Assembly: GCA_050942615.1 (NCBI GenBank)
Contig: JBMNNQ010000003.1
Location: forward strand, 1 to 58,489
DNA from: Dethiobacteria bacterium
Lineage (GTDB): Bacteria > Bacillota > Dethiobacteria > DTU022 > UBA8154
DNA: 58,489 bases
Direction: 5' to 3'
Position numbers and translations under genes: made by a program. The notes beneath the pieces are model-generated. The model was not told where the DNA came from, ran no database searches, and saw nothing but the letters and a program-made list of their open reading frames with translations. Positions 1-58,489 of this stretch are shown one piece after another (the first letter of the stretch is position 1; every line of letters begins with the position of its first letter).

Positions 1-99
1 AATCCCATAATATAACAACCAATTTTACCCAAACTGGCCTGGCCCTACAGGACCCTCAAAAATAATACTGCTGCGGAACAGGCCTGCAAAAAGAAACCA

Positions 100-137
100 T
101 AAATAATAAAGCCCCGGCAACATCAATGTTGCCGGGG
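100..137. terminator. Rho-independent terminator hairpin downstream of tRNA-Val, possibly bidirectional
   Basis: Perfect 10-bp stem ccccggcaac (112-121) / gttgccgggg (128-137) with a 6-nt loop. The minus strand continues with TTTATTATTTAT and the plus strand with TTTAT. Confidence 0.6.
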
Positions 138-145
138 TTTATGTC

Positions 146-220
146 TGGTGGGGCTGCAGGGATTTGAACCCTGGGCCTCTTGAATGTGAGTCAAGCGCTC
201 TCCCCCTGAGCTACAGCCCC
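146..220 (-). tRNA. tRNA-Val (anticodon CAC)
   Basis: The reverse complement folds by hand into a cloverleaf: acceptor GGGGCTG/CAGCCCC, D arm GCTC-AGGGGGA-GAGC, anticodon arm CTTGA-CTCACAT-TCAAG, T arm CAGGG-TTCAAAT-CCCTG. Discriminator A and an encoded CCA follow. The anticodon CAC lies at 186-188. Confidence 0.9.
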
Positions 221-253
221 CCGGTACACTAAAATAGAGTCCTTCGCTTATTA

Positions 254-282
254 ATTATAAAACTGTTAACCGGGGATGTCAA
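254..282 (-). promoter_or_regulatory. Consensus sigma-A type promoter for tRNA-Val
   Basis: The minus strand reads TTGACA (282-277), a 17-nt spacer, then TATAAT (259-254). This lies about 30 nt upstream of the tRNA 5' end. Confidence 0.6.
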
Positions 283-603
283 GCAGAATTAGCGGCATTT
301 GCGGGAACAGGCCGGCGACAGCCCCGGGAATTTATTGCTGCCAAAAGCCGCTCTCCTTCTTGGCAGGTACCAACAAATTAGTACCATTTTACCGTTTCCG
401 GGAGTAAAATGCGGTATCACCTATAAAATAAATGTTATTCGACATAAATATACAACTTTACCGAAGGGATTTCCAAATTATTTGTATAACTTATATTTAT
501 CCCAGGTTTTGCAGTATCTTTTTCTCCGCAGCAACACTGTTCCGGTAAGAATTTAAGGTTTATCTAAATATCGAACATGCACAATATTCAGGGGGTATAA
601 ATA

Positions 604-3039
604 ATGGATCGGCACAGAAAACCAACTGCAGAACCAACTGCAAACATGATGAATGAAGGCTGCCCGTTTACTTTTTTCTACCACGTATTTTATAACAGCA
701 TCATTCCCATGGCAGTTTGGAAGGAAACCGGTGAAATTACTGCTGCCAATAAAATATTTCTAGAACTTGTTGGGTATACACGCGCGGAATTGGAAGATAA
801 GGCCTTCAACCTGATTTCCTTAACTCCCCCGATATATGCCGAACGTGATCTGCAGGCCCTGAACGAAATTAGCGAACAAGGTTTCTGCCGGCCCTATGAA
901 AAGGCTTTCTGCCATAAAAAAGGGCATCAGGTTCCCATTTTAATTTATGGAGGATACCTTAACAGCAGGGAGGACCGCATTTTATTTGTCACTGATTTAA
1001 CCACATGCCGCCAGGGGGAAGAAATGCTGCGTGAAAGCGAAAAAAAATACCGGGGTATTGTGGAGGCTGCCCAGGAGGGCATCGTTTTATTTGATCGGGA
1101 ATTTCGCATCCTGTTTGCAAATGAAATGTTGGGCCGCATGCTGGGGGCCGATGTAAAAGAATTGCTGGGCCAAAGTTTACTGGTGTTTATAGACCGGGAA
1201 AGTCAAGCTGCTGCCCAAAAAAACCTGAAAAAACGCTGTGCAGGCATCGCTGAAACAGTTGAATACCGGTTTGTAGACAAAAATGGTTCTAAGTTTTGGG
1301 CCAACGCCAATGCCAGCCCGGTTTTGGATGACAAAGGGAAGTTCATCTGTGTAATGTTTACGATCTCAGACATCACTGCCCACAAACAGGCTGAAATAAA
1401 ATTGAAAAAGTCACATGCCAAACTGGAACAAGAGGTAAAAAAACGTACTGCAGAGCTCTCCCAGGCTAATAAAATTTTACAGCAGGAGATTGCTGAACGC
1501 CTGCAAGCCCAAAAATCTTTGGCAGAAAGTGAGACATTTTACCGTACCCTGGTGGAAAACGCCAATGAAGCCATCATTGTAATTAAGGGCCGGTTCATAA
1601 GGTTTGCAAATCCAATGGCCGAAAAAGTGTTGTCCTGTTCACTGGAAAAATTGAAGACCCTCCCTTTCAGGGAATTTGTGCATCCCGATGACCGGCATCT
1701 TATTTCAGAACGTATTGAAAAGAGATTGCATAAAGGCAAACTGGAAAATCCTTTTAATTACAGATTAATAGACTATGACGGCCACGTAAAACATATCCAG
1801 GAAAATTCGGTGAATATAAAATGGGAAGGCAGCGATGCCATCCTTGCCTTATTGACTGATATTACCATCCTAAAAAAAATGGAAAATGAGATCTGCAAAG
1901 CTGATAAGCTGGATGCTGTCGGCATCCTGGCGGGCGGTATTGCCCATGATTTTAACAACTACCTGGCGATAATATTGGCCAACGTTAACCTGGCAAAACT
2001 GTACTGTACAGATAACAATATTTCGAAAACACTGGTAAAACTGGAAAACTTGGAAAAGGCAACGCTGCGCGCCAAAAACCTTTCCGGCCAGCTCTTCACC
2101 TTTGCCCGCGGCGGTTCACCAGTCAAAGAAAAGGTTTTTCCCGGGCCCTTGCTTGCAGACAACATTCAATTGGCCTTAAGCGGTTCCCCGGTCCATCCCG
2201 ACATTCAGCTGGACAAAAACCTCTTTCAGGTGGAGGTGGATACCGGCCAGTTCAGCCAGGTTTTGCAAAATATAATTATCAATGCTGTACAAGCCATGCC
2301 GGAGGGGGGAAACCTGCAGGTACAGGCTAAAAATGTGAAGCTTTCTGCTACCGGGGAGAAATCTTCTATGCCCTTGCCACCAGGCCCGTATGTCAAAATA
2401 ACAATTACGGATGAGGGCATCGGCATCCCGGAAAAATACCTGCAGAAAATTTTTGATCCTTTCTTCACTACCAAAAACAAAGGGCGGGGCCTGGGCCTGG
2501 CCACTTCTTATTCCATTATTAAAAAACACAGCGGCCATATCGATGTGGAATCTGCCATGGGGGCGGGAACTGTTTTTGCCATTCACCTGCCGGCTGTTGA
2601 GGAAATAGCAGCTCCACAACCTGCAGACATAGATCTGTTACCGGGAACGGGTAAAATTTTAGTGATGGACGATGAGGAAGATCTGCTGCAAGTATTGGAG
2701 GATTCCCTGTCCACTTTGGGCTATGATGTTACCTTGTCCCGGGACGGCAGGCAGGCAATCAAGCTTTATGCCCGTGCCCTGGAACAAAACCAACCTTTTG
2801 ACCTTGTAATCTTGGACTTGACCATCCCCGGGGGGCTGGGCGGTAAGCAAACCATTAAAAAACTGCGGGCACTGGATCCCGCAGTAAAAGCTGTTGTCGT
2901 GAGCGGTTATTCAGATGATCCGGTCCTGGCCCGCTACCATGATTTTGGCTTTAAGGGCATGGTTGAAAAGCCCTTCACCATAGCAGAATTGTCCCAGATC
3001 GTGGGGAAAGCAATTGGACAACCATTGGAAAAAGGTTGA
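604..3039 (+). CDS. Hybrid sensor histidine kinase (multiple PAS, HisKA, HATPase_c, C-terminal receiver)
   Basis: 811-aa ORF. H-box GGIAHDFNNYLAII. ATPase G-boxes DEGIGIP and GRGLGLATSYSIIKKHSGHIDVES. PAS-like repeats (IVLFDREFRILFANE, AIIVIKGRFIRFANP). Receiver KILVMDDEEDLL...DLVILDLTIPGG...VVVSGYSD. Confidence 0.9.
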   Translation: MDRHRKPTAEPTANMMNEGCPFTFFYHVFYNSIIPMAVWKETGEITAANKIFLELVGYTRAELEDKAFNLISLTPPIYAERDLQALNEISEQGFCRPYEKAFCHKKGHQVPILIYGGYLNSREDRILFVTDLTTCRQGEEMLRESEKKYRGIVEAAQEGIVLFDREFRILFANEMLGRMLGADVKELLGQSLLVFIDRESQAAAQKNLKKRCAGIAETVEYRFVDKNGSKFWANANASPVLDDKGKFICVMFTISDITAHKQAEIKLKKSHAKLEQEVKKRTAELSQANKILQQEIAERLQAQKSLAESETFYRTLVENANEAIIVIKGRFIRFANPMAEKVLSCSLEKLKTLPFREFVHPDDRHLISERIEKRLHKGKLENPFNYRLIDYDGHVKHIQENSVNIKWEGSDAILALLTDITILKKMENEICKADKLDAVGILAGGIAHDFNNYLAIILANVNLAKLYCTDNNISKTLVKLENLEKATLRAKNLSGQLFTFARGGSPVKEKVFPGPLLADNIQLALSGSPVHPDIQLDKNLFQVEVDTGQFSQVLQNIIINAVQAMPEGGNLQVQAKNVKLSATGEKSSMPLPPGPYVKITITDEGIGIPEKYLQKIFDPFFTTKNKGRGLGLATSYSIIKKHSGHIDVESAMGAGTVFAIHLPAVEEIAAPQPADIDLLPGTGKILVMDDEEDLLQVLEDSLSTLGYDVTLSRDGRQAIKLYARALEQNQPFDLVILDLTIPGGLGGKQTIKKLRALDPAVKAVVVSGYSDDPVLARYHDFGFKGMVEKPFTIAELSQIVGKAIGQPLEKG

Positions 3040-3123
3040 AATTATAAACATGGACTATACCACTTTAATGTTGAGGGAATAAAACAATGAGGTGAACCTT
3101 ATATTCTATTGCTTGAATATATT

Positions 3124-5013
3124 TTAGTTTGCTACCCTTAGCCCTGCAATGTTTTCCCTGCAAAAAACATCTACTACTTCCGGGTCAAATTGTTTGCCCG
3201 CATTTTTTATAATGATTTTCAGTGCTTCCTCCCGGCTGATTGCCTGCCGGTAAATTCGATCATTGGTCATGGCATCAAAGGCGTCTGCAACTGCTAGAAT
3301 TCGTGCCAACAGGGGAATTTCTTTCTTCTGCAAACCCTGGGGGTAACCTTTGCCGTCCCAGCGTTCATGGTGGGAAAGGATATCCTCGGCAATAGGGTAC
3401 AGCTCCGGTACCCCGCGCGCGAACCGGTAGCCTATTTCAGGATGTTTTTCCATTTGTCCCCATTCATCCCCGGTTAAAGGTCCTGGTTTTAGCAAAACCC
3501 CTTCTTCAATAGCTACCTTGCCGATGTCATGCAGAACAGCCAACTGTTCCAACCTGTCCAACTGTTGGTGGCCCAAGCCCATACTTTCACCAATTTTTCT
3601 GCACATCTTGATCAAGCGCATGGCATGTTCTTCTGTCTCTGTACTTTTTTCGAAAAGGACTGTGCGCAAGGAAGAAGTAATTTCCTTTTTATATTCAGGG
3701 ATCTGCCGGATTTTATCCCTGTACATCTTGTCGCTGGCTTCCTTTAAAACCTGCCAGATATTTTCGTTAGCACTGTTTTTAGTGGCGCAACCCAGGGCAA
3801 TGCTTAACTGTACAGGTCCGATCTTCTGAAAACCGGACTTTTCCCTAATAAGCAAACCGATCTTAGCAGCAGTTTCCATTCCGGTCTGCAACAGAACGAC
3901 CACAAATTCATCGCCGCCCCAGCGGGCAACCAAATCCTCTTTGCGGCAGGATTCCTTGATAATTTCAGCAATTTTAATAAGCATCTGATCACCCTTATGA
4001 TGCCCAAAAACATCGTTGATCAGTTTTAGCCCGTTGAGGTCACCTGTAATGATAGAAATTGGCAAATTGCCAGGCACATCCAACTGCCCAATCTCTCTTT
4101 CCAAAAACCCACGGTTGTAAAGGCCGGTAAGCTGATCATGATTGCTCATTATTTTTAACTGTTCTTCATAACGTTTGCGCTCTGTGATATTTCTGGCAAC
4201 ACCCACCACGCCAATACAACTGTTTTTTGCATCGTAAAGGGGGGCCTTAATTGTTTCAAAAGGAACCAGGTGACCATCAGGGTTTGTCAGCCAATTTTCA
4301 TACCGTTCTTCACAGCCTGACTGCATTACCCGAAAATCTATTTCCCTAAACTTGCCTGCCTGCTGGTAATGAATATCCCAGTCCGTATGTTCACCGACTT
4401 TATCCGGTGAAATTAATAAATATTCATTGGCAGCCTTATTTGCCGCTTGGTAGACACCATATTTATCCTTATAGAAAATAAGATCGGGAATAGTATCTAT
4501 AATTACCTGCAACAGATGACGTTTTTTTTCCAGTTCAGCCTCTATGGCCTGTTGTTTTAAGGCTGTTTCAAGCTCATAAAAACAGTTTTGCGCCAGTATT
4601 TCTGTTACGGGTAAAAGTTCTTCCAAGTAATTCCTTTCAATCGGGGCATCCTTACCTAGAAGAAGCAGGCCAAAATTTTTTAAGGTGAACCCGTAGTTAT
4701 GCAGCCCTTTTCCTTTTTGCACCATAAAGATCTTTTTATCCCCGGCCTTCTGCATTTTCTTTTCAAATAAGCTAATCAACTTATCGAAGGCAGGATCTTT
4801 AGCAGCTACCCGGGGGATAACACAAGCAGTTTCCAAACAATTATTTCTAGATTGTAAAATACTAACAAACGCGCAGTCCAGTTTTCTCAGAAATACAGTT
4901 GCAGCTTTTTTAATTAACCCGTCTAACCCTTGTTCGCCACTGATGGCTAAAGTTATTTCATACAATATATGGTTCCAGATAACAAGATCCATTTCAGTCC
5001 TCCAATAATCCAA
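3124..5013 (-). CDS. PAS-GGDEF-HD-GYP protein (diguanylate cyclase fused to a c-di-GMP phosphodiesterase domain)
   Basis: 629-aa ORF. Intact GGDEF site (RWGGDEFVVVLL) preceded by DQLTGLYNRGF. HD-GYP motifs LHDIGK and HHERWDGKGYPQGL. PAS-like segment IIDTIPDLIFYKDKYGVY. Confidence 0.9.
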   Translation of the reverse strand: MDYWRTEMDLVIWNHILYEITLAISGEQGLDGLIKKAATVFLRKLDCAFVSILQSRNNCLETACVIPRVAAKDPAFDKLISLFEKKMQKAGDKKIFMVQKGKGLHNYGFTLKNFGLLLLGKDAPIERNYLEELLPVTEILAQNCFYELETALKQQAIEAELEKKRHLLQVIIDTIPDLIFYKDKYGVYQAANKAANEYLLISPDKVGEHTDWDIHYQQAGKFREIDFRVMQSGCEERYENWLTNPDGHLVPFETIKAPLYDAKNSCIGVVGVARNITERKRYEEQLKIMSNHDQLTGLYNRGFLEREIGQLDVPGNLPISIITGDLNGLKLINDVFGHHKGDQMLIKIAEIIKESCRKEDLVARWGGDEFVVVLLQTGMETAAKIGLLIREKSGFQKIGPVQLSIALGCATKNSANENIWQVLKEASDKMYRDKIRQIPEYKKEITSSLRTVLFEKSTETEEHAMRLIKMCRKIGESMGLGHQQLDRLEQLAVLHDIGKVAIEEGVLLKPGPLTGDEWGQMEKHPEIGYRFARGVPELYPIAEDILSHHERWDGKGYPQGLQKKEIPLLARILAVADAFDAMTNDRIYRQAISREEALKIIIKNAGKQFDPEVVDVFCRENIAGLRVAN

Positions 5014-6121
5014 TCACGGCAGTATAGTTATAAAACTCCAGGTAGTTTCGCCCTGAATTGGCTATTTCCCCCAAGGTAAGCGCCCCTATAAGCGGATAGC
5101 CCCTGGACACCACCATCAACTCCTGAACAAAATCAGACTGAAGAAACAAAGCCCTAGAAATACAGTCCATAAAAATGGTGGTAAAGGGTGCTTCCTCTTT
5201 GCTGCCGGTTTCCTGCCGGTAAGATATTGCAGCCAGCTGGCGGGCCTTTGCCGCCCCGGCAATTAAAGATTGTCGATCACCTTTAAGTACATAGACAAAA
5301 GAGTTCAAAGGTACGCCGCCCACACAAACAAGCCGGTCACCTTCCAAAGCAATAGGATCCCGCACTACCATTTCTTTGGCCATTTTTATGATCCCGAAGG
5401 GAAAACCCTTGGCCAACTGTGAAAAACCGACATCCAAAAAAAGCTTGCCCGAAACCTCCTCTACTATCTCCCGGTATACTTCGAAGGCCGGGCGCCAATT
5501 CAAGGAAATTATCGTATCGTCATCTGTCGCGGTAACCTTTAGCGGACCAGCCACCGGTTCCCAGCCATGAGCAACCCCTATACCGCTTTTTATGTCAGCC
5601 AAGGCAATAACAGCTGCATCCTTTAACAGCCCTTTATTACTGAACACACAGGGTTCTTTGTCCGTAAATGAACCGGCGCCCCCGCCAATATAGTTGGGGA
5701 AAAGCCCGAAACAATTAAAAATACTTTCAACCAGGGTTGAAATATGGCTGCTGCGCCCGTCAATAAAAACAAACATTGTTTTATCCTGCAGGGCTTGCCA
5801 CACAAACATATCTTCAAGGATAGCTTCCAGCTTATTTTTACTGTCGATATTTTTAATTGCTGCTGCACTAACAGTTTGACGGAGACCGGCAACAATGGTT
5901 CCCTTTTGTAATTTTTTTTGACCAAATAAAATCTGGGGGAAAATGCCCCCAAAAACCGGTTTTTTGCATTGTTTTAAAAACCTGTCAACCTTCCCGGGGG
6001 TAAAAGCGTTGGCCTTACAAGCCAAAACAAGTGTTCCTGCTATATTTTTATCAGCTGCCGTTTGTTTTAACAGGTTGTGCAGCCCTTCAATAGTACCCTC
6101 CCTGTCCAGACCCAAATACAT
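4994..6121 (-). CDS. FIST-type sensory domain protein (FIST_N/FIST_C-like)
   Basis: 375-aa ORF whose 3' end overlaps the GGDEF gene start by 20 nt. It has no TM segment or catalytic motifs. The C-terminal pattern IGALTLGEIANSG...EFYNYTAV resembles the FIST_C ending. The family call is from memory of the fold signature only. Confidence 0.5.
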   Translation of the reverse strand: MYLGLDREGTIEGLHNLLKQTAADKNIAGTLVLACKANAFTPGKVDRFLKQCKKPVFGGIFPQILFGQKKLQKGTIVAGLRQTVSAAAIKNIDSKNKLEAILEDMFVWQALQDKTMFVFIDGRSSHISTLVESIFNCFGLFPNYIGGGAGSFTDKEPCVFSNKGLLKDAAVIALADIKSGIGVAHGWEPVAGPLKVTATDDDTIISLNWRPAFEVYREIVEEVSGKLFLDVGFSQLAKGFPFGIIKMAKEMVVRDPIALEGDRLVCVGGVPLNSFVYVLKGDRQSLIAGAAKARQLAAISYRQETGSKEEAPFTTIFMDCISRALFLQSDFVQELMVVSRGYPLIGALTLGEIANSGRNYLEFYNYTAVIGLLED

Positions 6122-6277
6122 GCAAATTACCCCCTGTACAAAATGTCCCCGGCATCAGTTGACAATATGGTCGGGCCTTATTCATAATTAATCATTGCAT
6201 CGCATCTGGATAGGAAGAAAAGGGTAACCGCGGGTCCTGATAAACCGGGATTTCAGTGCTGCCCGCTGCCAGGCCAT

Positions 6278-6303
6278 ATAGTTACTTCATATAATTACTT
6301 CAT
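6278..6303. repeat. Tandem 13-nt direct repeat upstream of the FIST/GGDEF operon
   Basis: atagttacttcat (6278-6290) is followed immediately by ataattacttcat (6291-6303), 12 of 13 identical. It lies about 160-180 nt upstream of the FIST start at 6121. Confidence 0.6.
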
Positions 6304-6420
6304 ACTATATTAGCCAGATAGGTAGTAATTACCTGCATATTTATCAAACATATCACAAAAAAATATATTATTTTACAAATAAACCTTTTTTTTAGAAACC
6401 CCTTACCTCTATAGTTAAAA

Positions 6421-6473
6421 TCCTTTATCACGGGGGCCTATGACAGTGCTTGTCATAGGCCCCCGTGATAAAG
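6421..6473 (-). terminator. Very long perfect hairpin downstream of the SLH-protein gene (terminator-like)
   Basis: 24-bp perfect inverted repeat cctttatcacgggggcctatgaca (6421-6444) / tgtcataggcccccgtgataaagg (6450-6473) with a 5-nt loop. The minus strand continues with ATTTTAAC. Confidence 0.6.
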
Positions 6474-6549
6474 GAAAAGTTGTTGTTTAACCGGTTATAT
6501 ACCGAAGAATACATGTCTTGATCTGTTGTCAATTTTTGGTAATGGCAGT

Positions 6550-8259
6550 TTAATCCCCTGCAACAAATCTGAATTTATAGGTATCTGTAAAGATCCTGCC
6601 ATTAACTAAACCGGATACCTTTGCTGAAAAGTCGTTGCGATCAAGGTCGCCAAGGGAGTGGTTGCCAGATTTTGACAAGGCCGCAAGGGCATCCCCTAGC
6701 ACCCAGTCCTTTATTTGCGCATCTGTTTTCCTTTTTCCGTCTTCATCATAAAACTTTCTTTCTGTTCCACCAATAGTATAGCCTCTAATTTCCGGCAGTT
6801 CTGCCAGGATCCCCATAGCCCCTGTACCGGAAAGACTGCCAATCAGAGCATATTTATCAATAATGGTGATAACAGTTTCTTTTGTTTCTTTGTCAAATTC
6901 AAAGGCAGCAATGCTCGGCATGCTAAAAACACTCACCTTAGTTGCAACTTTATTTGCCAAAGCAGCTTTAGCTTCTTCGGGTGAAGGAATACTGATGCCG
7001 CCACCACCGCCGGAGGGAGGAGGTGCCGGTGGGTTCTTGATATCTGATTCATTTTTCTTGTCACCGGATGTTTTTTCAACTGTGCCTTTGGCGTTATTCA
7101 AAGTTGTAACCGAATCAAGCACAACTTCCTTTACCTTAGTATCCTTTTCAAGGTTTACCTTCGTGCCTGTCAGATTTTTCTCTACAGTAATTTTATTGAT
7201 AGCGGTCTTGCCCTGGGTGGACAGGACTACATTGTCGGCTTTGATGACAACGTTTGCAAATGTTCCTTCCAGGATGATTTCTTCACCGGCTGCTTTTTCT
7301 GAAATCACGATTTCCACCCCGGCGGCATCCCGGACCACTACACGGACATTTCCTGAGGGGGTGCTTTCAATGACAACGTTGTTATACTGCCCGCCGTTGA
7401 TATGGATACTGTCTTTACCGCCACCGCGGATAAAGGTTGTCCCCCGGACTGTGACATTGTTCAAGGTTACATCACCGTCGCCAACCCTTTCTGAAATAAT
7501 CAGATCCCCCGCAATAACAGTATTTTGCAGTATGACCCCGGCGGCGTTAATTATAACATCACCTGCAACGGTTTCTGTACCGGTTTTAGGGCCGTATGTA
7601 CCGGCATGATCATATACTGCAAAAAGTTCATCTTCTGATAATTTTCTGCCCCTATCCAGTACCACTGCCGCTTCGGCGCGGGTGGCGTTGGCTTTGGGCC
7701 TGAAAGTACCATCGGGATAACCGGCAATCAGTTTTGCGGCAGCAGCTTTTTCAACCGCTTCCTGGGCCCAGGATGCAACATCGTCACTATCGGTAAATGC
7801 CTGGGCCGTAAACATCGGTTCTGCATCTGCAGCGTTGACGATCATCACCGCAATTTGTTCACGGGTAACAGGATCGTCGGGGCCAAAGGAACTCTCGCTG
7901 TAACCGCTAACCAGCCGATGGTAGTTTGCTGTTGCAATTGCCTCCTTGGCCCAGTGTTCTGCAGTATCATCAAACACTGTTCCAGCACCTGGCTCCAGGG
8001 CAAAAGCCTTGACCAGCAAGGTTGCAAATTCGGCCCTGGTTATGTTGTTGTTCGGCTTAAAGGTGCCATCGGGATAACCGCTGATCATTTCTTCGTCCAC
8101 CATGGCCTGCAAGGTGTTTTGCGCCCAGTGCCCTTCAATGTCCGGCAATGCAGCATTTGCAGCGGCTGCAGGCACGGAGCCGAAAAACATGGCCAAAGCG
8201 AAGGCGGCCAACACGAAAATACTTAGCGCTTTCTTCTTTTGCAATAATGTAACTGCCAA
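6550..8259 (-). CDS. S-layer homology (SLH) domain surface protein
   Basis: 569-aa ORF with a TTG start behind AAGGAGGAG. Signal peptide ALSIFVLAAFALAMFFGSVPAAA. Three SLH repeats (ISGYPDGTFKPNNNITRAEFATLLVKA, VSGYSESSFGPDDPVTREQIAVMIV, IAGYPDGTFRPKANATRAEAAVVL), followed by a beta-rich region. Confidence 0.85.
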   Translation of the reverse strand: MAVTLLQKKKALSIFVLAAFALAMFFGSVPAAAANAALPDIEGHWAQNTLQAMVDEEMISGYPDGTFKPNNNITRAEFATLLVKAFALEPGAGTVFDDTAEHWAKEAIATANYHRLVSGYSESSFGPDDPVTREQIAVMIVNAADAEPMFTAQAFTDSDDVASWAQEAVEKAAAAKLIAGYPDGTFRPKANATRAEAAVVLDRGRKLSEDELFAVYDHAGTYGPKTGTETVAGDVIINAAGVILQNTVIAGDLIISERVGDGDVTLNNVTVRGTTFIRGGGKDSIHINGGQYNNVVIESTPSGNVRVVVRDAAGVEIVISEKAAGEEIILEGTFANVVIKADNVVLSTQGKTAINKITVEKNLTGTKVNLEKDTKVKEVVLDSVTTLNNAKGTVEKTSGDKKNESDIKNPPAPPPSGGGGGISIPSPEEAKAALANKVATKVSVFSMPSIAAFEFDKETKETVITIIDKYALIGSLSGTGAMGILAELPEIRGYTIGGTERKFYDEDGKRKTDAQIKDWVLGDALAALSKSGNHSLGDLDRNDFSAKVSGLVNGRIFTDTYKFRFVAGD

Positions 8260-8423
8260 AAAATTCTCCTCCTTAGAGATTAAGATGCCTTATAAATTGG
8301 CTACAACGGTGTTTATTTCCTTCTGGATTTAACAATTATGCTTTATTTTTTTTAAGACCCCCTTTGATACATAAGTATTGTGTTTTTGCTGCTGGTTAAT
8401 TTTTTTCCGGTTGTTTTAAGGGG

Positions 8424-10856
8424 CTAATTCGATCTGATGGTTAATGTCTTGGTGTCACCGTCCCATTCAATTTGGCCCCCCAAAGATTCAGTAACATAGC
8501 GCGCCGGCAGGTAGATCCTGCCTTCAACATTTTCTGCCTGCACATCCATCGGTTTGGTGATCCCGTTCTGGTGATAATAACTTTTCCCCATGGTCACTCC
8601 CATAATCTGATCATCTTTGATCAGCGTTACTGTTTTGGTAGCAGCATCCCATTTGATATTTTTTTCAGTGACCCCCAACACCTCGGCCATAACTCTAATT
8701 GGAAAAAAACTGCGGCCGTTCTTGATGTAAGGCACGGCATCCGCTGTTTTCACCCGGCCATCCACCGTATATTTATTTGTCCCGATGGTCAGCACCGCTT
8801 CCCTGGCCAGGACAGGTGCGGTAATGGTTACCTTTAGCAAAGCAGGTAAAAGTTGATCATAATCGCGACTGTTTCTGATGCTAATTTTTAGGAAGGCCTC
8901 CCCTGTTTTCGTCCCCCTGATTTCATTGTCCGCATGGGCTATAAGGTAATCGGCATATTCTGCCGGAACCGTAATTTCATAATGTGCCGTGATGGTATCG
9001 AGCAAAGCCCCTCTTGAAGAATAGATTTCAACCTTGGAGATATATTTGTCCAGGTTTATCCTTTCGTTTACAGCCAGGGTAATGGGGTTGTAACTTACCT
9101 TGACATAATCGTTAGGCCTTAATGTGAAATTTTTCTCCAGGTCATAACTGGCAATATTTATTTTCTCACTGGCAGAGCTGTAGCCCTCCTTGGATGCCGT
9201 AAGGGTATATGCCCCCCGTTCAAGTCCAGCCAGGGTATAATTACCGCTACTGTCCGTAAAGGTTTCTTTTTTTGTCCCGCCGGCGGTAACCGTAATTTTT
9301 ACATTGTGGAGTTTAAAGTCAGCGGTGTCTTTAATATTACCGCTCACCTTGTAGCCCGAATCCACCCTGTTGATGTTGATATCCCCAATATCAAGGCGGG
9401 AACCGGCCACCCTGATATTTGTTTCCAAAAGTTTTTTGCTGTTGTTAATAGCGGCATAAAGCTTGTAGGTACCTTCTTTGACCTCGTTAAATGTAAAAAA
9501 ACCAAAATAATTTGTCTGGGCGCTGTAGCTGTTGGCGCCCTCCAGGTAGGTGGTGATATTACCTAAACCGGACTGGCTGTCCCCCACCAGGCCGCCGGTA
9601 ACAGAGGTGCTGCCCCTTTTTTCCTGCAGTTCAGTTTGAGGAACGGGATAATAGCTGCCCTCCACCCTGATTTCCCTGCCCAGTGTTTGCGTCTGAAAGC
9701 CTAATTTTTTAAATTCAAGGGTATATCTTCCGTCTGGAACATACCTGAATTCATAATAACCTTTGGTGTCTGAAAGCACCCTTTTTATTCTGGTGCTGCC
9801 GTCAATTAACGAAACCTCAACGCCCTCAAGATATTTCCTGTTTTCGTCGACAACACTGCCGTAAACGTCGTAGCCTGTCCGGCTTTCCGTTTTAACCATC
9901 AGGTTTACTTCTCTTTCAACGTCTGCAGAGCTGATCTTTATAAAGTCCATTCTTTCTAACAGTTCATATCCGGCAGCATTTACCCCGATAGTGTATGTTT
10001 TTGCGGCAATATCCCGAAATGTGTAATATCCCCGCGCATCGGTTTTTGTTTTTATTTCTGCACCGCTGCTGTCCAGCAGGTAAACTTCTGCACCCTGCAC
10101 ATAATAACCGTCCTCGTCGGTAATTCGCCCCGTCAGGGTTCTTACGGTAGGGGCAGCGGTACCACCGGTTTTTTCCAGCCTGATCCTGCCTAAATCATAA
10201 TCCCCCGTCCGCAGACGCAGCAGGTTTTTCATTTCATAGTCACGGTAACCATATTTTGTTACAGAGACTGCATAGTCACTTAAAGGCAGGTTGACAACCT
10301 CGAAATAACCTCTGGCGTTTGTATAGCCGAGATAGGCAATATCGTCATAATCGTCAACTAACACCACCTTGGCGTCAAGGAGGGGTGCGTTATCCCTGTC
10401 GTCAAGCACGTTTCCATAAACTGTATAAACGTTTTCCCTGGTTACCCCTGCCACCAGGTACTTTGTTCCCAAGTCGATCGTCCCGACATAGTTGGAAATT
10501 GTAAAGGCCGCCTTTTTATAGCCGCTGCGGGTAATTTCAATTCTTTTCACGGTCCCGGCGGCATAAACGGGTTGCTCTATTTTGCCGTTGCTGTCGCTGA
10601 ACACACTGGTGAAGGGCACGCTGTCCCGGTCGTAAAACAGATCTACCCTGGCATTATAAACCGGGTTACCGGTCTCATCATCCCGTACAAACCCAAAAAT
10701 ATCTACCCGGGAATTAGCAAGGGCCAGCGAAGAAAACATGGTTGAAATAAAGAGAAAAACCAGAAAAATTGTTGTAATTTTTTGGATCCTGCTGTTATTC
10801 CTGTGAAACAATTTTTTTCTCCCCTTAACAGTAAAATTATGTAGAAAAAAGCACAT
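8424..10856 (-). CDS. Large secreted protein with repeated carboxypeptidase-regulatory-like domains and a C-terminal copper-amine-oxidase-N-like stalk domain
   Basis: The ORF is open to 10982, but ATG at 10856 precedes a signal-anchor (ITTIFLVFLFISTMFSSLALA). About 7 repeats fit the G-x-V-x-D pattern, e.g. ...YTL/YTI...GY (e.g. VYGNVLDDRDNAPLLDAKV, LTGRITDEDGYYVQGAEV). The C-terminus VPYIKNGRSFFPIRVMAEVLG...RIYLPARYVTESLGGQIEWD is typical of Cu_amine_oxidN1 domains. Confidence 0.75.
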   Translation of the reverse strand: MCFFLHNFTVKGRKKLFHRNNSRIQKITTIFLVFLFISTMFSSLALANSRVDIFGFVRDDETGNPVYNARVDLFYDRDSVPFTSVFSDSNGKIEQPVYAAGTVKRIEITRSGYKKAAFTISNYVGTIDLGTKYLVAGVTRENVYTVYGNVLDDRDNAPLLDAKVVLVDDYDDIAYLGYTNARGYFEVVNLPLSDYAVSVTKYGYRDYEMKNLLRLRTGDYDLGRIRLEKTGGTAAPTVRTLTGRITDEDGYYVQGAEVYLLDSSGAEIKTKTDARGYYTFRDIAAKTYTIGVNAAGYELLERMDFIKISSADVEREVNLMVKTESRTGYDVYGSVVDENRKYLEGVEVSLIDGSTRIKRVLSDTKGYYEFRYVPDGRYTLEFKKLGFQTQTLGREIRVEGSYYPVPQTELQEKRGSTSVTGGLVGDSQSGLGNITTYLEGANSYSAQTNYFGFFTFNEVKEGTYKLYAAINNSKKLLETNIRVAGSRLDIGDININRVDSGYKVSGNIKDTADFKLHNVKITVTAGGTKKETFTDSSGNYTLAGLERGAYTLTASKEGYSSASEKINIASYDLEKNFTLRPNDYVKVSYNPITLAVNERINLDKYISKVEIYSSRGALLDTITAHYEITVPAEYADYLIAHADNEIRGTKTGEAFLKISIRNSRDYDQLLPALLKVTITAPVLAREAVLTIGTNKYTVDGRVKTADAVPYIKNGRSFFPIRVMAEVLGVTEKNIKWDAATKTVTLIKDDQIMGVTMGKSYYHQNGITKPMDVQAENVEGRIYLPARYVTESLGGQIEWDGDTKTLTIRSN

Positions 10857-11185
10857 GTTAATTATATTAATTTTCTCCAAAAAAACGACGATCTCCTTCT
10901 TTTCAGAAAAAACAGGCCAAGTTTCTTTTTTAACACGCAAGAGAGCAGGGGCACCGCAGTCGGCTTCATAAATATTTTTCATGCCGGCCGGGTAAGTAAT
11001 GGTCTATATTTTATATTTTTATAAAAAACGGGAATTAAAATGAAGGTATAAAAATACAACCGGTGCAAAACGGGGGGGAAAGCCGGCTGCAGCATAAAGA
11101 AAAAATTGACCTCCAGCCTTGCGGCATAAGTAGTAATTATTTTATAACAGACTAGAACACGGAGACCAAAGGCCGCACTGGACGA

Positions 11186-11217
11186 AAACAAAAAAACCCT
11201 TCCGCAGCACGGAGGGG
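11186..11217 (-). terminator. Rho-independent terminator ending the three-gene islet
   Basis: The minus strand reads CCCCTCCG-tgctg-CGGAAGGG (one bulge) followed by TTTTTTTGTTT. It lies about 40 nt after the stop of the SecB-like gene. Confidence 0.6.
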
Positions 11218-11253
11218 TAAAAAACTGGGCTTTTTTAGTCAAACTACCTAAAC

Positions 11254-11676
11254 CTATTGTTGTTCCTTATGGTGACTATCCTTCATCAAGGCCACAATAT
11301 TTATTGTAGGTAAAATAATAGGCGGTTCACTGCCCTTATTGGATAAATCAGTTACCAGGCTCCTTAAATAAGGAAACAAAATTGCTACCGCATTGGTCTT
11401 ATAAAACGACATTATTTCATCCTCAGTCAATTCGGATGCCCCTTGAATAACAAACAACCCCATTATTTCTGCTTTTATATATAAAGACGATTTTTTACAA
11501 TTATAGTCTCCCAACTCTATTCCAAGTTTGATAACAGCTTCACACTTATCGGGTGCAACATTGACATTAAAAAATAAGTTCGGTGTTTCTATTATGTCCT
11601 CATTTTCAAAAAATGGGTTAAATTTATATACAGATTCAATAACATGATATTCTTTAAATTGTAGCGATGCTTTCAT
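11254..11676 (-). CDS. SecB-fold chaperone (candidate C component of a toxin-antitoxin-chaperone module)
   Basis: 140-aa ORF with RBS AGGGGT. The segment LYIKAEIMGLFVIQG...TNAVAILFPYLRSLVTDLSNKGSEPPIILPTINIVALM aligns by eye with E. coli SecB FLCEVQQAGIFSIAG...[37 protein letters not shown]. The gene is AT-rich. Confidence 0.75.
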   Translation of the reverse strand: MKASLQFKEYHVIESVYKFNPFFENEDIIETPNLFFNVNVAPDKCEAVIKLGIELGDYNCKKSSLYIKAEIMGLFVIQGASELTEDEIMSFYKTNAVAILFPYLRSLVTDLSNKGSEPPIILPTINIVALMKDSHHKEQQ

Positions 11677-11693
11677 TGTTACCCCTAACCTTT

Positions 11694-11999
11694 TTATGCC
11701 GCATTAACATTATAAAAACTATATTTTTTATATTTTTCAGTGATATCAATAGAACTGTGTTTTTTTACAACAATCACAATTTCATCCGCAATTTCCTGTA
11801 GTAAACTGTATTCTCCATTAACATAGTTTTTTCCTTTTAAAGAATTCAGTTCAGGAAATAAATCCTTGATACCCAGAAATATGCTATCCCCGCCATTGTT
11901 AATTTTAATGCCGGGTGAAGGCACATTAAAGGACACTTTAAAACCAAAATCCCTCGCCAGTTCCTTAGCCTTTAGCCTATCAACCGTAAAATCAAACAT
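11694..11999 (-). CDS. Small protein of unknown family, candidate antitoxin with an aromatic/basic C-terminal tail
   Basis: 101-aa ORF. Its ATG abuts the upstream stop (TAAATG), with GAGGAAG as the SD inside the upstream gene. No HTH motif was recognised. The tail reads IVIVVKKHSSIDITEKYKKYSFYNVNAA. The role is inferred from position only. Confidence 0.45.
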   Translation of the reverse strand: MFDFTVDRLKAKELARDFGFKVSFNVPSPGIKINNGGDSIFLGIKDLFPELNSLKGKNYVNGEYSLLQEIADEIVIVVKKHSSIDITEKYKKYSFYNVNAA

Positions 12000-12611
12000 T
12001 TAGGCTTCCTCACATTCTTTTATGATTATATTATCTATAACCCTTGCTTTTGCTACATCCCTGATAATTTTTATGTTTTCAAAATTTATTACATTACAAT
12101 TCCTTACACAAACCTGCACGCCGTTTAATAGCAAATTCATATTACTTAAAACCGTATTGTCAAAAAAACTTGGCACATGAAATGTTCTTTGAATTACCCA
12201 TATATCAGGCGGCAGCATCGACATAATAAAACACCTGATTTTTGCTTTTATGTCCCGTATATTTTTTCCAGTTGAATCATATTCTATACATATTCCTTGC
12301 AACTTTAAAGAATCAATAAAGTTTGATAAAGTAATGAGCCCTTCCCTTGAGTCAAGATTTAAAAAATTTAAGTCTCCAACTTTAATGATCGTTTCTACAA
12401 CAGCAGGTTTTTGCCCCCTTAAAAACAAGTTTTTAATTTTATATTTTGCCCAACAAAAAGCCTGCCGTTCGTCTTCCCTAAAAAAATAAACTCCTTGACC
12501 TAACCAATGGTCCTCCCTCATTTTATTGGTAAAGGCCTTGCTTTGCTTGATATTTAAAGCATTATGTTCGGTGGTTCCATGAAAGACATAAAAACAATTT
12601 CTTCTTGTCAT
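12000..12611 (-). CDS. DUF3990-like / ADP-ribosyltransferase-fold protein (candidate toxin)
   Basis: 203-aa ORF with RBS GGTGAT. N-terminal CFYVFHGTTEHNALNI...WLGQGVYFFREDERQAFCWA and a later NGVQVCVRN fit an H-Y-[E/D/Q] arrangement (H11, Y42, Q166) as in DUF3990/ART-clan proteins. This was read by eye, not searched. Confidence 0.55.
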   Translation of the reverse strand: MTRRNCFYVFHGTTEHNALNIKQSKAFTNKMREDHWLGQGVYFFREDERQAFCWAKYKIKNLFLRGQKPAVVETIIKVGDLNFLNLDSREGLITLSNFIDSLKLQGICIEYDSTGKNIRDIKAKIRCFIMSMLPPDIWVIQRTFHVPSFFDNTVLSNMNLLLNGVQVCVRNCNVINFENIKIIRDVAKARVIDNIIIKECEEA

Positions 12612-12666
12612 ACTATCACCAAAAATATAAAATACTTAAATTTAGTATATCAGTATTATAGAGGAT

Positions 12667-12695
12667 ATTGTAGTATAATTTTTACTTATTTGTAA
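12667..12695 (-). promoter_or_regulatory. Putative sigma-A promoter of the three-gene islet
   Basis: The minus strand reads TTACAA (12695-12690), a 17-nt spacer, then TACAAT (12672-12667). This lies about 55 nt upstream of the ATG at 12611. Confidence 0.4.
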
Positions 12696-12733
12696 TTTTA
12701 TGCCTCGCCCTTGATATTTTACAGCGTTCCTTT

Positions 12734-13930
12734 CTAAATTTTTGCCAGCTCCTTACCAAAGTCCACTGCCGCTTCCTGAGCAGCAGCCTCCGGGTTCCAT
12801 TGGTTTCTGTAACCGTCGTTGACAACTTCAAAACCCGCACCTGCCAGCAGTTCATTGATTACCTTCACCGCTTCGCCACTCCAGCCGTAACAGCCGAAGG
12901 CAGCAGCTTTTTTCCCTTTAAACTTGAACCCTTTCATCAAGTGAATAAAACCAGCAACAGAGTGCAGGACGCTGTTGGCAACAGTCGGTGAACCGATTAT
13001 TACCGCCTTGGATTTGAAAACTTCGGTAATTATGTCATTGACATCTCTTTTTGCCAAGTTATAAATTTTGACGACCACCTCCGGAGCGGCCAGTGTAATC
13101 CCCGCTGCAATCTTTTCCGCCAGTATTTTTGTTCCGTTCCACATGGTATCATAGACGATGGTAATCTGGTTTTCCTGGTAGTCGTCGGCCCACTGTGCAT
13201 ACTTTTCAACAATCTGCAGCGGGTTATCCCGCCAAACAACCCCGTGGCTGGTGGCAATCATCTCCAAGGGCAGGTTTAACGCTGTAATTTCAGCCAGTTT
13301 TTTTCGCAGGACAGCGCTAAAGGGCGTCAAAATGTTGGCGTAGTACTTAAGGGATTCATTGTAAAGATCACATTGGTCAACCTGGTCGTTAAACAGTTTT
13401 TCTGTTGCCAGGTGCTGCCCGAAGGCATCGTTGCTAAACAATATATGGTCCCCAGTCAGGTAGGTGGCCATGCTGTCCGGCCAGTGCAGCATGGGCATCG
13501 CTACAAAAACAAGCTCTTTTCCATTCCCCAGGGCAAGCGTGTCACCGGTCTTCACCACTTGGAAGTTCCAGTCTTGGTGAAACTGCCCTTTTAAAGATTT
13601 AACAGCGTTTGCCGTGCAGTAGATGGGTTTGTCTGGAATATGTTTCATCAAAGCCGGCAAGGCCCCGCTGTGATCAATTTCTCCATGGTTGGCGATAACA
13701 TAGTCAATTTTTTGCAGATCAATTTCCCGGGCCAAGTTTGCAACAAATTCCTCTGCAAAGGGGGCCCAAACCGTGTCGATCAGGGCAATTTTTTCTTCCT
13801 GGATCAGGTAGGAATTATAGGTCGATCCTTGATGGGTTGAATATTCGTTGCCATGAAATTTCTGCAGTTCCCAGTCAACTTTGCCTACCCAGTAGACATT
13901 ATTTTTAACTAACTTTTTCAATGCAAGCAC
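12734..13930 (-). CDS. Flavodiiron protein (FprA-type A-type flavoprotein, O2/NO reductase)
   Basis: 398-aa ORF with a GTG start. The metallo-beta-lactamase-like N-domain carries the diiron motif NHGEIDHSGALP. The C-terminal flavodoxin-like domain reads ITIVYDTMWNGT...AVIIGSPTVANS. Confidence 0.85.
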   Translation of the reverse strand: MLALKKLVKNNVYWVGKVDWELQKFHGNEYSTHQGSTYNSYLIQEEKIALIDTVWAPFAEEFVANLAREIDLQKIDYVIANHGEIDHSGALPALMKHIPDKPIYCTANAVKSLKGQFHQDWNFQVVKTGDTLALGNGKELVFVAMPMLHWPDSMATYLTGDHILFSNDAFGQHLATEKLFNDQVDQCDLYNESLKYYANILTPFSAVLRKKLAEITALNLPLEMIATSHGVVWRDNPLQIVEKYAQWADDYQENQITIVYDTMWNGTKILAEKIAAGITLAAPEVVVKIYNLAKRDVNDIITEVFKSKAVIIGSPTVANSVLHSVAGFIHLMKGFKFKGKKAAAFGCYGWSGEAVKVINELLAGAGFEVVNDGYRNQWNPEAAAQEAAVDFGKELAKI

Positions 13931-13967
13931 AACCTTTCTGCCAATAAATTATTTAACCCGAAACGTG

Positions 13968-14034
13968 AAAAAAACGCCGGTGCCAACTGCGAAGTTTGAA
14001 ATTGCTGTTCTAATGACCGGCGCCGGCACCGGCC
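13968..14034 (-). terminator. GC-rich stem with T7 tail between the upstream gene and fprA (terminator or leader attenuator)
   Basis: On the minus strand CCGGTGCC (about 14032-14025) pairs with GGCACCGG (13984-13977), followed by CG and TTTTTTT (13974-13968). The enclosed loop is long, about 40 nt. The element ends only about 37 nt before the fprA start. Confidence 0.35.
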
Positions 14035-14214
14035 GTGCCAGGCAACCTTTGGAAGGCTTTGCAAAAACCTAAATTACCGCTTTCGACAGTTCCCCCGGCT
14101 GGCTGCAACAAAGATGCGGCACAACGTTAATTCATAAAATAGAATATAGATCAAAAGTGGAAGAATTCTGAAGTTGCCTAAATTTCCGGCCGGCCTTAAT
14201 GGTTAAGCCTTGGC

Positions 14215-14844
14215 CTAAACTTCAGGTATATTTTGCAGATCGCTGCGCACATCGCAACACTTGATTTGTTTTTTAAACAACGGGTTTACAGCAGGGTTTC
14301 TATCCCCGAAGGTTTCCATAATTTCGTCCAGGATTTTCCTCCTGTCCAAACCTTCTTCTTCTCTTTTTTTAATCTGCTTATATACGCCAAAAACCGGCGA
14401 AGGCCCGATTTCTGATGAAAAATGCCCGATTCCCTGATTCCAGGCCAACAGCGAAAACAGTTCGTCCAATTCCTGCACAGTAACTCCTAAGGAATAGGCC
14501 TTAATCAGCTCTCTGGTTGCCTGCCTGAACCGGGAAGCACCCATGGCGTTGCTCATGGAAAGCAGCAGCTTGGTTTTTAAATCTAGGGCGGCGTCTTCTT
14601 TGCCCCAGATTAATTCCCAAAAATCGACAACCGTTCCTGCCAAGTAGTCATCGATCACCTTATAATTTACAATTGCCGTCGGTTTAAAGGGCATATCCGC
14701 CCCGCTTTCATAGGTGATTGTTTTCATTTCCGTCCGATAGAAATAAACCCTGTACTCATGATCTGAAACCTTTTCAGTCAGGTGTTCAAACCCTAAATCC
14801 TGCAGCGCTGAATATAAGGGTTTGGGTTCAAAACTTTGTACCAC
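14215..14844 (-). CDS. Hypothetical protein with a C-terminal AhpD/carboxymuconolactone-decarboxylase-like domain
   Basis: 209-aa ORF with a GTG start. The segment DLKTKLLLSMSNAMGASRFRQATRELIKAYSLGVTVQELDELFSLLAWNQG resembles the CMD/AhpD-like helical domain but lacks a CxxC motif. Confidence 0.35.
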   Translation of the reverse strand: MVQSFEPKPLYSALQDLGFEHLTEKVSDHEYRVYFYRTEMKTITYESGADMPFKPTAIVNYKVIDDYLAGTVVDFWELIWGKEDAALDLKTKLLLSMSNAMGASRFRQATRELIKAYSLGVTVQELDELFSLLAWNQGIGHFSSEIGPSPVFGVYKQIKKREEEGLDRRKILDEIMETFGDRNPAVNPLFKKQIKCCDVRSDLQNIPEV

Positions 14845-15278
14845 ACAGATACCGTTCTACAAATTCACCTGCTGCGCCCGGTGTAAAATCATGGGTAAAA
14901 AATTACCTGTTAATTTCCGAACATCAATTACGGCAAACGTTAACTTTTTATCTTCCCAGTTTGCTGTCAAGGTTTTCTCCCCCGTTCTTGGTAAGTCTCC
15001 ATACTTAATAATACTACAGAATTAACTAAAACCCTTTCATGCTCACCGTTAATTTTGTATTTAAAGGGTATGCACAGAAAACAAATAGATACTGCAATTA
15101 ATAGAAGCAAACTGCGCGGATAATAATAATCAGCAGTTCCATTAGCAAGCCCCCCGGCCCCGTTAATATTGTTCCATCCAATAAATGCAACTAACATTTT
15201 TCTGCAGTTAACTATATAATATTGATTATATAATCTGGATTATTACGGTCAACCATACGCAAAAACGGAGGAAGAAGT

Positions 15279-16886
15279 TTGAAAACCCTTTTTTTGTTGA
15301 TCGTTTGTTCATTTTTAGCCGGGGTGGCCATCAGCTATGTGCCTTTTTACCGGCAGCTTAAATTCCGCCTGCTTGCCGACTTCTTCAAAGGTGCGGTTGT
15401 GGCCTTGGCGGCACTTTTTTTGGTGGGGACACCCATGGCCTTGGTGACGGCCGGCTGCGGGTTGCTCTGCGCCACCCGCTGGTTCCCTTACCCCCGTGAA
15501 CATGAAAGAAAAATATACGGGTTGGCAGCCGGGCTGCTGCTCTTTATGGCCCCCGCTCTTTTCCTGCTGCTGCTGTTGTGGTGCCTGGCCCTGGGCCTGT
15601 TGCGGCATTCCTTTACAGAACAGCTCCTTGCTTCATTTTATCTGATGCTGCCGCTGCTGCTGTTTTTCACCGGCAAAAGCGATGTCTATATTCTTTTCAG
15701 CATCGTGCTTTTCAGCATTGTCCTGCTGGACAATTTTGAACAACTGGAAACCGGACTGCAGCAGATTTTAAACACCGGCCTGGAAAAACCCGGCGTTACG
15801 GCCACCCCCGGAGGGAAAACAAGCCCGGAAACAGGAACAGGCGCAAACACAACCTACGGGGCAATAAGGACAGTAAAGGCAACCCCTGGGGGTGAAATTG
15901 CCGGCAGCAGTCGAAAAAGAACAGGCTGCGCCGGTGAGCATACCAGCCTGGACCCCGCCCCCTGTAACAAAACCGGCGCCATGTTTTTAGCAGGCATAAA
16001 TTTTTTAGCAAGTAAAATTAGGGCTAAATACTGTTTGGTGAAGAAAAGCAGAAACAGGGCCGGCCGTTGCCAAACAAGCTGCCCCGGGACGGCCCCTGCA
16101 AACTGTTCCGGCAACAGTTCCGGTAACACCCCCTTGTTTTTCCGCCAACGCCTGCGTCGCCTGGCCTATGTTTTAGCCGCATTTTTACTGGTTTTTACTT
16201 TTTTTCTGAACCGTTACGTCTACCGGGGTTTTGGTATGCAGGTGGAACTTTTTCGTAAGGGGGCTGCGGACGCCCGCGTTGTAGCCCTCACTTTTGACGA
16301 TGGCCCTGACCCCCGCTTTACCCCGGATATTTTAAAGACCCTTGCTGCAGAAGATGTGAAGGCCACCTTTTTCATGGTGGGCAAACATGCAGAAAAATAC
16401 CCCCAGCTGGCCCGCCAGATAGCTGCGGCAGGACATGAAATTGGCAACCACACCTACAACCACGTCAATCTGCTGCAGATCCCTACGGAACGCATGGTTA
16501 TGGAAATAGAGCGTGGGGAAGAAGCTGTTTTTAATGCCACCCGCCAGCGCCCCTCCTTGTTCCGGCCCCCCCGGGGGCTCTACGATGCTAATTTGCTCAA
16601 GGAAACAAAGGACAGGGGCTATACCGTTATCCTCTGGTCGCTTTCCTCCCGGGATTGGCTGGAAATGCGCCCCCAGGATATTTCCCAGACGATCCTGCAA
16701 AAAGTTTCCCCCGGGGAAATTATTCTTTTCCATGACAGCGGCAACCTGATCCGCGCTGAAGGAGGGGATCGGCTGCCGACAGTACGTTCACTGCAAACAA
16801 TCATCCGGGGCTTAAAAAAAGAAGGTTATGACTTTGTGACCATCACTGAACTGCTTATTCTTTCCGGGTTAAGCGGTGATCTTTAG
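15279..16886 (+). CDS. Polysaccharide deacetylase (NodB homology domain) fused to an N-terminal multi-pass membrane region via a low-complexity linker
   Basis: 535-aa ORF with a TTG start behind GGAGGAAG. C-terminal NodB motifs: LTFDDGPDPRFTPDIL, ATFFMVG, GHEIGNHTYNH, LFRPPRG. The N-terminal 160 aa are hydrophobic. Residues about 165-300 are low complexity. Confidence 0.75.
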   Translation: MKTLFLLIVCSFLAGVAISYVPFYRQLKFRLLADFFKGAVVALAALFLVGTPMALVTAGCGLLCATRWFPYPREHERKIYGLAAGLLLFMAPALFLLLLLWCLALGLLRHSFTEQLLASFYLMLPLLLFFTGKSDVYILFSIVLFSIVLLDNFEQLETGLQQILNTGLEKPGVTATPGGKTSPETGTGANTTYGAIRTVKATPGGEIAGSSRKRTGCAGEHTSLDPAPCNKTGAMFLAGINFLASKIRAKYCLVKKSRNRAGRCQTSCPGTAPANCSGNSSGNTPLFFRQRLRRLAYVLAAFLLVFTFFLNRYVYRGFGMQVELFRKGAADARVVALTFDDGPDPRFTPDILKTLAAEDVKATFFMVGKHAEKYPQLARQIAAAGHEIGNHTYNHVNLLQIPTERMVMEIERGEEAVFNATRQRPSLFRPPRGLYDANLLKETKDRGYTVILWSLSSRDWLEMRPQDISQTILQKVSPGEIILFHDSGNLIRAEGGDRLPTVRSLQTIIRGLKKEGYDFVTITELLILSGLSGDL

Positions 16887-16893
16887 CAGCCGG

Positions 16894-17910
16894 CTAACGG
16901 TTTTGAATCATATCCTCGTTTCTTTCAACCGGTTCGTTTAGAATGGCGTGCTCAATGCTCATCGGCTCGCCATCAACTGTCATCTGTACACGCCGGATGT
17001 AGGAAAATTCGGTGAGCACATTAACAATAGAGTTAATTGTCATCGACTCGCCGGTGGCCCCGCCCCAGTGTTTGGTATGCATTTCCTCTGAAAAATCCGT
17101 ATGAGCAGTGCCGCCCATTATTTTTACACTGAGAACCTTAACCTCCGGTGGAATAGTCGGTTGCAGGTTTTTATTGTGGGGGCCCTTGATCAGTTCTTCC
17201 AACACAAGTTTAATCATCTCCTGACGGTTCGTTTCTGCCGGAAACGTGATTGTCCTGGTCTCCCCCACCAAAGCAGTAGCATCATGATTGCTAAAATATA
17301 GGACCACCTCTGCCTCTTCTTCCCGGGGTTTGACTTCAGCAGGAAAAGTCTCCATAAACCCCCGCGGCATCCCACCGGGACCCGTTAATTCTTCACCTTC
17401 CACCAATATTTTAACCTTCTTAACCGCTTCAAATTGCGTCAGGGTATTCACTACAGTGCCGACACCGATTACTTCTGCCATACTGCCGGCAAAGCGGTTA
17501 AATTCCTTGCTAAAATTGACCACCAGAGCCCCATTTTGTTCTATAGTCCCGTATACCCTGGTTTCCGGGGAAATATTGGCCCTGTACTGTTTTTTTTCCG
17601 GCCCCTTAATTAGTTCCTGCAGAACTACTGTATATTTATCTTCCCATTGCTGGTAAGAAAAACTGCGCTCCTCGGCTACAATTTTTTCGTTGCCATCGTT
17701 GCCATAATATAATTTTACAGTTTCTGTAATCGTTTGCGGTCGGGCCGTCCCCTGGTTTTCCCCACAGCCACCTAATACCATCCCTACTGCTATGAGCAAC
17801 ACCAGGGCCTTCCCAAAATAATTTTTCAGATCTGCCACCCCCTCTAAATGTTTGTTCCAAGCGATAAAGTTTCTATTGATTATTTTTTCCCCAGACCGGA
17901 ATTTTATCAA
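16894..17910 (-). CDS. gerM: GerM-like sporulation/germination lipoprotein (two Germane domains)
   Basis: 338-aa maximal ORF. Lipobox LLIAVGMVLGGCG. Two repeated units: VLQELIKGPE...ISPETRVYG...NFSKEF...VNTLTQFEAVKKVKILVEG and VLEELIKGPH...IPPEVKVLS...DFSEEM...VNVLTEFSYIRRVQMTVDG. The true start is probably near 17830. Confidence 0.75.
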   Translation of the reverse strand: MIKFRSGEKIINRNFIAWNKHLEGVADLKNYFGKALVLLIAVGMVLGGCGENQGTARPQTITETVKLYYGNDGNEKIVAEERSFSYQQWEDKYTVVLQELIKGPEKKQYRANISPETRVYGTIEQNGALVVNFSKEFNRFAGSMAEVIGVGTVVNTLTQFEAVKKVKILVEGEELTGPGGMPRGFMETFPAEVKPREEEAEVVLYFSNHDATALVGETRTITFPAETNRQEMIKLVLEELIKGPHNKNLQPTIPPEVKVLSVKIMGGTAHTDFSEEMHTKHWGGATGESMTINSIVNVLTEFSYIRRVQMTVDGEPMSIEHAILNEPVERNEDMIQNR

Positions 17911-17940
17911 TTAATAAAACTACTGGCCCGGCAGCTGTGG

Positions 17941-18348
17941 CTAGGCATTTTCCTTTTCCCGGGTTTGTTTTGCCAAATTCCCGAGGTATAGCCTTCTTTT
18001 TCTTTGTGTCAGCCAGTTATCGAGCAGATAGCGGCGCATGACGGCTAAATTTTGGAAAATTCGCACCCCGAAGGCAAACACAGCCGCATAGTAAATTTCC
18101 AGCCCCAGGCGATCACCCAGATAGGTAAAGGCAGCCGCTAAAAGGGCGTTAAAAAAGAACCCGCTCAGAAAAATAACCGGGTCAAAGTGATGTTCCATAT
18201 TAGCACGCAAACCACCAAAAACCGAATCAAGGGAGGCCATGATGGCCACCGCCATGTAACGTGCGTAGGCTACCGGAAAGGTAAAAGGAAAAATAAGGCC
18301 TAAAATCACGCCTGCCAGGATGCCGAACAGAGGCAGAAAAACTGTCAC
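17941..18348 (-). CDS. Small basic membrane protein (DUF1290, Sbp family)
   Basis: 135-aa ORF. MTVFLPLFGILAGVILG...AIMASLDSVFGGLRA...LGLEIYYAAVFAFGVRIFQNLAVMRRYLL matches the Sbp/DUF1290 pattern. It lies directly downstream of a DUF881 gene, as in other Firmicutes. Confidence 0.7.
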   Translation of the reverse strand: MTVFLPLFGILAGVILGLIFPFTFPVAYARYMAVAIMASLDSVFGGLRANMEHHFDPVIFLSGFFFNALLAAAFTYLGDRLGLEIYYAAVFAFGVRIFQNLAVMRRYLLDNWLTQRKRRLYLGNLAKQTREKENA

Positions 18349-18439
18349 TGGTTTTTTCCCCTCCCGCCGGCCGGACCAACACCGTTTAGACCGGCACCGT
18401 TTAATATCTTAGAAGGCAGCAGTACCACAATAACAGTCA

Positions 18440-19153
18440 TTATTCTTTTTCCTCCTCCGTTACCGGCCGGGCGTGTTTGAAAACAGGGCTGCCAACATAG
18501 GCAGGCAACGTAAGGTCATCCACTTTTTCGATTTGAATCTGAATCCCCCAAAATGAAAAAGTGTCCATAATGCCACCGCGCATGTGCAGGGATGAATCCA
18601 GTGCCTCGGGGGAACCCAAGGCCTGTATAACATAAGGCGGTGCAATACGCGTATTATTGACAGAAATTGTGGGGCCGGCACAGCGTATTTCAGTAGAGGC
18701 CACCACCCGCTGTTCGTTAATGGCAACTGCTTCTGCCCCGGCAGCCTTTAACTCGTTGACCAGTTTCAGCAAATCTTCATCATGAATTAAAAACAGATTG
18801 GGATCCTGCCCGGCCTGAACTGTGCGGGTGCTGTCATCAAGCGTGACGATGATTCCCGGGCCCTGCAGGGCGGTGTAACCGGCAGCCATCCTGATTACCT
18901 TTAATTCTTCCTGAATCTTATCTGTGGGATTCCGGGCGCTGAGCAGATCATTAATCTGCACTGTCAGTTTATGCACCTGCGAACGCAGCGCGTCCCGTTC
19001 TTCTTCTGCTTGTTTGAGCAATCCGGTCATCTCTTCCAGCCTTTTGGTGGGGAGGTCACTGCTGATGCCGGCCTGTGTCCGAAACTGTGCGGTAAGGGTA
19101 AGCCCCAGGATAATACAGACCAGGGTAATCCAAATCAGATTGTTGCGTTTCAA
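18440..19153 (-). CDS. DUF881 family protein (YlxW/YlxX-like, cell-division-cluster associated)
   Basis: The ORF is open to 19168. TTG at 19153 sits 6-7 nt after GGAGGTG. One TM segment is followed by a coiled coil. Motifs ALQGPGIIVTLDD...FLIHDEDLLKLVNELKAAGAEAVAINEQRV...GPTISVNNTRIAPPYVIQALG are present. Confidence 0.75.
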   Translation of the reverse strand: MKRNNLIWITLVCIILGLTLTAQFRTQAGISSDLPTKRLEEMTGLLKQAEEERDALRSQVHKLTVQINDLLSARNPTDKIQEELKVIRMAAGYTALQGPGIIVTLDDSTRTVQAGQDPNLFLIHDEDLLKLVNELKAAGAEAVAINEQRVVASTEIRCAGPTISVNNTRIAPPYVIQALGSPEALDSSLHMRGGIMDTFSFWGIQIQIEKVDDLTLPAYVGSPVFKHARPVTEEEKE

Positions 19154-19551
19154 AAGGCCCACCTCCACTCTGCATTTTTTGCCCAGGCCCGGGCAACCCG
19201 GGTTACCTCTATAATTCTGTTGCCGTTTCCAGCCCTGTAAGGGCGGGCAGTTTTTTCAACCTCATTAGATTGTTATAATTATAACATACATTCCTGTTCT
19301 CAACAGCAGGCCGCTGCTGGCAATATCTGTCCCCAATACTTAAGCTTGCGATCCGCCCACATTCTGCAGGCAATAACCAAATTAAAATTAACCCCTATTA
19401 TTATCCGTCCCCCCGGCGGAAAACACCGTATTAATAAAATATCCGGCCGTGGCCGGAAAAGAAGGTAAATATAAATAAAAAACCGTTATTTTTTTGCTTT
19501 CTGTTTCGGAAACAATATCAACATGAAACAAAATGTTATTTTAAAAGGCGG

Positions 19552-19836
19552 TTATTTTTTAACTTCCTGTTTACAGTTAAACAGTTCTGCCGTTTCCCTG
19601 GTACCGGAATATAGGCCCACGGCGCTCAGGCCTAGAACCAAACCGACGATCAACGCTTCATACCAGGTATTTTGGTTAAAATAATGATACCCCAGTGAAA
19701 TCAGCAACCCTAAGAGCACAGCTAAAAGTGGACAGTATTTTTCCTTAACCCCCAGCCCTTTGGATAGCTGTACCAAGCCCATGATGATAGCGATGGCTGA
19801 GGCACCCCCCACCATTTCCATACCGGTCACAAACAC
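19552..19836 (-). CDS. Small membrane protein, holin-like topology
   Basis: 94-aa ORF behind GGGAGGGG, with several possible starts (19836, 19830, 19821). It has two to three TM helices and a charged C-terminal tail (FNCKQEVKK). The holin resemblance is topological only. Confidence 0.3.
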   Translation of the reverse strand: MFVTGMEMVGGASAIAIIMGLVQLSKGLGVKEKYCPLLAVLLGLLISLGYHYFNQNTWYEALIVGLVLGLSAVGLYSGTRETAELFNCKQEVKK

Positions 19837-19875
19837 CCCTCCCTATGCGAAAAGCTGTTTGTACCAGGTTATGCC

Positions 19876-20043
19876 CTACTGTTTCTTTTTGTTCGTCTTT
19901 TCCGGCACAGCCGGGGGGGCAGCTTCAGCTTCAGCCAGCTTTTGGCAGGCGGGGCAGAGCACGCGGCTGACGCCCCCCTTATAAAGCAGGCAATCCCCTT
20001 CTGTTTTTCTCCCGCAGCGCAGACAAGCTTGCCAACCTAACAT
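19876..20043 (-). CDS. Unlisted small zinc-ribbon protein (55 aa)
   Basis: Hand translation gives MLGWQACLRCGRKTEGDCLLYKGGVSRVLCPACQKLAEAEAAPPAVPEKTNKKKQ*. ATG at 20043 follows GGAAGGAAGG by about 10 nt. It has a CxxC...CxxC pattern and a basic tail. It falls below the 60-aa cutoff of the ORF track. Confidence 0.5.
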   Translation of the reverse strand: MLGWQACLRCGRKTEGDCLLYKGGVSRVLCPACQKLAEAEAAPPAVPEKTNKKKQ

Positions 20044-20072
20044 GATATCCTGCCTTCCTTCCCTGATTTAGT

Positions 20073-23000
20073 TCATTCCTTAGGTCCCAATTCTTCTAAA
20101 ATCCGGATTAAAAATTGCAGGGACTGCTTTTCAGTACCCTGGAAACCCTTGACTTTCAGGGCAACGGCCTTGCCGGCAAAAAGGGAAAGGTTGCGCCGGT
20201 GTTGGTGTACCAATTGCCACAGCGCCTCGCTTTGAAAAACCCTACCCTGTTCAAATTTAATGTTTAGGTCGTTTTTTTGCTGTTCAATACTTTCCACACC
20301 ATTTACCCGTGCCAACTGGCGCAAACGCACCGCCAACAGCAGATTTTCAACCGGCGGCTGCAATTTCCCAAAACGATCTTCTAATTCCAATTCCATATCC
20401 TGCAGTTCCTCTTTGTTTTCCAAAGTGGCAATCCGGCGGTAAAGTTCTATTTTTTGCTGCTGGTTGGATACATAAGAAGAAGGCAGGTAGGCGTTAACCC
20501 TCAAATCAATTTTTACCGCCGCCTGCAGTGGGGCCGTAAGCGACTGTTCCGGCTGCCCTTTCATCCTGGCAATGGACTGTTCCAACAAACGGCAATAGAG
20601 TTCATAACCGACAGCCATCATTGAACCGTGCTGTTCCGGTCCCAAAAGGTTGCCGGCCCCCCTGATTTCCAAATCCCGCAGTGCAATCTTAAAACCAGAA
20701 CCCAAGTCTGTAAATTCCTTGATCGCCTGCAATCTTTTTACAGCATCCTCGGACATAATCCTGTCTTTTTTATAGGTAAGGTAACAGTAAGCCAGGCGGT
20801 TGGAACGCCCCACCCGCCCCCTGAGCTGGTAAAGCTGGGCCAGACCAAAATAATCGGCAGCATAGACGACCATGGTGTTAACATTGGGGATATCCAACCC
20901 GGCTTCTACAATGGTGGTACTGACCAGAATATCGTACTCCCGCTGCAAAAATTTGTGCATCACCTTTTCCAATTCCTGTTCGGGCATCTGGCCGTGGGCC
21001 ATGATAATTCTGGCCCGCGGGAGCAGTTTTTGCAGTCTGGCTACCCATTTGCCAATCGTCTGCACACGGTTATAGATAAAATAAATCTGACCATTGCGGT
21101 TCAACTCCCTTTGAATCGCTTCTTTAATCAGGTTGGGCGAATATTCAACCACGTAGGTTTGAATCGGGTAGCGGTTTTCCGGGGGCGTATCGATCACACT
21201 CAGATCCCGGGCACCGGAAAGGGCCATATGCAGTGTGCGGGGAATGGGCGTGGCCGTCATACTTAAAACGTCCACCTCCTGGCGGATCATCTTCAACTTT
21301 TCCTTGTGGCGGACCCCAAAACGGTGTTCTTCGTCTATAATCAACAGGCCCAAGTCCCGAAAAGCAATATCCTTGGAAAAAAGCCTGTGTGTCCCAACTA
21401 CAACATCAACCACCCCGGCTTTTAGTTCGCGAATCACCTTTTTTTGTTCCCCGGGACTGCGAAAACGGCTTAAGAGTTCAATTTTTACAGGAAAACCCTG
21501 AAAACGTTCTTTAAAATTTTCATAATGCTGCTGCGCCAAAATAGTTGTCGGTACTAAAAAAGCCACCTGTTTGCTGTCCAGCACTGCCTTAAAAGCCGCC
21601 CGCAGGGCCACCTCCGTCTTGCCATAACCGACATCGCCGCATAGCAGCCGATCCATAGGGCGGTTGCGTTCCATATCGGTTTTAACATCCTGGATCGCCC
21701 GCAGTTGATCCGGCGTTTCCTCGTAAGGAAAGCGCTCCTCAAATTCGCCCTGCCAGGGATGTTCGGCAGAAAAGGCATAGCCGGTTACCGCTTCCCGGGC
21801 AGCATAAAGGGAAAGCAGTTCGCGGGCCAAGTCCTGCACTGAGGTTTGCACCCGTTTTTTGACACGGGCCCATTCCTGCCCGCCCAAAGAGGAAATTTTG
21901 GGACGCCGCCCTTCGCCGCCGATATACCTGCGCAAGACATCAATCTGTTCTACAGGCAGGTAAAGCTTATCTTCACCGGCATACTTGATGTAAAGGTAGT
22001 CGCGGGTAACCCCGTTGACCTCCATGGTGCGAATGCCCATATACCTGCCGATCCCATGCTGTTCATGAACAACCAGGTCGCCGCCTTTAATTTCCTGGAA
22101 TTCCCGCAGCGAACTCTTTTCCTTCGTCGTTGTCCATCTTCTTTTTTTCCGCTGCGCCGGTAATATTTCCTTGTCCACTAAGACGACCAGGCGCAAAGAA
22201 GGGATCTCAAACCCGTTTTCCAGTCGCCCGGTAATAAATTTAATCTGTTGACCCGGGCCCTGTTCCCGGGAAAAATAGGCCTCCAGTTCTTGTTCGGCAA
22301 AAAGTTGCTGCAGCGCAACAGCCCTTTTTTCTTGATCACAGACGGTAAAAACCGTATAACCCCCTGACCACCAATGTTTTAATTCATCCCGCAGGAGGTT
22401 CAGGCGGCCCATAAATGAAGGCACCGGGCGAGCCTGAAAATTGACAACTTCTGCAGCCCTCACCAGTGGCAGATGGCGGGAAAAAGCAGTCAGCGCCACA
22501 ATTTTCAAAGTATTTTTCTTAAATATTTCTTCCATTGTCCAAAAAATCTGCACCTGGCGGGGCAAAATATCACCCTGCAGCAATAGTTCAGCCTGGTAGC
22601 CCTGCAGCTCCTTCAAAAGTTCTTCTCCCGCAGCAGCCCCTTTTTCAGGTTCATCCCAAAAAAGAAGCCCTTCGGCAGGGAAATAATCGAGAAGCATGGC
22701 CGGCTCAGGGTAAAAATAGGCAATATATTGTTCAATTCCTTCAAAGTAACCGTTGTTCCTAAGCTGAACAAGGTAATTTTCCACCCTGGTACGCAGCCTG
22801 TCTGCTGCTTTTTCCTTGTGATCATTTTTTAGTTGCCGGGTGGCTTTTTCCATTTCCGCCGTAAGCGCTTTTATGCCTTTTTGCATAGCAGCTTCATTTA
22901 AAAGAATTTCACGCGCCGGCAAAAGGTTAAAGGCCGTGATAGTCTCCCGCGAACGCTGGCTTTCCGCATCAAAATAACGGATTGTTTCCACTTCTTCGTC

Positions 23001-23594
23001 AAAAAAAGAGAGCCGCAGGGGATGGGGGGTATAAAAAGGAAAAACATCCACAATGTCCCCCCGGACACTAAAGAAACCCTCACTTTCCGTCAGCTCTGCC
23101 CGTTCATAACCCATTTTTGCAAGCCTTTTTAAAAACTCTTCCCAGTTAACCTTTTGACCCACGCCAATTGTAAAGAGCTGCTCCTGCCAGGTTTTTACCG
23201 GGGTCAGTTTATTTAAAACAGCGGCCACCGGGGCAACAACGGTGGTACGTTTCCCCAAGGCCAGTCTTTCCAAAACCTTGAGACGCTGCTGCAAAATTTC
23301 TTTGCTTTGGGTTAATACTTCATCGGCATAAAAAAAATCCTTTCCCGGAAACAGGTAAACATCCCCTGCCGGTAAAAATGCCTGAATCTCTTCATAAAGC
23401 CTTTCCGCCCTGGCCATATCGCTGGTCAAAACCAGGGCTGGCAGGGTAGTACTGTCAGAAAGGGCTGCAATAAAAAAGCTGCTCTGGGAACCTTCCAAGC
23501 CGGTTACCAGCTGGGTACCAGACTTTTCCAAAGACCCCCGGAGGGAAACAAAAGAATGATCTTCCCGCCATTTTTCCAACAGAAGAGCATGCAA
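20073..23594 (-). CDS. mfd: Transcription-repair coupling factor Mfd
   Basis: 1173-aa ORF. UvrB-homology N-terminus. RNAP-interaction/CarD-like region (GDLVVHEQHGIGRY). SF2 translocase motifs (LLCGDVGYGKTEVA, DEEHRFGV, LSMTATPIPRTL, QLYQLRGRVGRS). TRG and C-terminal D7 region. Confidence 0.97.
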   Translation of the reverse strand: MHALLLEKWREDHSFVSLRGSLEKSGTQLVTGLEGSQSSFFIAALSDSTTLPALVLTSDMARAERLYEEIQAFLPAGDVYLFPGKDFFYADEVLTQSKEILQQRLKVLERLALGKRTTVVAPVAAVLNKLTPVKTWQEQLFTIGVGQKVNWEEFLKRLAKMGYERAELTESEGFFSVRGDIVDVFPFYTPHPLRLSFFDEEVETIRYFDAESQRSRETITAFNLLPAREILLNEAAMQKGIKALTAEMEKATRQLKNDHKEKAADRLRTRVENYLVQLRNNGYFEGIEQYIAYFYPEPAMLLDYFPAEGLLFWDEPEKGAAAGEELLKELQGYQAELLLQGDILPRQVQIFWTMEEIFKKNTLKIVALTAFSRHLPLVRAAEVVNFQARPVPSFMGRLNLLRDELKHWWSGGYTVFTVCDQEKRAVALQQLFAEQELEAYFSREQGPGQQIKFITGRLENGFEIPSLRLVVLVDKEILPAQRKKRRWTTTKEKSSLREFQEIKGGDLVVHEQHGIGRYMGIRTMEVNGVTRDYLYIKYAGEDKLYLPVEQIDVLRRYIGGEGRRPKISSLGGQEWARVKKRVQTSVQDLARELLSLYAAREAVTGYAFSAEHPWQGEFEERFPYEETPDQLRAIQDVKTDMERNRPMDRLLCGDVGYGKTEVALRAAFKAVLDSKQVAFLVPTTILAQQHYENFKERFQGFPVKIELLSRFRSPGEQKKVIRELKAGVVDVVVGTHRLFSKDIAFRDLGLLIIDEEHRFGVRHKEKLKMIRQEVDVLSMTATPIPRTLHMALSGARDLSVIDTPPENRYPIQTYVVEYSPNLIKEAIQRELNRNGQIYFIYNRVQTIGKWVARLQKLLPRARIIMAHGQMPEQELEKVMHKFLQREYDILVSTTIVEAGLDIPNVNTMVVYAADYFGLAQLYQLRGRVGRSNRLAYCYLTYKKDRIMSEDAVKRLQAIKEFTDLGSGFKIALRDLEIRGAGNLLGPEQHGSMMAVGYELYCRLLEQSIARMKGQPEQSLTAPLQAAVKIDLRVNAYLPSSYVSNQQQKIELYRRIATLENKEELQDMELELEDRFGKLQPPVENLLLAVRLRQLARVNGVESIEQQKNDLNIKFEQGRVFQSEALWQLVHQHRRNLSLFAGKAVALKVKGFQGTEKQSLQFLIRILEELGPKE

Positions 23595-23748
23595 TCCTTA
23601 AAACCCCCTACAAATAAAAATAAACCAGAAAAGACTTTAGCCTTAGTTCCCGACTGAAAGGCCAAAGTCTGGTCCTGTAATGTGAGGCCCCAATTCCCAA
23701 CAATTTAGCAAAAAAACCTGGATGGTGGTTGCCTTTTTTTCTCAATTA

Positions 23749-23997
23749 TTATTCATCAACAGGTCTGCCGGCGTTCAACTGCTTTTCAAGACAGGTAGAA
23801 CAAAGGGAATAGAGCAGTAGGCCCTGTTCATCATTGTATTTTATTATATCTTCCCGCACTGTGCGCCTCAATGTATGCAAGCCCAACTCTTCTGCCTGCA
23901 CACCGGCCAGCTCTATTGTTTCCAGCGGTTCACCGCAGATATCACAAATATAGGTTACCTTCACCGTCAATGCACCCTTGTTATCAAAAATGCCCAA
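23749..23997 (-). CDS. fin: Anti-sigma-F factor Fin (YabK family)
   Basis: 82-aa ORF with paired CxxC motifs (YICDICGE...SLCSTCLE). It sits between pth and mfd, exactly as B. subtilis yabK/fin does. Confidence 0.65.
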   Translation of the reverse strand: MGIFDNKGALTVKVTYICDICGEPLETIELAGVQAEELGLHTLRRTVREDIIKYNDEQGLLLYSLCSTCLEKQLNAGRPVDE

Positions 23998-24229
23998 AAA
24001 GTCACAATGCGAAATCTGCTTCTATTCTAGCACCCGCACAGAGAAAATATACCGGCAAGTCCCGGCCGGCAGGCTCTTAAACAGAGGGCAGGCAGTTATA
24101 GGCCTGCCGAAAAACCCCGTCACCCTTAGACAATAATAAAAAAGTGTGCAGTACAAAACAGGTGTCTGTACCTGTTAATAAAAAAATTACAATTTTTTAC
24201 GTGTCGGGTGGGTAATTCCTGTTTGTTTG

Positions 24230-24829
24230 CTAGCCTGATCCTTCGTTTTCATCATTTTCAACAAATTGGGCATTGTACCTGTTCATCGCTGCCGCCAGGC
24301 CCCGGGCCAAAAATGTTTCTGCAGCATCGGCGGCCAGTTCTACCGTTTTTAATATGCTTTTTTCCTGGTCAGCGGTAAAAGGTGCAAGTACATAATCCAC
24401 CCCGTTTTCTGCCCCTTCAGCAGGGCGGCCGATACCCAGGCGTAAACGGGCAAACTGATCGTTTCCTACAAAAGTGAGCACCGAAGACATCCCCCGGTGC
24501 CCGCCGCTGCCGCCTTTGGAACGCAGTCGCAGCCGGCCCGGGGGAAGATCAAGATCATCGTAGACAACTAACAACTTTTCCGGTTGCAGGGCATAAAATT
24601 GCAAAAGATCGCGCACTGCCCTGCCGCTGCGGTTCATATAGGTTAAAGGCTTGGCCAGAACAACCCTTTTCCCGGCAAGCATAACCTGGGCCACCAGAGA
24701 CCGGCAGCATTCCTTTTCCAGGTTTACCCCGGCACGGCCGGCCAGCACATCAATAACCCAAAACCCGACGTTATGCCGCGTGAGGGCGTACTGCATCCCC
24801 GGATTTCCCAGGCCGACAATTAAAAACAA
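24230..24829 (-). CDS. pth: Peptidyl-tRNA hydrolase
   Basis: 199-aa ORF. Motifs: MFLIVGLGNPG..Y..TRHNVGF, KPLTYMNRSG, VVYDDLDLPPGRLRLRSKGGSGGH. Confidence 0.95.
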   Translation of the reverse strand: MFLIVGLGNPGMQYALTRHNVGFWVIDVLAGRAGVNLEKECCRSLVAQVMLAGKRVVLAKPLTYMNRSGRAVRDLLQFYALQPEKLLVVYDDLDLPPGRLRLRSKGGSGGHRGMSSVLTFVGNDQFARLRLGIGRPAEGAENGVDYVLAPFTADQEKSILKTVELAADAAETFLARGLAAAMNRYNAQFVENDENEGSG

Positions 24830-24853
24830 GGCGTTCCACCTCGGAAAATAGAT

Positions 24854-25531
24854 TTATTCCTCTTCTGCAGCCTCTGCCTCTTCCTCTTCTGCCTTTCCTT
24901 CTTCCGCTTCGTCCACTACTTCCCCTTCCTCCAGTTCTTCTTCCTCTTCTTCCTCTTCTTCCACCTGCGGCACAATGACAGAAGCAATTGTTTCTGCAGG
25001 ATCGGCCAATATTTCCACACCTTCAGGTGTGGGCAGGTCAGAAACGGTGAGGACATCGCCAATTTCCATGCTGTCAACAGTAATTTCAATAAATTCAGGG
25101 ATATCTGTTGGCAGGCAGCTGACCAATACCTCCCGCAATTGGATCTGTAAAACGCCGCCTTCCTGAATACCGGCAGGTTCCCCAATCAGGCTGAGGGGCA
25201 CTTCCACCTCCAGCTTATCTTCCATAGAAATGCGAATCAAATCTGCATGCAGGTAAAAATCCCATTGCAAAGGGTGTATCTGCAGCTCCTTAACCATCAC
25301 CGTTTCTACGGAGGTTCCATCATCACCTTTAATTTCCAAATCGAGCAGGACGTTGGTTCCTGCGGCTGTACCCAAAGCCCTTTTCAGGTCTGTACTGTCC
25401 AAGACAATGGTACGTGGCTCAATACCGCGGCCATAAACCACCGCCGGCAATAAGCCTTTGTTTCTCATTCTTTTTTTACTGCCTTTATTGCCTCTTTCTC
25501 TTGGAACAGCCTCCAGTTTGATGTTTTCCAT
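24854..25531 (-). CDS. ctc: 50S ribosomal protein L25 / general stress protein Ctc, with an acidic C-terminal tail
   Basis: ATG at 25531 follows GAGGA (the ORF is open to a TTG at 25540). Motifs: RERGNKGSKKRMRNKGLLPAVVYGRG, the Ctc beta-barrel body, and a poly-Glu tail. Confidence 0.9.
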   Translation of the reverse strand: MENIKLEAVPRERGNKGSKKRMRNKGLLPAVVYGRGIEPRTIVLDSTDLKRALGTAAGTNVLLDLEIKGDDGTSVETVMVKELQIHPLQWDFYLHADLIRISMEDKLEVEVPLSLIGEPAGIQEGGVLQIQLREVLVSCLPTDIPEFIEITVDSMEIGDVLTVSDLPTPEGVEILADPAETIASVIVPQVEEEEEEEEELEEGEVVDEAEEGKAEEEEAEAAEEE

Positions 25532-25574
25532 AATCCTCAACCCGGCCCCTGGACCGGGAAACCCCCTTTTATAT

Positions 25575-26546
25575 TTAATTAAATAGTTTACTTACTGAAA
25601 GTTCTTCATGAATACTTTTAATGGCCTCCCCGAGCAGGTCTGCTACAGATAGCACTGTAATTTTATCCAGCTTCAGATCGCCATTTAATGGAACCGTGTT
25701 TGTTACCACCACTTCTTTCAAAGGCGAATCCAGAATGCGCTGCTTGGCCGGACCAGAGAGAACGGCATGGGTGCAGCAGGCATAAACCGCCCGTGCGCCT
25801 CTTGCCAAAAGCTCCACGGCACCCAGCGTGATGGTCCCTGCTGTATCGATCAGGTCGTCGATTAAAATTGCTTCTTTACCGCGTACGTCCCCGATGACAT
25901 TCATAATTTCAGCCACATTGGGTTCGGGGCGTCTTTTATCAATAATTGCCAGCGGCATCTGCAGGCGGTCCCCCAGCTCACGAGCCCGTGTCACTCCTCC
26001 TAAGTCAGGAGAAACCACCACACCATTGCTGATCTTTTTTTCCAGATAATACTTGGCCAAAATGGGAATCCCCAAAAGATGATCCATGGGTATGTTAAAA
26101 AAACCCTGAATCTGTCCGGCATGCAGATCCATGACGATAATCCGATCTGCTCCCGCCGTTGTCAATAAGTCAGCTACCAGCTTGGCCGTAATCGGATCCC
26201 GGGCCCGCATCTTGCGATCCTGGCGTGCATAACCATAATAAGGGATAACCGCGTTGATTCTGCCCGCTGAAGCTCTTTTCAATGCGTCGATGTAGATCAA
26301 AAGCTCCACCAGGTTATCGTTAACCGGATGACAGAGGGGCTGGATGATAAAAACATCGCTGCCCCGGACACTTTCCCCGATATAAACAGAAAATTCACCA
26401 TCGCTGAACTGCTTAACCTCACTTAAACCCAGAGGAACATCCAAATACCCGGTAACTTCCTTCGCTAAGGGTATATTTGCCGAACCGGCAAATATTTTGA
26501 GCTCCCGCCCGTTTCGCAATGTTTTTCCCCCCAAAAATTTATCCAC
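25575..26546 (-). CDS. prs: Ribose-phosphate pyrophosphokinase
   Basis: 323-aa maximal ORF. Motifs: [49 protein letters not shown]. An alternative TTG start at 26519 has a better SD (GGGGGGA). Confidence 0.95.
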
Positions 26547-26586
26547 CCGGAAAATAGACAGCCGCCGCCAGGTTTACCTTTACCTT

Positions 26587-27954
26587 CTATTTTTTCTTTA
26601 AAAATTTTTTAGCCAAACCTTCTTTGAGCTTCGCCTGCGAGCGGGCAATAACCAACGCCTCCGGAGGCACATCCCGGGTTATGGTGGAACCGGCAGCAAT
26701 AAAAGCACCCCGGCCGATTTTTAAAGGCGCTACCAGGTTGCTGTTACAGCCGACAAAAGCGCCGTCCTCAATCTGCGTAAGGTGCTTGCGGCGGCCGTCA
26801 TAATTCACAATAATGCTGCCGGCGCCCATATTAACATCAGCCCCCATCTGCGTATCGCCGATATAGCTTAAATGGGGCACCTTGCTGCCCCTGCCGATCG
26901 TGCTGTTTTTTACTTCGACAAAATTCCCGATTCTGGTCACAGCTCCAATATTGCTGCCGGGGCGGATATGCACATAGGGCCCGATATTGGCCCCTGCCCC
27001 TAAAGTACTATCGGTAACCAGACCCTGCCGGCAGGTAACGTCATTTTCCACAATGGTATTGATTAAATGCAAACCGGGGCCCAGCGTGCAGTTTTCCCCC
27101 ACTACGGTTTTGCCTTCAAAGATACAGTGGGGATAAAGCAGTGTATCCCTGCCGACGGTCACATTAACGTCCAGATATGTTGAAACCGGGTCTAACATGG
27201 TAACCCCGGCACGCATCAGGCGCAGGTTAATTTTTTCCCGCATCAGGGCCGCAGCATCAGCCAGCTGGGCACGGTCGTTGATACCCAGCGCCGAATGAGC
27301 ATCAACCGTTAAAAAAGCGCCGACTTTGTAACCCGCCCCGATCAGGAGGGGCAGCAAAGCGGTCAAATAGTATTCGCCTGTCACTTTATTTTGCGGCAGC
27401 CGGGGCAGCAGATCGTGGAGGGCATGCGCAGCAAAACAATAGCAGCCCGTGTTAATTTCGTTAATCTTTTCCTGTCCGGCATCCAGGTGCCGGTCTTCCA
27501 CAATTTCCCGCACCTGTCCTCGTTCATCCCTGATCACCCGTCCATAACCCTGCGGGTTGTTCAGCGCGGCGGTCAAGACAGTTGCTGCCGCCCCCTGCCG
27601 GCGATGGTCAGCCAACAGAGAACCCAGCACCTCGCTGTCCAACAGGGGGGTGTCCCCGCAAAGCACTAAAACTTCGCCTCCGGCCGGTAACTGTGGCAAA
27701 ACCTGCTGCAGGGCATGTCCTGTCCCTAACCGCTGCACCTGTTCCACATAAGAATAACCGCTGCCAAAGTAATCCCTAATCTGCACTGCTCCCCGGCCAA
27801 TCACCAAAACCTGTTTTTTAGTCAACACCCTGGCAGCCTCCAAAACATGCCAGAGCAGGGGGCGGCCGCAAAGCGGGTGCATCACCTTTGGCCCGGCAGA
27901 TTGCATCCGCGTCCCTTCACCTGCCGCCAGAATGACAGCCCACGGCTGTTCCAT
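26587..27954 (-). CDS. glmU: Bifunctional UDP-N-acetylglucosamine pyrophosphorylase / glucosamine-1-phosphate N-acetyltransferase
   Basis: 455-aa ORF. N-terminal AVILAAGEGTRM...GPKVMHPLCGRPLL. C-terminal left-handed beta-helix hexapeptide repeats (IGNFVEVKNSTIGRGSKVPHLSYIGD). Confidence 0.95.
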   Translation of the reverse strand: MEQPWAVILAAGEGTRMQSAGPKVMHPLCGRPLLWHVLEAARVLTKKQVLVIGRGAVQIRDYFGSGYSYVEQVQRLGTGHALQQVLPQLPAGGEVLVLCGDTPLLDSEVLGSLLADHRRQGAAATVLTAALNNPQGYGRVIRDERGQVREIVEDRHLDAGQEKINEINTGCYCFAAHALHDLLPRLPQNKVTGEYYLTALLPLLIGAGYKVGAFLTVDAHSALGINDRAQLADAAALMREKINLRLMRAGVTMLDPVSTYLDVNVTVGRDTLLYPHCIFEGKTVVGENCTLGPGLHLINTIVENDVTCRQGLVTDSTLGAGANIGPYVHIRPGSNIGAVTRIGNFVEVKNSTIGRGSKVPHLSYIGDTQMGADVNMGAGSIIVNYDGRRKHLTQIEDGAFVGCNSNLVAPLKIGRGAFIAAGSTITRDVPPEALVIARSQAKLKEGLAKKFLKKK

Positions 27955-28034
27955 TTAAAACCCTCTCCCTTACCTTTACCTTGTCCCCTTCCCGGCGATC
28001 AACCTGTTTGATCGTCAACAGGGACCCGCGTTAT

Positions 28035-28796
28035 TCATGGGGCCTGTTCACTTTCCAAAATCCGGCGCACTAACATCAAATCATCATCTTTATCCACGTC
28101 AAAACTTATCTCTGCATGGCGGCTGATGATCGCCCGTGCACTGATCCCAAAAAGCTCAGAAAAACGGGCCTCTAAACTGGGTATGGAAACCTTTTTTGCC
28201 AGGGCACGCAACACAAAACCCGTCCCCAGTAAAGAAACCATTTTCAAGGGGTTCTTACGATTTTCCATAAATTTATGCAACAAAGGCACCGCCGGTTCTA
28301 TTTTTACCGGGTTTACCAAAAAGATGTTACCCCCGGTAAAGGGGCCCTCCTGTAAAGAAACATAAGTGCGCCGCACACCGGGGAATGTTTTTTCACAGTC
28401 ATCCCTGCTAACAATGGGATAATAAAAATCATGCCTGTAAGGGGCGCACTGGCGCAAAAAATCTTCCACTGCTGCAGGGCTCACCAAGGGGATATCAGCT
28501 GTGCTAATCAGCACGGGATTATCCGTTTGTAAAAAACGGATAGCAGTTAACAGATTATCAAGTATAGAACCGCTTTCGGGAACCACCTTGAGGGAATATT
28601 CATCCTGTAGAAAAATAAGTGCCTCTTCAGGACCCACCAATACTATTCTCTTTATTTCCTGCACCCGGCGGTATGTCTGCAAAACGTAACATACCATAGC
28701 CTGCCGCCCTATTTTCAGGAGGGCCTTGTTATAAGGCTTCTCCTGTCCAGCTAATCCTTCATCCGGGCCGCCGGCCAGGACAATACAGTCGATCAC
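28035..28796 (-). CDS. MobA-like NTP-transferase family nucleotidyltransferase
   Basis: 253-aa ORF. The N-terminal IVLAGGPDEGLAG...KALLKIGRQAMV matches the GT-A nucleotidyltransferase P-loop-like signature. The substrate is unknown. Confidence 0.5.
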   Translation of the reverse strand: MIDCIVLAGGPDEGLAGQEKPYNKALLKIGRQAMVCYVLQTYRRVQEIKRIVLVGPEEALIFLQDEYSLKVVPESGSILDNLLTAIRFLQTDNPVLISTADIPLVSPAAVEDFLRQCAPYRHDFYYPIVSRDDCEKTFPGVRRTYVSLQEGPFTGGNIFLVNPVKIEPAVPLLHKFMENRKNPLKMVSLLGTGFVLRALAKKVSIPSLEARFSELFGISARAIISRHAEISFDVDKDDDLMLVRRILESEQAP

Positions 28797-28819
28797 AAAG
28801 CATCGCCGTTCCTTTTATT

Positions 28820-29776
28820 TTAAATTGTTTCGGTCAAAACAACGCTGCACCCCTGTGCCGCAAGCCCTGCCGCAACCTGCTGCAGCCGGTCTTCATCCTT
28901 TGTCAAGGCAAAAACTGTGGGCCCGCTACCGGAAAGCAGAGCCGGCAGTTCTAAGTGCAGCAACTTTTCTTTTAAAGCAGCAACTTCTTTTTGCAGTGGG
29001 AAAACTGACAGCTCCAGGTGGTTGCAAAGCAACATTTTTATTGCTGCACAGTCTTGTAAATTTTCCCGAAGAAGCTGTACCATCTGTGCCGTCCTGTTCT
29101 CCTTCGGTATTTTATCCAAATTCAGGTAACTATAAACCTGCGCAGCGGAAAGCGCCAGTCCCCCGGGGGAAACTAAAAGCACTTTGGTGTGCGGCAAAGG
29201 CGGCAAGGCCTGCACCAGTTCACCCCGCCCGGTAGCCAGCGCTGTACCCCCCTCAAGAAAAAAAGGCACATCAGAACCCAAGATGGCCCCCATTTCCTGT
29301 AAAATTTCTTTTTTCAGGGACAACCCCCAAAGTTTATTCAGCCCTGAAAGCACCGCCGCCGCATCGCTGCTGCCCCCGCCGAGGCCGGCTGCGACCGGAA
29401 TTCTTTTTATTAATTTTATCCGGACCCCTTTTTGCGGGGCGTAACGCTGTTGCAGCAAAAGGGCTGCCTCATAGGCCAGGTTACCCTCCCCCTGGGGAAG
29501 CAGCCCGGCGGGCCCCGGCACAAAACCACTTTCTAATGCCGGCTGTTTATGGTCCATTCCGCCACCAGTGCAACCCTGGTCTGCCGACCATGGTGCAGAA
29601 TCGCCGGTGCAGCACAGTTCAATTTTACTGCCCGGCAGGACCTCCAGGTAAAGGGTATCACAAAGTTTAAGCTCTTGCAAAATAGTTCTAATCTGATGAA
29701 AACCATCCTCCCGGCGGTAAAGAACTTCCAGGGTCAGATTTATTTTTGCAGGAGCCTCTACCCTTAAACATTCCAT
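28820..29776 (-). CDS. ispE: 4-diphosphocytidyl-2-C-methyl-D-erythritol kinase, with an internal insertion of about 30 aa
   Basis: 318-aa ORF. Motifs: EAPAKINLTLEV..RREDGFH, IPVAAGLGGGSSDAAAVLSGLNKLW, GSGPTVFAL. An extra segment WSADQGCTGGGMDHKQPALESGFVPGPAGLLPQ precedes the NLAYEAA motif. Confidence 0.9.
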   Translation of the reverse strand: MECLRVEAPAKINLTLEVLYRREDGFHQIRTILQELKLCDTLYLEVLPGSKIELCCTGDSAPWSADQGCTGGGMDHKQPALESGFVPGPAGLLPQGEGNLAYEAALLLQQRYAPQKGVRIKLIKRIPVAAGLGGGSSDAAAVLSGLNKLWGLSLKKEILQEMGAILGSDVPFFLEGGTALATGRGELVQALPPLPHTKVLLVSPGGLALSAAQVYSYLNLDKIPKENRTAQMVQLLRENLQDCAAIKMLLCNHLELSVFPLQKEVAALKEKLLHLELPALLSGSGPTVFALTKDEDRLQQVAAGLAAQGCSVVLTETI

Positions 29777-29777
29777 T

Positions 29778-30812
29778 TTAAAGATAGCTGATCAACCGTG
29801 TATTTTGGGTCAGGCCCGGTATCCGCCCGCGTTTGGCCAAGGGAACACCATCAATTTCCTTAATATCCATGGTCATATCAATAGCCCGTGCCCCGGCAAT
29901 ATAGCTGCCTACGCCGAAAGCATCGGCCCCGGCCTCTACCAGCTGCGGGATGCGTTCCAGGTTGATGCCCCCGGAAACAAAAATCTGCACAAAGTTATAG
30001 CCGGCCTGATCCAGGCGGGCGCGCACTTCGGCAACAAGCCCGGGTGTAACACCGCCTCTTTCGCCAGGCGTATCCAGCCTGACAGCAAGCAGGCGATCAC
30101 CCAGGGCAGCAGCCACCCTTAAGGTTTCCTCGGCCTCATCCTTAAAAGTATCCACCAAAATAATCCGGGGGGAATCAGGAGGCATGGTCCGATCATAGAG
30201 CAGGGCTGTTTCCACCGTATCCCCGACGATCAAGACCGCAGCATGGGGAACTGTGCCCGTAGGCTCCCTTCCCAACAACTTGGCCCCTAAAATACAGCTG
30301 CAGCTCTGTGCCCCTCCTACCACGGCAGCCCTTTCCATTACCGGTGCCACAGCGGGATGAACATGGCGGGCGCCAAAAGCAAAAATCGGCTTGTCACCGG
30401 CGGCATCGCGGCAGGCCCGGGCTGCCGTAGCCCACCCGCTGGCACTGGCCAGCATGCCTAACAGAGCCGTTTCATACATGCCAAATTCATCATAGGGCCC
30501 GCTAATCCGCATGACCACTTCTTTTTCCCCGACGTCCTCGCCTTCCGGGATGGCCCAAAGAGAAATCTTCTTATCTTTTAAAAGGTTAAAAGCTTCTTCT
30601 ATCCCTGCCAAGACCCCGGCCCTGCTACAAAAAAATTCCGCCACCACAGGAGTTTTTTCTTTGCCGGCATAAGTAAGCAGTTCCCTGGTCCGTACAAAAT
30701 AAATATCAGCAGTGGCCCCCTTGACAATTTCTTCGTGGGATGCACTGTGGAAGATCCGTCCTTCTTTTATCCGGAATTCCCGTACATCGTTAACACCTCT
30801 TAATTCTTTCAA
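29778..30812 (-). CDS. Nicotinate phosphoribosyltransferase family protein (short, archaeal-like type)
   Basis: 344-aa ORF with a TTG start. It has the type II PRTase barrel pattern (ARHVHPAV, GTVPHAAVLI, VDTFKDE, VRLDTPGERGG, IFVSGGIN). Confidence 0.6.
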   Translation of the reverse strand: MKELRGVNDVREFRIKEGRIFHSASHEEIVKGATADIYFVRTRELLTYAGKEKTPVVAEFFCSRAGVLAGIEEAFNLLKDKKISLWAIPEGEDVGEKEVVMRISGPYDEFGMYETALLGMLASASGWATAARACRDAAGDKPIFAFGARHVHPAVAPVMERAAVVGGAQSCSCILGAKLLGREPTGTVPHAAVLIVGDTVETALLYDRTMPPDSPRIILVDTFKDEAEETLRVAAALGDRLLAVRLDTPGERGGVTPGLVAEVRARLDQAGYNFVQIFVSGGINLERIPQLVEAGADAFGVGSYIAGARAIDMTMDIKEIDGVPLAKRGRIPGLTQNTRLISYL

Positions 30813-31055
30813 AAATGTCCCCCCCGACAGGTTGGTTTGGGCTGTCTAAAGCGCCTGTCCATGATGATCATAATCCCCGGTTTTATTCTCCATTTCCCAA
30901 GTAAAATCCTTTAATTTCTTCCTTTGTTCAACAGTTATAATCATTTTAATATCTGTAAAAACCTGCGCGGGCATTTTTAAAAGAAATTTCCAGCCGGAAA
31001 ATAAAGCAAACAGGGCTTCAAAGCCAAAAAGCAGATCCGGGGGGAAAAATATGTA

Positions 31056-31082
31056 AGGGTATACCGTTAAACGGTATACCCT
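31056..31082 (-). terminator. Terminator hairpin downstream of the SASP gene
   Basis: agggtataccg (31056-31066) / cggtataccct (31072-31082) form an 11-bp perfect stem. The minus strand continues with TACATATTTTTCC. Confidence 0.55.
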
Positions 31083-31093
31083 GCCACCCCACT

Positions 31094-31291
31094 TTAGTGC
31101 CGGGTGTTATCCGGGGAATCAGTATCAGAAACGGTTTTTTCCGCTCTTTCAATAGCCTTTCTGACCAGGTTGCCACAGTTACGCGAGGTAACCTCCCCAA
31201 ATCCTTCCCTACGGGCGATTTCACCAACACCGAGCTCATCAGCCAGTTCGAATTTAAGGGCATCAGACATAACCCGCCTTCTTCTTGCCAT
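31094..31291 (-). CDS. Alpha/beta-type small acid-soluble spore protein
   Basis: 65-aa ORF behind AAGGAG. LKFELADELGVGE......GEVTSRNCGNLVRKAIERAE matches the two conserved SASP blocks. Confidence 0.8.
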   Translation of the reverse strand: MARRRRVMSDALKFELADELGVGEIARREGFGEVTSRNCGNLVRKAIERAEKTVSDTDSPDNTRH

Positions 31292-31415
31292 TAAATTCTC
31301 AACTCCTTTTTTTAGTGCGGCAGCCTTAATAGCTTATACCAACCAAACAAAAATATAGCTGTCAATTATTTGATTTCGCCCTTATTGAAGTTGCAATAAC
31401 GGCCGCTCATATTTT

Positions 31416-32444
31416 TTAAAGCAGGCCCTGCAGATATTTTTCAAACTCCGGCACAAAGTCCTCCGGGCGTGTTAAAAAGTCAAAATGGGCCGGATTGGCC
31501 ACAAAAGCGCTGTACTGGGGAACGTTCTTTAACAAAGAAAATTGTGGGACATCCTGCGGCACTGCCCGGGCCGGCAGCGGCAGGACGGCATAATGCGGAT
31601 TGGCCGCAAAAAAGGGACTCTCAACAGTTCCTTCGCTGTTCGCGCGGCCGGCTTCACTGCCACGACGTTCAACATCGCCGCCACCTGTGCCGGTTTGGAG
31701 ATCGGCATGGCCGGCAGCAGGGGATTCCGGCACAGGCCCTGCAGCACCGGAAAAATTGACGCCGGCACCCGGGCGGTCAACCCCGGCAATCTCCTTGTAA
31801 TCCCCGCGGCCGGAGGCAGCAGCAGCTGAAACCAGCCCAAAGTAGCCCCCGCCCCCCATTTCCACTAAGGGTTCATAAACTGACTGAAAGGCAGACGCCA
31901 CCAGGTTGCTCATCACTAAAAAATCTGTCCCGGGGTTAATCGTGATATGGCCGAAATCAGGCGGGATCAGCACCTTGTCCCCGGGCCCGGCGTCTACCAC
32001 AATCACCTGGGCCAGCCCTTGGCGGGGGTCTTGCAAGTCATGTGGTTTCTGCATTAGATAGCAGGCCCGTCCGTGGAGCACTTCATAGACCTCAGGATAA
32101 GTACAGCTTGCCCCCGGTTTGAGGGGATGATAATGGCCGGCTGTTTTTATATATTCCAAACCGATACGGCCCGGTTCCAAAACGGTAACATCGTAGCGTA
32201 TCCCTTTTTCCTGGAAAAGCTCCCGGTGTTCAGAAAGGTTGAGAGCACGGTACATATAATAGAGGGCGCGTTCGTCCTCTGCCCGATCCGGCTCCCCGGC
32301 CGGGTAAAGCACGGCCCGCATCTCCCCCAACCGGCGCACTGCCGGCGCCAACACTTTTTTTTCAGGGCCGTAAAGCAGTTCCCTGGGCCCTGCCTCCCAC
32401 CACAGCGGCAAACCGCTCAGTACTAGTTCTCTAGTCATAAACAA
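31416..32444 (-). CDS. Cupin-type glucose-6-phosphate isomerase with a low-complexity insertion of about 70 aa
   Basis: 342-aa ORF. YIKTAGHYHP...YPEVYEVLHGRACYLMQ...GDKVLIPPDFGHITINPG matches the archaeal cupin PGI motif (TxGHxH...EVY...G). Residues about 206-276 are Gly/Ala/Pro-rich. Confidence 0.7.
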   Translation of the reverse strand: MFMTRELVLSGLPLWWEAGPRELLYGPEKKVLAPAVRRLGEMRAVLYPAGEPDRAEDERALYYMYRALNLSEHRELFQEKGIRYDVTVLEPGRIGLEYIKTAGHYHPLKPGASCTYPEVYEVLHGRACYLMQKPHDLQDPRQGLAQVIVVDAGPGDKVLIPPDFGHITINPGTDFLVMSNLVASAFQSVYEPLVEMGGGGYFGLVSAAAASGRGDYKEIAGVDRPGAGVNFSGAAGPVPESPAAGHADLQTGTGGGDVERRGSEAGRANSEGTVESPFFAANPHYAVLPLPARAVPQDVPQFSLLKNVPQYSAFVANPAHFDFLTRPEDFVPEFEKYLQGLL

Positions 32445-32541
32445 GATCCGGTTCTTTTTCCGGATCAGCCTCCTCCCTGCAAGTTCATTTCTACCCCTAT
32501 ACTTAAGTTATGCCTGTAACCAAACATCCATAACATATTTC

Positions 32542-33594
32542 TCACCCTTCCCGCCTGCTTCCTGCCCCGAGCGCTTCTCTTTCTTCCCTTTCCCGCTTTT
32601 TAATATAAAAAGCCAGGTCTGCTATCCGGCTGCAGTAGCTCCATTCATTGTCATACCAGGAAACCACCCGGACCATGTTCCCGCCAACAACCATGGTACT
32701 CAGGCCGTCAACAACGCTGGAATAGGGACTGCGCCGGTAATCTACGGAAACCAGCGGTTCTTCGCTGTAAGCCAAGATACCGGGCATCTCTGCCGCTCCC
32801 CGCTGCAAGGCGGCATTAACCGCCCCGGCGGTAACATCTCTCTTTTCCAACAGGGCCACAATATCCAGGAGGGAAACAACCGGCACGGGAACGCGCACCG
32901 CAAAACCGTCCAGACGCCCCTGCAAATCGGGGATAACCTCGCCTACTGCCTGCGCAGCGCCGGTGGAAGTGGGGATCAGCGAAAGGAAAGCCGCCCGGGA
33001 ACGCCTTAAGTCGTCGTGGGGATAATCCAGCAGGCGCTGATCATTGGTATAGGCATGGGTGGTGTTAATCAGCGCCTTTTCCACACCGAAGTTGCGCTGC
33101 AGCACCTGGGCTACAGGCGCCAAGGCATTGGTTGTACAGGAAGCATTGGAAAGAATGCGATGTTTGCCCGGTTGATACTGCTCCTCATTGACCCCCATCA
33201 CCACTGTTAGATCCGGGTCTTTCATCGGTGCGCTAACGATCACCCGTTCTGCCCCCGCCTGCAGATGCCTGGCAGCGGCCTCCCGCTGCCGAAATACCCC
33301 TGTGGACTCAATGACCACCTCTACACCCAAATCCCCCCAGGGGATTCTTTCCGGTTCCTCTTCCCAAAAAGTGCGAATTTCGCTGTCGTCAACAAGAATA
33401 GAACTGTTTTTAACCCGCACCTCATAAGGCAACTTATCATAAAGGGAATCATAACGCAGCAGATGCGCCAGCGTTTTATTATCCGTAAGATCGTTGACCG
33501 CCACCACCCGCGCCCCTTTTTCCAAAAGAGCGCGGCAGGTAACCCGGCCGACCCGCCCAAAACCATTGATGCCTATTCTGACACTCATCGTCAC
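32542..33594 (-). CDS. gap: Type I glyceraldehyde-3-phosphate dehydrogenase
   Basis: 350-aa ORF. Motifs: IGINGFGRVGR, active site SNASCTTNALAP, and WYDNEWSY near the C-terminus. Confidence 0.95.
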   Translation of the reverse strand: MTMSVRIGINGFGRVGRVTCRALLEKGARVVAVNDLTDNKTLAHLLRYDSLYDKLPYEVRVKNSSILVDDSEIRTFWEEEPERIPWGDLGVEVVIESTGVFRQREAAARHLQAGAERVIVSAPMKDPDLTVVMGVNEEQYQPGKHRILSNASCTTNALAPVAQVLQRNFGVEKALINTTHAYTNDQRLLDYPHDDLRRSRAAFLSLIPTSTGAAQAVGEVIPDLQGRLDGFAVRVPVPVVSLLDIVALLEKRDVTAGAVNAALQRGAAEMPGILAYSEEPLVSVDYRRSPYSSVVDGLSTMVVGGNMVRVVSWYDNEWSYCSRIADLAFYIKKREREEREALGAGSRREG

Positions 33595-33675
33595 AAAACC
33601 TCCTTTACTTTTATAACTTACCCTGCTTTTTAAGCAGAGATTCTTGACATCTTTTAGGCCTTATAGGAGAATATA

Positions 33676-34500
33676 GTGAAAAAGGGGGTTTTCTTCATAA
33701 TGGGAACAATTCACGTTGCCGTCAGCGGGGCCTGCGGCCGGATGGGGCAAAAAGTCTGTCAGACCATCCTGCAGGAAAAAGACCTGAAGCTAAGCGCTGC
33801 CTTTGATCTACAGGAACAGGGTGAGGATTTGGGCGTTATTTTGGAAAATCGGCCCCTGGGAATCGTAATCGAAGCGCTTACAGCGGAAAATTTAAAAAAA
33901 CATGGACCGGATGTCATGGTTGACTTCACAACACCGATGGTCGTCATGCAAAATATTAAGGTAGCCCTGCAATGCGGGGTCCGCCCTGTTGTCGGCACCA
34001 CGGGCATTACCCAGGTTGACCTGGCCCGCGTCAGCCGGCAGGTAGAAGAGGCTGCCCTCGGCGCCATCATCGCCCCAAATTTTGCCCTGGGGGCCGTGCT
34101 GATGATGAAGTTTGCCGCTACAGCCGCACGTTATTTTCCCCAGGCGGAAATTATTGAACTGCACCACGACAAAAAAATTGATGCCCCTTCGGGGACGGCG
34201 CTTAAAACAGCGGAAATGATTGCCCGGGAACGGCAGGCCGAACCGGTCCATAAGGAAGAGCTCCTCAAACTGCCGGGGGCCCGGGGTGCACTGCAGGAAG
34301 AAGTTCATATCCACAGCGTACGGCTGAACGGCTTGATCGCCCACCAGGAGGTACTCTTCGGCGGCCCGGGGCAAACACTCCTGATCCGCCATGATTCTTA
34401 CGATCGCAGTTCCTTTATGCCCGGCGTAGTCTTGGCGATTAAAAATATTGTCAAATTACAGGGGCTGGTTTACGGCTTGGAAAACCTTTTAAACCTTTAG
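33676..34500 (+). CDS. dapB: 4-hydroxy-tetrahydrodipicolinate reductase
   Basis: 274-aa ORF with a GTG start behind AGGAGA (an alternative ATG lies at 33700). Motifs: VAVSGACGRMG, VVGTTG, ELHHDKKIDAPSGTA. Confidence 0.9.
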   Translation: MKKGVFFIMGTIHVAVSGACGRMGQKVCQTILQEKDLKLSAAFDLQEQGEDLGVILENRPLGIVIEALTAENLKKHGPDVMVDFTTPMVVMQNIKVALQCGVRPVVGTTGITQVDLARVSRQVEEAALGAIIAPNFALGAVLMMKFAATAARYFPQAEIIELHHDKKIDAPSGTALKTAEMIARERQAEPVHKEELLKLPGARGALQEEVHIHSVRLNGLIAHQEVLFGGPGQTLLIRHDSYDRSSFMPGVVLAIKNIVKLQGLVYGLENLLNL

Positions 34501-34602
34501 CACAATTGCCGGCGGCGGTAATCATCATTTACCAACAAGCACCATCCAGGGGTAAAAAGCATATACATATAAAGTAACTGCCACTGGAGGTGTGCTGCAA
34601 AA

Positions 34603-35205
34603 ATGCTTTTACAGGGGAAAAAAATCGGTTTTGCATTGACCATGACCCAATTAGGCAACGTTACTATCCTGCAGGAAATAGAAAAAATTATGATTGCCGG
34701 GGCAGAACTAGCCATTATCCTTTTGGATCCCAAGGCCAAAGAAGAGGCCCTTTGGGAACGGTTTCAGATTATCTTTCAAGCTGCTGGCACAAAAATTCGA
34801 CAGGAACAGACATTAAACCACACTGTGCACGCCGCAAAACCGGGGGAAATTAGTTCCCCAACAACCTACCCCTTTTTAGATCTGCTGATCATTGTGCCTG
34901 ATTCGGCAACCTTACTTGGTTTTCTGGAACAATTTGTGGCCGAAAACCGCCTCAATCTACCCCTGGTGCTGGTCACTTCCTTGGGAAACAAACCGGTGCT
35001 CCCCTGGGGGCAGATCTCCACCCTTATGAAGAAAAAGGGTATCTTTTTTGTTCCTTTTGGACCCATTGAATTGAAACAAGATCAAAAAGGAGACAATGAG
35101 CTCATTTTCAGCCGCATGGACCTGCTGACAGAAACTTGTGCCGCTGCCCTGGAAGGACACCAGCTGGAACCCTCTGCCTGGGAAAATCTTTCCCTGCCCC
35201 ACTGA
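34603..35205 (+). CDS. Dipicolinate synthase subunit B (DpaB/SpoVFB)-like flavoprotein-fold protein, with a degenerate cofactor motif
   Basis: 200-aa ORF. LQGKKIGFALTMTQLG aligns with B. subtilis DpaB LKGKRIGFGLTGSHCT. GIFFVPFGP...SRMDLLTETCAAALEGHQLEP aligns with NIFFIPFGQ...AKMDLLPQTIEKALMHQQLQP. No dpaA-like gene is adjacent. Confidence 0.55.
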   Translation: MLLQGKKIGFALTMTQLGNVTILQEIEKIMIAGAELAIILLDPKAKEEALWERFQIIFQAAGTKIRQEQTLNHTVHAAKPGEISSPTTYPFLDLLIIVPDSATLLGFLEQFVAENRLNLPLVLVTSLGNKPVLPWGQISTLMKKKGIFFVPFGPIELKQDQKGDNELIFSRMDLLTETCAAALEGHQLEPSAWENLSLPH

Positions 35206-35428
35206 TTAATTGTCAACCAGGTTTCTTCAAGCCCGGACATCAACCTTTATTAAAGGAAGGTTTTCTACAAAAACGCTGCTTTATTTCCCGGGAAAAGGGG
35301 CATGCTAGGATTAATTATCCTTGCAAAATATCCTGGCGGCAACAAACAGCCCCAACAAGCTATCGCATACAGAATATTAATTCCCAATTTGTAGGCCTAT
35401 CATTTTAAAGGGTTGGTGCAGCTGACTG

Positions 35429-35875
35429 ATGGAACTGAATTTGTTTGCTCTTTTATTGGCCGCGCTGGCCGGCGCCACCATGGCTGTACAAGGCACGCTG
35501 AATGCCTCGCTGAGCAAAGTTGTGGGCTTGCTGGAAGCTACGTTGATCGTGATGATCATCGGCGCCCTGACAACCTTGCTGGCCTTATATCCCTGCGGGC
35601 TGGGTAAGGGCAACGTCCTAAAATTGGGGACGGCTCCCTGGTATACCTTGGGGGGAGGGGTACTGATTGTGCTGATCACCTATGGGGTGGCCGCCAGTAT
35701 TCCCAAAGTGGGGGTGGCCAACGCCACCACGGCAATTGTTGCCGCCCAGGTAGCGACCGCCCTGTTAATCGATCATTGCGGCTTTTTCGGCATGGAGGCC
35801 CTTTCTTTCACTTGGTGGAAGGCGCTGGGCCTGGTATTTTTAGTAACAGGAACCTATATCATGTTAATGCAATAA
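35429..35875 (+). CDS. DMT-superfamily membrane protein (DUF606/YdcZ-like)
   Basis: 148-aa ORF with 4-5 TM helices. LLAALAGATMAVQGTLNASLSKVVG resembles the DUF606 N-terminal signature. Confidence 0.55.
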   Translation: MELNLFALLLAALAGATMAVQGTLNASLSKVVGLLEATLIVMIIGALTTLLALYPCGLGKGNVLKLGTAPWYTLGGGVLIVLITYGVAASIPKVGVANATTAIVAAQVATALLIDHCGFFGMEALSFTWWKALGLVFLVTGTYIMLMQ

Positions 35876-35993
35876 AAAAATGAAGTAAAATATTAATAAC
35901 CGACAGAAACCGTCATATTTCGACACATGGGGAAAGGGCACCCTTTTGCGAGGTTAACAGAAAAATAAAACAAGACGCCGGGTACACCTTGCA

Positions 35994-36025
35994 GACAAAC
36001 AAAAAAGCCGGGTAAATTTCCGGCT
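35994..36025 (-). terminator. Rho-independent terminator after the bifunctional-nuclease gene
   Basis: The minus strand reads AGCCGG-aaatttac-CCGGCT followed by TTTTTTGTTTG. Confidence 0.6.
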
Positions 36026-36144
36026 CCTGTTATAAGCAAGGTGTCTTAACATAATACAGGTATAAGGTATACAGGTGTGGCCTTTAGGCAACCGTCCATG
36101 GCAATCCGGGCCGCAGGAACCCGGTTACTTTAAACAAGGGTTAT

Positions 36145-36600
36145 TCAGTGTAAAACATTTTCATCATCTTCACCAAAAAATTCTTCAAAATTTTCCTTCA
36201 GCACTTCGCCAAAAGGCAAGGAATGTTCGGCCACTTTTTCTGTAATAAAAAGCGGTGTCCCGCTGGTCAGAGCCAGGGCTACACCATCGCTGGGCCGGGA
36301 ATCAACTATAATTTCCTGGTTATCTTTTTCCAGAAAAATCTGCGCATAATAAGTGCCTTCACGGATATCGTTTACCACGATTTTACGAATAGTTGCATCC
36401 AGTTTTTGACAAAGCGATACGATCAGATCATGGGTTAACGGCCGTGGCAGCACAAATCCGTCCAGCCGCAGGGATATTATCTGGGCTTCACCGAGGCCGA
36501 TGCCGATCGGCAAAATTATTGTCTCCTCCTGATCCATCAACAACAACAAAGGATTTTGTTCCTGATCCAACCCCACACCTTTTACTTTTACTGCAATCAT
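36145..36600 (-). CDS. Bifunctional nuclease family protein (DUF151/BFN)
   Basis: ATG at 36600 gives MIAVKVKGVGLDQEQNPLLLLMDQEE..ILPIGIGLGEAQII...PRPLTHDL...VVNDIREGTYYAQIFL...VDSRPSDGVALAL, the typical BFN pattern. The ORF is open upstream to 36723, but that extension has no family support. Confidence 0.75.
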   Translation of the reverse strand: MIAVKVKGVGLDQEQNPLLLLMDQEETIILPIGIGLGEAQIISLRLDGFVLPRPLTHDLIVSLCQKLDATIRKIVVNDIREGTYYAQIFLEKDNQEIIVDSRPSDGVALALTSGTPLFITEKVAEHSLPFGEVLKENFEEFFGEDDENVLH

Positions 36601-36736
36601 TTTTTTCTGACCCGGCTCAAAGAGGAAGCCGGGCCGACACCTCCTTTCTTCCCTGAAATCTTCCAGATTTCCCGTCCCGGGAAGAATTGCCTTGATCATA
36701 CCAGATGTACAGACCAGGGGCAATATTATAAGAGTT

Positions 36737-37864
36737 TTATTTTAAACTTTTACTTTTGGCATTTTGGACCAGGGAAAAAATTTTGGCTACAGTTTTCTCC
36801 ACCTTTACACTTTGTTCCTGAATTTTTTGCAGTAAGTTTTCCTGGTGCTCTTCATCCTGGGAAAGAACCTTTTTTAACTCTGCCAAAAGCTTTTGTGAGG
36901 TAAGCTCCTCCAGGGAAAAGGCGGGCTTTTCACCTATATTCTTTAAAAATGCGTTTACTTTCGGATCATAGGGCAGTGCAATAAAGGGCACACCGCTAAG
37001 TGCAGCAAAAATCAGGGCATGCAGCCGCATCCCAATCAACAGGTCAAGCTCTCCCATTAGCTGCAAAAGTTTATCCGGTGCAAGGGGTCCTTCATAAACC
37101 TTCCCTTTGGAAAGAGGATGGGAGGCCATCACCTTTGCCAAAGGGAAATCCTTTTTGCGATGAAAAGGCAGGTAAAGCAATTTGGCTCCAAATTCCTGGC
37201 GCAAATAATAGCACCCGTTGGCGATTACCGTTTGTATTTTCTGATCAAAAACCTTTTCACCAGGATAAGGACGGAGGGCGATCCCCACTAATAGTTCACC
37301 CGGTGGTCTTCTTAGGCCACTGCCTTCCCGAAAAGGGGCCCTTCCCCGGGGGGCAGCCGGGCGCAAGGAAAAAACCGGATCGGCGGTGATTTCAATTTCC
37401 TTGCTAATCCCCAAATCCCTTAAAAAACAGGCCGAAGCCACATCCCGCACGCTGATAAAATCAACCCGGGAAAGCACCTTTTTTACCGCAAGCCGGCTCC
37501 AACGGGAACGCAACGGCCCCACCCCCTGGGCAAAAACAGCAACCTTGGCACCCAGGAATCTGGCCAGTTCCATCATGCCCAAATAGTAGGGTATTGTGCG
37601 GGGGCCGGTCACATCCTGCAACAGCCCGCCGCCGCCGCTGACCAGCAGATCGGCCCGGCGCAGGGTACTGACGATGGAAGAAAGGCAAGTACGGGAGACC
37701 GCCTCAACCTGGTAGGCCTTGCGGGTATGGCCCGGATCTGCAGAAAAAACAATGAGTTCAATATCCGGTTGGCAGCGGCGCAAAGCTGTAACCAAAGCCT
37801 TTAAAATAGCTTCATCCCCGGCATTGTGAAAACCATAGTAACCCGAAAGGGCAATTACGGTCAA
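36737..37864 (-). CDS. csaB: Polysaccharide pyruvyl transferase CsaB
   Basis: 375-aa ORF. The N-terminal VIALSGYYGFHNAGDEAILKALV and the overall length are typical of CsaB, the enzyme that pyruvylates secondary cell wall polymer for SLH-domain anchoring. Confidence 0.75.
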   Translation of the reverse strand: MTVIALSGYYGFHNAGDEAILKALVTALRRCQPDIELIVFSADPGHTRKAYQVEAVSRTCLSSIVSTLRRADLLVSGGGGLLQDVTGPRTIPYYLGMMELARFLGAKVAVFAQGVGPLRSRWSRLAVKKVLSRVDFISVRDVASACFLRDLGISKEIEITADPVFSLRPAAPRGRAPFREGSGLRRPPGELLVGIALRPYPGEKVFDQKIQTVIANGCYYLRQEFGAKLLYLPFHRKKDFPLAKVMASHPLSKGKVYEGPLAPDKLLQLMGELDLLIGMRLHALIFAALSGVPFIALPYDPKVNAFLKNIGEKPAFSLEELTSQKLLAELKKVLSQDEEHQENLLQKIQEQSVKVEKTVAKIFSLVQNAKSKSLK

Positions 37865-37914
37865 TAGTGCATCCCCTTCCTGCTAAAGACCCGTTTACCA
37901 GCCTTTTCTGCATC

Positions 37915-38487
37915 TTATTCCACTTGGTAGTCACCGCGTATTAAAAAAATAACCTGTGTTTCCGGTATGATGCCCCGCCCGTCGTCACGGGAGGAAAGAA
38001 GCAGGTGATCGGCCTTAACAGGAGCCCCGGAAATCAAGTTGCATCCTGCCGTCAGATCTGAAAGCCCGCCCCCGGGGCCCGCCAAAACCTTGGCCCGGCC
38101 GCTGCGTAAAATCATTTCTGTCCCGGAACCGGCCAGCATTTTTTCCCCGGCAGCGATCGTCACAATTTCAAAAGCTGCAGCTGAAACCGCAGGCTCTGCA
38201 GGTGCAGGCCGCCCGGTTTCACACGTTTCCAATTTTTGCAGGCGTTCTTCCAAAAGCCGGCGTTTATTTTGTTCTTCCTGCAAGGCCTGGGAAAGATAGG
38301 CCTTGGCCCAACTCTCCGTGATCAAAGGATCACTTTCAGAGCCGGGGGCAGTTGTACCGGCATTGGCAGCCTGTCCCCCGATGAAAATTACCAGCAGCAA
38401 CCCCAAAGATAACGCGCCCAACCACCACCATTGTGCAACCCGCCTGCTGCAACCCGGTGTTTTTACGCCCGGATCAGGCTTTTGCAT
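37915..38487 (-). CDS. Hypothetical membrane-anchored protein
   Basis: 190-aa ORF with a signal-anchor (WWWLGALSLGLLLVIFIGGQAANA), a short coiled coil (QEEQNKRRLLEERLQKLE) and a beta-rich C-terminal domain. No family was recognised. Confidence 0.4.
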   Translation of the reverse strand: MQKPDPGVKTPGCSRRVAQWWWLGALSLGLLLVIFIGGQAANAGTTAPGSESDPLITESWAKAYLSQALQEEQNKRRLLEERLQKLETCETGRPAPAEPAVSAAAFEIVTIAAGEKMLAGSGTEMILRSGRAKVLAGPGGGLSDLTAGCNLISGAPVKADHLLLSSRDDGRGIIPETQVIFLIRGDYQVE

Positions 38488-38516
38488 GATGTAAAGCCCC
38501 CTTTGCTACATTTTCT

Positions 38517-39641
38517 TCATACATATCTGCGGCGACACTGTTCCAAAAACTCTTCTTCGCTGCGGCCTTCTGCCTCCAACTGCATCCGAATCGTCTCTAC
38601 CTGTGCATAGCGCTGTACATCCTTCAGATCCCTTAAAAAGCGATAAAGACCCAGTCTGCGCCCAATCCTGAAATTAGCCCTTCTTTCCAGGGGCATGCCC
38701 AGATAGCTGTCGATTATCTCCAGCAGCGCCTGCCGATCACGGGAAAGATCGCCTTCAATTTCTTCCAGAAGATTAAGAATGTGGTCACTGACAATGTAAC
38801 TGCCGGCCTGCAGGTTTTCCAGCAGCAACCTTTCTTCATTAACAACACTGTCATCATCCAACAGCTTAAATTCCCCGGCCAGAACCTTTTCCTGCAGGGG
38901 TGTCCCCCCCCGGGCTGTCAGGGTGCGTATGCGGATAAAGTGCGGATCGATGGCGCTGAGAACCTTGGCCGTATCCACAGCATGTTCCAGCCACATTTTG
39001 CGCCCGCCCAACCCTAAGAGCACATATTCGCTCAGGCTTAAACCGGCTTCCTTGACCTTTAAGCCGGCCTCAATATGTTCGGCGGCGGTCACCCCTTTGC
39101 GCATGTATGCCAAAAGGGGATCGTGCCCGGATTCCAGCCCGATATGTACCCTGTTTAAACCTGCTTCCCGCACCAGCTGCAGTTCAGAAACGTTCCGCCT
39201 GCTAACTGTTTTGGAGCGGGCATAGGTTGTAATCCTTTCCACCGTAGGAAACTGTTCCCTGATAAGAGTAAGCACCTCTGCCAGCTGTTCCGCCGGCATA
39301 ATCAAATTGTCGCCATCCTGCAAAAAAACGTTCTTTCCCCCGTGATATAGCCAGAAAGCAACCTGCAGCAGTTCCGGTTCCTGACGGTAGACAGCCTGCA
39401 GTGTATTGCGGCTTATCTTTAACTCTTCACCTAATTGAAAGGCATAGGCCTTAACCTTGGCCTGCGCCTTGGCCAGCGCTTCAATATCCTTTTTAATCTC
39501 TTCAACCGTGCGGCGGGAAAATTTTTTCCCCTTATAGGAGGGACAAAACAAACATTTATTCCAGGGGCAGTTGCGCGTCACCCTGATAAAAAGGCTTTCT
39601 GCCTCACTGGGGGGGCGGATCGGCCCCTGTTCAAAAGTCAT
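38517..39641 (-). CDS. Radical SAM domain protein
   Basis: ATG at 39641 sits 9 nt after GAAGGTGG. MTFEQGPIRPPSEAESLFIRVTRNCPWNKCLFCPSY carries the Cys cluster. The TIM-barrel-like body contains GLNRVHIGLESG. The ORF is open upstream to 39707. Confidence 0.7.
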   Translation of the reverse strand: MTFEQGPIRPPSEAESLFIRVTRNCPWNKCLFCPSYKGKKFSRRTVEEIKKDIEALAKAQAKVKAYAFQLGEELKISRNTLQAVYRQEPELLQVAFWLYHGGKNVFLQDGDNLIMPAEQLAEVLTLIREQFPTVERITTYARSKTVSRRNVSELQLVREAGLNRVHIGLESGHDPLLAYMRKGVTAAEHIEAGLKVKEAGLSLSEYVLLGLGGRKMWLEHAVDTAKVLSAIDPHFIRIRTLTARGGTPLQEKVLAGEFKLLDDDSVVNEERLLLENLQAGSYIVSDHILNLLEEIEGDLSRDRQALLEIIDSYLGMPLERRANFRIGRRLGLYRFLRDLKDVQRYAQVETIRMQLEAEGRSEEEFLEQCRRRYV

Positions 39642-39937
39642 TAATTCAGCACCACCTTCAGAGCATGCACAGCACTTCTTTATATATATTATGCAGCAGC
39701 TGCCCATTAAAATTCTCCAGGCTTGCCTTTAAAAGGAAGGGCCAGTATAATAAACTTGATAACAGTTCCTTTTCCAAGCAACTTTCCCGGCAGCCTGCCG
39801 CCATCAGAAAACTGGGGCAGGCCCCCCTGCACATTATAAGCAAAGGGTAAATTGCATTGCCTGGTAAAAGAAGATAAAGGAAACTGCCCGAGAGGTGATC
39901 GGCCCTGGAAGAAGAACAAATTTTTGTTCAACAGCGC

Positions 39938-40549
39938 ATGCGCATGGTCAAACAACAACTACTGCCGCGCGGCATTAAAAACCCGCGGGTTTTAGAGGTT
40001 TTTAACAAACTGCCGCGCCAGCTTTTTGTCAGCCCGGAACAAAAACACTTAGCCTACGGGGATCATCCTCTTCCCCTCAACCTGGGACAAACCATTTCCC
40101 AGCCCTACATCGTCGCCCTGATGACCCAGTCCCTGGAACTGCACGGCCATGAAAAAATATTGGAAATCGGCACGGGTTCCGGCTACCAGACCGCTATCCT
40201 GGCTGAACTGGCCGCTCAGGTCTATACAATAGAACGATTTTCCGCCCTGGCGGAAAAAGCAGAGGAAATCTTACAAAAAATGGGTTACCAAAATATCTGC
40301 TTCCGCATTGGTGATGGCGCCGCAGGATGGCCGGAAAAGGCTCCTTTTGATTGTATTCTAGCAGCTGCAGCCCCGGAAAACGTACCGCCGGCCCTTTTAG
40401 AGCAGCTAACCGCAGCAGGCGGCCGCCTGATAATACCCTTGGGCAGCGCCTTGCACCAGGAGCTGACGCTTATTGTAAAAGAGGGGGAGAAGATAACCCG
40501 CCAGGTCCTTTGCAACTGCCGCTTTGTACCGCTGGTTACGGAAAATTGA
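39938..40549 (+). CDS. pcm: Protein-L-isoaspartate O-methyltransferase
   Basis: 203-aa ORF. Motifs: GQTISQPYIVALMTQ, SAM-binding ILEIGTGSGYQTAILA, FDCILAAAA..VPPALLEQL..GGRLIIP. Confidence 0.93.
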   Translation: MRMVKQQLLPRGIKNPRVLEVFNKLPRQLFVSPEQKHLAYGDHPLPLNLGQTISQPYIVALMTQSLELHGHEKILEIGTGSGYQTAILAELAAQVYTIERFSALAEKAEEILQKMGYQNICFRIGDGAAGWPEKAPFDCILAAAAPENVPPALLEQLTAAGGRLIIPLGSALHQELTLIVKEGEKITRQVLCNCRFVPLVTEN

Positions 40550-40800
40550 CAGCATACCTGCAGTAATCCTGTCCCCACAGGGAAAACTTCAGGACACTTT
40601 TTTTAACGTCAGGCCCTGCAGGTGTAAGCCTGCTAAACAGTTTTAAATAGACTGGCTGAAGAACCAGCGTTTGCGCCACACCCGGAAACCTTTATACCTT
40701 TGACTATATTATTTTTTAGCTTTCAACTGTCAGCCGAATAAAAACACCGGCTGCTACGTTACAGCAATTTATTATCAGTTGCCCCGTCCTGCTGTTAATT

Positions 40801-41538
40801 TCAGGCCAGTTCTACCTGCCCCCAGGCGGCAATTTTATCCGCCAAAATCAGCAGGGCCCCTTTTACGCCGGGTATGCTGCAGGCAAATTCAAGGGCTTCT
40901 TTCAGATCTGCAGGGCACTGGACCATGTTGGCCGCAGCCGTGGCTACAGCGTCGGCCAGGGCGGCAGCGTCAGCTAAGATTACGGCCGCATCAGCCCGCC
41001 CCCGGCTGTAAGAATGCCCTTTGGTGCCGGAAGAAGTGCAGATACCGCAAAGCCCGGCCCGGGGTCGAACCCTGACCGCCATTTTTCCACCGGGGAACGC
41101 ATCCCCGGCGAGCACACCGACGGTAACCGGCTGGCTGCAGCGCAGAAAAATATCGCCGCCATTTTCCACAATCACAGCGCGGGAAAATTGCAGCAGCCAT
41201 TCACCGGCGCATTGGGCAAAAGCCCCTGCCACGGCAGCCATGGGGCCAACTCCGGCCAAGTTGCCGGCGCGGGCCATCTCCAAAGCCAACGGCGGGGCCC
41301 CGGGGCCGACCAGGTAGGGTTGCAAGGTTTGGGCAAAGACAGGATCCTGTTGGATATAGGCCTCTAAAAAACGCCGCTGCCGCCAGATAAAGGACTCCAA
41401 CTTTCCCGGCAAATCCGGCGTCAGCGCTTCGCGGTCAACCGCAAGCCACAGATCTGTTTCTTTCACGGCAATTGTAAAGGAAACCATCCCTGCCGGGCAA
41501 AGCCCCTGCCGGTAACCCCTTCCCCCTGCAGCCTGCAT
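40801..41538 (-). CDS. UPF0280 / COG2122 ApbE-like protein (homocysteine-biosynthesis associated)
   Basis: ATG at 41538 lies 1 nt after the upstream stop. Motifs: KETDLWLAV, GVGPMAAVAGAFAQ, VIVENGGDIFL, GICTSSGTKGHSYSRGRADAAVIL, LADAVATAAANMV. Confidence 0.75.
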   Translation of the reverse strand: MQAAGGRGYRQGLCPAGMVSFTIAVKETDLWLAVDREALTPDLPGKLESFIWRQRRFLEAYIQQDPVFAQTLQPYLVGPGAPPLALEMARAGNLAGVGPMAAVAGAFAQCAGEWLLQFSRAVIVENGGDIFLRCSQPVTVGVLAGDAFPGGKMAVRVRPRAGLCGICTSSGTKGHSYSRGRADAAVILADAAALADAVATAAANMVQCPADLKEALEFACSIPGVKGALLILADKIAAWGQVELA

Positions 41539-41539
41539 C

Positions 41540-41944
41540 TTAATAATGCGCCTCCATCGCCCGTGAAGGGCAGGCCTTAAGACAATGTTCACAAACAATA
41601 CATTTTTCACTATAAAATTTTACATTCATTGACGGCCGTTCCACAACCAAGGCCCCGGTCGGACAGATTACGCTGCAGGCGCCGCATTGGGTGCAGCGTT
41701 CCTCAACCCAGACAATTTCCTGTTCCAGGGGAAGAATTTTGACCCCCCGGGACTGCAGAAATTCTATCCCGCTCTGAAAATCTGCCTCTTCACCGCTGAT
41801 CTCCACCACGGTGCGCCCCTCTTTATGGGGGTTGATATCGGCTTTCAGGATATTGACCATCAGATTATAATCCTTAATTAAATAATAGGTAAAAGGCTGT
41901 TCGGTCACTGTCGGCGGAAAATATAAGACAATCTTTTTTTTCAT
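41540..41944 (-). CDS. NIL domain plus 2x[4Fe-4S] ferredoxin protein
   Basis: ATG at 41944 sits 6 nt after GGAGGTG. The NIL-like N-terminus is KIVLYFPPTVTEQPFTYYLIKDYNLMVNILKADI. Two Cys clusters are present: CTQCGACSVICP and CIVCEHCLKACP. Confidence 0.8.
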   Translation of the reverse strand: MKKKIVLYFPPTVTEQPFTYYLIKDYNLMVNILKADINPHKEGRTVVEISGEEADFQSGIEFLQSRGVKILPLEQEIVWVEERCTQCGACSVICPTGALVVERPSMNVKFYSEKCIVCEHCLKACPSRAMEAHY

Positions 41945-42009
41945 GGAGGACACCTCCGGGGTTTATTCACAGGGTTTTTATTTAATAAGTCTTCTAAGTC
42001 TTCCATAGT

Positions 42010-43197
42010 TTAAACAAGGCTTCGGTAGTCGATCCCTGTCATTGATTGGGGAAGGGTAAATACAGGTTTGGTCAACAAAAATTTTCCGCCTTGTATCCAT
42101 TCCTTAAGAATCCCGGCTATTTCCCGGGCCCCGGGATAGCTGGAAAAGGAGGCGGTGGGCACAACCTTGTCCCCAATAGTAATTTCCCCGCTTTTAAGCT
42201 GGGCATAGCTGACCTGGCCCAACGTTTTCCCCTGCCCCTGAGGATAAGCCTCGCTATAGTCGACGATCGGCGCAAAAATTTCTGCGTCGCTCACTGCAGC
42301 ACACTTTAGTATTTCCACATCTAAAATAGGTACTGGTATGCCGATGCCCACCATCAGCGAGGCACCATAACCCATAAAACTGACCCCCCGCAACCAGCGG
42401 GATGCCATCTGTTTTAAATCGCCCACAACCGCCAGCGTGCCGGCCCCGGTGGTGGGCACACCATTTTCACCCCGGGGGGCCTCCGGGGAATGCTGGGTGC
42501 CAAACCAGCTTACATAACCTACCCCGCCCCCCAAAAAGATCTTGGTCCCCATCCCGATCGTGCGGTAGCAGGGATCATTCAGGAGGGGCGAAAGCTGCCC
42601 GGCGGTGCTGTAGTTGGCATTGCCCAGGCGTGGTTTAAGGATACCCATATAGGTATAGATGGTCTCCTCCGAAAGGTTAACCGCCACATTATAATTTTGG
42701 TAGGCATTGCGGGGATTGTAAAGTATGGCCTGGGGCATGTCCGCCAGCCGGATCATCTTTTGCAACTGTTTGCGGGGGTAACAATCAGTACCATAGCCTT
42801 CTGCCTCCAAAAATACTTCTTTGCCGGCTACCAGTTCCTCGATCACATGCCCCCCGCCATAACGAAATTCACCGGGGTGCATTTTATTACCCGGATCAGT
42901 CTTCGGAAGCTGTGTGGCCCCTAGATAAACATCAACTGCCGCCAGACCGGCGCAGGCTTCGACGCCATTCAAAAATACGCGTGTCATTTTCATCCGGGGT
43001 TGAGGATGCCCCAAGCATAAAAAGGCACCCGATGAACACATCGGTCCAAAAGTTGCAGTGGTAACCACGTCCACGGTTGCCGCTGTCTCCTCCAGGCCCT
43101 GTTCCCGGACCATGGGAATTACTTCTTCAGCAGTCACAACAACTGCTTCCCCAGCCCTGATTCTGGCATTAATTTCCTCATAAGTCTTCTTCTTCAA
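42010..43197 (-). CDS. COG1900/DUF39 homocysteine biosynthesis protein
   Basis: TTG at 43197 sits 8 nt after AAAGGGGG (the ORF is open to a GTG at 43206). Motifs: KKKTYEEINARIRAGEAVVVTAEE, VDVVTTATFGPMCSSGAF, YGGGHVIEELVAGKEV, GYGTDCYPRK, NPRNAYQNYNVAVN, LSPLLNDP. Confidence 0.8.
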   Translation of the reverse strand: MKKKTYEEINARIRAGEAVVVTAEEVIPMVREQGLEETAATVDVVTTATFGPMCSSGAFLCLGHPQPRMKMTRVFLNGVEACAGLAAVDVYLGATQLPKTDPGNKMHPGEFRYGGGHVIEELVAGKEVFLEAEGYGTDCYPRKQLQKMIRLADMPQAILYNPRNAYQNYNVAVNLSEETIYTYMGILKPRLGNANYSTAGQLSPLLNDPCYRTIGMGTKIFLGGGVGYVSWFGTQHSPEAPRGENGVPTTGAGTLAVVGDLKQMASRWLRGVSFMGYGASLMVGIGIPVPILDVEILKCAAVSDAEIFAPIVDYSEAYPQGQGKTLGQVSYAQLKSGEITIGDKVVPTASFSSYPGAREIAGILKEWIQGGKFLLTKPVFTLPQSMTGIDYRSLV

Positions 43198-43306
43198 TAA
43201 GGGCACCCCCTTTAAATTTTTAATCCGGTGGACACACTTTATTTACTGATTAAAAGGGTTCCTGACCCCTTGGCTAGAAACAAGTTTCTTTTACTTGCTT
43301 AAAGAA

Positions 43307-43335
43307 ATAATACCTTTACTGCAGAAGCGTGTCAA
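43307..43335 (-). promoter_or_regulatory. Sigma-A type promoter of the COG1900 operon
   Basis: The minus strand reads TTGACA (43335-43330), a 17-nt spacer, then TATTAT (43312-43307). This predicts a leader of about 95 nt. Confidence 0.5.
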
Positions 43336-43364
43336 GGGAATTGACAGCCCCGCTGCCAAATTCA

Positions 43365-43378
43365 AGACTGGCCAGTCT
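43365..43378. promoter_or_regulatory. Perfect 14-bp palindrome in the divergent intergenic region (candidate operator)
   Basis: AGACTGGCCAGTCT is its own reverse complement. It lies 19 nt downstream of a plus-strand TTGACA (43341-43346) and about 95 nt upstream of queT. Confidence 0.35.
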
Positions 43379-43474
43379 GTCCAAATCGTAAGTCACACTT
43401 GCCTGAAAAAGGAAAGCAGGCCCCCCTGTCGAAACAAATTACAAGGCATTTTACCAAAGGTGGTGTTTTAAAAC

Positions 43475-43945
43475 ATGGCCTGGTTTAAATTTACCCCCCG
43501 GCAGATCGCCCGTACCGGTGCAATTGCCGGCCTTTATCTTGCTTTAACTTTTTTATTTTCCGGCATTAGTTTTGGACCGCTGCAGGTCCGCATCGCCGAA
43601 GCCCTGACCCTGCTGCCCATTCTTTTTCCGGAGGCTGTCCCCGCCCTATTCTTAGGCTGTTTTTTAGCCAATCTGCTGGGACCTTACGGCGCAGTGGATA
43701 TTGTTTTTGGCAGCCTGACCACGCTACTGGCCGCTTTGCTAACCTACCGCTTTCGCCGCCTGCCGCTGGGCTGGTTGAGCCCCATTGTTTGCAACGCTTT
43801 GGGCGTCAGCCTTTACCTTTATGCTTTTTTCCGCATACCCTACTGGCCTACCGTCCTGACGATCGGCCTGGGGGAAAGCATAGCCGTCCTGGCTTTGGGG
43901 CTCCCCCTTTTACACCTGCTCAAAACCCGTGAAAAACAGCGTTAA
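43475..43945 (+). CDS. queT: QueT family queuosine-precursor transporter (ECF S-component-like)
   Basis: 156-aa ORF behind AAAGGTGGTG, with 5 TM helices. IARTGAIAGLYLALTFLF..ISFGPLQVRIAEALTLLP is typical of QueT. Confidence 0.75.
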   Translation: MAWFKFTPRQIARTGAIAGLYLALTFLFSGISFGPLQVRIAEALTLLPILFPEAVPALFLGCFLANLLGPYGAVDIVFGSLTTLLAALLTYRFRRLPLGWLSPIVCNALGVSLYLYAFFRIPYWPTVLTIGLGESIAVLALGLPLLHLLKTREKQR

Positions 43946-43989
43946 AAAAGCGCTGCCGGCCTGGCAATGCCACAGCCGGCAGCGCTTTT
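43946..43989. terminator. Bidirectional terminator between queT and the convergent LysM-protein gene
   Basis: 15-bp perfect stem aaaagcgctgccggc (43946-43960) / gccggcagcgctttt (43975-43989). A/T runs form both stem ends, so either strand reads hairpin plus U-tract. Confidence 0.7.
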
Positions 43990-44115
43990 CAACCCTCTTA
44001 AAAGGCCCTTGCTGTTCCCGGGGAATACTGCACGAAACAATACAGGTACAGATATATATTAAAATATATGAAACAACGGGTGCTTTTGACGCTCGTTAAC
44101 AGGCCTGATCTTTTT

Positions 44116-45699
44116 CTATTCCGGTACAATAAAGCTGTCGCCAAAGAGCAAGGGCAGCAGCAGCCTTTGCCCGTTTTCCAGGGCTGCATCCTCTTCCAAG
44201 TCATTGGCAGCAGCAATTGTCTGGGGCCGCAAACCATAAGCCCGGCCAATTTTCAAAAGGGTATCCCCCGGCCGGACGGCGTAGATCACCATGCTTGTTC
44301 CCGGAGGCACCCTTTGGGGGATAACCACCGCTACTTCCTGCATTTCCCAAGCCCTGACCTCTAAAAGAGCATGACTAATCTGCAGGGTATCATTTTCTGT
44401 GGGGGCAAACTCTGTTCCCTGCGGCTGAAAATAGGCCACCGCCGCCGCATCCGGGCTGACCCCGGGCAAATAAAATTCACTCATAAATTCGTCATTTACC
44501 TGCAGCACAAAAGGCAGGCCTGCCCCTGCAACTTCATCATCCTCTGCAAACTCCTTTTCCACAGCCGGCAGATAGTAAATGTCCTTTTCCAGTGTACCGC
44601 TAACGTGAATTCGATCCTCCTGCACATTTACCAGCAAATCCTGCAGGCAGCAAAAACCGGCCGCTGTTTCCCGCGGAAAAGGAACAGTCAGCTTCTGCAC
44701 CAGCTCCAAAGGTTCCCGGGCAGTGCCGATGGTTTTAGGCAGCAGTAGGAATTCTTTTTTGACATCAATGCCTTCCAGATCGGTAACTACCTCCTGTTGG
44801 GCCAGACGTGTAGCCCTGCAAAAAACTTCAATTGTCGTTTCATAGTTTGCCTTTTTTTCTGCAGCCACACAAACGGCTTCTTTTATACCCGGGAAAAAAC
44901 TTACCTGCAGTCCCTTTTTCTGTTCAGGAAAAGGCAGCTGCCGGTTAAACTGTTGCCTTTTTTCCTGAATGCGGCCCTCCCCTCCCGCCATAACATAAAT
45001 AGAGGTAACCAATTCCCCTTTAAAAATTATTTCCTCCGGGCCCCATTCATAATCAAAACCATGCAGGTAGCTGTTAATAATCCGGATAAAATTCAGATCT
45101 TCAGCAAAATCTTCCTCTTGTGTCAGGGAAAATTCCAGTACTTCCTCAAAGGCCAATTCTTCAACATTGAGAAGATCACGACTGACCTTTTCCGGGGGGA
45201 AATCCTTGACCCCCACGGCCACCTCCAGCTGTTGCGGATCGACTGCGGCTACAAAGACCTCCACCTCTATCTGCAGGCGGTAAAGCAGTTTACCTTCCGC
45301 CTCCAGGGGTGCCCCTTCCTGGCCCAAAAAAGAAATCCTGCCGTAAGCCGTTGTTTCCATTCCCGGCAAGGCCCCCGGCAATACAGCTTCGCTGTAAAGT
45401 TCTGCCTCCTGCCAGGTCAGCTCTTTAATCCCTGCCTCACCATAAAAAAACGCCCTGCCTGCCAGGCTGCCCTGCACTGCAACTCTGTCTTTTTCATTAA
45501 TCCTGGCCTCCAGCCCGCCGAGCCATGCTGAAACATTACCTAAAGGAAAAGGCTTGCCCCTGTCCCTGGCCGGTTCATCTTCCAGCAGCAGATCCTTGGT
45601 AAAAGAAAAGCGCAAGACCGCTTCCCCAACCAATACCTTATAATGAAGATCTGTTGTCAGTAGATCAATTTTATCCTTTTTTGCGCTCCTGCTCATCAT
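44116..45699 (-). CDS. DUF3794 (SPOCS-like) repeat protein with a C-terminal LysM domain, probably sporulation-associated
   Basis: 527-aa ORF. The C-terminal LysM is YAVRPGDTLLKIGRAYGLRPQTIAAANDLEEDAALENGQRLLLP. The N-terminal beta-rich repeats are as seen in clostridial DUF3794/LysM proteins. Confidence 0.65.
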   Translation of the reverse strand: MMSRSAKKDKIDLLTTDLHYKVLVGEAVLRFSFTKDLLLEDEPARDRGKPFPLGNVSAWLGGLEARINEKDRVAVQGSLAGRAFFYGEAGIKELTWQEAELYSEAVLPGALPGMETTAYGRISFLGQEGAPLEAEGKLLYRLQIEVEVFVAAVDPQQLEVAVGVKDFPPEKVSRDLLNVEELAFEEVLEFSLTQEEDFAEDLNFIRIINSYLHGFDYEWGPEEIIFKGELVTSIYVMAGGEGRIQEKRQQFNRQLPFPEQKKGLQVSFFPGIKEAVCVAAEKKANYETTIEVFCRATRLAQQEVVTDLEGIDVKKEFLLLPKTIGTAREPLELVQKLTVPFPRETAAGFCCLQDLLVNVQEDRIHVSGTLEKDIYYLPAVEKEFAEDDEVAGAGLPFVLQVNDEFMSEFYLPGVSPDAAAVAYFQPQGTEFAPTENDTLQISHALLEVRAWEMQEVAVVIPQRVPPGTSMVIYAVRPGDTLLKIGRAYGLRPQTIAAANDLEEDAALENGQRLLLPLLFGDSFIVPE

Positions 45700-45785
45700 C
45701 CTTCCTCCTTATCTACGGTATACAACTGCTCATCTAATCCTATTAGGCTAAAAATTAAATTATGCCTAACAGTCGCCGGCCATGA

Positions 45786-45816
45786 AATAAAAAATTCCCG
45801 TCACTAAAACGGGAAT
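45786..45816 (-). terminator. Rho-independent terminator after veg
   Basis: The minus strand reads ATTCCCGT-tttagtg-ACGGGAAT followed by TTTTTTATTT. Confidence 0.65.
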
Positions 45817-45963
45817 AAAAAAATATATATTATATAGAGAGATATTTTACAAAACAATCTTTAAGTGTAAATAAGATTTAATAGAACCGGGAAAGCTGAA
45901 ACCTGAATTATAAGTTTTCCGAAGAGCTGGGATTTCCAGTTGTCTTTCCGGCTCCCCGCAACC

Positions 45964-46245
45964 TTATTTGCCGGCACAGGAAGCAATTTTCTGGTCGTCA
46001 GCCCCGTAACCGTGTAGCCTGAGTTCTACTGTGGAAGTAAGGACATCAGCATAGGTGAAAGAAAGCCTTTGGAAGTAGTTTTTTTCATCGACACGAATTA
46101 CAAAAATGGAGGGATACGTATTTTCCAGAACCCCCACTTTTTCAAAAGTCCTTCTCCGCCCCCGGTTCGCCCGCAGCTTGATTTTTTTCCCGACGTGGGT
46201 TTCAAGCTCTTTACGGATCTGACCCAAGGGATTTTTAGCGGTCAT
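45964..46245 (-). CDS. veg: Veg protein (biofilm formation stimulator)
   Basis: 93-aa ORF. IRKELETHVGKKIKLRANRGRRRTFEKVGVLENTYPSIFVIRVD...RLSFTYADVLTSTVEL aligns closely with B. subtilis Veg. Confidence 0.9.
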   Translation of the reverse strand: MTAKNPLGQIRKELETHVGKKIKLRANRGRRRTFEKVGVLENTYPSIFVIRVDEKNYFQRLSFTYADVLTSTVELRLHGYGADDQKIASCAGK

Positions 46246-46265
46246 ACTTACATCACCTCATACCG

Positions 46266-46294
46266 ATTTTAACATATATGAGGAAGTTTGTCAA
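46266..46294 (-). promoter_or_regulatory. Strong sigma-A promoter of veg
   Basis: The minus strand reads TTGACA (46294-46289), a 17-nt spacer ending in TGT, then TAAAAT (46271-46266). This is an extended -10 arrangement. Confidence 0.6.
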
Positions 46295-46374
46295 GCAAAA
46301 TGCTTATTTTACCTGAAATTAAGCTTATTTAGGGGGTTTTTCATGAGTTTACTCTATTTTTTTTATTTTAAAAC

Positions 46375-46851
46375 TTATTTAGTATATCGATCGGCCACTT
46401 TGGTAGCCCCGTAGGAATCAGGTTTTATGCGGGCATCAAAACCACTACCGATGACCATACCCACCACTTCTTTAATCAGCTCGCGCGTGTCACCTTTTTC
46501 ACCGACATCCAAATGTATTTCCACATTCAGATGCGCATAGCCGTTTTCGGAAAGAAGGTTGGTAAAACGCCCCGCAACCTCCAAGCTCAAAGATGTTTCA
46601 AAAAAGATGCGCTGGCGTAAGCTCTGCAGGAAATACTGTTTTTTCCGGCAGAAAAAAAAGCGTCCTCCTTTGCCGACCCGGTGCACGATGATGGCTGTAA
46701 CAAAAATAACTTCTTTTCCAAGATGCGTTTGCGAGTCGGTGCCAATAATCAGCTTATATTGTTCCTGGGGCTGGTCCTTCATATAGGCAATAATTTCCGC
46801 AAAAACCTCCTCCAGGGTCATTTTCCCCTTGGTAGGACTGCAAAAAATCAT
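46375..46851 (-). CDS. YkuK family RNase H-like protein (DUF458)
   Basis: 158-aa ORF. FCSPTKGKMTLEEV...YKLIIGTDSQ....VIFVTAIIVHRVGKGGRFF is the DUF458 signature. Confidence 0.7.
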   Translation of the reverse strand: MIFCSPTKGKMTLEEVFAEIIAYMKDQPQEQYKLIIGTDSQTHLGKEVIFVTAIIVHRVGKGGRFFFCRKKQYFLQSLRQRIFFETSLSLEVAGRFTNLLSENGYAHLNVEIHLDVGEKGDTRELIKEVVGMVIGSGFDARIKPDSYGATKVADRYTK

Positions 46852-46905
46852 TATTACTGCCCTTCTTTCTTTTCCCCTTTAAATGCAAAAAATTAAGCTT
46901 CTGCC

Positions 46906-47838
46906 CTAATTATAAAACATCTCGCTCAAGTTTGCAAATTCACCCAAGGTCAGTGTTTCTCCCCGTCTTTGGGGCGCAATGCCCTGGGCCAGAAGCATTT
47001 TTTCCCAGGCTGCCTTGTTGAGATCCCCCACACCGGCCAAGGCATTCAGGATGGTCTTCCTTCTTTTTTGAAAGGCCGCGCGTACTATCTGCCAGAAAGC
47101 CTCCTCATGCTGAATCCTTACGGCGGGAAACGGCAGAGGTTCCAGCGCCACCACAGCGGAACCCACCCGGGGCGCAGGGTAAAAAACATGGCGTGAAACT
47201 TTGAAAAGCAGCCGGGGTTTGGTATAGAACTGGCAGAGGACAGAAAGCAGGCCGTAATCCTTGCCTCCCGGGAGGGCAATGATGCGTTCGGCAACCTCAA
47301 ACTGCACCATCAGCACCAAGAGCTTTAAAGGTAGCTGCCCCTGTAAAAGTTGGAAAAGAAGCGGCGTCACCAGGTAATACGGCAGGTTGGCCACAATTTT
47401 TACCGCAAGGTCAGCATGTTCTTTCCCGGAAAACTTTGTACCCCAGTGTGTGCGGGAAACCTGCGCCAAGTCCAGCCGGCGCACATCCCCGGTGACCACT
47501 GACAGGTTATCAACTTTTCGCAAGCAGGCTTGCTCTTTTAAAACAGCGGCCAATCCGGCATCCCATTCCACGGCAATAACCCCGGCGGCCCGTTCAGCCA
47601 ACAAGAACGACAGGGCGCCGGGACCGGCGCCAATATCGATCACCAGATCTTCCCCGGTTAACCCTGCCGCATCAACAATTTTTTTTAGGATGTTTTCATC
47701 AATTAGAAAATGCTGGCCCAAGGAACGACGGGGCCGCAGCTTTTTTTCCTGCAGAATTTTTTGCAGGTAAACAGGGGATGTCATTTTCCCGATGGATGTT
47801 CTTTCCTTTTTACTCCCCTTTTTTTCACTATCGATCAT
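46906..47838 (-). CDS. rsmA: 16S rRNA (adenine1518-N6/adenine1519-N6)-dimethyltransferase
   Basis: ATG at 47838 follows GAGAGGAAAG (the ORF is open to a TTG at 47856). Motifs: RRSLGQHFL.DENIL, VIDIGAGPGALS, VANLPYY. Confidence 0.93.
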   Translation of the reverse strand: MIDSEKKGSKKERTSIGKMTSPVYLQKILQEKKLRPRRSLGQHFLIDENILKKIVDAAGLTGEDLVIDIGAGPGALSFLLAERAAGVIAVEWDAGLAAVLKEQACLRKVDNLSVVTGDVRRLDLAQVSRTHWGTKFSGKEHADLAVKIVANLPYYLVTPLLFQLLQGQLPLKLLVLMVQFEVAERIIALPGGKDYGLLSVLCQFYTKPRLLFKVSRHVFYPAPRVGSAVVALEPLPFPAVRIQHEEAFWQIVRAAFQKRRKTILNALAGVGDLNKAAWEKMLLAQGIAPQRRGETLTLGEFANLSEMFYN

Positions 47839-47954
47839 TAAAAACTTTCCTCTCAATATTTATTGGTAAAAACCTTTAACCCGGCTTATAATATATAAAG
47901 ATCAAACCGGGCAAATCATGGCACCGTGTTGCCCCGGCATAAAGGAGCCTTAAA

Positions 47955-48617
47955 ATGATTCCTCTGCGTGATAGTATGCGAACACAGCGCTACCCCTATG
48001 TGAATATATTACTTATTTTTGTTAATTTCGCCCTTTTTTTCTACCAGATGACCCTTAGCAATGAACAATTAACTGCACTTTTTTTTCGCTTTGGGGTCAT
48101 CCCGCAAAATTTTATTTTCCAGCAGGGAAATTTGGTGTTTCCCTTGTTGGGATCCATGTTTCTACATGGCGGCTGGTTTCACCTTTTAGGCAATATGCTC
48201 TACCTCTGGGTTTTTGGTGATAACGTTGAAGACCGCATGGGCCGTGGCGCATACCTTCTTTTCTATCTAGCCGCCGGTATAACAGCCAGTTTGGTCCATA
48301 TTGCCGCCAACCCCCAGTCTGCCATCCCGACAATCGGTGCCAGCGGCGCCATCGCCGGTGTTCTTGGCGCCTACTTTATCCTTTTCCCCCGCGCCCGGGT
48401 ACTCACCCTGATTCCCATCGGCTTTTTTCTGACCACAGCCCGCCTGCCTGCTGTTATTTTCCTTTTTCTCTGGTTTTTCATGCAGCTTTTCAACGCTTTG
48501 GCGGCAGCGGCTACGGCAGCCCAGATGGTTGCCTGGTGGGCACATATCGGCGGGTTTTTAGCAGGTATTGTTGCCGGCATCGTTACCCTGCTATACAGAA
48601 GGATCACAGCGGGCTGA
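47955..48617 (+). CDS. Rhomboid family intramembrane serine protease
   Basis: 220-aa ORF. Motifs: HGGWFHLLGNMLYLWVFG, catalytic GASGAIAGVLGAY, and a later H (AHIGGFLAG). Confidence 0.9.
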   Translation: MIPLRDSMRTQRYPYVNILLIFVNFALFFYQMTLSNEQLTALFFRFGVIPQNFIFQQGNLVFPLLGSMFLHGGWFHLLGNMLYLWVFGDNVEDRMGRGAYLLFYLAAGITASLVHIAANPQSAIPTIGASGAIAGVLGAYFILFPRARVLTLIPIGFFLTTARLPAVIFLFLWFFMQLFNALAAAATAAQMVAWWAHIGGFLAGIVAGIVTLLYRRITAG

Positions 48618-49382
48618 AACCCGGGCCAGGACCGCCACGCTGACTTTCCCGGCACCGGCCTTTTTTAAAACCAGGGATGCCTCCTGCACAGTCGCCCCCG
48701 AAGTTAAAACATCGTCGATCAACAGCAGCCGGCTGCCGGGCGGGAACCTCTGCCTGCAGTGAAAAGCACCCTGCAGGTTTTCCCGGCGCTGTTCTTTGTT
48801 CAACCCTGTCTGGCTTTGGGTTTCTTTAACCCGTTGAAGGGCCTCCCTGACCGGCAGGCCCAGCTTCTTGCCCACTACCCCGGCCAACAGTGCAGATTGG
48901 TTATAGCCGCGCTGTAAAAGACGCTGCCGGTGCAGGGGAACCGGCACTAGAAATTGCACGGCCGAAAACTGCGGCTGCCGGAAAATTTTGCCGTACAGCA
49001 GCAAGCCCAAGGGGCCGGCCAGCGACTTTTGGCCGTAGTATTTAAAGCGATGCAGCGCCTTGCGCAGCCCACCCTGATAACTGCCCAAGGCTGTGCAGGC
49101 CTCAAAAGCATACTTAACACCACGGCAGGCACTGCATACCGTTTCTCTTTCCCTTAAAATGCTGCCACAGCGCGGGCAGCTGTTTTGAAACCAGGGCAGT
49201 TCAGTTGCACAACGCCGGCAAAGCAGTTCCTCCCACCCCTCTGCAGTGCTAGCGGCAGCACCGCCTGCATCAACTGCAGGCGCAGCGGTGCTTTTAGCGT
49301 TTAAAAGTATGTCACAAAAAATACACCGTGGCGGGTAAAGCAAGTTTAAAAGAAACCTGACGATAGTAGGCAAGCAAAACAC
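48591..49382 (-). CDS. comFC: ComF family protein (ComFC-like phosphoribosyltransferase domain)
   Basis: 263-aa ORF. N-terminal zinc-finger cysteines (YPPRCIFC...CRRC...CPRCG...CSAC). PRTase motif LLLIDDVLTSGAT. Confidence 0.8.
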   Translation of the reverse strand: MFCLPTIVRFLLNLLYPPRCIFCDILLNAKSTAAPAVDAGGAAASTAEGWEELLCRRCATELPWFQNSCPRCGSILRERETVCSACRGVKYAFEACTALGSYQGGLRKALHRFKYYGQKSLAGPLGLLLYGKIFRQPQFSAVQFLVPVPLHRQRLLQRGYNQSALLAGVVGKKLGLPVREALQRVKETQSQTGLNKEQRRENLQGAFHCRQRFPPGSRLLLIDDVLTSGATVQEASLVLKKAGAGKVSVAVLARVSARCDPSV

Positions 49383-49416
49383 ACCTTGAAAAGTATTTTA
49401 CCGGCTGAAGACAGCT

Positions 49417-51660
49417 TCAGGGACCCCGGGCCCTTAAACGCCCGTCCAAATTGCTGTAACGTTTTTCAACCTTGTTGTTACCGACAGCAATAGCAACCGC
49501 TTGCGGGGTGCCGACCAGGACCACCAGCCTCTTGGCCCGGGTGATACCGGTGTAGAGCAGATTGCGCTGTAAAAGAATGTAATGCTGGGTAACAACGGGC
49601 ATCACCACCGCCGGAAATTCACTTCCCTGACTTTTATGGACTGAAATGGCATAGGCTAAGGTCAGCTCATCCATTGCAGACAGATCATAGGCCACTTCCC
49701 TTGTTTCCTGCGACTCGGGATAAGCAACAACGAGCTCCCCTTCTTCCGGATCCACAAAGCTAATGCGCCCGGCATCACCGTTAAAGACCTCCTTGGTGTA
49801 GTTGTTGCGCAGCTGCATCACCTTGTCCCCCAGGCGCAGGGTCATCCCCCGGCTGACAACCTCTTTTTTATGCCTGGCCGGCGGGTTCAGCTCCTGCTGC
49901 AGGAGCTGGTTTAGCTTTTCCACCCCAACGGGTGTTTTACGCATGGGCGTCAAAACCTGAATTTCCTCCAGAGAATCAAAGGAAGCAAAAGCAGGCAGTC
50001 TTTCCCGGCAAAGATCGACAATGATACGGGCTACTTTTTCCGGGTTTTCTTCCCGGATGAAGAAAAAATCTTTCTGCTGCCGGTTGAAAAAGGGGAATTT
50101 TCCCTTGTTAATGCGGTGGGCATTGACGACGATCATACTTTCACGTGCCTGGCGAAAGATGGTTTGCAGGCGGATGCAGGGTATTGTTGCAGAAGCAATC
50201 AGGTCACGCAAAACGTTGCCGGCCCCCACAGCCGGCAGCTGATCCACGTCTCCCACCAGAATCAGCCGGCAGCCGGGGGGAAGGGCCTGCAGCAGGTTAT
50301 AAAAAAGCAGCAGATCGACCATGGAAACCTCATCCAAAATCAGCACATCGGCCGGCAGGGGGTTGTTCCGATCACGCTGAAAACAAAAGCCCTGTCCCTC
50401 CACAAAAGCATATTCTAAAAGGCGGTGAATAGTCCGGGCCTCCTGCCCGGTGGTTTCTGCCATTTTTTTGGCTGCACGGCCCGTAGGCGCCGCCAGCATA
50501 ATTTTACAGTTTTGGCGCTGAAACACTTTGAGCAACAGGCGGATGGTCGTAGTCTTCCCTGTTCCCGGCCCCCCCGTAATCACCGTCGCCCCGTGCCGGC
50601 AGGCTGCTTCAACCGCTGCCGTCTGTTCCGGCGCTAAAGTTAATTTCTCCTTCGCAATCACTTCCCGGATTATTCTTTTTTCTGCAGCAGCAAAAACAGG
50701 CTGCCTTTCCAGCAAAGAAAGCAGCCTTTCTGCCGTTCCTTTTTCGGCATAATAAAAGGGGGCCAGGTAGGCAACCTCTTCCCCTGCATCATTTTTTTCT
50801 ACAAAAATCTGGCGCCCGTCGCTTAGTTCCCGGATTTGCTCCTCGATCAGCCCGGGGAAAATACCCGGACAAGCACCATTTTCGCCAGTACTATCCCCGG
50901 CGGCGCCCCCGGCAGCATCTGCCGGGGAAAGGAGGAGCCCCATTAAGCTTGCCCGCAACTCTTTCACCGGTAAAAAAACATGCCCGGCGCCCGCCGCCTG
51001 ATCCAAAAGAAAAAGAACGGCAGCGCGTACCCGCTGGGGTGATGCAAAGGGCAAACCCAACTGCCGCGCGATTTTATCCGCCGTCAGAAAACCGATACCA
51101 AAAACCTCTGCGGCTAAATGATAGGGGTTTTCCTGCAGCAGGGCTAGCGTCCGCCGGCCGTAATGTTTAAACAATCTGACGGCCAAGGCAGAGCTGACCC
51201 CATAACTTTGCAGAAAAATCATCACTTCTTTAATTTCCTTATGGCGCAGGTAGCCCTGTTTAATCTGTTCGGTTTTTTTAGGGCCGATGCCGGGCACCTC
51301 CTGCAAACGTTCCGGGCAGTTTTCAATGACCTCCAGTATATCGAGGCCGAAGTGTTCTACCAACTGGTGTGCGGTGCGGGGGCCGACACCCTTAAGCAAC
51401 CCGGAGGCCAGGAAGCCGACCAGCCCTTTACGGGTTGTGGGAACCAGCGGCCCCCATTCCTTAACCTGAAACTGCCGGCCGTAACGCGGATGTACCTGCC
51501 AGTCACCTTTCAGGTACAGGCTTTCACCCACCTGCAGGGTCGGGAAATAGCCTACAAAGGTAACGCTGCTTTTTTCCTGCCGGCCGAGCCGGCCCACCAG
51601 GTAGGAGGTTTCCTGGCTGTAATAGGTAATGCGTTCCAAAACCCCCTCCAGAATTTCCAT
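49417..51660 (-). CDS. recD2: SF1B ATP-dependent RecD-like DNA helicase (RecD2)
   Basis: 747-aa ORF. HhH region (VPGIGPKKT). Walker A ITGGPGTGKTT. LILDEVSMVD, LVGDVDQLPAVGAG, SH3-like domain, and AISVHKSQGSEF...TRAKRLVVLVG. Confidence 0.9.
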   Translation of the reverse strand: MEILEGVLERITYYSQETSYLVGRLGRQEKSSVTFVGYFPTLQVGESLYLKGDWQVHPRYGRQFQVKEWGPLVPTTRKGLVGFLASGLLKGVGPRTAHQLVEHFGLDILEVIENCPERLQEVPGIGPKKTEQIKQGYLRHKEIKEVMIFLQSYGVSSALAVRLFKHYGRRTLALLQENPYHLAAEVFGIGFLTADKIARQLGLPFASPQRVRAAVLFLLDQAAGAGHVFLPVKELRASLMGLLLSPADAAGGAAGDSTGENGACPGIFPGLIEEQIRELSDGRQIFVEKNDAGEEVAYLAPFYYAEKGTAERLLSLLERQPVFAAAEKRIIREVIAKEKLTLAPEQTAAVEAACRHGATVITGGPGTGKTTTIRLLLKVFQRQNCKIMLAAPTGRAAKKMAETTGQEARTIHRLLEYAFVEGQGFCFQRDRNNPLPADVLILDEVSMVDLLLFYNLLQALPPGCRLILVGDVDQLPAVGAGNVLRDLIASATIPCIRLQTIFRQARESMIVVNAHRINKGKFPFFNRQQKDFFFIREENPEKVARIIVDLCRERLPAFASFDSLEEIQVLTPMRKTPVGVEKLNQLLQQELNPPARHKKEVVSRGMTLRLGDKVMQLRNNYTKEVFNGDAGRISFVDPEEGELVVAYPESQETREVAYDLSAMDELTLAYAISVHKSQGSEFPAVVMPVVTQHYILLQRNLLYTGITRAKRLVVLVGTPQAVAIAVGNNKVEKRYSNLDGRLRARGP

Positions 51661-51685
51661 GGCCCGTCCCCCTTAAAAAATTGTT

Positions 51686-52885
51686 TTATGAAAAGGCTTC
51701 CTGCCTTATAGCGGCAGCCCGGTCCGTTTTTTCCCAGGGCAGGTCCAAATCGTCCCGGCCAAAATGCCCGTAAGCAGCAACCTGCCGGTAAAGGGGGCGG
51801 CAGAGATCAAAGTGATCGATCATCGCTGCCGGGCGCAGATCAAAATGCTTGCGAATCAGTTTTTCAATCCTTTCCACCGGCACCTTTTCTGTACCAAAAG
51901 TCTCCACAAAAATAGAAACCGGTTGCGCCACCCCGATCACATAGGCCAATTCCAGTTCACATTTAGCCGCCAAACCGGCAGCAACAACATTTTTCGCCAC
52001 ATAACGCGCCGCATAATTGGCCGAACGGTCCACCTTGGTCGGATCTTTGCCGGACAAAGCACCCCCGCCATGGCGGGCATGGCCTCCGTAAGTATCCACG
52101 ATAATTTTGCGGCCCGTAAGCCCGGTATCACCCTGCGGACCTCCGACCACAAAACGCCCCGTAGCGTTAATCAAAATACGGGTTTGCCTGTCCATCAGCT
52201 CTGCGGGAATCACCTTGCGGATCACAGCCTGCATAAAGTCATCCCGCAGGCGTTCCAGGGAAATATCTTCCCGGTGCTGAGCGGCAAGGACGATGGTCGC
52301 AATACGTTGAGGCTTGCCGTCACGATATTCCACAGTCACCTGTGATTTTCCGTCAGGGCGCAGGTAGGACAATATTTTTTCCTTGCGCACCACGGCCAGC
52401 CGACGGGTCAGTTTATGGGCCAGGGCAATGGGCATCGGCATCAGTTCCGGGGTTTCGTCACAGGCGAAACCAAAAATAATCCCCTGATCGCCGGCGCCAA
52501 TCTGATCATAAGCGTTGTCCCGGCCGGCGCCGGTTTTAACTTCCAGAGACTCGTCAACCCCTAAAGCAATATCCGGAGACTGTTCATCAATGGAAGTCAG
52601 CACTGCGCAGGTATCCCCGTCAAAACCGTATTTAGCGCGCGTATAGCCGATTTCCTTCACTGTTTGGCGGGCAATTTTGGGGATATCCACATAACAAGCG
52701 GTCGTAATCTCCCCGGCAATAAAAATTAAACCGGTGGTTACCATGGTTTCCGCCGCCACCCTCCCCCGGGGATCCTCTTCCATAATAGCATCCAAGATAG
52801 CATCAGAAACCTGGTCGGCAACCTTGTCAGGGTGTCCCTCCGTTACAGATTCTGAAGTAAACAATACGGTACCGTCTCTTTTCAT
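51686..52885 (-). CDS. metK: Methionine adenosyltransferase
   Basis: ATG at 52885 gives [25 protein letters not shown]. Motifs: [28 protein letters not shown]. The ORF is open 4 codons further, to 52897. Confidence 0.97.
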
Positions 52886-52918
52886 CCTGCTGCACACTCC
52901 TTTTCATGGGATACTGCT

Positions 52919-52954
52919 AAAAAACAAAAACCCCTTGCCCTGGTCAGCAAGAGG
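52919..52954 (-). terminator. Intrinsic terminator (expression platform of the metK SAM riboswitch)
   Basis: The minus strand reads CCTCTTGC-tgaccagg-GCAAGGGG followed by TTTTTGTTTTTT. The 5' arm ACCTCTT can alternatively pair with AAGAGGT from the 3' side of P1, forming an antiterminator. Confidence 0.85.
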
Positions 52955-52967
52955 TCACCGCAAACAC

Positions 52968-53127
52968 CTCTTATCTCCCAGGACGACAGCACAAACAGTC
53001 GGCCCGAGGGAATTGGCACCGGACAACCCGCTGCAGACGTGTTTACAAATATATTGTTCAACAACGCTGAAACGGGTTCGGTTGCCGGGGTTCATTGAGC
53101 CCATCTCTCCCCCACTCTGGATAAGAG
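52968..53127 (-). promoter_or_regulatory. SAM-I (S-box) riboswitch aptamer upstream of metK
   Basis: The minus strand reads CTCTTATCCAGAGTGGGGGAGAGATGGGCTCAATGAACCCCGGCAACC...GGTGCCAATTCC...GGGAGATAAGAG. This matches the S-box consensus blocks (CUUAUCaAGAG, GGAGGGA-like, GGCAACC, GGUGCcAAUUCC, AGAUAAG). Confidence 0.92.
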
Positions 53128-53189
53128 TTAAGTAAAACCACAATGGATATACTTAATTACACCAAAATACTATTATGTGCTACCCATCT

Positions 53190-53218
53190 ATGTTAATACG
53201 AAAGATATTTGTTGTCAA
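53190..53218 (-). promoter_or_regulatory. Putative promoter of the S-box/metK transcript
   Basis: The minus strand reads TTGACA (53218-53213), a 17-nt spacer, then TAACAT (53195-53190). This lies about 60 nt upstream of the aptamer. Confidence 0.4.
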
Positions 53219-53279
53219 CAGCAACAATTTTTCCCTGTGGTCATTTCCCTTTAATGTTATACCCAATTTATTACAGGTC

Positions 53280-53726
53280 TTATTCCCGCTTACGATCTGC
53301 CAAAGCAAAAATAAGTTCACCGGCCGCAACCGTTTTGCCTTCTACCAGGGCCCGGCCCTTGCCCCGGCCGACAACCCCTTTCAGGCCGGTCAGCACCGTT
53401 TCCAAAATTAATGTATCACCGGGGCACACCAGCCCGCGGAAGCGAAATTTGTCGATACCGCGGAAAAGCGCCAATTTTCCCCTGAATCCAGCCCTGCTGA
53501 GCAGTGCCACCGCCCCCACCTGGGCTAAAGCCTCAGCGATCAGCACCCCCGGCATGACCGGTTCCCCGGGGAAATGCCCCTGAAAAAAAGGTTCGTTAAT
53601 GGTCACATTTTTCAGCCCGATCGCTTTCTCACCCGGCACTATTTCCAGAATTTTGTCGACTAATAAAAAAGGATAGCGGTGGGGGATGATCTTCTGAATG
53701 TCTTGCACCGACAAGTTGTTTTCCAA
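53280..53726 (-). CDS. fabZ: 3-hydroxyacyl-ACP dehydratase FabZ
   Basis: 148-aa ORF with a TTG start 7 nt after AAAAGGAGG. Motifs: [39 protein letters not shown]. Confidence 0.95.
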
Positions 53727-53768
53727 AGCCCGGCCTCCTTTTCGCCGCTTTCGATCGCCTTTACCTCT

Positions 53769-53840
53769 GTAGCTGCCCGCAATTATTTCAATTACCTGCA
53801 GTTACCTGCGATTATTTACAGCTGCCTGCAGATACCTGCA
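53769..53840. repeat. About 2.5 tandem copies of a roughly 30-nt repeat upstream of fabZ
   Basis: Unit 1 is attatttcaattacctgcagttacctgcg (53782-53810). Unit 2 is attatttacagctgcctgcagatacctgca (53811-53840), about 80 percent identical to unit 1. A partial copy gtagctgcccgca lies at 53769-53781. The CCTGC(A/G) core recurs five times. Confidence 0.6.
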
Positions 53841-53910
53841 ACCATCCAGTATCTTCTGCAGCCTTCAGCCCGAACCTGCCTTTTTCCCTTTTTGGTGCCC
53901 CCCGCTTTTT

Positions 53911-55692
53911 TCAACCGGCCCGGCCGCCCATGCCCTTTCCCTGTTCATCATCTTCCAGTAAAAGCAGCCGGCTGCTATCCGGAGGCAAGGGCCCAAAAAG
54001 CATGGGTAAACTGCGCATTTCACCCACTGCTTCTTTCAATTGGTCCAGAATCAATTGCAGGCGCTTTTCCAGGGAAAGGAGGTATTCCAACTCCTTTTCC
54101 TCTTCCAGATAAGTAAAAAGATGGGTATTGAAATGGGAAAGCTCTCCTTCCCACATATTTAAAATTTGCTGCGCCTTCAAGCGTGCCAAAAATTCCTGAG
54201 AGGGCTCCAACACCTGCCCCAGAGGCAGCAGGGAAATTTCCTCCAAATAAGAGGGGATGTAGACATCTATTTGAAACCGTTCCTGCAGTAAACCGGCCAA
54301 ATTTTCCAGGGCTTCATCCTCGCCGTGCACTAAAATAATCTGGGCAGGCTTGCGCTTAATTTTACCCACCCAAGCCAAAAGTTCATGCATATCGGCATGG
54401 GCGGAACAGCCCCGGATGGACGCTATTTCTGCACGGACGGCAATATCTTCACCAAAGATCCTGACCTGCCGGGCCCCTTCCAGCAAGCGGCGCCCCAAAC
54501 TGCCCTTGGCCTGGTAGCCCACAAAAAGGATGGTCGATTCCGGCCGCCAGAGGTTGTGTTTAAGATGATGCCTGATGCGGCCGGCATCGCACATGCCGCT
54601 GGCCGAAATAATCATGGCCCCCTCTCGCACCTCGTTGATCGCCTGAGATTCCTTTAAAGTGCGGGTAAAGGTCACTTCAGGAAAATGCAAAGGAAAGTCG
54701 CCCCGGATCAGGTAGGCCCTCATCTCCAGGTCAAAGCAGTCGCTGTGGCGGGTAAAAAGATCTGTTGCTTCGATGGCCATGGGGCTGTCGATGAAAATTG
54801 GCAGGGGCGGGATCGCCCCGCGGTCAATAAGTTTGTTCAGAGTATAGAGCAGTTCCTGGGCCCGGCCCACTGCAAAGGAAGGAACCACAATATTGCCCCC
54901 GCGCTTCAAGGTGGAATTAATGATGTTTGCCAGAACAACCTCTCTGTCACCCTCTTCATCATGCAGCCTTTGCCCGTAAGTTGACTCCATAATCAGAAAA
55001 TCAGCTTCTTCAATCACATCCGGATCGCAGACAATCGGCTGCCCCTGTCTCCCCAAGTCCCCTGTAAAAACAAATTTTTTGGTCGCGTCTTCCTCTGTAA
55101 CCCATAGTTCCACCACAGCAGAACCCAAAATATGGCCGGCGTTTTGCAGCCGAAAGGAAAATTCCGGGGAAAGGTTGACAGTTTCGTTATAACCGACGCC
55201 CTCAAAATATTTCAGGGCTGTCAGAGCATCAGCAGCCGTATATAAGGGCGGTGTTTCACTGCGCCCGGCCCGCCGGGCCTTGCGGTTTTCCCACTCCGCC
55301 TCCATTTCCTGAATATAAGCGCTGTCCTGAAGCATAATCTGACAAAGATCGGCAGTGGCCCTGGTGGAAAATATTTTTCCCCGAAAGCCGTCCCGCACCA
55401 ACTTGGGAATCAGCCCGCTGTGATCAATATGTGCATGTGTCAGAAAGAGGCATTCAATTTCTGCCGGCTCAAAGGGAAAATCCAAGAAGTTGCGCCGCCG
55501 CAGGGCTTTACCCCCCTGAAACATCCCACAGTCAATCAGATATTTTTTTTCCCCGGCTGCAAGCAGGAAACAGGAGCCCGTCACCGTCCGGGCCCCACCG
55601 CAAAATTTCAATTTCAATGACCGCACTTCCCCCCCCTGATGGTTTCCAGCTGTTTGCCGGGCCGGCCGGCCCGGCAAACAGCCTCCCTGCAT
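53911..55692 (-). CDS. Beta-CASP family metallo-beta-lactamase ribonuclease (CPSF73/RNase J-like)
   Basis: 593-aa ORF. Motifs: LIDCGMFQG, LTHAHIDHSGLIPKL, IMESTYGQRLH, SGMCDAGRI.HH, CSAHAD, ILVHGE. Its ATG overlaps the upstream stop (TAATG). An alternative TTG at 55617 follows GGGGGGAAG. Confidence 0.8.
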   Translation of the reverse strand: MQGGCLPGRPARQTAGNHQGGEVRSLKLKFCGGARTVTGSCFLLAAGEKKYLIDCGMFQGGKALRRRNFLDFPFEPAEIECLFLTHAHIDHSGLIPKLVRDGFRGKIFSTRATADLCQIMLQDSAYIQEMEAEWENRKARRAGRSETPPLYTAADALTALKYFEGVGYNETVNLSPEFSFRLQNAGHILGSAVVELWVTEEDATKKFVFTGDLGRQGQPIVCDPDVIEEADFLIMESTYGQRLHDEEGDREVVLANIINSTLKRGGNIVVPSFAVGRAQELLYTLNKLIDRGAIPPLPIFIDSPMAIEATDLFTRHSDCFDLEMRAYLIRGDFPLHFPEVTFTRTLKESQAINEVREGAMIISASGMCDAGRIRHHLKHNLWRPESTILFVGYQAKGSLGRRLLEGARQVRIFGEDIAVRAEIASIRGCSAHADMHELLAWVGKIKRKPAQIILVHGEDEALENLAGLLQERFQIDVYIPSYLEEISLLPLGQVLEPSQEFLARLKAQQILNMWEGELSHFNTHLFTYLEEEKELEYLLSLEKRLQLILDQLKEAVGEMRSLPMLFGPLPPDSSRLLLLEDDEQGKGMGGRAG

Positions 55693-56453
55693 TAAAGGTT
55701 TAACCGCTGCGCAATTTCCACCACGGCCAGGTAAGCCGGCGAATCTGCGGGCAAATCAAAAAGTGGTTTGTCATCCAAATCAAATTTAAAAACATTTTCA
55801 TCCATCGGAATCGTGCCCAGCACTTCCAAACCTGTTTTGGCAATCTCATCCTTCAGGGCCTCTTCCTCACCGTTTCTGGTCCTGGTAATCACTAAATAAA
55901 TTTTCTTGGCTTCGATCTTGACGGATTTGATAATTTCCAGCACCCTGCCGGCAGAGCGAATACCGCGGGCCGTAGCATCGCTGGTAATCAGGATATAATC
56001 TATATTGTCAATAATACGGCGGCTTAGGTGTTCAAGACCGGCTTCATTGTCCACAAATACATAGTCATAGTTGGTGCGCAACTTTTCCAAATAAAGGCGC
56101 AGCAGGTCATTGGGATAGCAATAACAGCCCGGGCCCTCGGGGTTGCCCATCGTTAATAAATCAATCTGTTCCGATTCCACCAACGCCTGGCTGGCGCGCA
56201 TTTCCATAAACACCGGTTTGGGCATCCCCTGCGGCACCAGGCGCGAATCCTTGGTGGCCGCCAATGCTTCAGAAATGGTTTCCTCAAGCTCCAACCCCAA
56301 AGCCTCATTAAGATTGGCGTTGGCGTCAGCATCCACTGCTAAAATGGACTTATCCTTATACCTTGAAGTAAGATAGCGCAGCAAAAGGGCTGTCAAGGTG
56401 GTTTTACCCGTGCCTCCCTTGCCCGCTACAGCAATTAACTTTTCCCTGGTCAT
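55692..56453 (-). CDS. CooC/AcsF-like P-loop ATPase (MinD/ParA superfamily metallocentre-insertion type)
   Basis: 253-aa ORF. Deviant Walker A IAVAGKGGTGKTT, a GPGCYCYPN Cys-x-Cys motif and VFVDNEAGLEHLSRR, as in CooC-type nickel-insertion ATPases. Confidence 0.65.
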   Translation of the reverse strand: MTREKLIAVAGKGGTGKTTLTALLLRYLTSRYKDKSILAVDADANANLNEALGLELEETISEALAATKDSRLVPQGMPKPVFMEMRASQALVESEQIDLLTMGNPEGPGCYCYPNDLLRLYLEKLRTNYDYVFVDNEAGLEHLSRRIIDNIDYILITSDATARGIRSAGRVLEIIKSVKIEAKKIYLVITRTRNGEEEALKDEIAKTGLEVLGTIPMDENVFKFDLDDKPLFDLPADSPAYLAVVEIAQRLNL

Positions 56454-56806
56454 CTAAAGCCACCCGGTTCCGTTCAAAATAACGGTAAATCTGTAAACAC
56501 TACGAAACCGGGCTAGCCACCCCCTTCGTATAATATTGGCCCAGTAATGGGTACTCTGTTTTATTATACAGAAAACCGGGGGAAAAAACTATGTTTAAAG
56601 CGCTTTTTACACAATTTCAACAGGAATTTGTCACTTTTCTGCACCCGCAAACCCGCCCGGCACCATAAACAGGAAAATAGCTGTCTTAAAATGTCAACAT
56701 CTCTGGAAAAACCCCCCGTAAAACTTTTTAAAAAGCCTTTTTATGTTATAATCTATATTATGAAAATAAACGCGCCTGCAGAAGCGCTTTTTAAGGAGGA
56801 TCTCTT

Positions 56807-57478
56807 TTGACCAAAATTACATTTTTAGGCCATGCTTGTTTTTTAGTGGAGGCAGAGGGTAAAGAAACCTTGCTTTTTGACCCTTTCCTGAAAGAAAACC
56901 CCCTGGCCCCGCGCCAACCGGAACAGATCAAGACCGACTATATTCTGGTCACCCACGCCCACTTTGATCACCTGGGAGAAACCTACGAAATTGCTGCAGC
57001 TAATGAAGCTACAATTATTTCCACTCCGGAAATTACCACCGTTGCCCAGGAAAAAGGGCTGAACGCCCACCCCCTGAACATCGGCGGCAAATTTAACTTC
57101 CCCTTTGGCTGGGTGAAGGCCACCCCGGCCCTGCACAGCGCCGGCATAGCCGGCGGCACCCCCTGCGGTTTTGTCATTCACTACCACGGGCAAAACATCT
57201 ATTTCCCCGGCGACACCGGGCTTTTCAGCGACATGAAACTGATCGGCGAGCTGACCCCGCTGAACCTTGCACTGCTGCCCATCGGAGACAACTATACCAT
57301 GGGCATCGATGATGCCGTCATGGCCGCCTCTTTTTTAAAGGCGCCGCTCATCATTCCCTATCATTACAACACCTGGCCTTTAATAGCCGCAGATCCGCAG
57401 GAATTTAAAAAGAAAGTGGAAGAAAAAACCGGCGCCCGATGCCAAATCCTGGCCCCGGGCGAAAGCTGCAGTTTTTAA
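56807..57478 (+). CDS. UPF0173 family metal-dependent hydrolase (MBL fold)
   Basis: 223-aa ORF with a TTG start 7 nt after AAGGAGGA. Motifs: ITFLGHACFLVE, LFDPFL, ILVTHAHFDHLG, PIGDNYTMG. Confidence 0.8.
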   Translation: MTKITFLGHACFLVEAEGKETLLFDPFLKENPLAPRQPEQIKTDYILVTHAHFDHLGETYEIAAANEATIISTPEITTVAQEKGLNAHPLNIGGKFNFPFGWVKATPALHSAGIAGGTPCGFVIHYHGQNIYFPGDTGLFSDMKLIGELTPLNLALLPIGDNYTMGIDDAVMAASFLKAPLIIPYHYNTWPLIAADPQEFKKKVEEKTGARCQILAPGESCSF

Positions 57479-57492
57479 AAACTGCAGCTTTT
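57464..57492 (+). terminator. Terminator overlapping the stop codon of the UPF0173 gene
   Basis: agctgcagt (57464-57472) / actgcagct (57481-57489) form a perfect stem with loop ttttaaaa, followed by TTTAAGG. Confidence 0.55.
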
Positions 57493-57543
57493 AAGGGAAA
57501 GAAAATTTTAGCACAGCGCCCTGCACCGCCACGAGAGGAATTC

Positions 57544-57571
57544 TTGATTTTCAGCAAATTTATGTTATAAT
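57544..57571 (+). promoter_or_regulatory. Sigma-A promoter of tRNA-Thr
   Basis: TTGATT (57544-57549), a 16-nt spacer ending in TGT, then TATAAT (57566-57571). It lies about 11 nt before the tRNA 5' end. Confidence 0.55.
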
Positions 57572-57582
57572 GATAGCAACAG

Positions 57583-57658
57583 GCCGGCATAGCTCAATTG
57601 GTAGAGCAGCGGAATCGTAATCCGCATGTTGGGGGTTCAAGTCCTCTTGCCGGCTCCA
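57583..57658 (+). tRNA. tRNA-Thr (anticodon CGT)
   Basis: Hand fold: acceptor GCCGGCA/TGCCGGC, D arm GCTC-AATTGGTA-GAGC, anticodon arm GCGGA-ATCGTAA-TCCGC, T arm GGGGG-TTCAAGT-CCTCT (two G-U pairs). Discriminator T and an encoded CCA follow. Confidence 0.85.
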
Positions 57659-57668
57659 ACTTAGAACG

Positions 57669-57711
57669 CAGTCGTTGATACAATTTAAGTATCAGCGACT
57701 GTTTTCTTTTT
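57669..57711 (+). terminator. Rho-independent terminator after tRNA-Thr
   Basis: cagtcgttgata (57669-57680) / tatcagcgactg (57690-57701) form a 12-bp stem with one G-U, followed by TTTTCTTTTT. Confidence 0.7.
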
Positions 57712-57720
57712 GTCTAATAA

Positions 57721-58489
57721 TTATTTTTCTGAAATAGGAAGAGAGATTTTGCTGCCGTCTTGGAAGCGGTATAGCAGAGTGTTATCGTTCTTTACTGTTA
57801 CTGTGTCCACAGTACTCATCCAAAGAGTATTAGAGAATTTTATGGGTAAGATATCATCATCAAACACAGCAAACATAAAACCGCTTAGGGCAGAGCTTTG
57901 ATGGTTCTTGTCTTCAATGACTGATTCAATTTCCTCAAATTCCGCTTGCAGAGCCTCATATCGATCTACTTGTGCATCATAGCGTTTTTGGTAATCTTCT
58001 TGGTTAAGAGCACGGGTGGCATTTTCGTTTACCATCCGGGAGATGATTTCTGCTACAATCTCCATCTCTTGAGAAAGTTCTTTAAGCCTGGTTTCTTCCT
58101 TGGAGCAGTCGGTTAATTTCCTTTTCAATTCCCGACAGTGGACAAGGAGTTTTTCCTTATCAGTCAGAAGCAAGCTCAATGCTCTAATAAAGGAATCTTG
58201 AATTTCTGCTTCATTAAGATGTGGGGTACTGCATTTAACTTCGTTCTTGAACTTGTTGTTACACTGCCAGACGGTTCGCTTGTATCTCGTGTTGGAGTGC
58301 CAAACCTTCGATCCATAGAAAGCTCCACAATCGCCACAGACCAATTTAGTGGAGTAAGGGGTGCTGTTACTATAATCGGTAGTTAAATTATCTCTTCGGG
58401 CGTATTCCGCCTGTACAAGGTCAAATTCTTCAGGCTCAATAATGGCAGGATGGCTGTCTTCTATGTAGTACTGCTGTACTTCGCCTTCG
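57721..58489 (-). CDS. Large serine recombinase, C-terminal part (5' end lies beyond the window)
   Basis: The frame is open from the window edge: EGEVQQYYIEDSHPAIIEPEEFDLVQAEYARR...KLVCGDCGAFYGSKVWHSNTRYKRTVWQCNNK...KCSTPHL. This is the recombinase zinc-ribbon region, followed by a coiled coil and a DUF4368-like tail (TVKNDNTLLYRFQDGSKISL). The M at 58344 in the ORF track is an internal TTG. Confidence 0.8.
   Translation of the reverse strand, partial: EGEVQQYYIEDSHPAIIEPEEFDLVQAEYARRDNLTTDYSNSTPYSTKLVCGDCGAFYGSKVWHSNTRYKRTVWQCNNKFKNEVKCSTPHLNEAEIQDSFIRALSLLLTDKEKLLVHCRELKRKLTDCSKEETRLKELSQEMEIVAEIISRMVNENATRALNQEDYQKRYDAQVDRYEALQAEFEEIESVIEDKNHQSSALSGFMFAVFDDDILPIKFSNTLWMSTVDTVTVKNDNTLLYRFQDGSKISLPISEK

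Follow-up and report, generated by a model that had tools for sequence, protein, structure and literature searches.

A probable horizontally acquired CmdTAC-family toxin-antitoxin-chaperone module in a Dethiobacteria genome

The closest described relatives of the locus analyzed here are the CmdTAC (PD-T4-9) toxin-antitoxin-chaperone (TAC) systems, which were published in 2022 and 2024 and for which the CmdTAC papers themselves report homologues in Gram-positive species; as a kind, the system is thus known, and its description in the first-pass annotation of this DNA as uncharacterised does not stand. In E. coli CmdTAC (the ECOR22 and O112ab:H26 systems), Y41 of the CmdT toxin is an experimentally validated catalytic residue (PMC11618068), and the terminal Ala-Ala of CmdA has been demonstrated to be a determinant for ClpXP (10.1101/2024.02.24.581848; PMC11618068). 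Further hallmarks of the system are a toxin with an ADP-ribosyltransferase fold resembling exotoxin A, NAD+-dependent ADP-ribosylation of GA in ssRNA, an antitoxin in which N-terminal helices precede a disordered chaperone-addiction tail, activation by phage capsid protein, and an abortive-infection phenotype. CmdT depends on CmdA for its folding and shows no toxicity when produced by itself (PMC11618068, PMC11445053), which invalidates the earlier suggestion that lack of toxicity of the first gene product by itself would refute the assignment. The published rule for calling CmdTAC combines a CmdT homologue, a second ORF and a SecB-like third gene (PMC9519451); the published definitions do not demand sequence homology to CmdA, and the sequence of the second ORF may vary (PMC9519451, PMC11618068). 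The canonical TAC systems (HigBA-Rv1957 of M. tuberculosis, MqsRAC and HigBAC of E. coli) also feature a SecB-like chaperone in third place and a C-terminal chaperone-addiction region in the antitoxin, but they combine RNase toxins (HigB, MqsR) with antitoxins in which a DNA-binding fold can be recognised. Given the comparisons presented below, we estimate at about 80% the probability that the locus is a horizontally acquired three-gene TAC abortive-infection module of the CmdTAC family.

The window, a stretch of 58,489 nucleotides from contig JBMNNQ010000003.1 of a Dethiobacteria bacterium (assembly GCA_050942615.1), contains three minus-strand genes (Table 1), the products of which we denote T, A, and C and whose sizes and coordinates agree with those first reported. 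The stop codon of the first gene directly abuts the start codon of the second (TAA|ATG at 12000/11999), and a 17-nt gap carrying AGGGG precedes the third, again as first described. The genes had also been credited with a promoter and a terminator of their own. The elements TTACAA (12695-12690) and TACAAT (12672-12667), separated by a 17-nt spacer, are indeed present upstream of the toxin gene (our promoter scan reads the same site in the register ATTACA-18-TACAAT), but the AT-rich stretch holds 8 promoter-like sites against 7.0 +/- 2.7 expected from shuffles and, because this count does not exceed expectation, the promoter is plausible but statistically unsupported. Similarly, a hairpin with a T-run exists at about 11218-11189, but its stability is ordinary (centroid -12.3 kcal/mol, z = -0.8).

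Table 1. Predicted genes and other features of the CmdTAC-like locus (positions in the window)
Feature	Position	Strand	Basis
cmdT-like toxin gene, 203 aa	12000..12611	-	ORF; predicted diphtheria-toxin-type ADP-ribosyltransferase, H11/Y42/Q166
cmdA-like antitoxin/folding-partner gene, 101 aa	11694..11999	-	ORF; position, Ala-Ala end
cmdC-like SecB-family chaperone gene, 140 aa	11254..11676	-	ORF; AGGGG Shine-Dalgarno upstream
Promoter-like site upstream of the toxin gene	12667..12696	-	consensus scan and sequence; plausible only
Terminator-like hairpin CCCUCCG...CGGAAGGG, then U run	11189..11218	-	hairpin scan and folding
Low-GC island, ~30-36% GC, housing the module	11000..12720		composition profile

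For comparison with the known system, an authentic E. coli CmdTAC was obtained via the published primer junction and confirmed with PADLOC (4e-97, 3e-38, and 7e-61). The first gene of the window encodes a CmdT homologue, with matches that are significant but weak: the PADLOC model PD-T4-9_A (CmdT; PDLC04068) aligns with residues 16-184 of T at E = 4.7e-6, a BLASTP comparison with E. coli CmdT yields E = 1e-6 (38% identity over 45 aa), and profile-profile comparison with hhalign gives 89% probability and E = 2.3e-6, its significance being limited to the N-terminal ~75 residues. The PD-T4-9_A match lies at the edge of detection, and the B. methanolicus relative was missed at E <= 0.01. In a joint alignment of 47 distinct toxins, H11, L37, Q39, G40, Y42, and C168 are invariant, Q166 is present in 46 of the 47 sequences, and E. 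coli CmdT carries equivalents of all seven. Y42 of T pairs with RefSeq Y43, which corresponds to ECOR22 Y41 given the GTG start shown by primer CD7. T therefore contains an H-Y-[E/D/Q] triad with a tyrosine equivalent to the CmdT catalytic residue, and it shares with CmdT both the WLxQGxYF motif around this tyrosine and a Q-x-C motif. All motifs on which the ADP-ribosyltransferase (ART) assignment was originally based, namely FHGT (H11), GQGVYFF (Y42), AFCWA, and QVCV (Q166), are present in the translation.

The predicted structure points weakly in the same direction. The AlphaFold2 (AF2) model of T (pLDDT 86.7, pTM 0.81) retrieved no PDB match at E <= 1e-3 in a Foldseek search; all credible matches, including 1AER, are ART folds, with E >= 0.02 and TM 0.3-0.44. 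The same structure, 1AER, is the match cited for CmdT, and the published CmdT-1AER fit is also loose (r.m.s.d. 6.9 A; PMC11618068). No solved structure was retrieved with a toxin-family sequence profile, and T matches phrog_14664 at E = 9e-23. The CmdT model matches, the conserved H-Y-Q triad and the ART-like predicted fold support the reading of T as a CmdT-like predicted ART. The narrower label "DUF3990-like" fits at the level of the superfamily or clan; DUF3990 (PF13151) is listed in the Pfam ART clan (PMC7955679). Membership in the DUF3990 family itself was rejected: PF13151 does not match T at E <= 1 and matches only 4 of 19 close homologues, weakly (best 4.6e-4). UniRef applies the DUF3990 label to some homologues of T. 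More generally, DUF3990, exotoxin A, diphtheria toxin, ParT, DarT, and NatT have in common with T the H-Y-[E/D/Q] logic and, as far as its predicted structure shows, the fold of the superfamily, with weak profile and structure matches, whereas T falls below the DUF3990 and PARP thresholds and those families are not chaperone-linked.

The third gene product, C, belongs by profile searches to the SecB-fold family, as originally annotated: it matches Pfam SecB (PF02556) at E = 1.9e-9 (38.0 bits, gathering cut-off 26), and the SecB-like segment AVAILFPYLRSLV... is present in the translation and can be aligned to SecB proteins of known structure (H. influenzae SecB 1FX3, 8e-5; M. tuberculosis Rv1957, 6e-3; E. 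coli SecB, 3e-2). The defense-specific model PD-T4-9_C (CmdC) fits C better than the housekeeping SecB models do (E = 7.8e-17; among seven NCBIfam housekeeping SecB equivalogs the best score is 36.7 bits, where 223 would be required, and C falls far short of the cut-off of each), E. coli CmdC matches at E = 3e-8 in BLASTP, and phrog_21664 at E = 4e-20. The resemblance to Rv1957 relates C to the canonical TAC chaperones, from which the module differs in that its toxin is a predicted ART and is encoded before the antitoxin.

The small ORF downstream of T encodes a protein, A, with no match to PD-T4-9_B, Pfam, or NCBIfam and no detectable similarity to E. coli CmdA (BLASTP E = 0.37); a single-sequence AF2 model is uninformative (pLDDT 37) as to the helices and disordered tail of a CmdTAC antitoxin. 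A word-based homologue search found only A itself, and homologues were recovered by position in related loci: the proteins encoded at the corresponding place in B. nitratireducens and B. methanolicus are homologous to A (E = 6e-11 and 1.6e-5, respectively), with an N-terminal "LAxxxGh" motif conserved in the alignments. The C-terminus of A is rich in aromatic residues and ends in ...YKKYSFYNVNAA (...NVNAA), that is, in Ala-Ala, the type of ClpXP degron shown for CmdA and a predicted degron in A. Endings of the type -AA, -AC, or -VA are found in 38 of 40 distinct middle proteins, compared to 5 of 418 background ORFs.

The comparative evidence indicates that the three genes are real and not chance ORFs: homologues of T and C are numerous, A matches two proteins in the equivalent position significantly, and relatives keep the order of the genes. 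The T-A-C order, to which the first-pass annotation drew attention, recurs across relatives; among 60 related genome loci, at least 40 combine T with a small ORF and a SecB-like gene. In B. methanolicus the three genes (217-98-148 aa) lie beside genes for BrxC/BrxD-like proteins and helicase genes, and in a Syntrophomonadaceae MAG (189-115-139 aa) they lie beside an integrase. T belongs to a Bacillota CmdT-like clade that is marked by the motif HWLGQGVYFFRED and includes B. methanolicus PB1, B. nitratireducens, Oceanobacillus, the Syntrophomonadaceae MAG, and others; at E <= 1e-30, 59 cluster representatives match, a number that rises to 2,748 at E <= 1e-3. Relatives are also present on plasmids, in satellite phages, and in PHROG families. 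The clade toxins are 41-51% identical to T and are encoded in the same T-A-C operon, in B. nitratireducens and B. methanolicus with the partners to which A is homologous, whereas many of them have a Lys/Arg-rich C-terminal tail that T lacks. Databases label the toxins of this clade only as hypothetical or DUF3990.

Set against E. coli CmdTAC, the window locus conforms to the published calling rule (PMC9519451). The two share the T-A-C order with similar gene sizes (192/77/129 aa in E. coli, 203/101/140 aa here), the H-Y-Q triad with the WLxQGxYF and Q-x-C motifs, a small partner ending in Ala-Ala, a SecB-like chaperone in third place, and a mobile or foreign context. They differ in that the resemblance of T to CmdT lies mainly in the N-terminal third and A has no detectable similarity to its counterpart, in the host (a P2-like prophage of E. 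coli as opposed to the MAG of an anaerobic spore-forming Bacillota), and in that the window module lacks adjacent mobile-element genes. By profile searches and alignment, T and C are homologous to CmdT and CmdC, with the predicted catalytic triad and the T-A-C synteny conserved, and the sequence comparisons support the original identification of the locus, which we regard as a divergent Bacillota member of a known system.

The strongest competing interpretation is that architecture and regulation are the same while the Bacillota toxins modify a substrate other than that of CmdT (structured RNA, DNA, protein, or another RNA context) or the chaperone senses a phage protein other than the capsid. 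Similarity to E. coli CmdT is found mainly in the NAD-binding N-terminal region, the C-terminal half of T aligns with CmdT via the Q-x-C motif only, the Bacillota clade has invariant residues of its own (H35, D47, R89, C127, P134, R170), and TAC chaperones vary in their trigger, which for HigC is gpV, a tail protein of lambda (10.1101/2024.02.24.581848). Such a divergence is opposed by the WLxQGxYF and Q-x-C motifs common to T and CmdT and by the finding that mRNA is the target of each of two independently studied E. coli CmdT proteins (PMC11618068; 10.1101/2024.02.24.581848). On balance, we regard it as unlikely that the HWLGQGVYFFRED clade, which lies at or beyond the detection limit of the defense models and has an antitoxin without sequence relation to CmdA, differs from E. 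coli CmdTAC in substrate or trigger; the toxin may, for example, recognise another RNA motif or act on something other than mRNA, or the chaperone may respond to a structural protein of a siphovirus.

The module coincides with a trough in GC content (about 31%, range 30-36%) within chromosomal DNA of about 46% (44-49%), and its base composition is thus foreign. The module is flanked by chromosomal genes with housekeeping or cell-wall functions, none of the neighbors is of the defense or mobile-element type, and a search for flanking direct or inverted repeats suggestive of an insertion mechanism returned only chance matches in AT-rich sequence. Sister-strain contigs, reached via Mfd, end at the flavodiiron gene; no record was found for the exact 852-aa protein, and a look-up of the 395-aa flavodiiron protein returned the same strain only, its clusters having no other members. 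T, A, and C are absent from 80 metagenomic loci with flavodiiron relatives (63-81% identity), as is the wall-protein neighbor, which shows no more than that conservation as a neighbor does not apply to the module.

The solitary position of the module among housekeeping and cell-wall genes, with no defense genes adjoining, would suit a selfish addiction or stabilisation cassette, that is, a plain toxin-antitoxin system with a chaperone that does not serve phage defense in this host. TAC was first described, in M. tuberculosis, without a defense role (background in 10.1101/2024.02.24.581848). We consider this improbable: both tested E. coli CmdTAC systems defend against phage (PMC9519451; 10.1101/2024.02.24.581848), and relatives of the module are found in defense islands, hypervariable regions of prophages, satellite phages, and PHROG families. 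That the module is an inactive remnant is more doubtful still; the promoter and terminator signals are statistically like background, as noted above, while all three ORFs are intact and of full length compared to their homologues, all invariant family residues are kept in T, and identical copies of the module were recovered from several independent metagenome samples. Finally, the reading of the third gene as a housekeeping SecB export chaperone preceded by two unrelated hypothetical ORFs was rejected as highly implausible on the NCBIfam cut-offs and synteny: the Pfam and NCBIfam SecB models do give significant E-values, but the scores are 5- to 10-fold below every equivalog cut-off and are exceeded by that of the CmdC model, dozens of genomes show the gene in tight linkage with homologues of T and A, the GC content of the module is foreign, and Bacillota are generally not known to have a SecB export pathway.

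We therefore favor the CmdTAC-family reading, under which enzymatic activity, RNA target, ClpXP dependence, phage trigger, and defense phenotype are inferred by homology to E. coli CmdTAC. T would be a diphtheria-toxin-class ADP-ribosyltransferase with the triad H11/Y42/Q166 whose most likely activity is the NAD+-dependent ADP-ribosylation of single-stranded mRNA, leading to translation arrest. A, predicted to be translationally coupled to T, would aid the folding of T and keep it neutralised. Because the aromatic-rich, Ala-Ala-terminated tail of A is proposed to be a chaperone-addiction and ClpXP-degron element, A would survive only as long as the tail is held by the presumably tetrameric SecB-like C. 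Upon infection, a newly made phage structural protein would titrate C, whereupon ClpXP would degrade A, and the freed T would stop translation before phage progeny is made.

The present analysis neither opens a new question nor reveals a new mechanism. It would extend to an uncultured, anaerobic spore-forming bacterium a recently characterised mechanism of phage defense in which titration of a chaperone unleashes the ADP-ribosylation of mRNA, and it draws attention to a sizeable clade of Bacillota toxins that is barely detected by current defense-annotation models. These findings could be useful for the construction of better defense-system HMMs and for the choice of Gram-positive CmdTAC systems for experiments. 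Furthermore, a different specificity or trigger, if true, would set the clade apart in function, as a separate branch of the ART-based TAC immunity of Gram-positive anaerobes.

The three minus-strand genes analysed here, which encode a putative toxin (T), a small middle protein (A) and a SecB-like chaperone (C), show the combination by which homologues of CmdTAC (originally PD-T4-9, later renamed) are called, namely a homologue of CmdT followed by a second ORF, with a SecB-like gene in third place (PMC9519451). We consider it probable, at roughly 80%, that they form a CmdTAC-family abortive-infection system that works as it does in E. coli.

Coordinates of the module and of other features in the window
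Feature	Position	Strand	Source
Gene 1 (T, 203 aa)	12611..12000	minus	ORF call
Gene 2 (A, 101 aa)	11999..11694	minus	ORF call
Gene 3 (C, 140 aa)	11676..11254	minus	ORF call
Hairpin and U-run 3' of gene 3	~11218-11189		
87-aa ORF, TTG start	10979-11242	minus	
SAM riboswitch (S-box leader)	52968-53127	minus	Rfam RF00162, 67.7 bits
tRNA-Val(CAC)	146-220	minus	
tRNA-Thr(CGT)	57583-57658	plus	

The first-pass annotation had placed and sized the genes precisely as we find them, and the other junction signals that it described, a TAA|ATG at which the stop of gene 1 abuts the start of gene 2 and a 17-nt gap with AGGGG 5' of gene 3, are present in the sequence, as is the terminator-like hairpin, whose stability is ordinary; a GAGGA lies within gene 1, shortly 5' of the gene 2 start. 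The proposed promoter, TTACAA-17-TACAAT, exists as an element (our scan registered the same site as ATTACA-18-TACAAT) without statistical excess, promoter-like matches numbering 8 versus 7.0 +/- 2.7 expected in shuffled sequence. The 87-aa ORF, which overlaps the module terminator and the intergenic region 5' of an 852-aa wall-protein gene, is most likely spurious.

In the prototype, CmdT is a diphtheria-toxin-class ADP-ribosyltransferase (ART) with an H-Y-[E/D/Q] triad (catalytic Y41) that acts on single-stranded RNA, modifying adenines of GA dinucleotides at N6; for its folding CmdT depends on CmdA, which also neutralises it and ends in Ala-Ala, being degraded by ClpXP unless protected by the SecB-like CmdC, which T4's major capsid protein titrates (PMC11618068; 10.1101/2024.02.24.581848). 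By extension from E. coli CmdTAC, the window module would be active, with an RNA target, ClpXP dependence, a trigger and a phenotype of the same kind. For direct comparison, the cmdT-cmdA junction was reconstructed from published primers and CmdTAC of E. coli N2250 was retrieved (PADLOC 4e-97, 3e-38 and 7e-61), which is flanked there by the DinI-like and portal genes of a P2-like prophage; when 5,426 complete E. coli genomes were screened with a 70-nt probe for this junction, only 3 gave a match. Against this reference, T scores 1e-6, with WLGQGVYFF opposite WLTQGYYFW, and C 3e-8, whereas A shows no similarity to CmdA. The window locus differs from E. coli CmdTAC in a toxin whose similarity is weak outside the NAD-binding region, in an unrelated antitoxin sequence, in its host and in the lack of adjoining mobile-element genes. 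That the same architecture serves another substrate or trigger is rather unlikely, but is the strongest competitor of the CmdTAC-like reading.

The close homologues of T, about 20 at 33-51% identity, come from Bacillaceae, a Syntrophomonadaceae MAG and metagenomes, and an exhaustive profile search recovered 2,748 cluster representatives at E <= 1e-3 (880 at <= 1e-10, 59 at <= 1e-30). Among 60 loci from species-representative genomes, all sharing the motif HWLGQG[VIA]Y, 40 have toxin, small ORF and SecB-like gene in that order (median 195/79/132 aa), in agreement with the claimed T-A-C order; 5 have the toxin and a SecB-like gene with the middle ORF uncalled (L012, L023, L047, L062, L067), 4 are fragmentary (L016, L024, L058, L069), and in 11, some of which reach contig ends, a SecB-like gene was undetected. 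Taxonomically, these loci range across Bacilli, Clostridia (with many Lachnospiraceae), Veillonella, Bacteroidota and further groups. In a Planctomycetota MAG (L044:510-2771), a CmdT-like domain lies within an ORF of 753 aa that lacks a SecB-like neighbour, and may be a toxin domain fused into a larger protein.

Some relatives reside on mobile DNA, including Enterococcus and Rhizobium plasmids and Streptococcus satellite phages, and PHROG families 14664 and 21664 contain relatives; the Syntrophomonadaceae operon (189-115-139(SecB) aa) adjoins integrase and ParE genes. The Bacillus methanolicus PB1 operon (217-98-148(SecB) aa) adjoins a transposase, and the TerB-domain, BrxC/BrxD-like ATPase and DEAD/Cas3-like helicase genes directly 5' of it (L001:1-3627) look like a defence island. 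The window module has a foreign composition (GC 30-36% versus 44-49% on both flanks), is absent from 80 of 80 loci with flavodiiron relatives (63-81% identity), and has no detected flanking repeats; identical copies occur in the same context in several metagenome samples. The host is a Bacillota MAG, with NLJ55584.1 ('Firmicutes bacterium') among the members of its Mfd cluster. The surrounding genes, encoding wall proteins (SLH and Cu_amine_oxidN1), a flavodiiron protein, GerM and Mfd, fit an anaerobic spore-former, unlike a defence island. That the module is a selfish addiction cassette, playing no part in defence, is improbable. Elsewhere in the window, the neighbourhood is variable between strains, since sister-strain contigs (L072:18807-22287, L074:9207-12693; flanking proteins 95-97% identical) carry, relative to window ~14844-15279, an extra block missing here, comprising a 195-aa ORF, an N6/N4 DNA methyltransferase, a 228-aa ORF and Spore_YtfJ between polysaccharide deacetylase and DUF2249-like genes. 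The window also contains a SAM riboswitch and, close to its opposite ends, two tRNA genes.

T matches PADLOC PD-T4-9_A over nearly its full length (4.7e-6), its sole Pfam result being a sub-threshold PARP match, and profile comparison with E. coli CmdT gives 89% probability (E = 2.3e-6) across the ~75 columns at the N-terminus. The predicted H11/Y42/Q166 triad is borne out when 47 distinct toxins are aligned jointly: H11, L37, Q39, G40, Y42 and C168 do not vary, and Q166 is conserved in 46; E. coli CmdT has equivalents of all seven. Primer CD7 places the ECOR22 CmdT start two codons inside the RefSeq model, so the validated Y41 is RefSeq Y43, paired with window Y42. An inactive remnant is a very improbable description of this locus. 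A confident AlphaFold2 model from 19 homologues (pLDDT 86.7, pTM 0.81) yields credible PDB Foldseek matches that are ART-fold proteins throughout (NatT, diphtheria toxin, exotoxin A 1AER, PARP4, tankyrases, ParT, Tpt1), none at E <= 1e-3 and with TM-scores of 0.3-0.44, and five matches at E <= 1e-3 in a viral structure library, where ART-PolyVal-like and polyvalent-protein domains figure among the matches; a sequence search found no related solved structure. Because the PDB matches are weak, and the published CmdT-1AER match is equally loose (PMC11618068), the model is consistent with an ART fold, short of independent proof. The ART half of the ART/DUF3990-like assignment is supported by the retained H-Y-Q residues and compatible with these weak matches; the DUF3990 half holds at clan level only, the window protein having no DUF3990 match at E <= 1. 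UniRef labels some close homologues DUF3990; family-level membership was rejected, with weak DUF3990/PARP scores in only 4 of 19 homologues. Most Bacillaceae homologues carry a Lys/Arg-rich C-terminal extension (alignment columns ~235-262, P0005-P0021; e.g., KRTKRNKRHLNID) that the window and Syntrophomonadaceae toxins lack and whose role might be RNA binding or localisation.

The middle protein has no match in Pfam, NCBIfam, PADLOC or PHROGs, and a word-based search returned only itself; direct comparison relates it to middle ORFs of B. nitratireducens (6e-11) and B. methanolicus (1.6e-5), and an N-terminal 'LAxxxGh' motif is conserved across the family. C-terminal -AA, -AC or -VA ends 38 of 40 distinct middle proteins versus 5 of 418 background ORFs (>= 150 aa, same loci), a contrast that relatedness inflates. 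The C-terminus of the window protein reads YKKYSFYNVNAA, with 4 aromatics among the last 15 residues, a tail that appears to fit the aromatic chaperone-addiction and Ala-Ala ClpXP-degron logic demonstrated experimentally for CmdA (10.1101/2024.02.24.581848; PMC11618068) and HigA. In 27 of the 40 proteins (L028-L057 and others; Lachnospiraceae, Blautia and Veillonella loci) the end is -[IV]AC instead of -AA, and a conserved motif of aromatic and acidic residues (e.g., AYYLQEDFAIAC) lies before it; we found no literature description of this terminus, which may serve as a variant of the degron or of the chaperone-addiction tail.

C exceeds the Pfam SecB gathering score (38 versus 26 bits), its best-scoring model is PADLOC PD-T4-9_C (7.8e-17), and its sequence matches solved H. 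influenzae SecB, Rv1957 (the TAC chaperone of M. tuberculosis) and E. coli SecB, the segment previously cited for a SecB fold falling inside the match. Housekeeping SecB equivalogs score it at only 17-37 bits against cut-offs of 103-277, and a housekeeping SecB beside unrelated genes is a negligible prospect.

The CmdTAC interpretation put forward in the first-pass annotation is supported, with corrections. Non-toxicity of the toxin expressed alone is invalid as a refutation, because authentic CmdT by itself is non-toxic; and the system is not uncharacterised as a kind, the CmdTAC mechanism having been worked out and Gram-positive homologues already stated by the CmdTAC authors. Even the prototype is mis-annotated or unannotated in reference genomes, as RefSeq labels the N2250 locus (NZ_CP189474.1 3125353-3126566) 'hypothetical protein' for T and A and 'protein-export chaperone SecB' for C. 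Likewise, PADLOC toxin models detect the window toxin marginally and miss its B. methanolicus relative, and the clade is therefore under-annotated; the window locus is a further CmdTAC-type system, of a kind already described.
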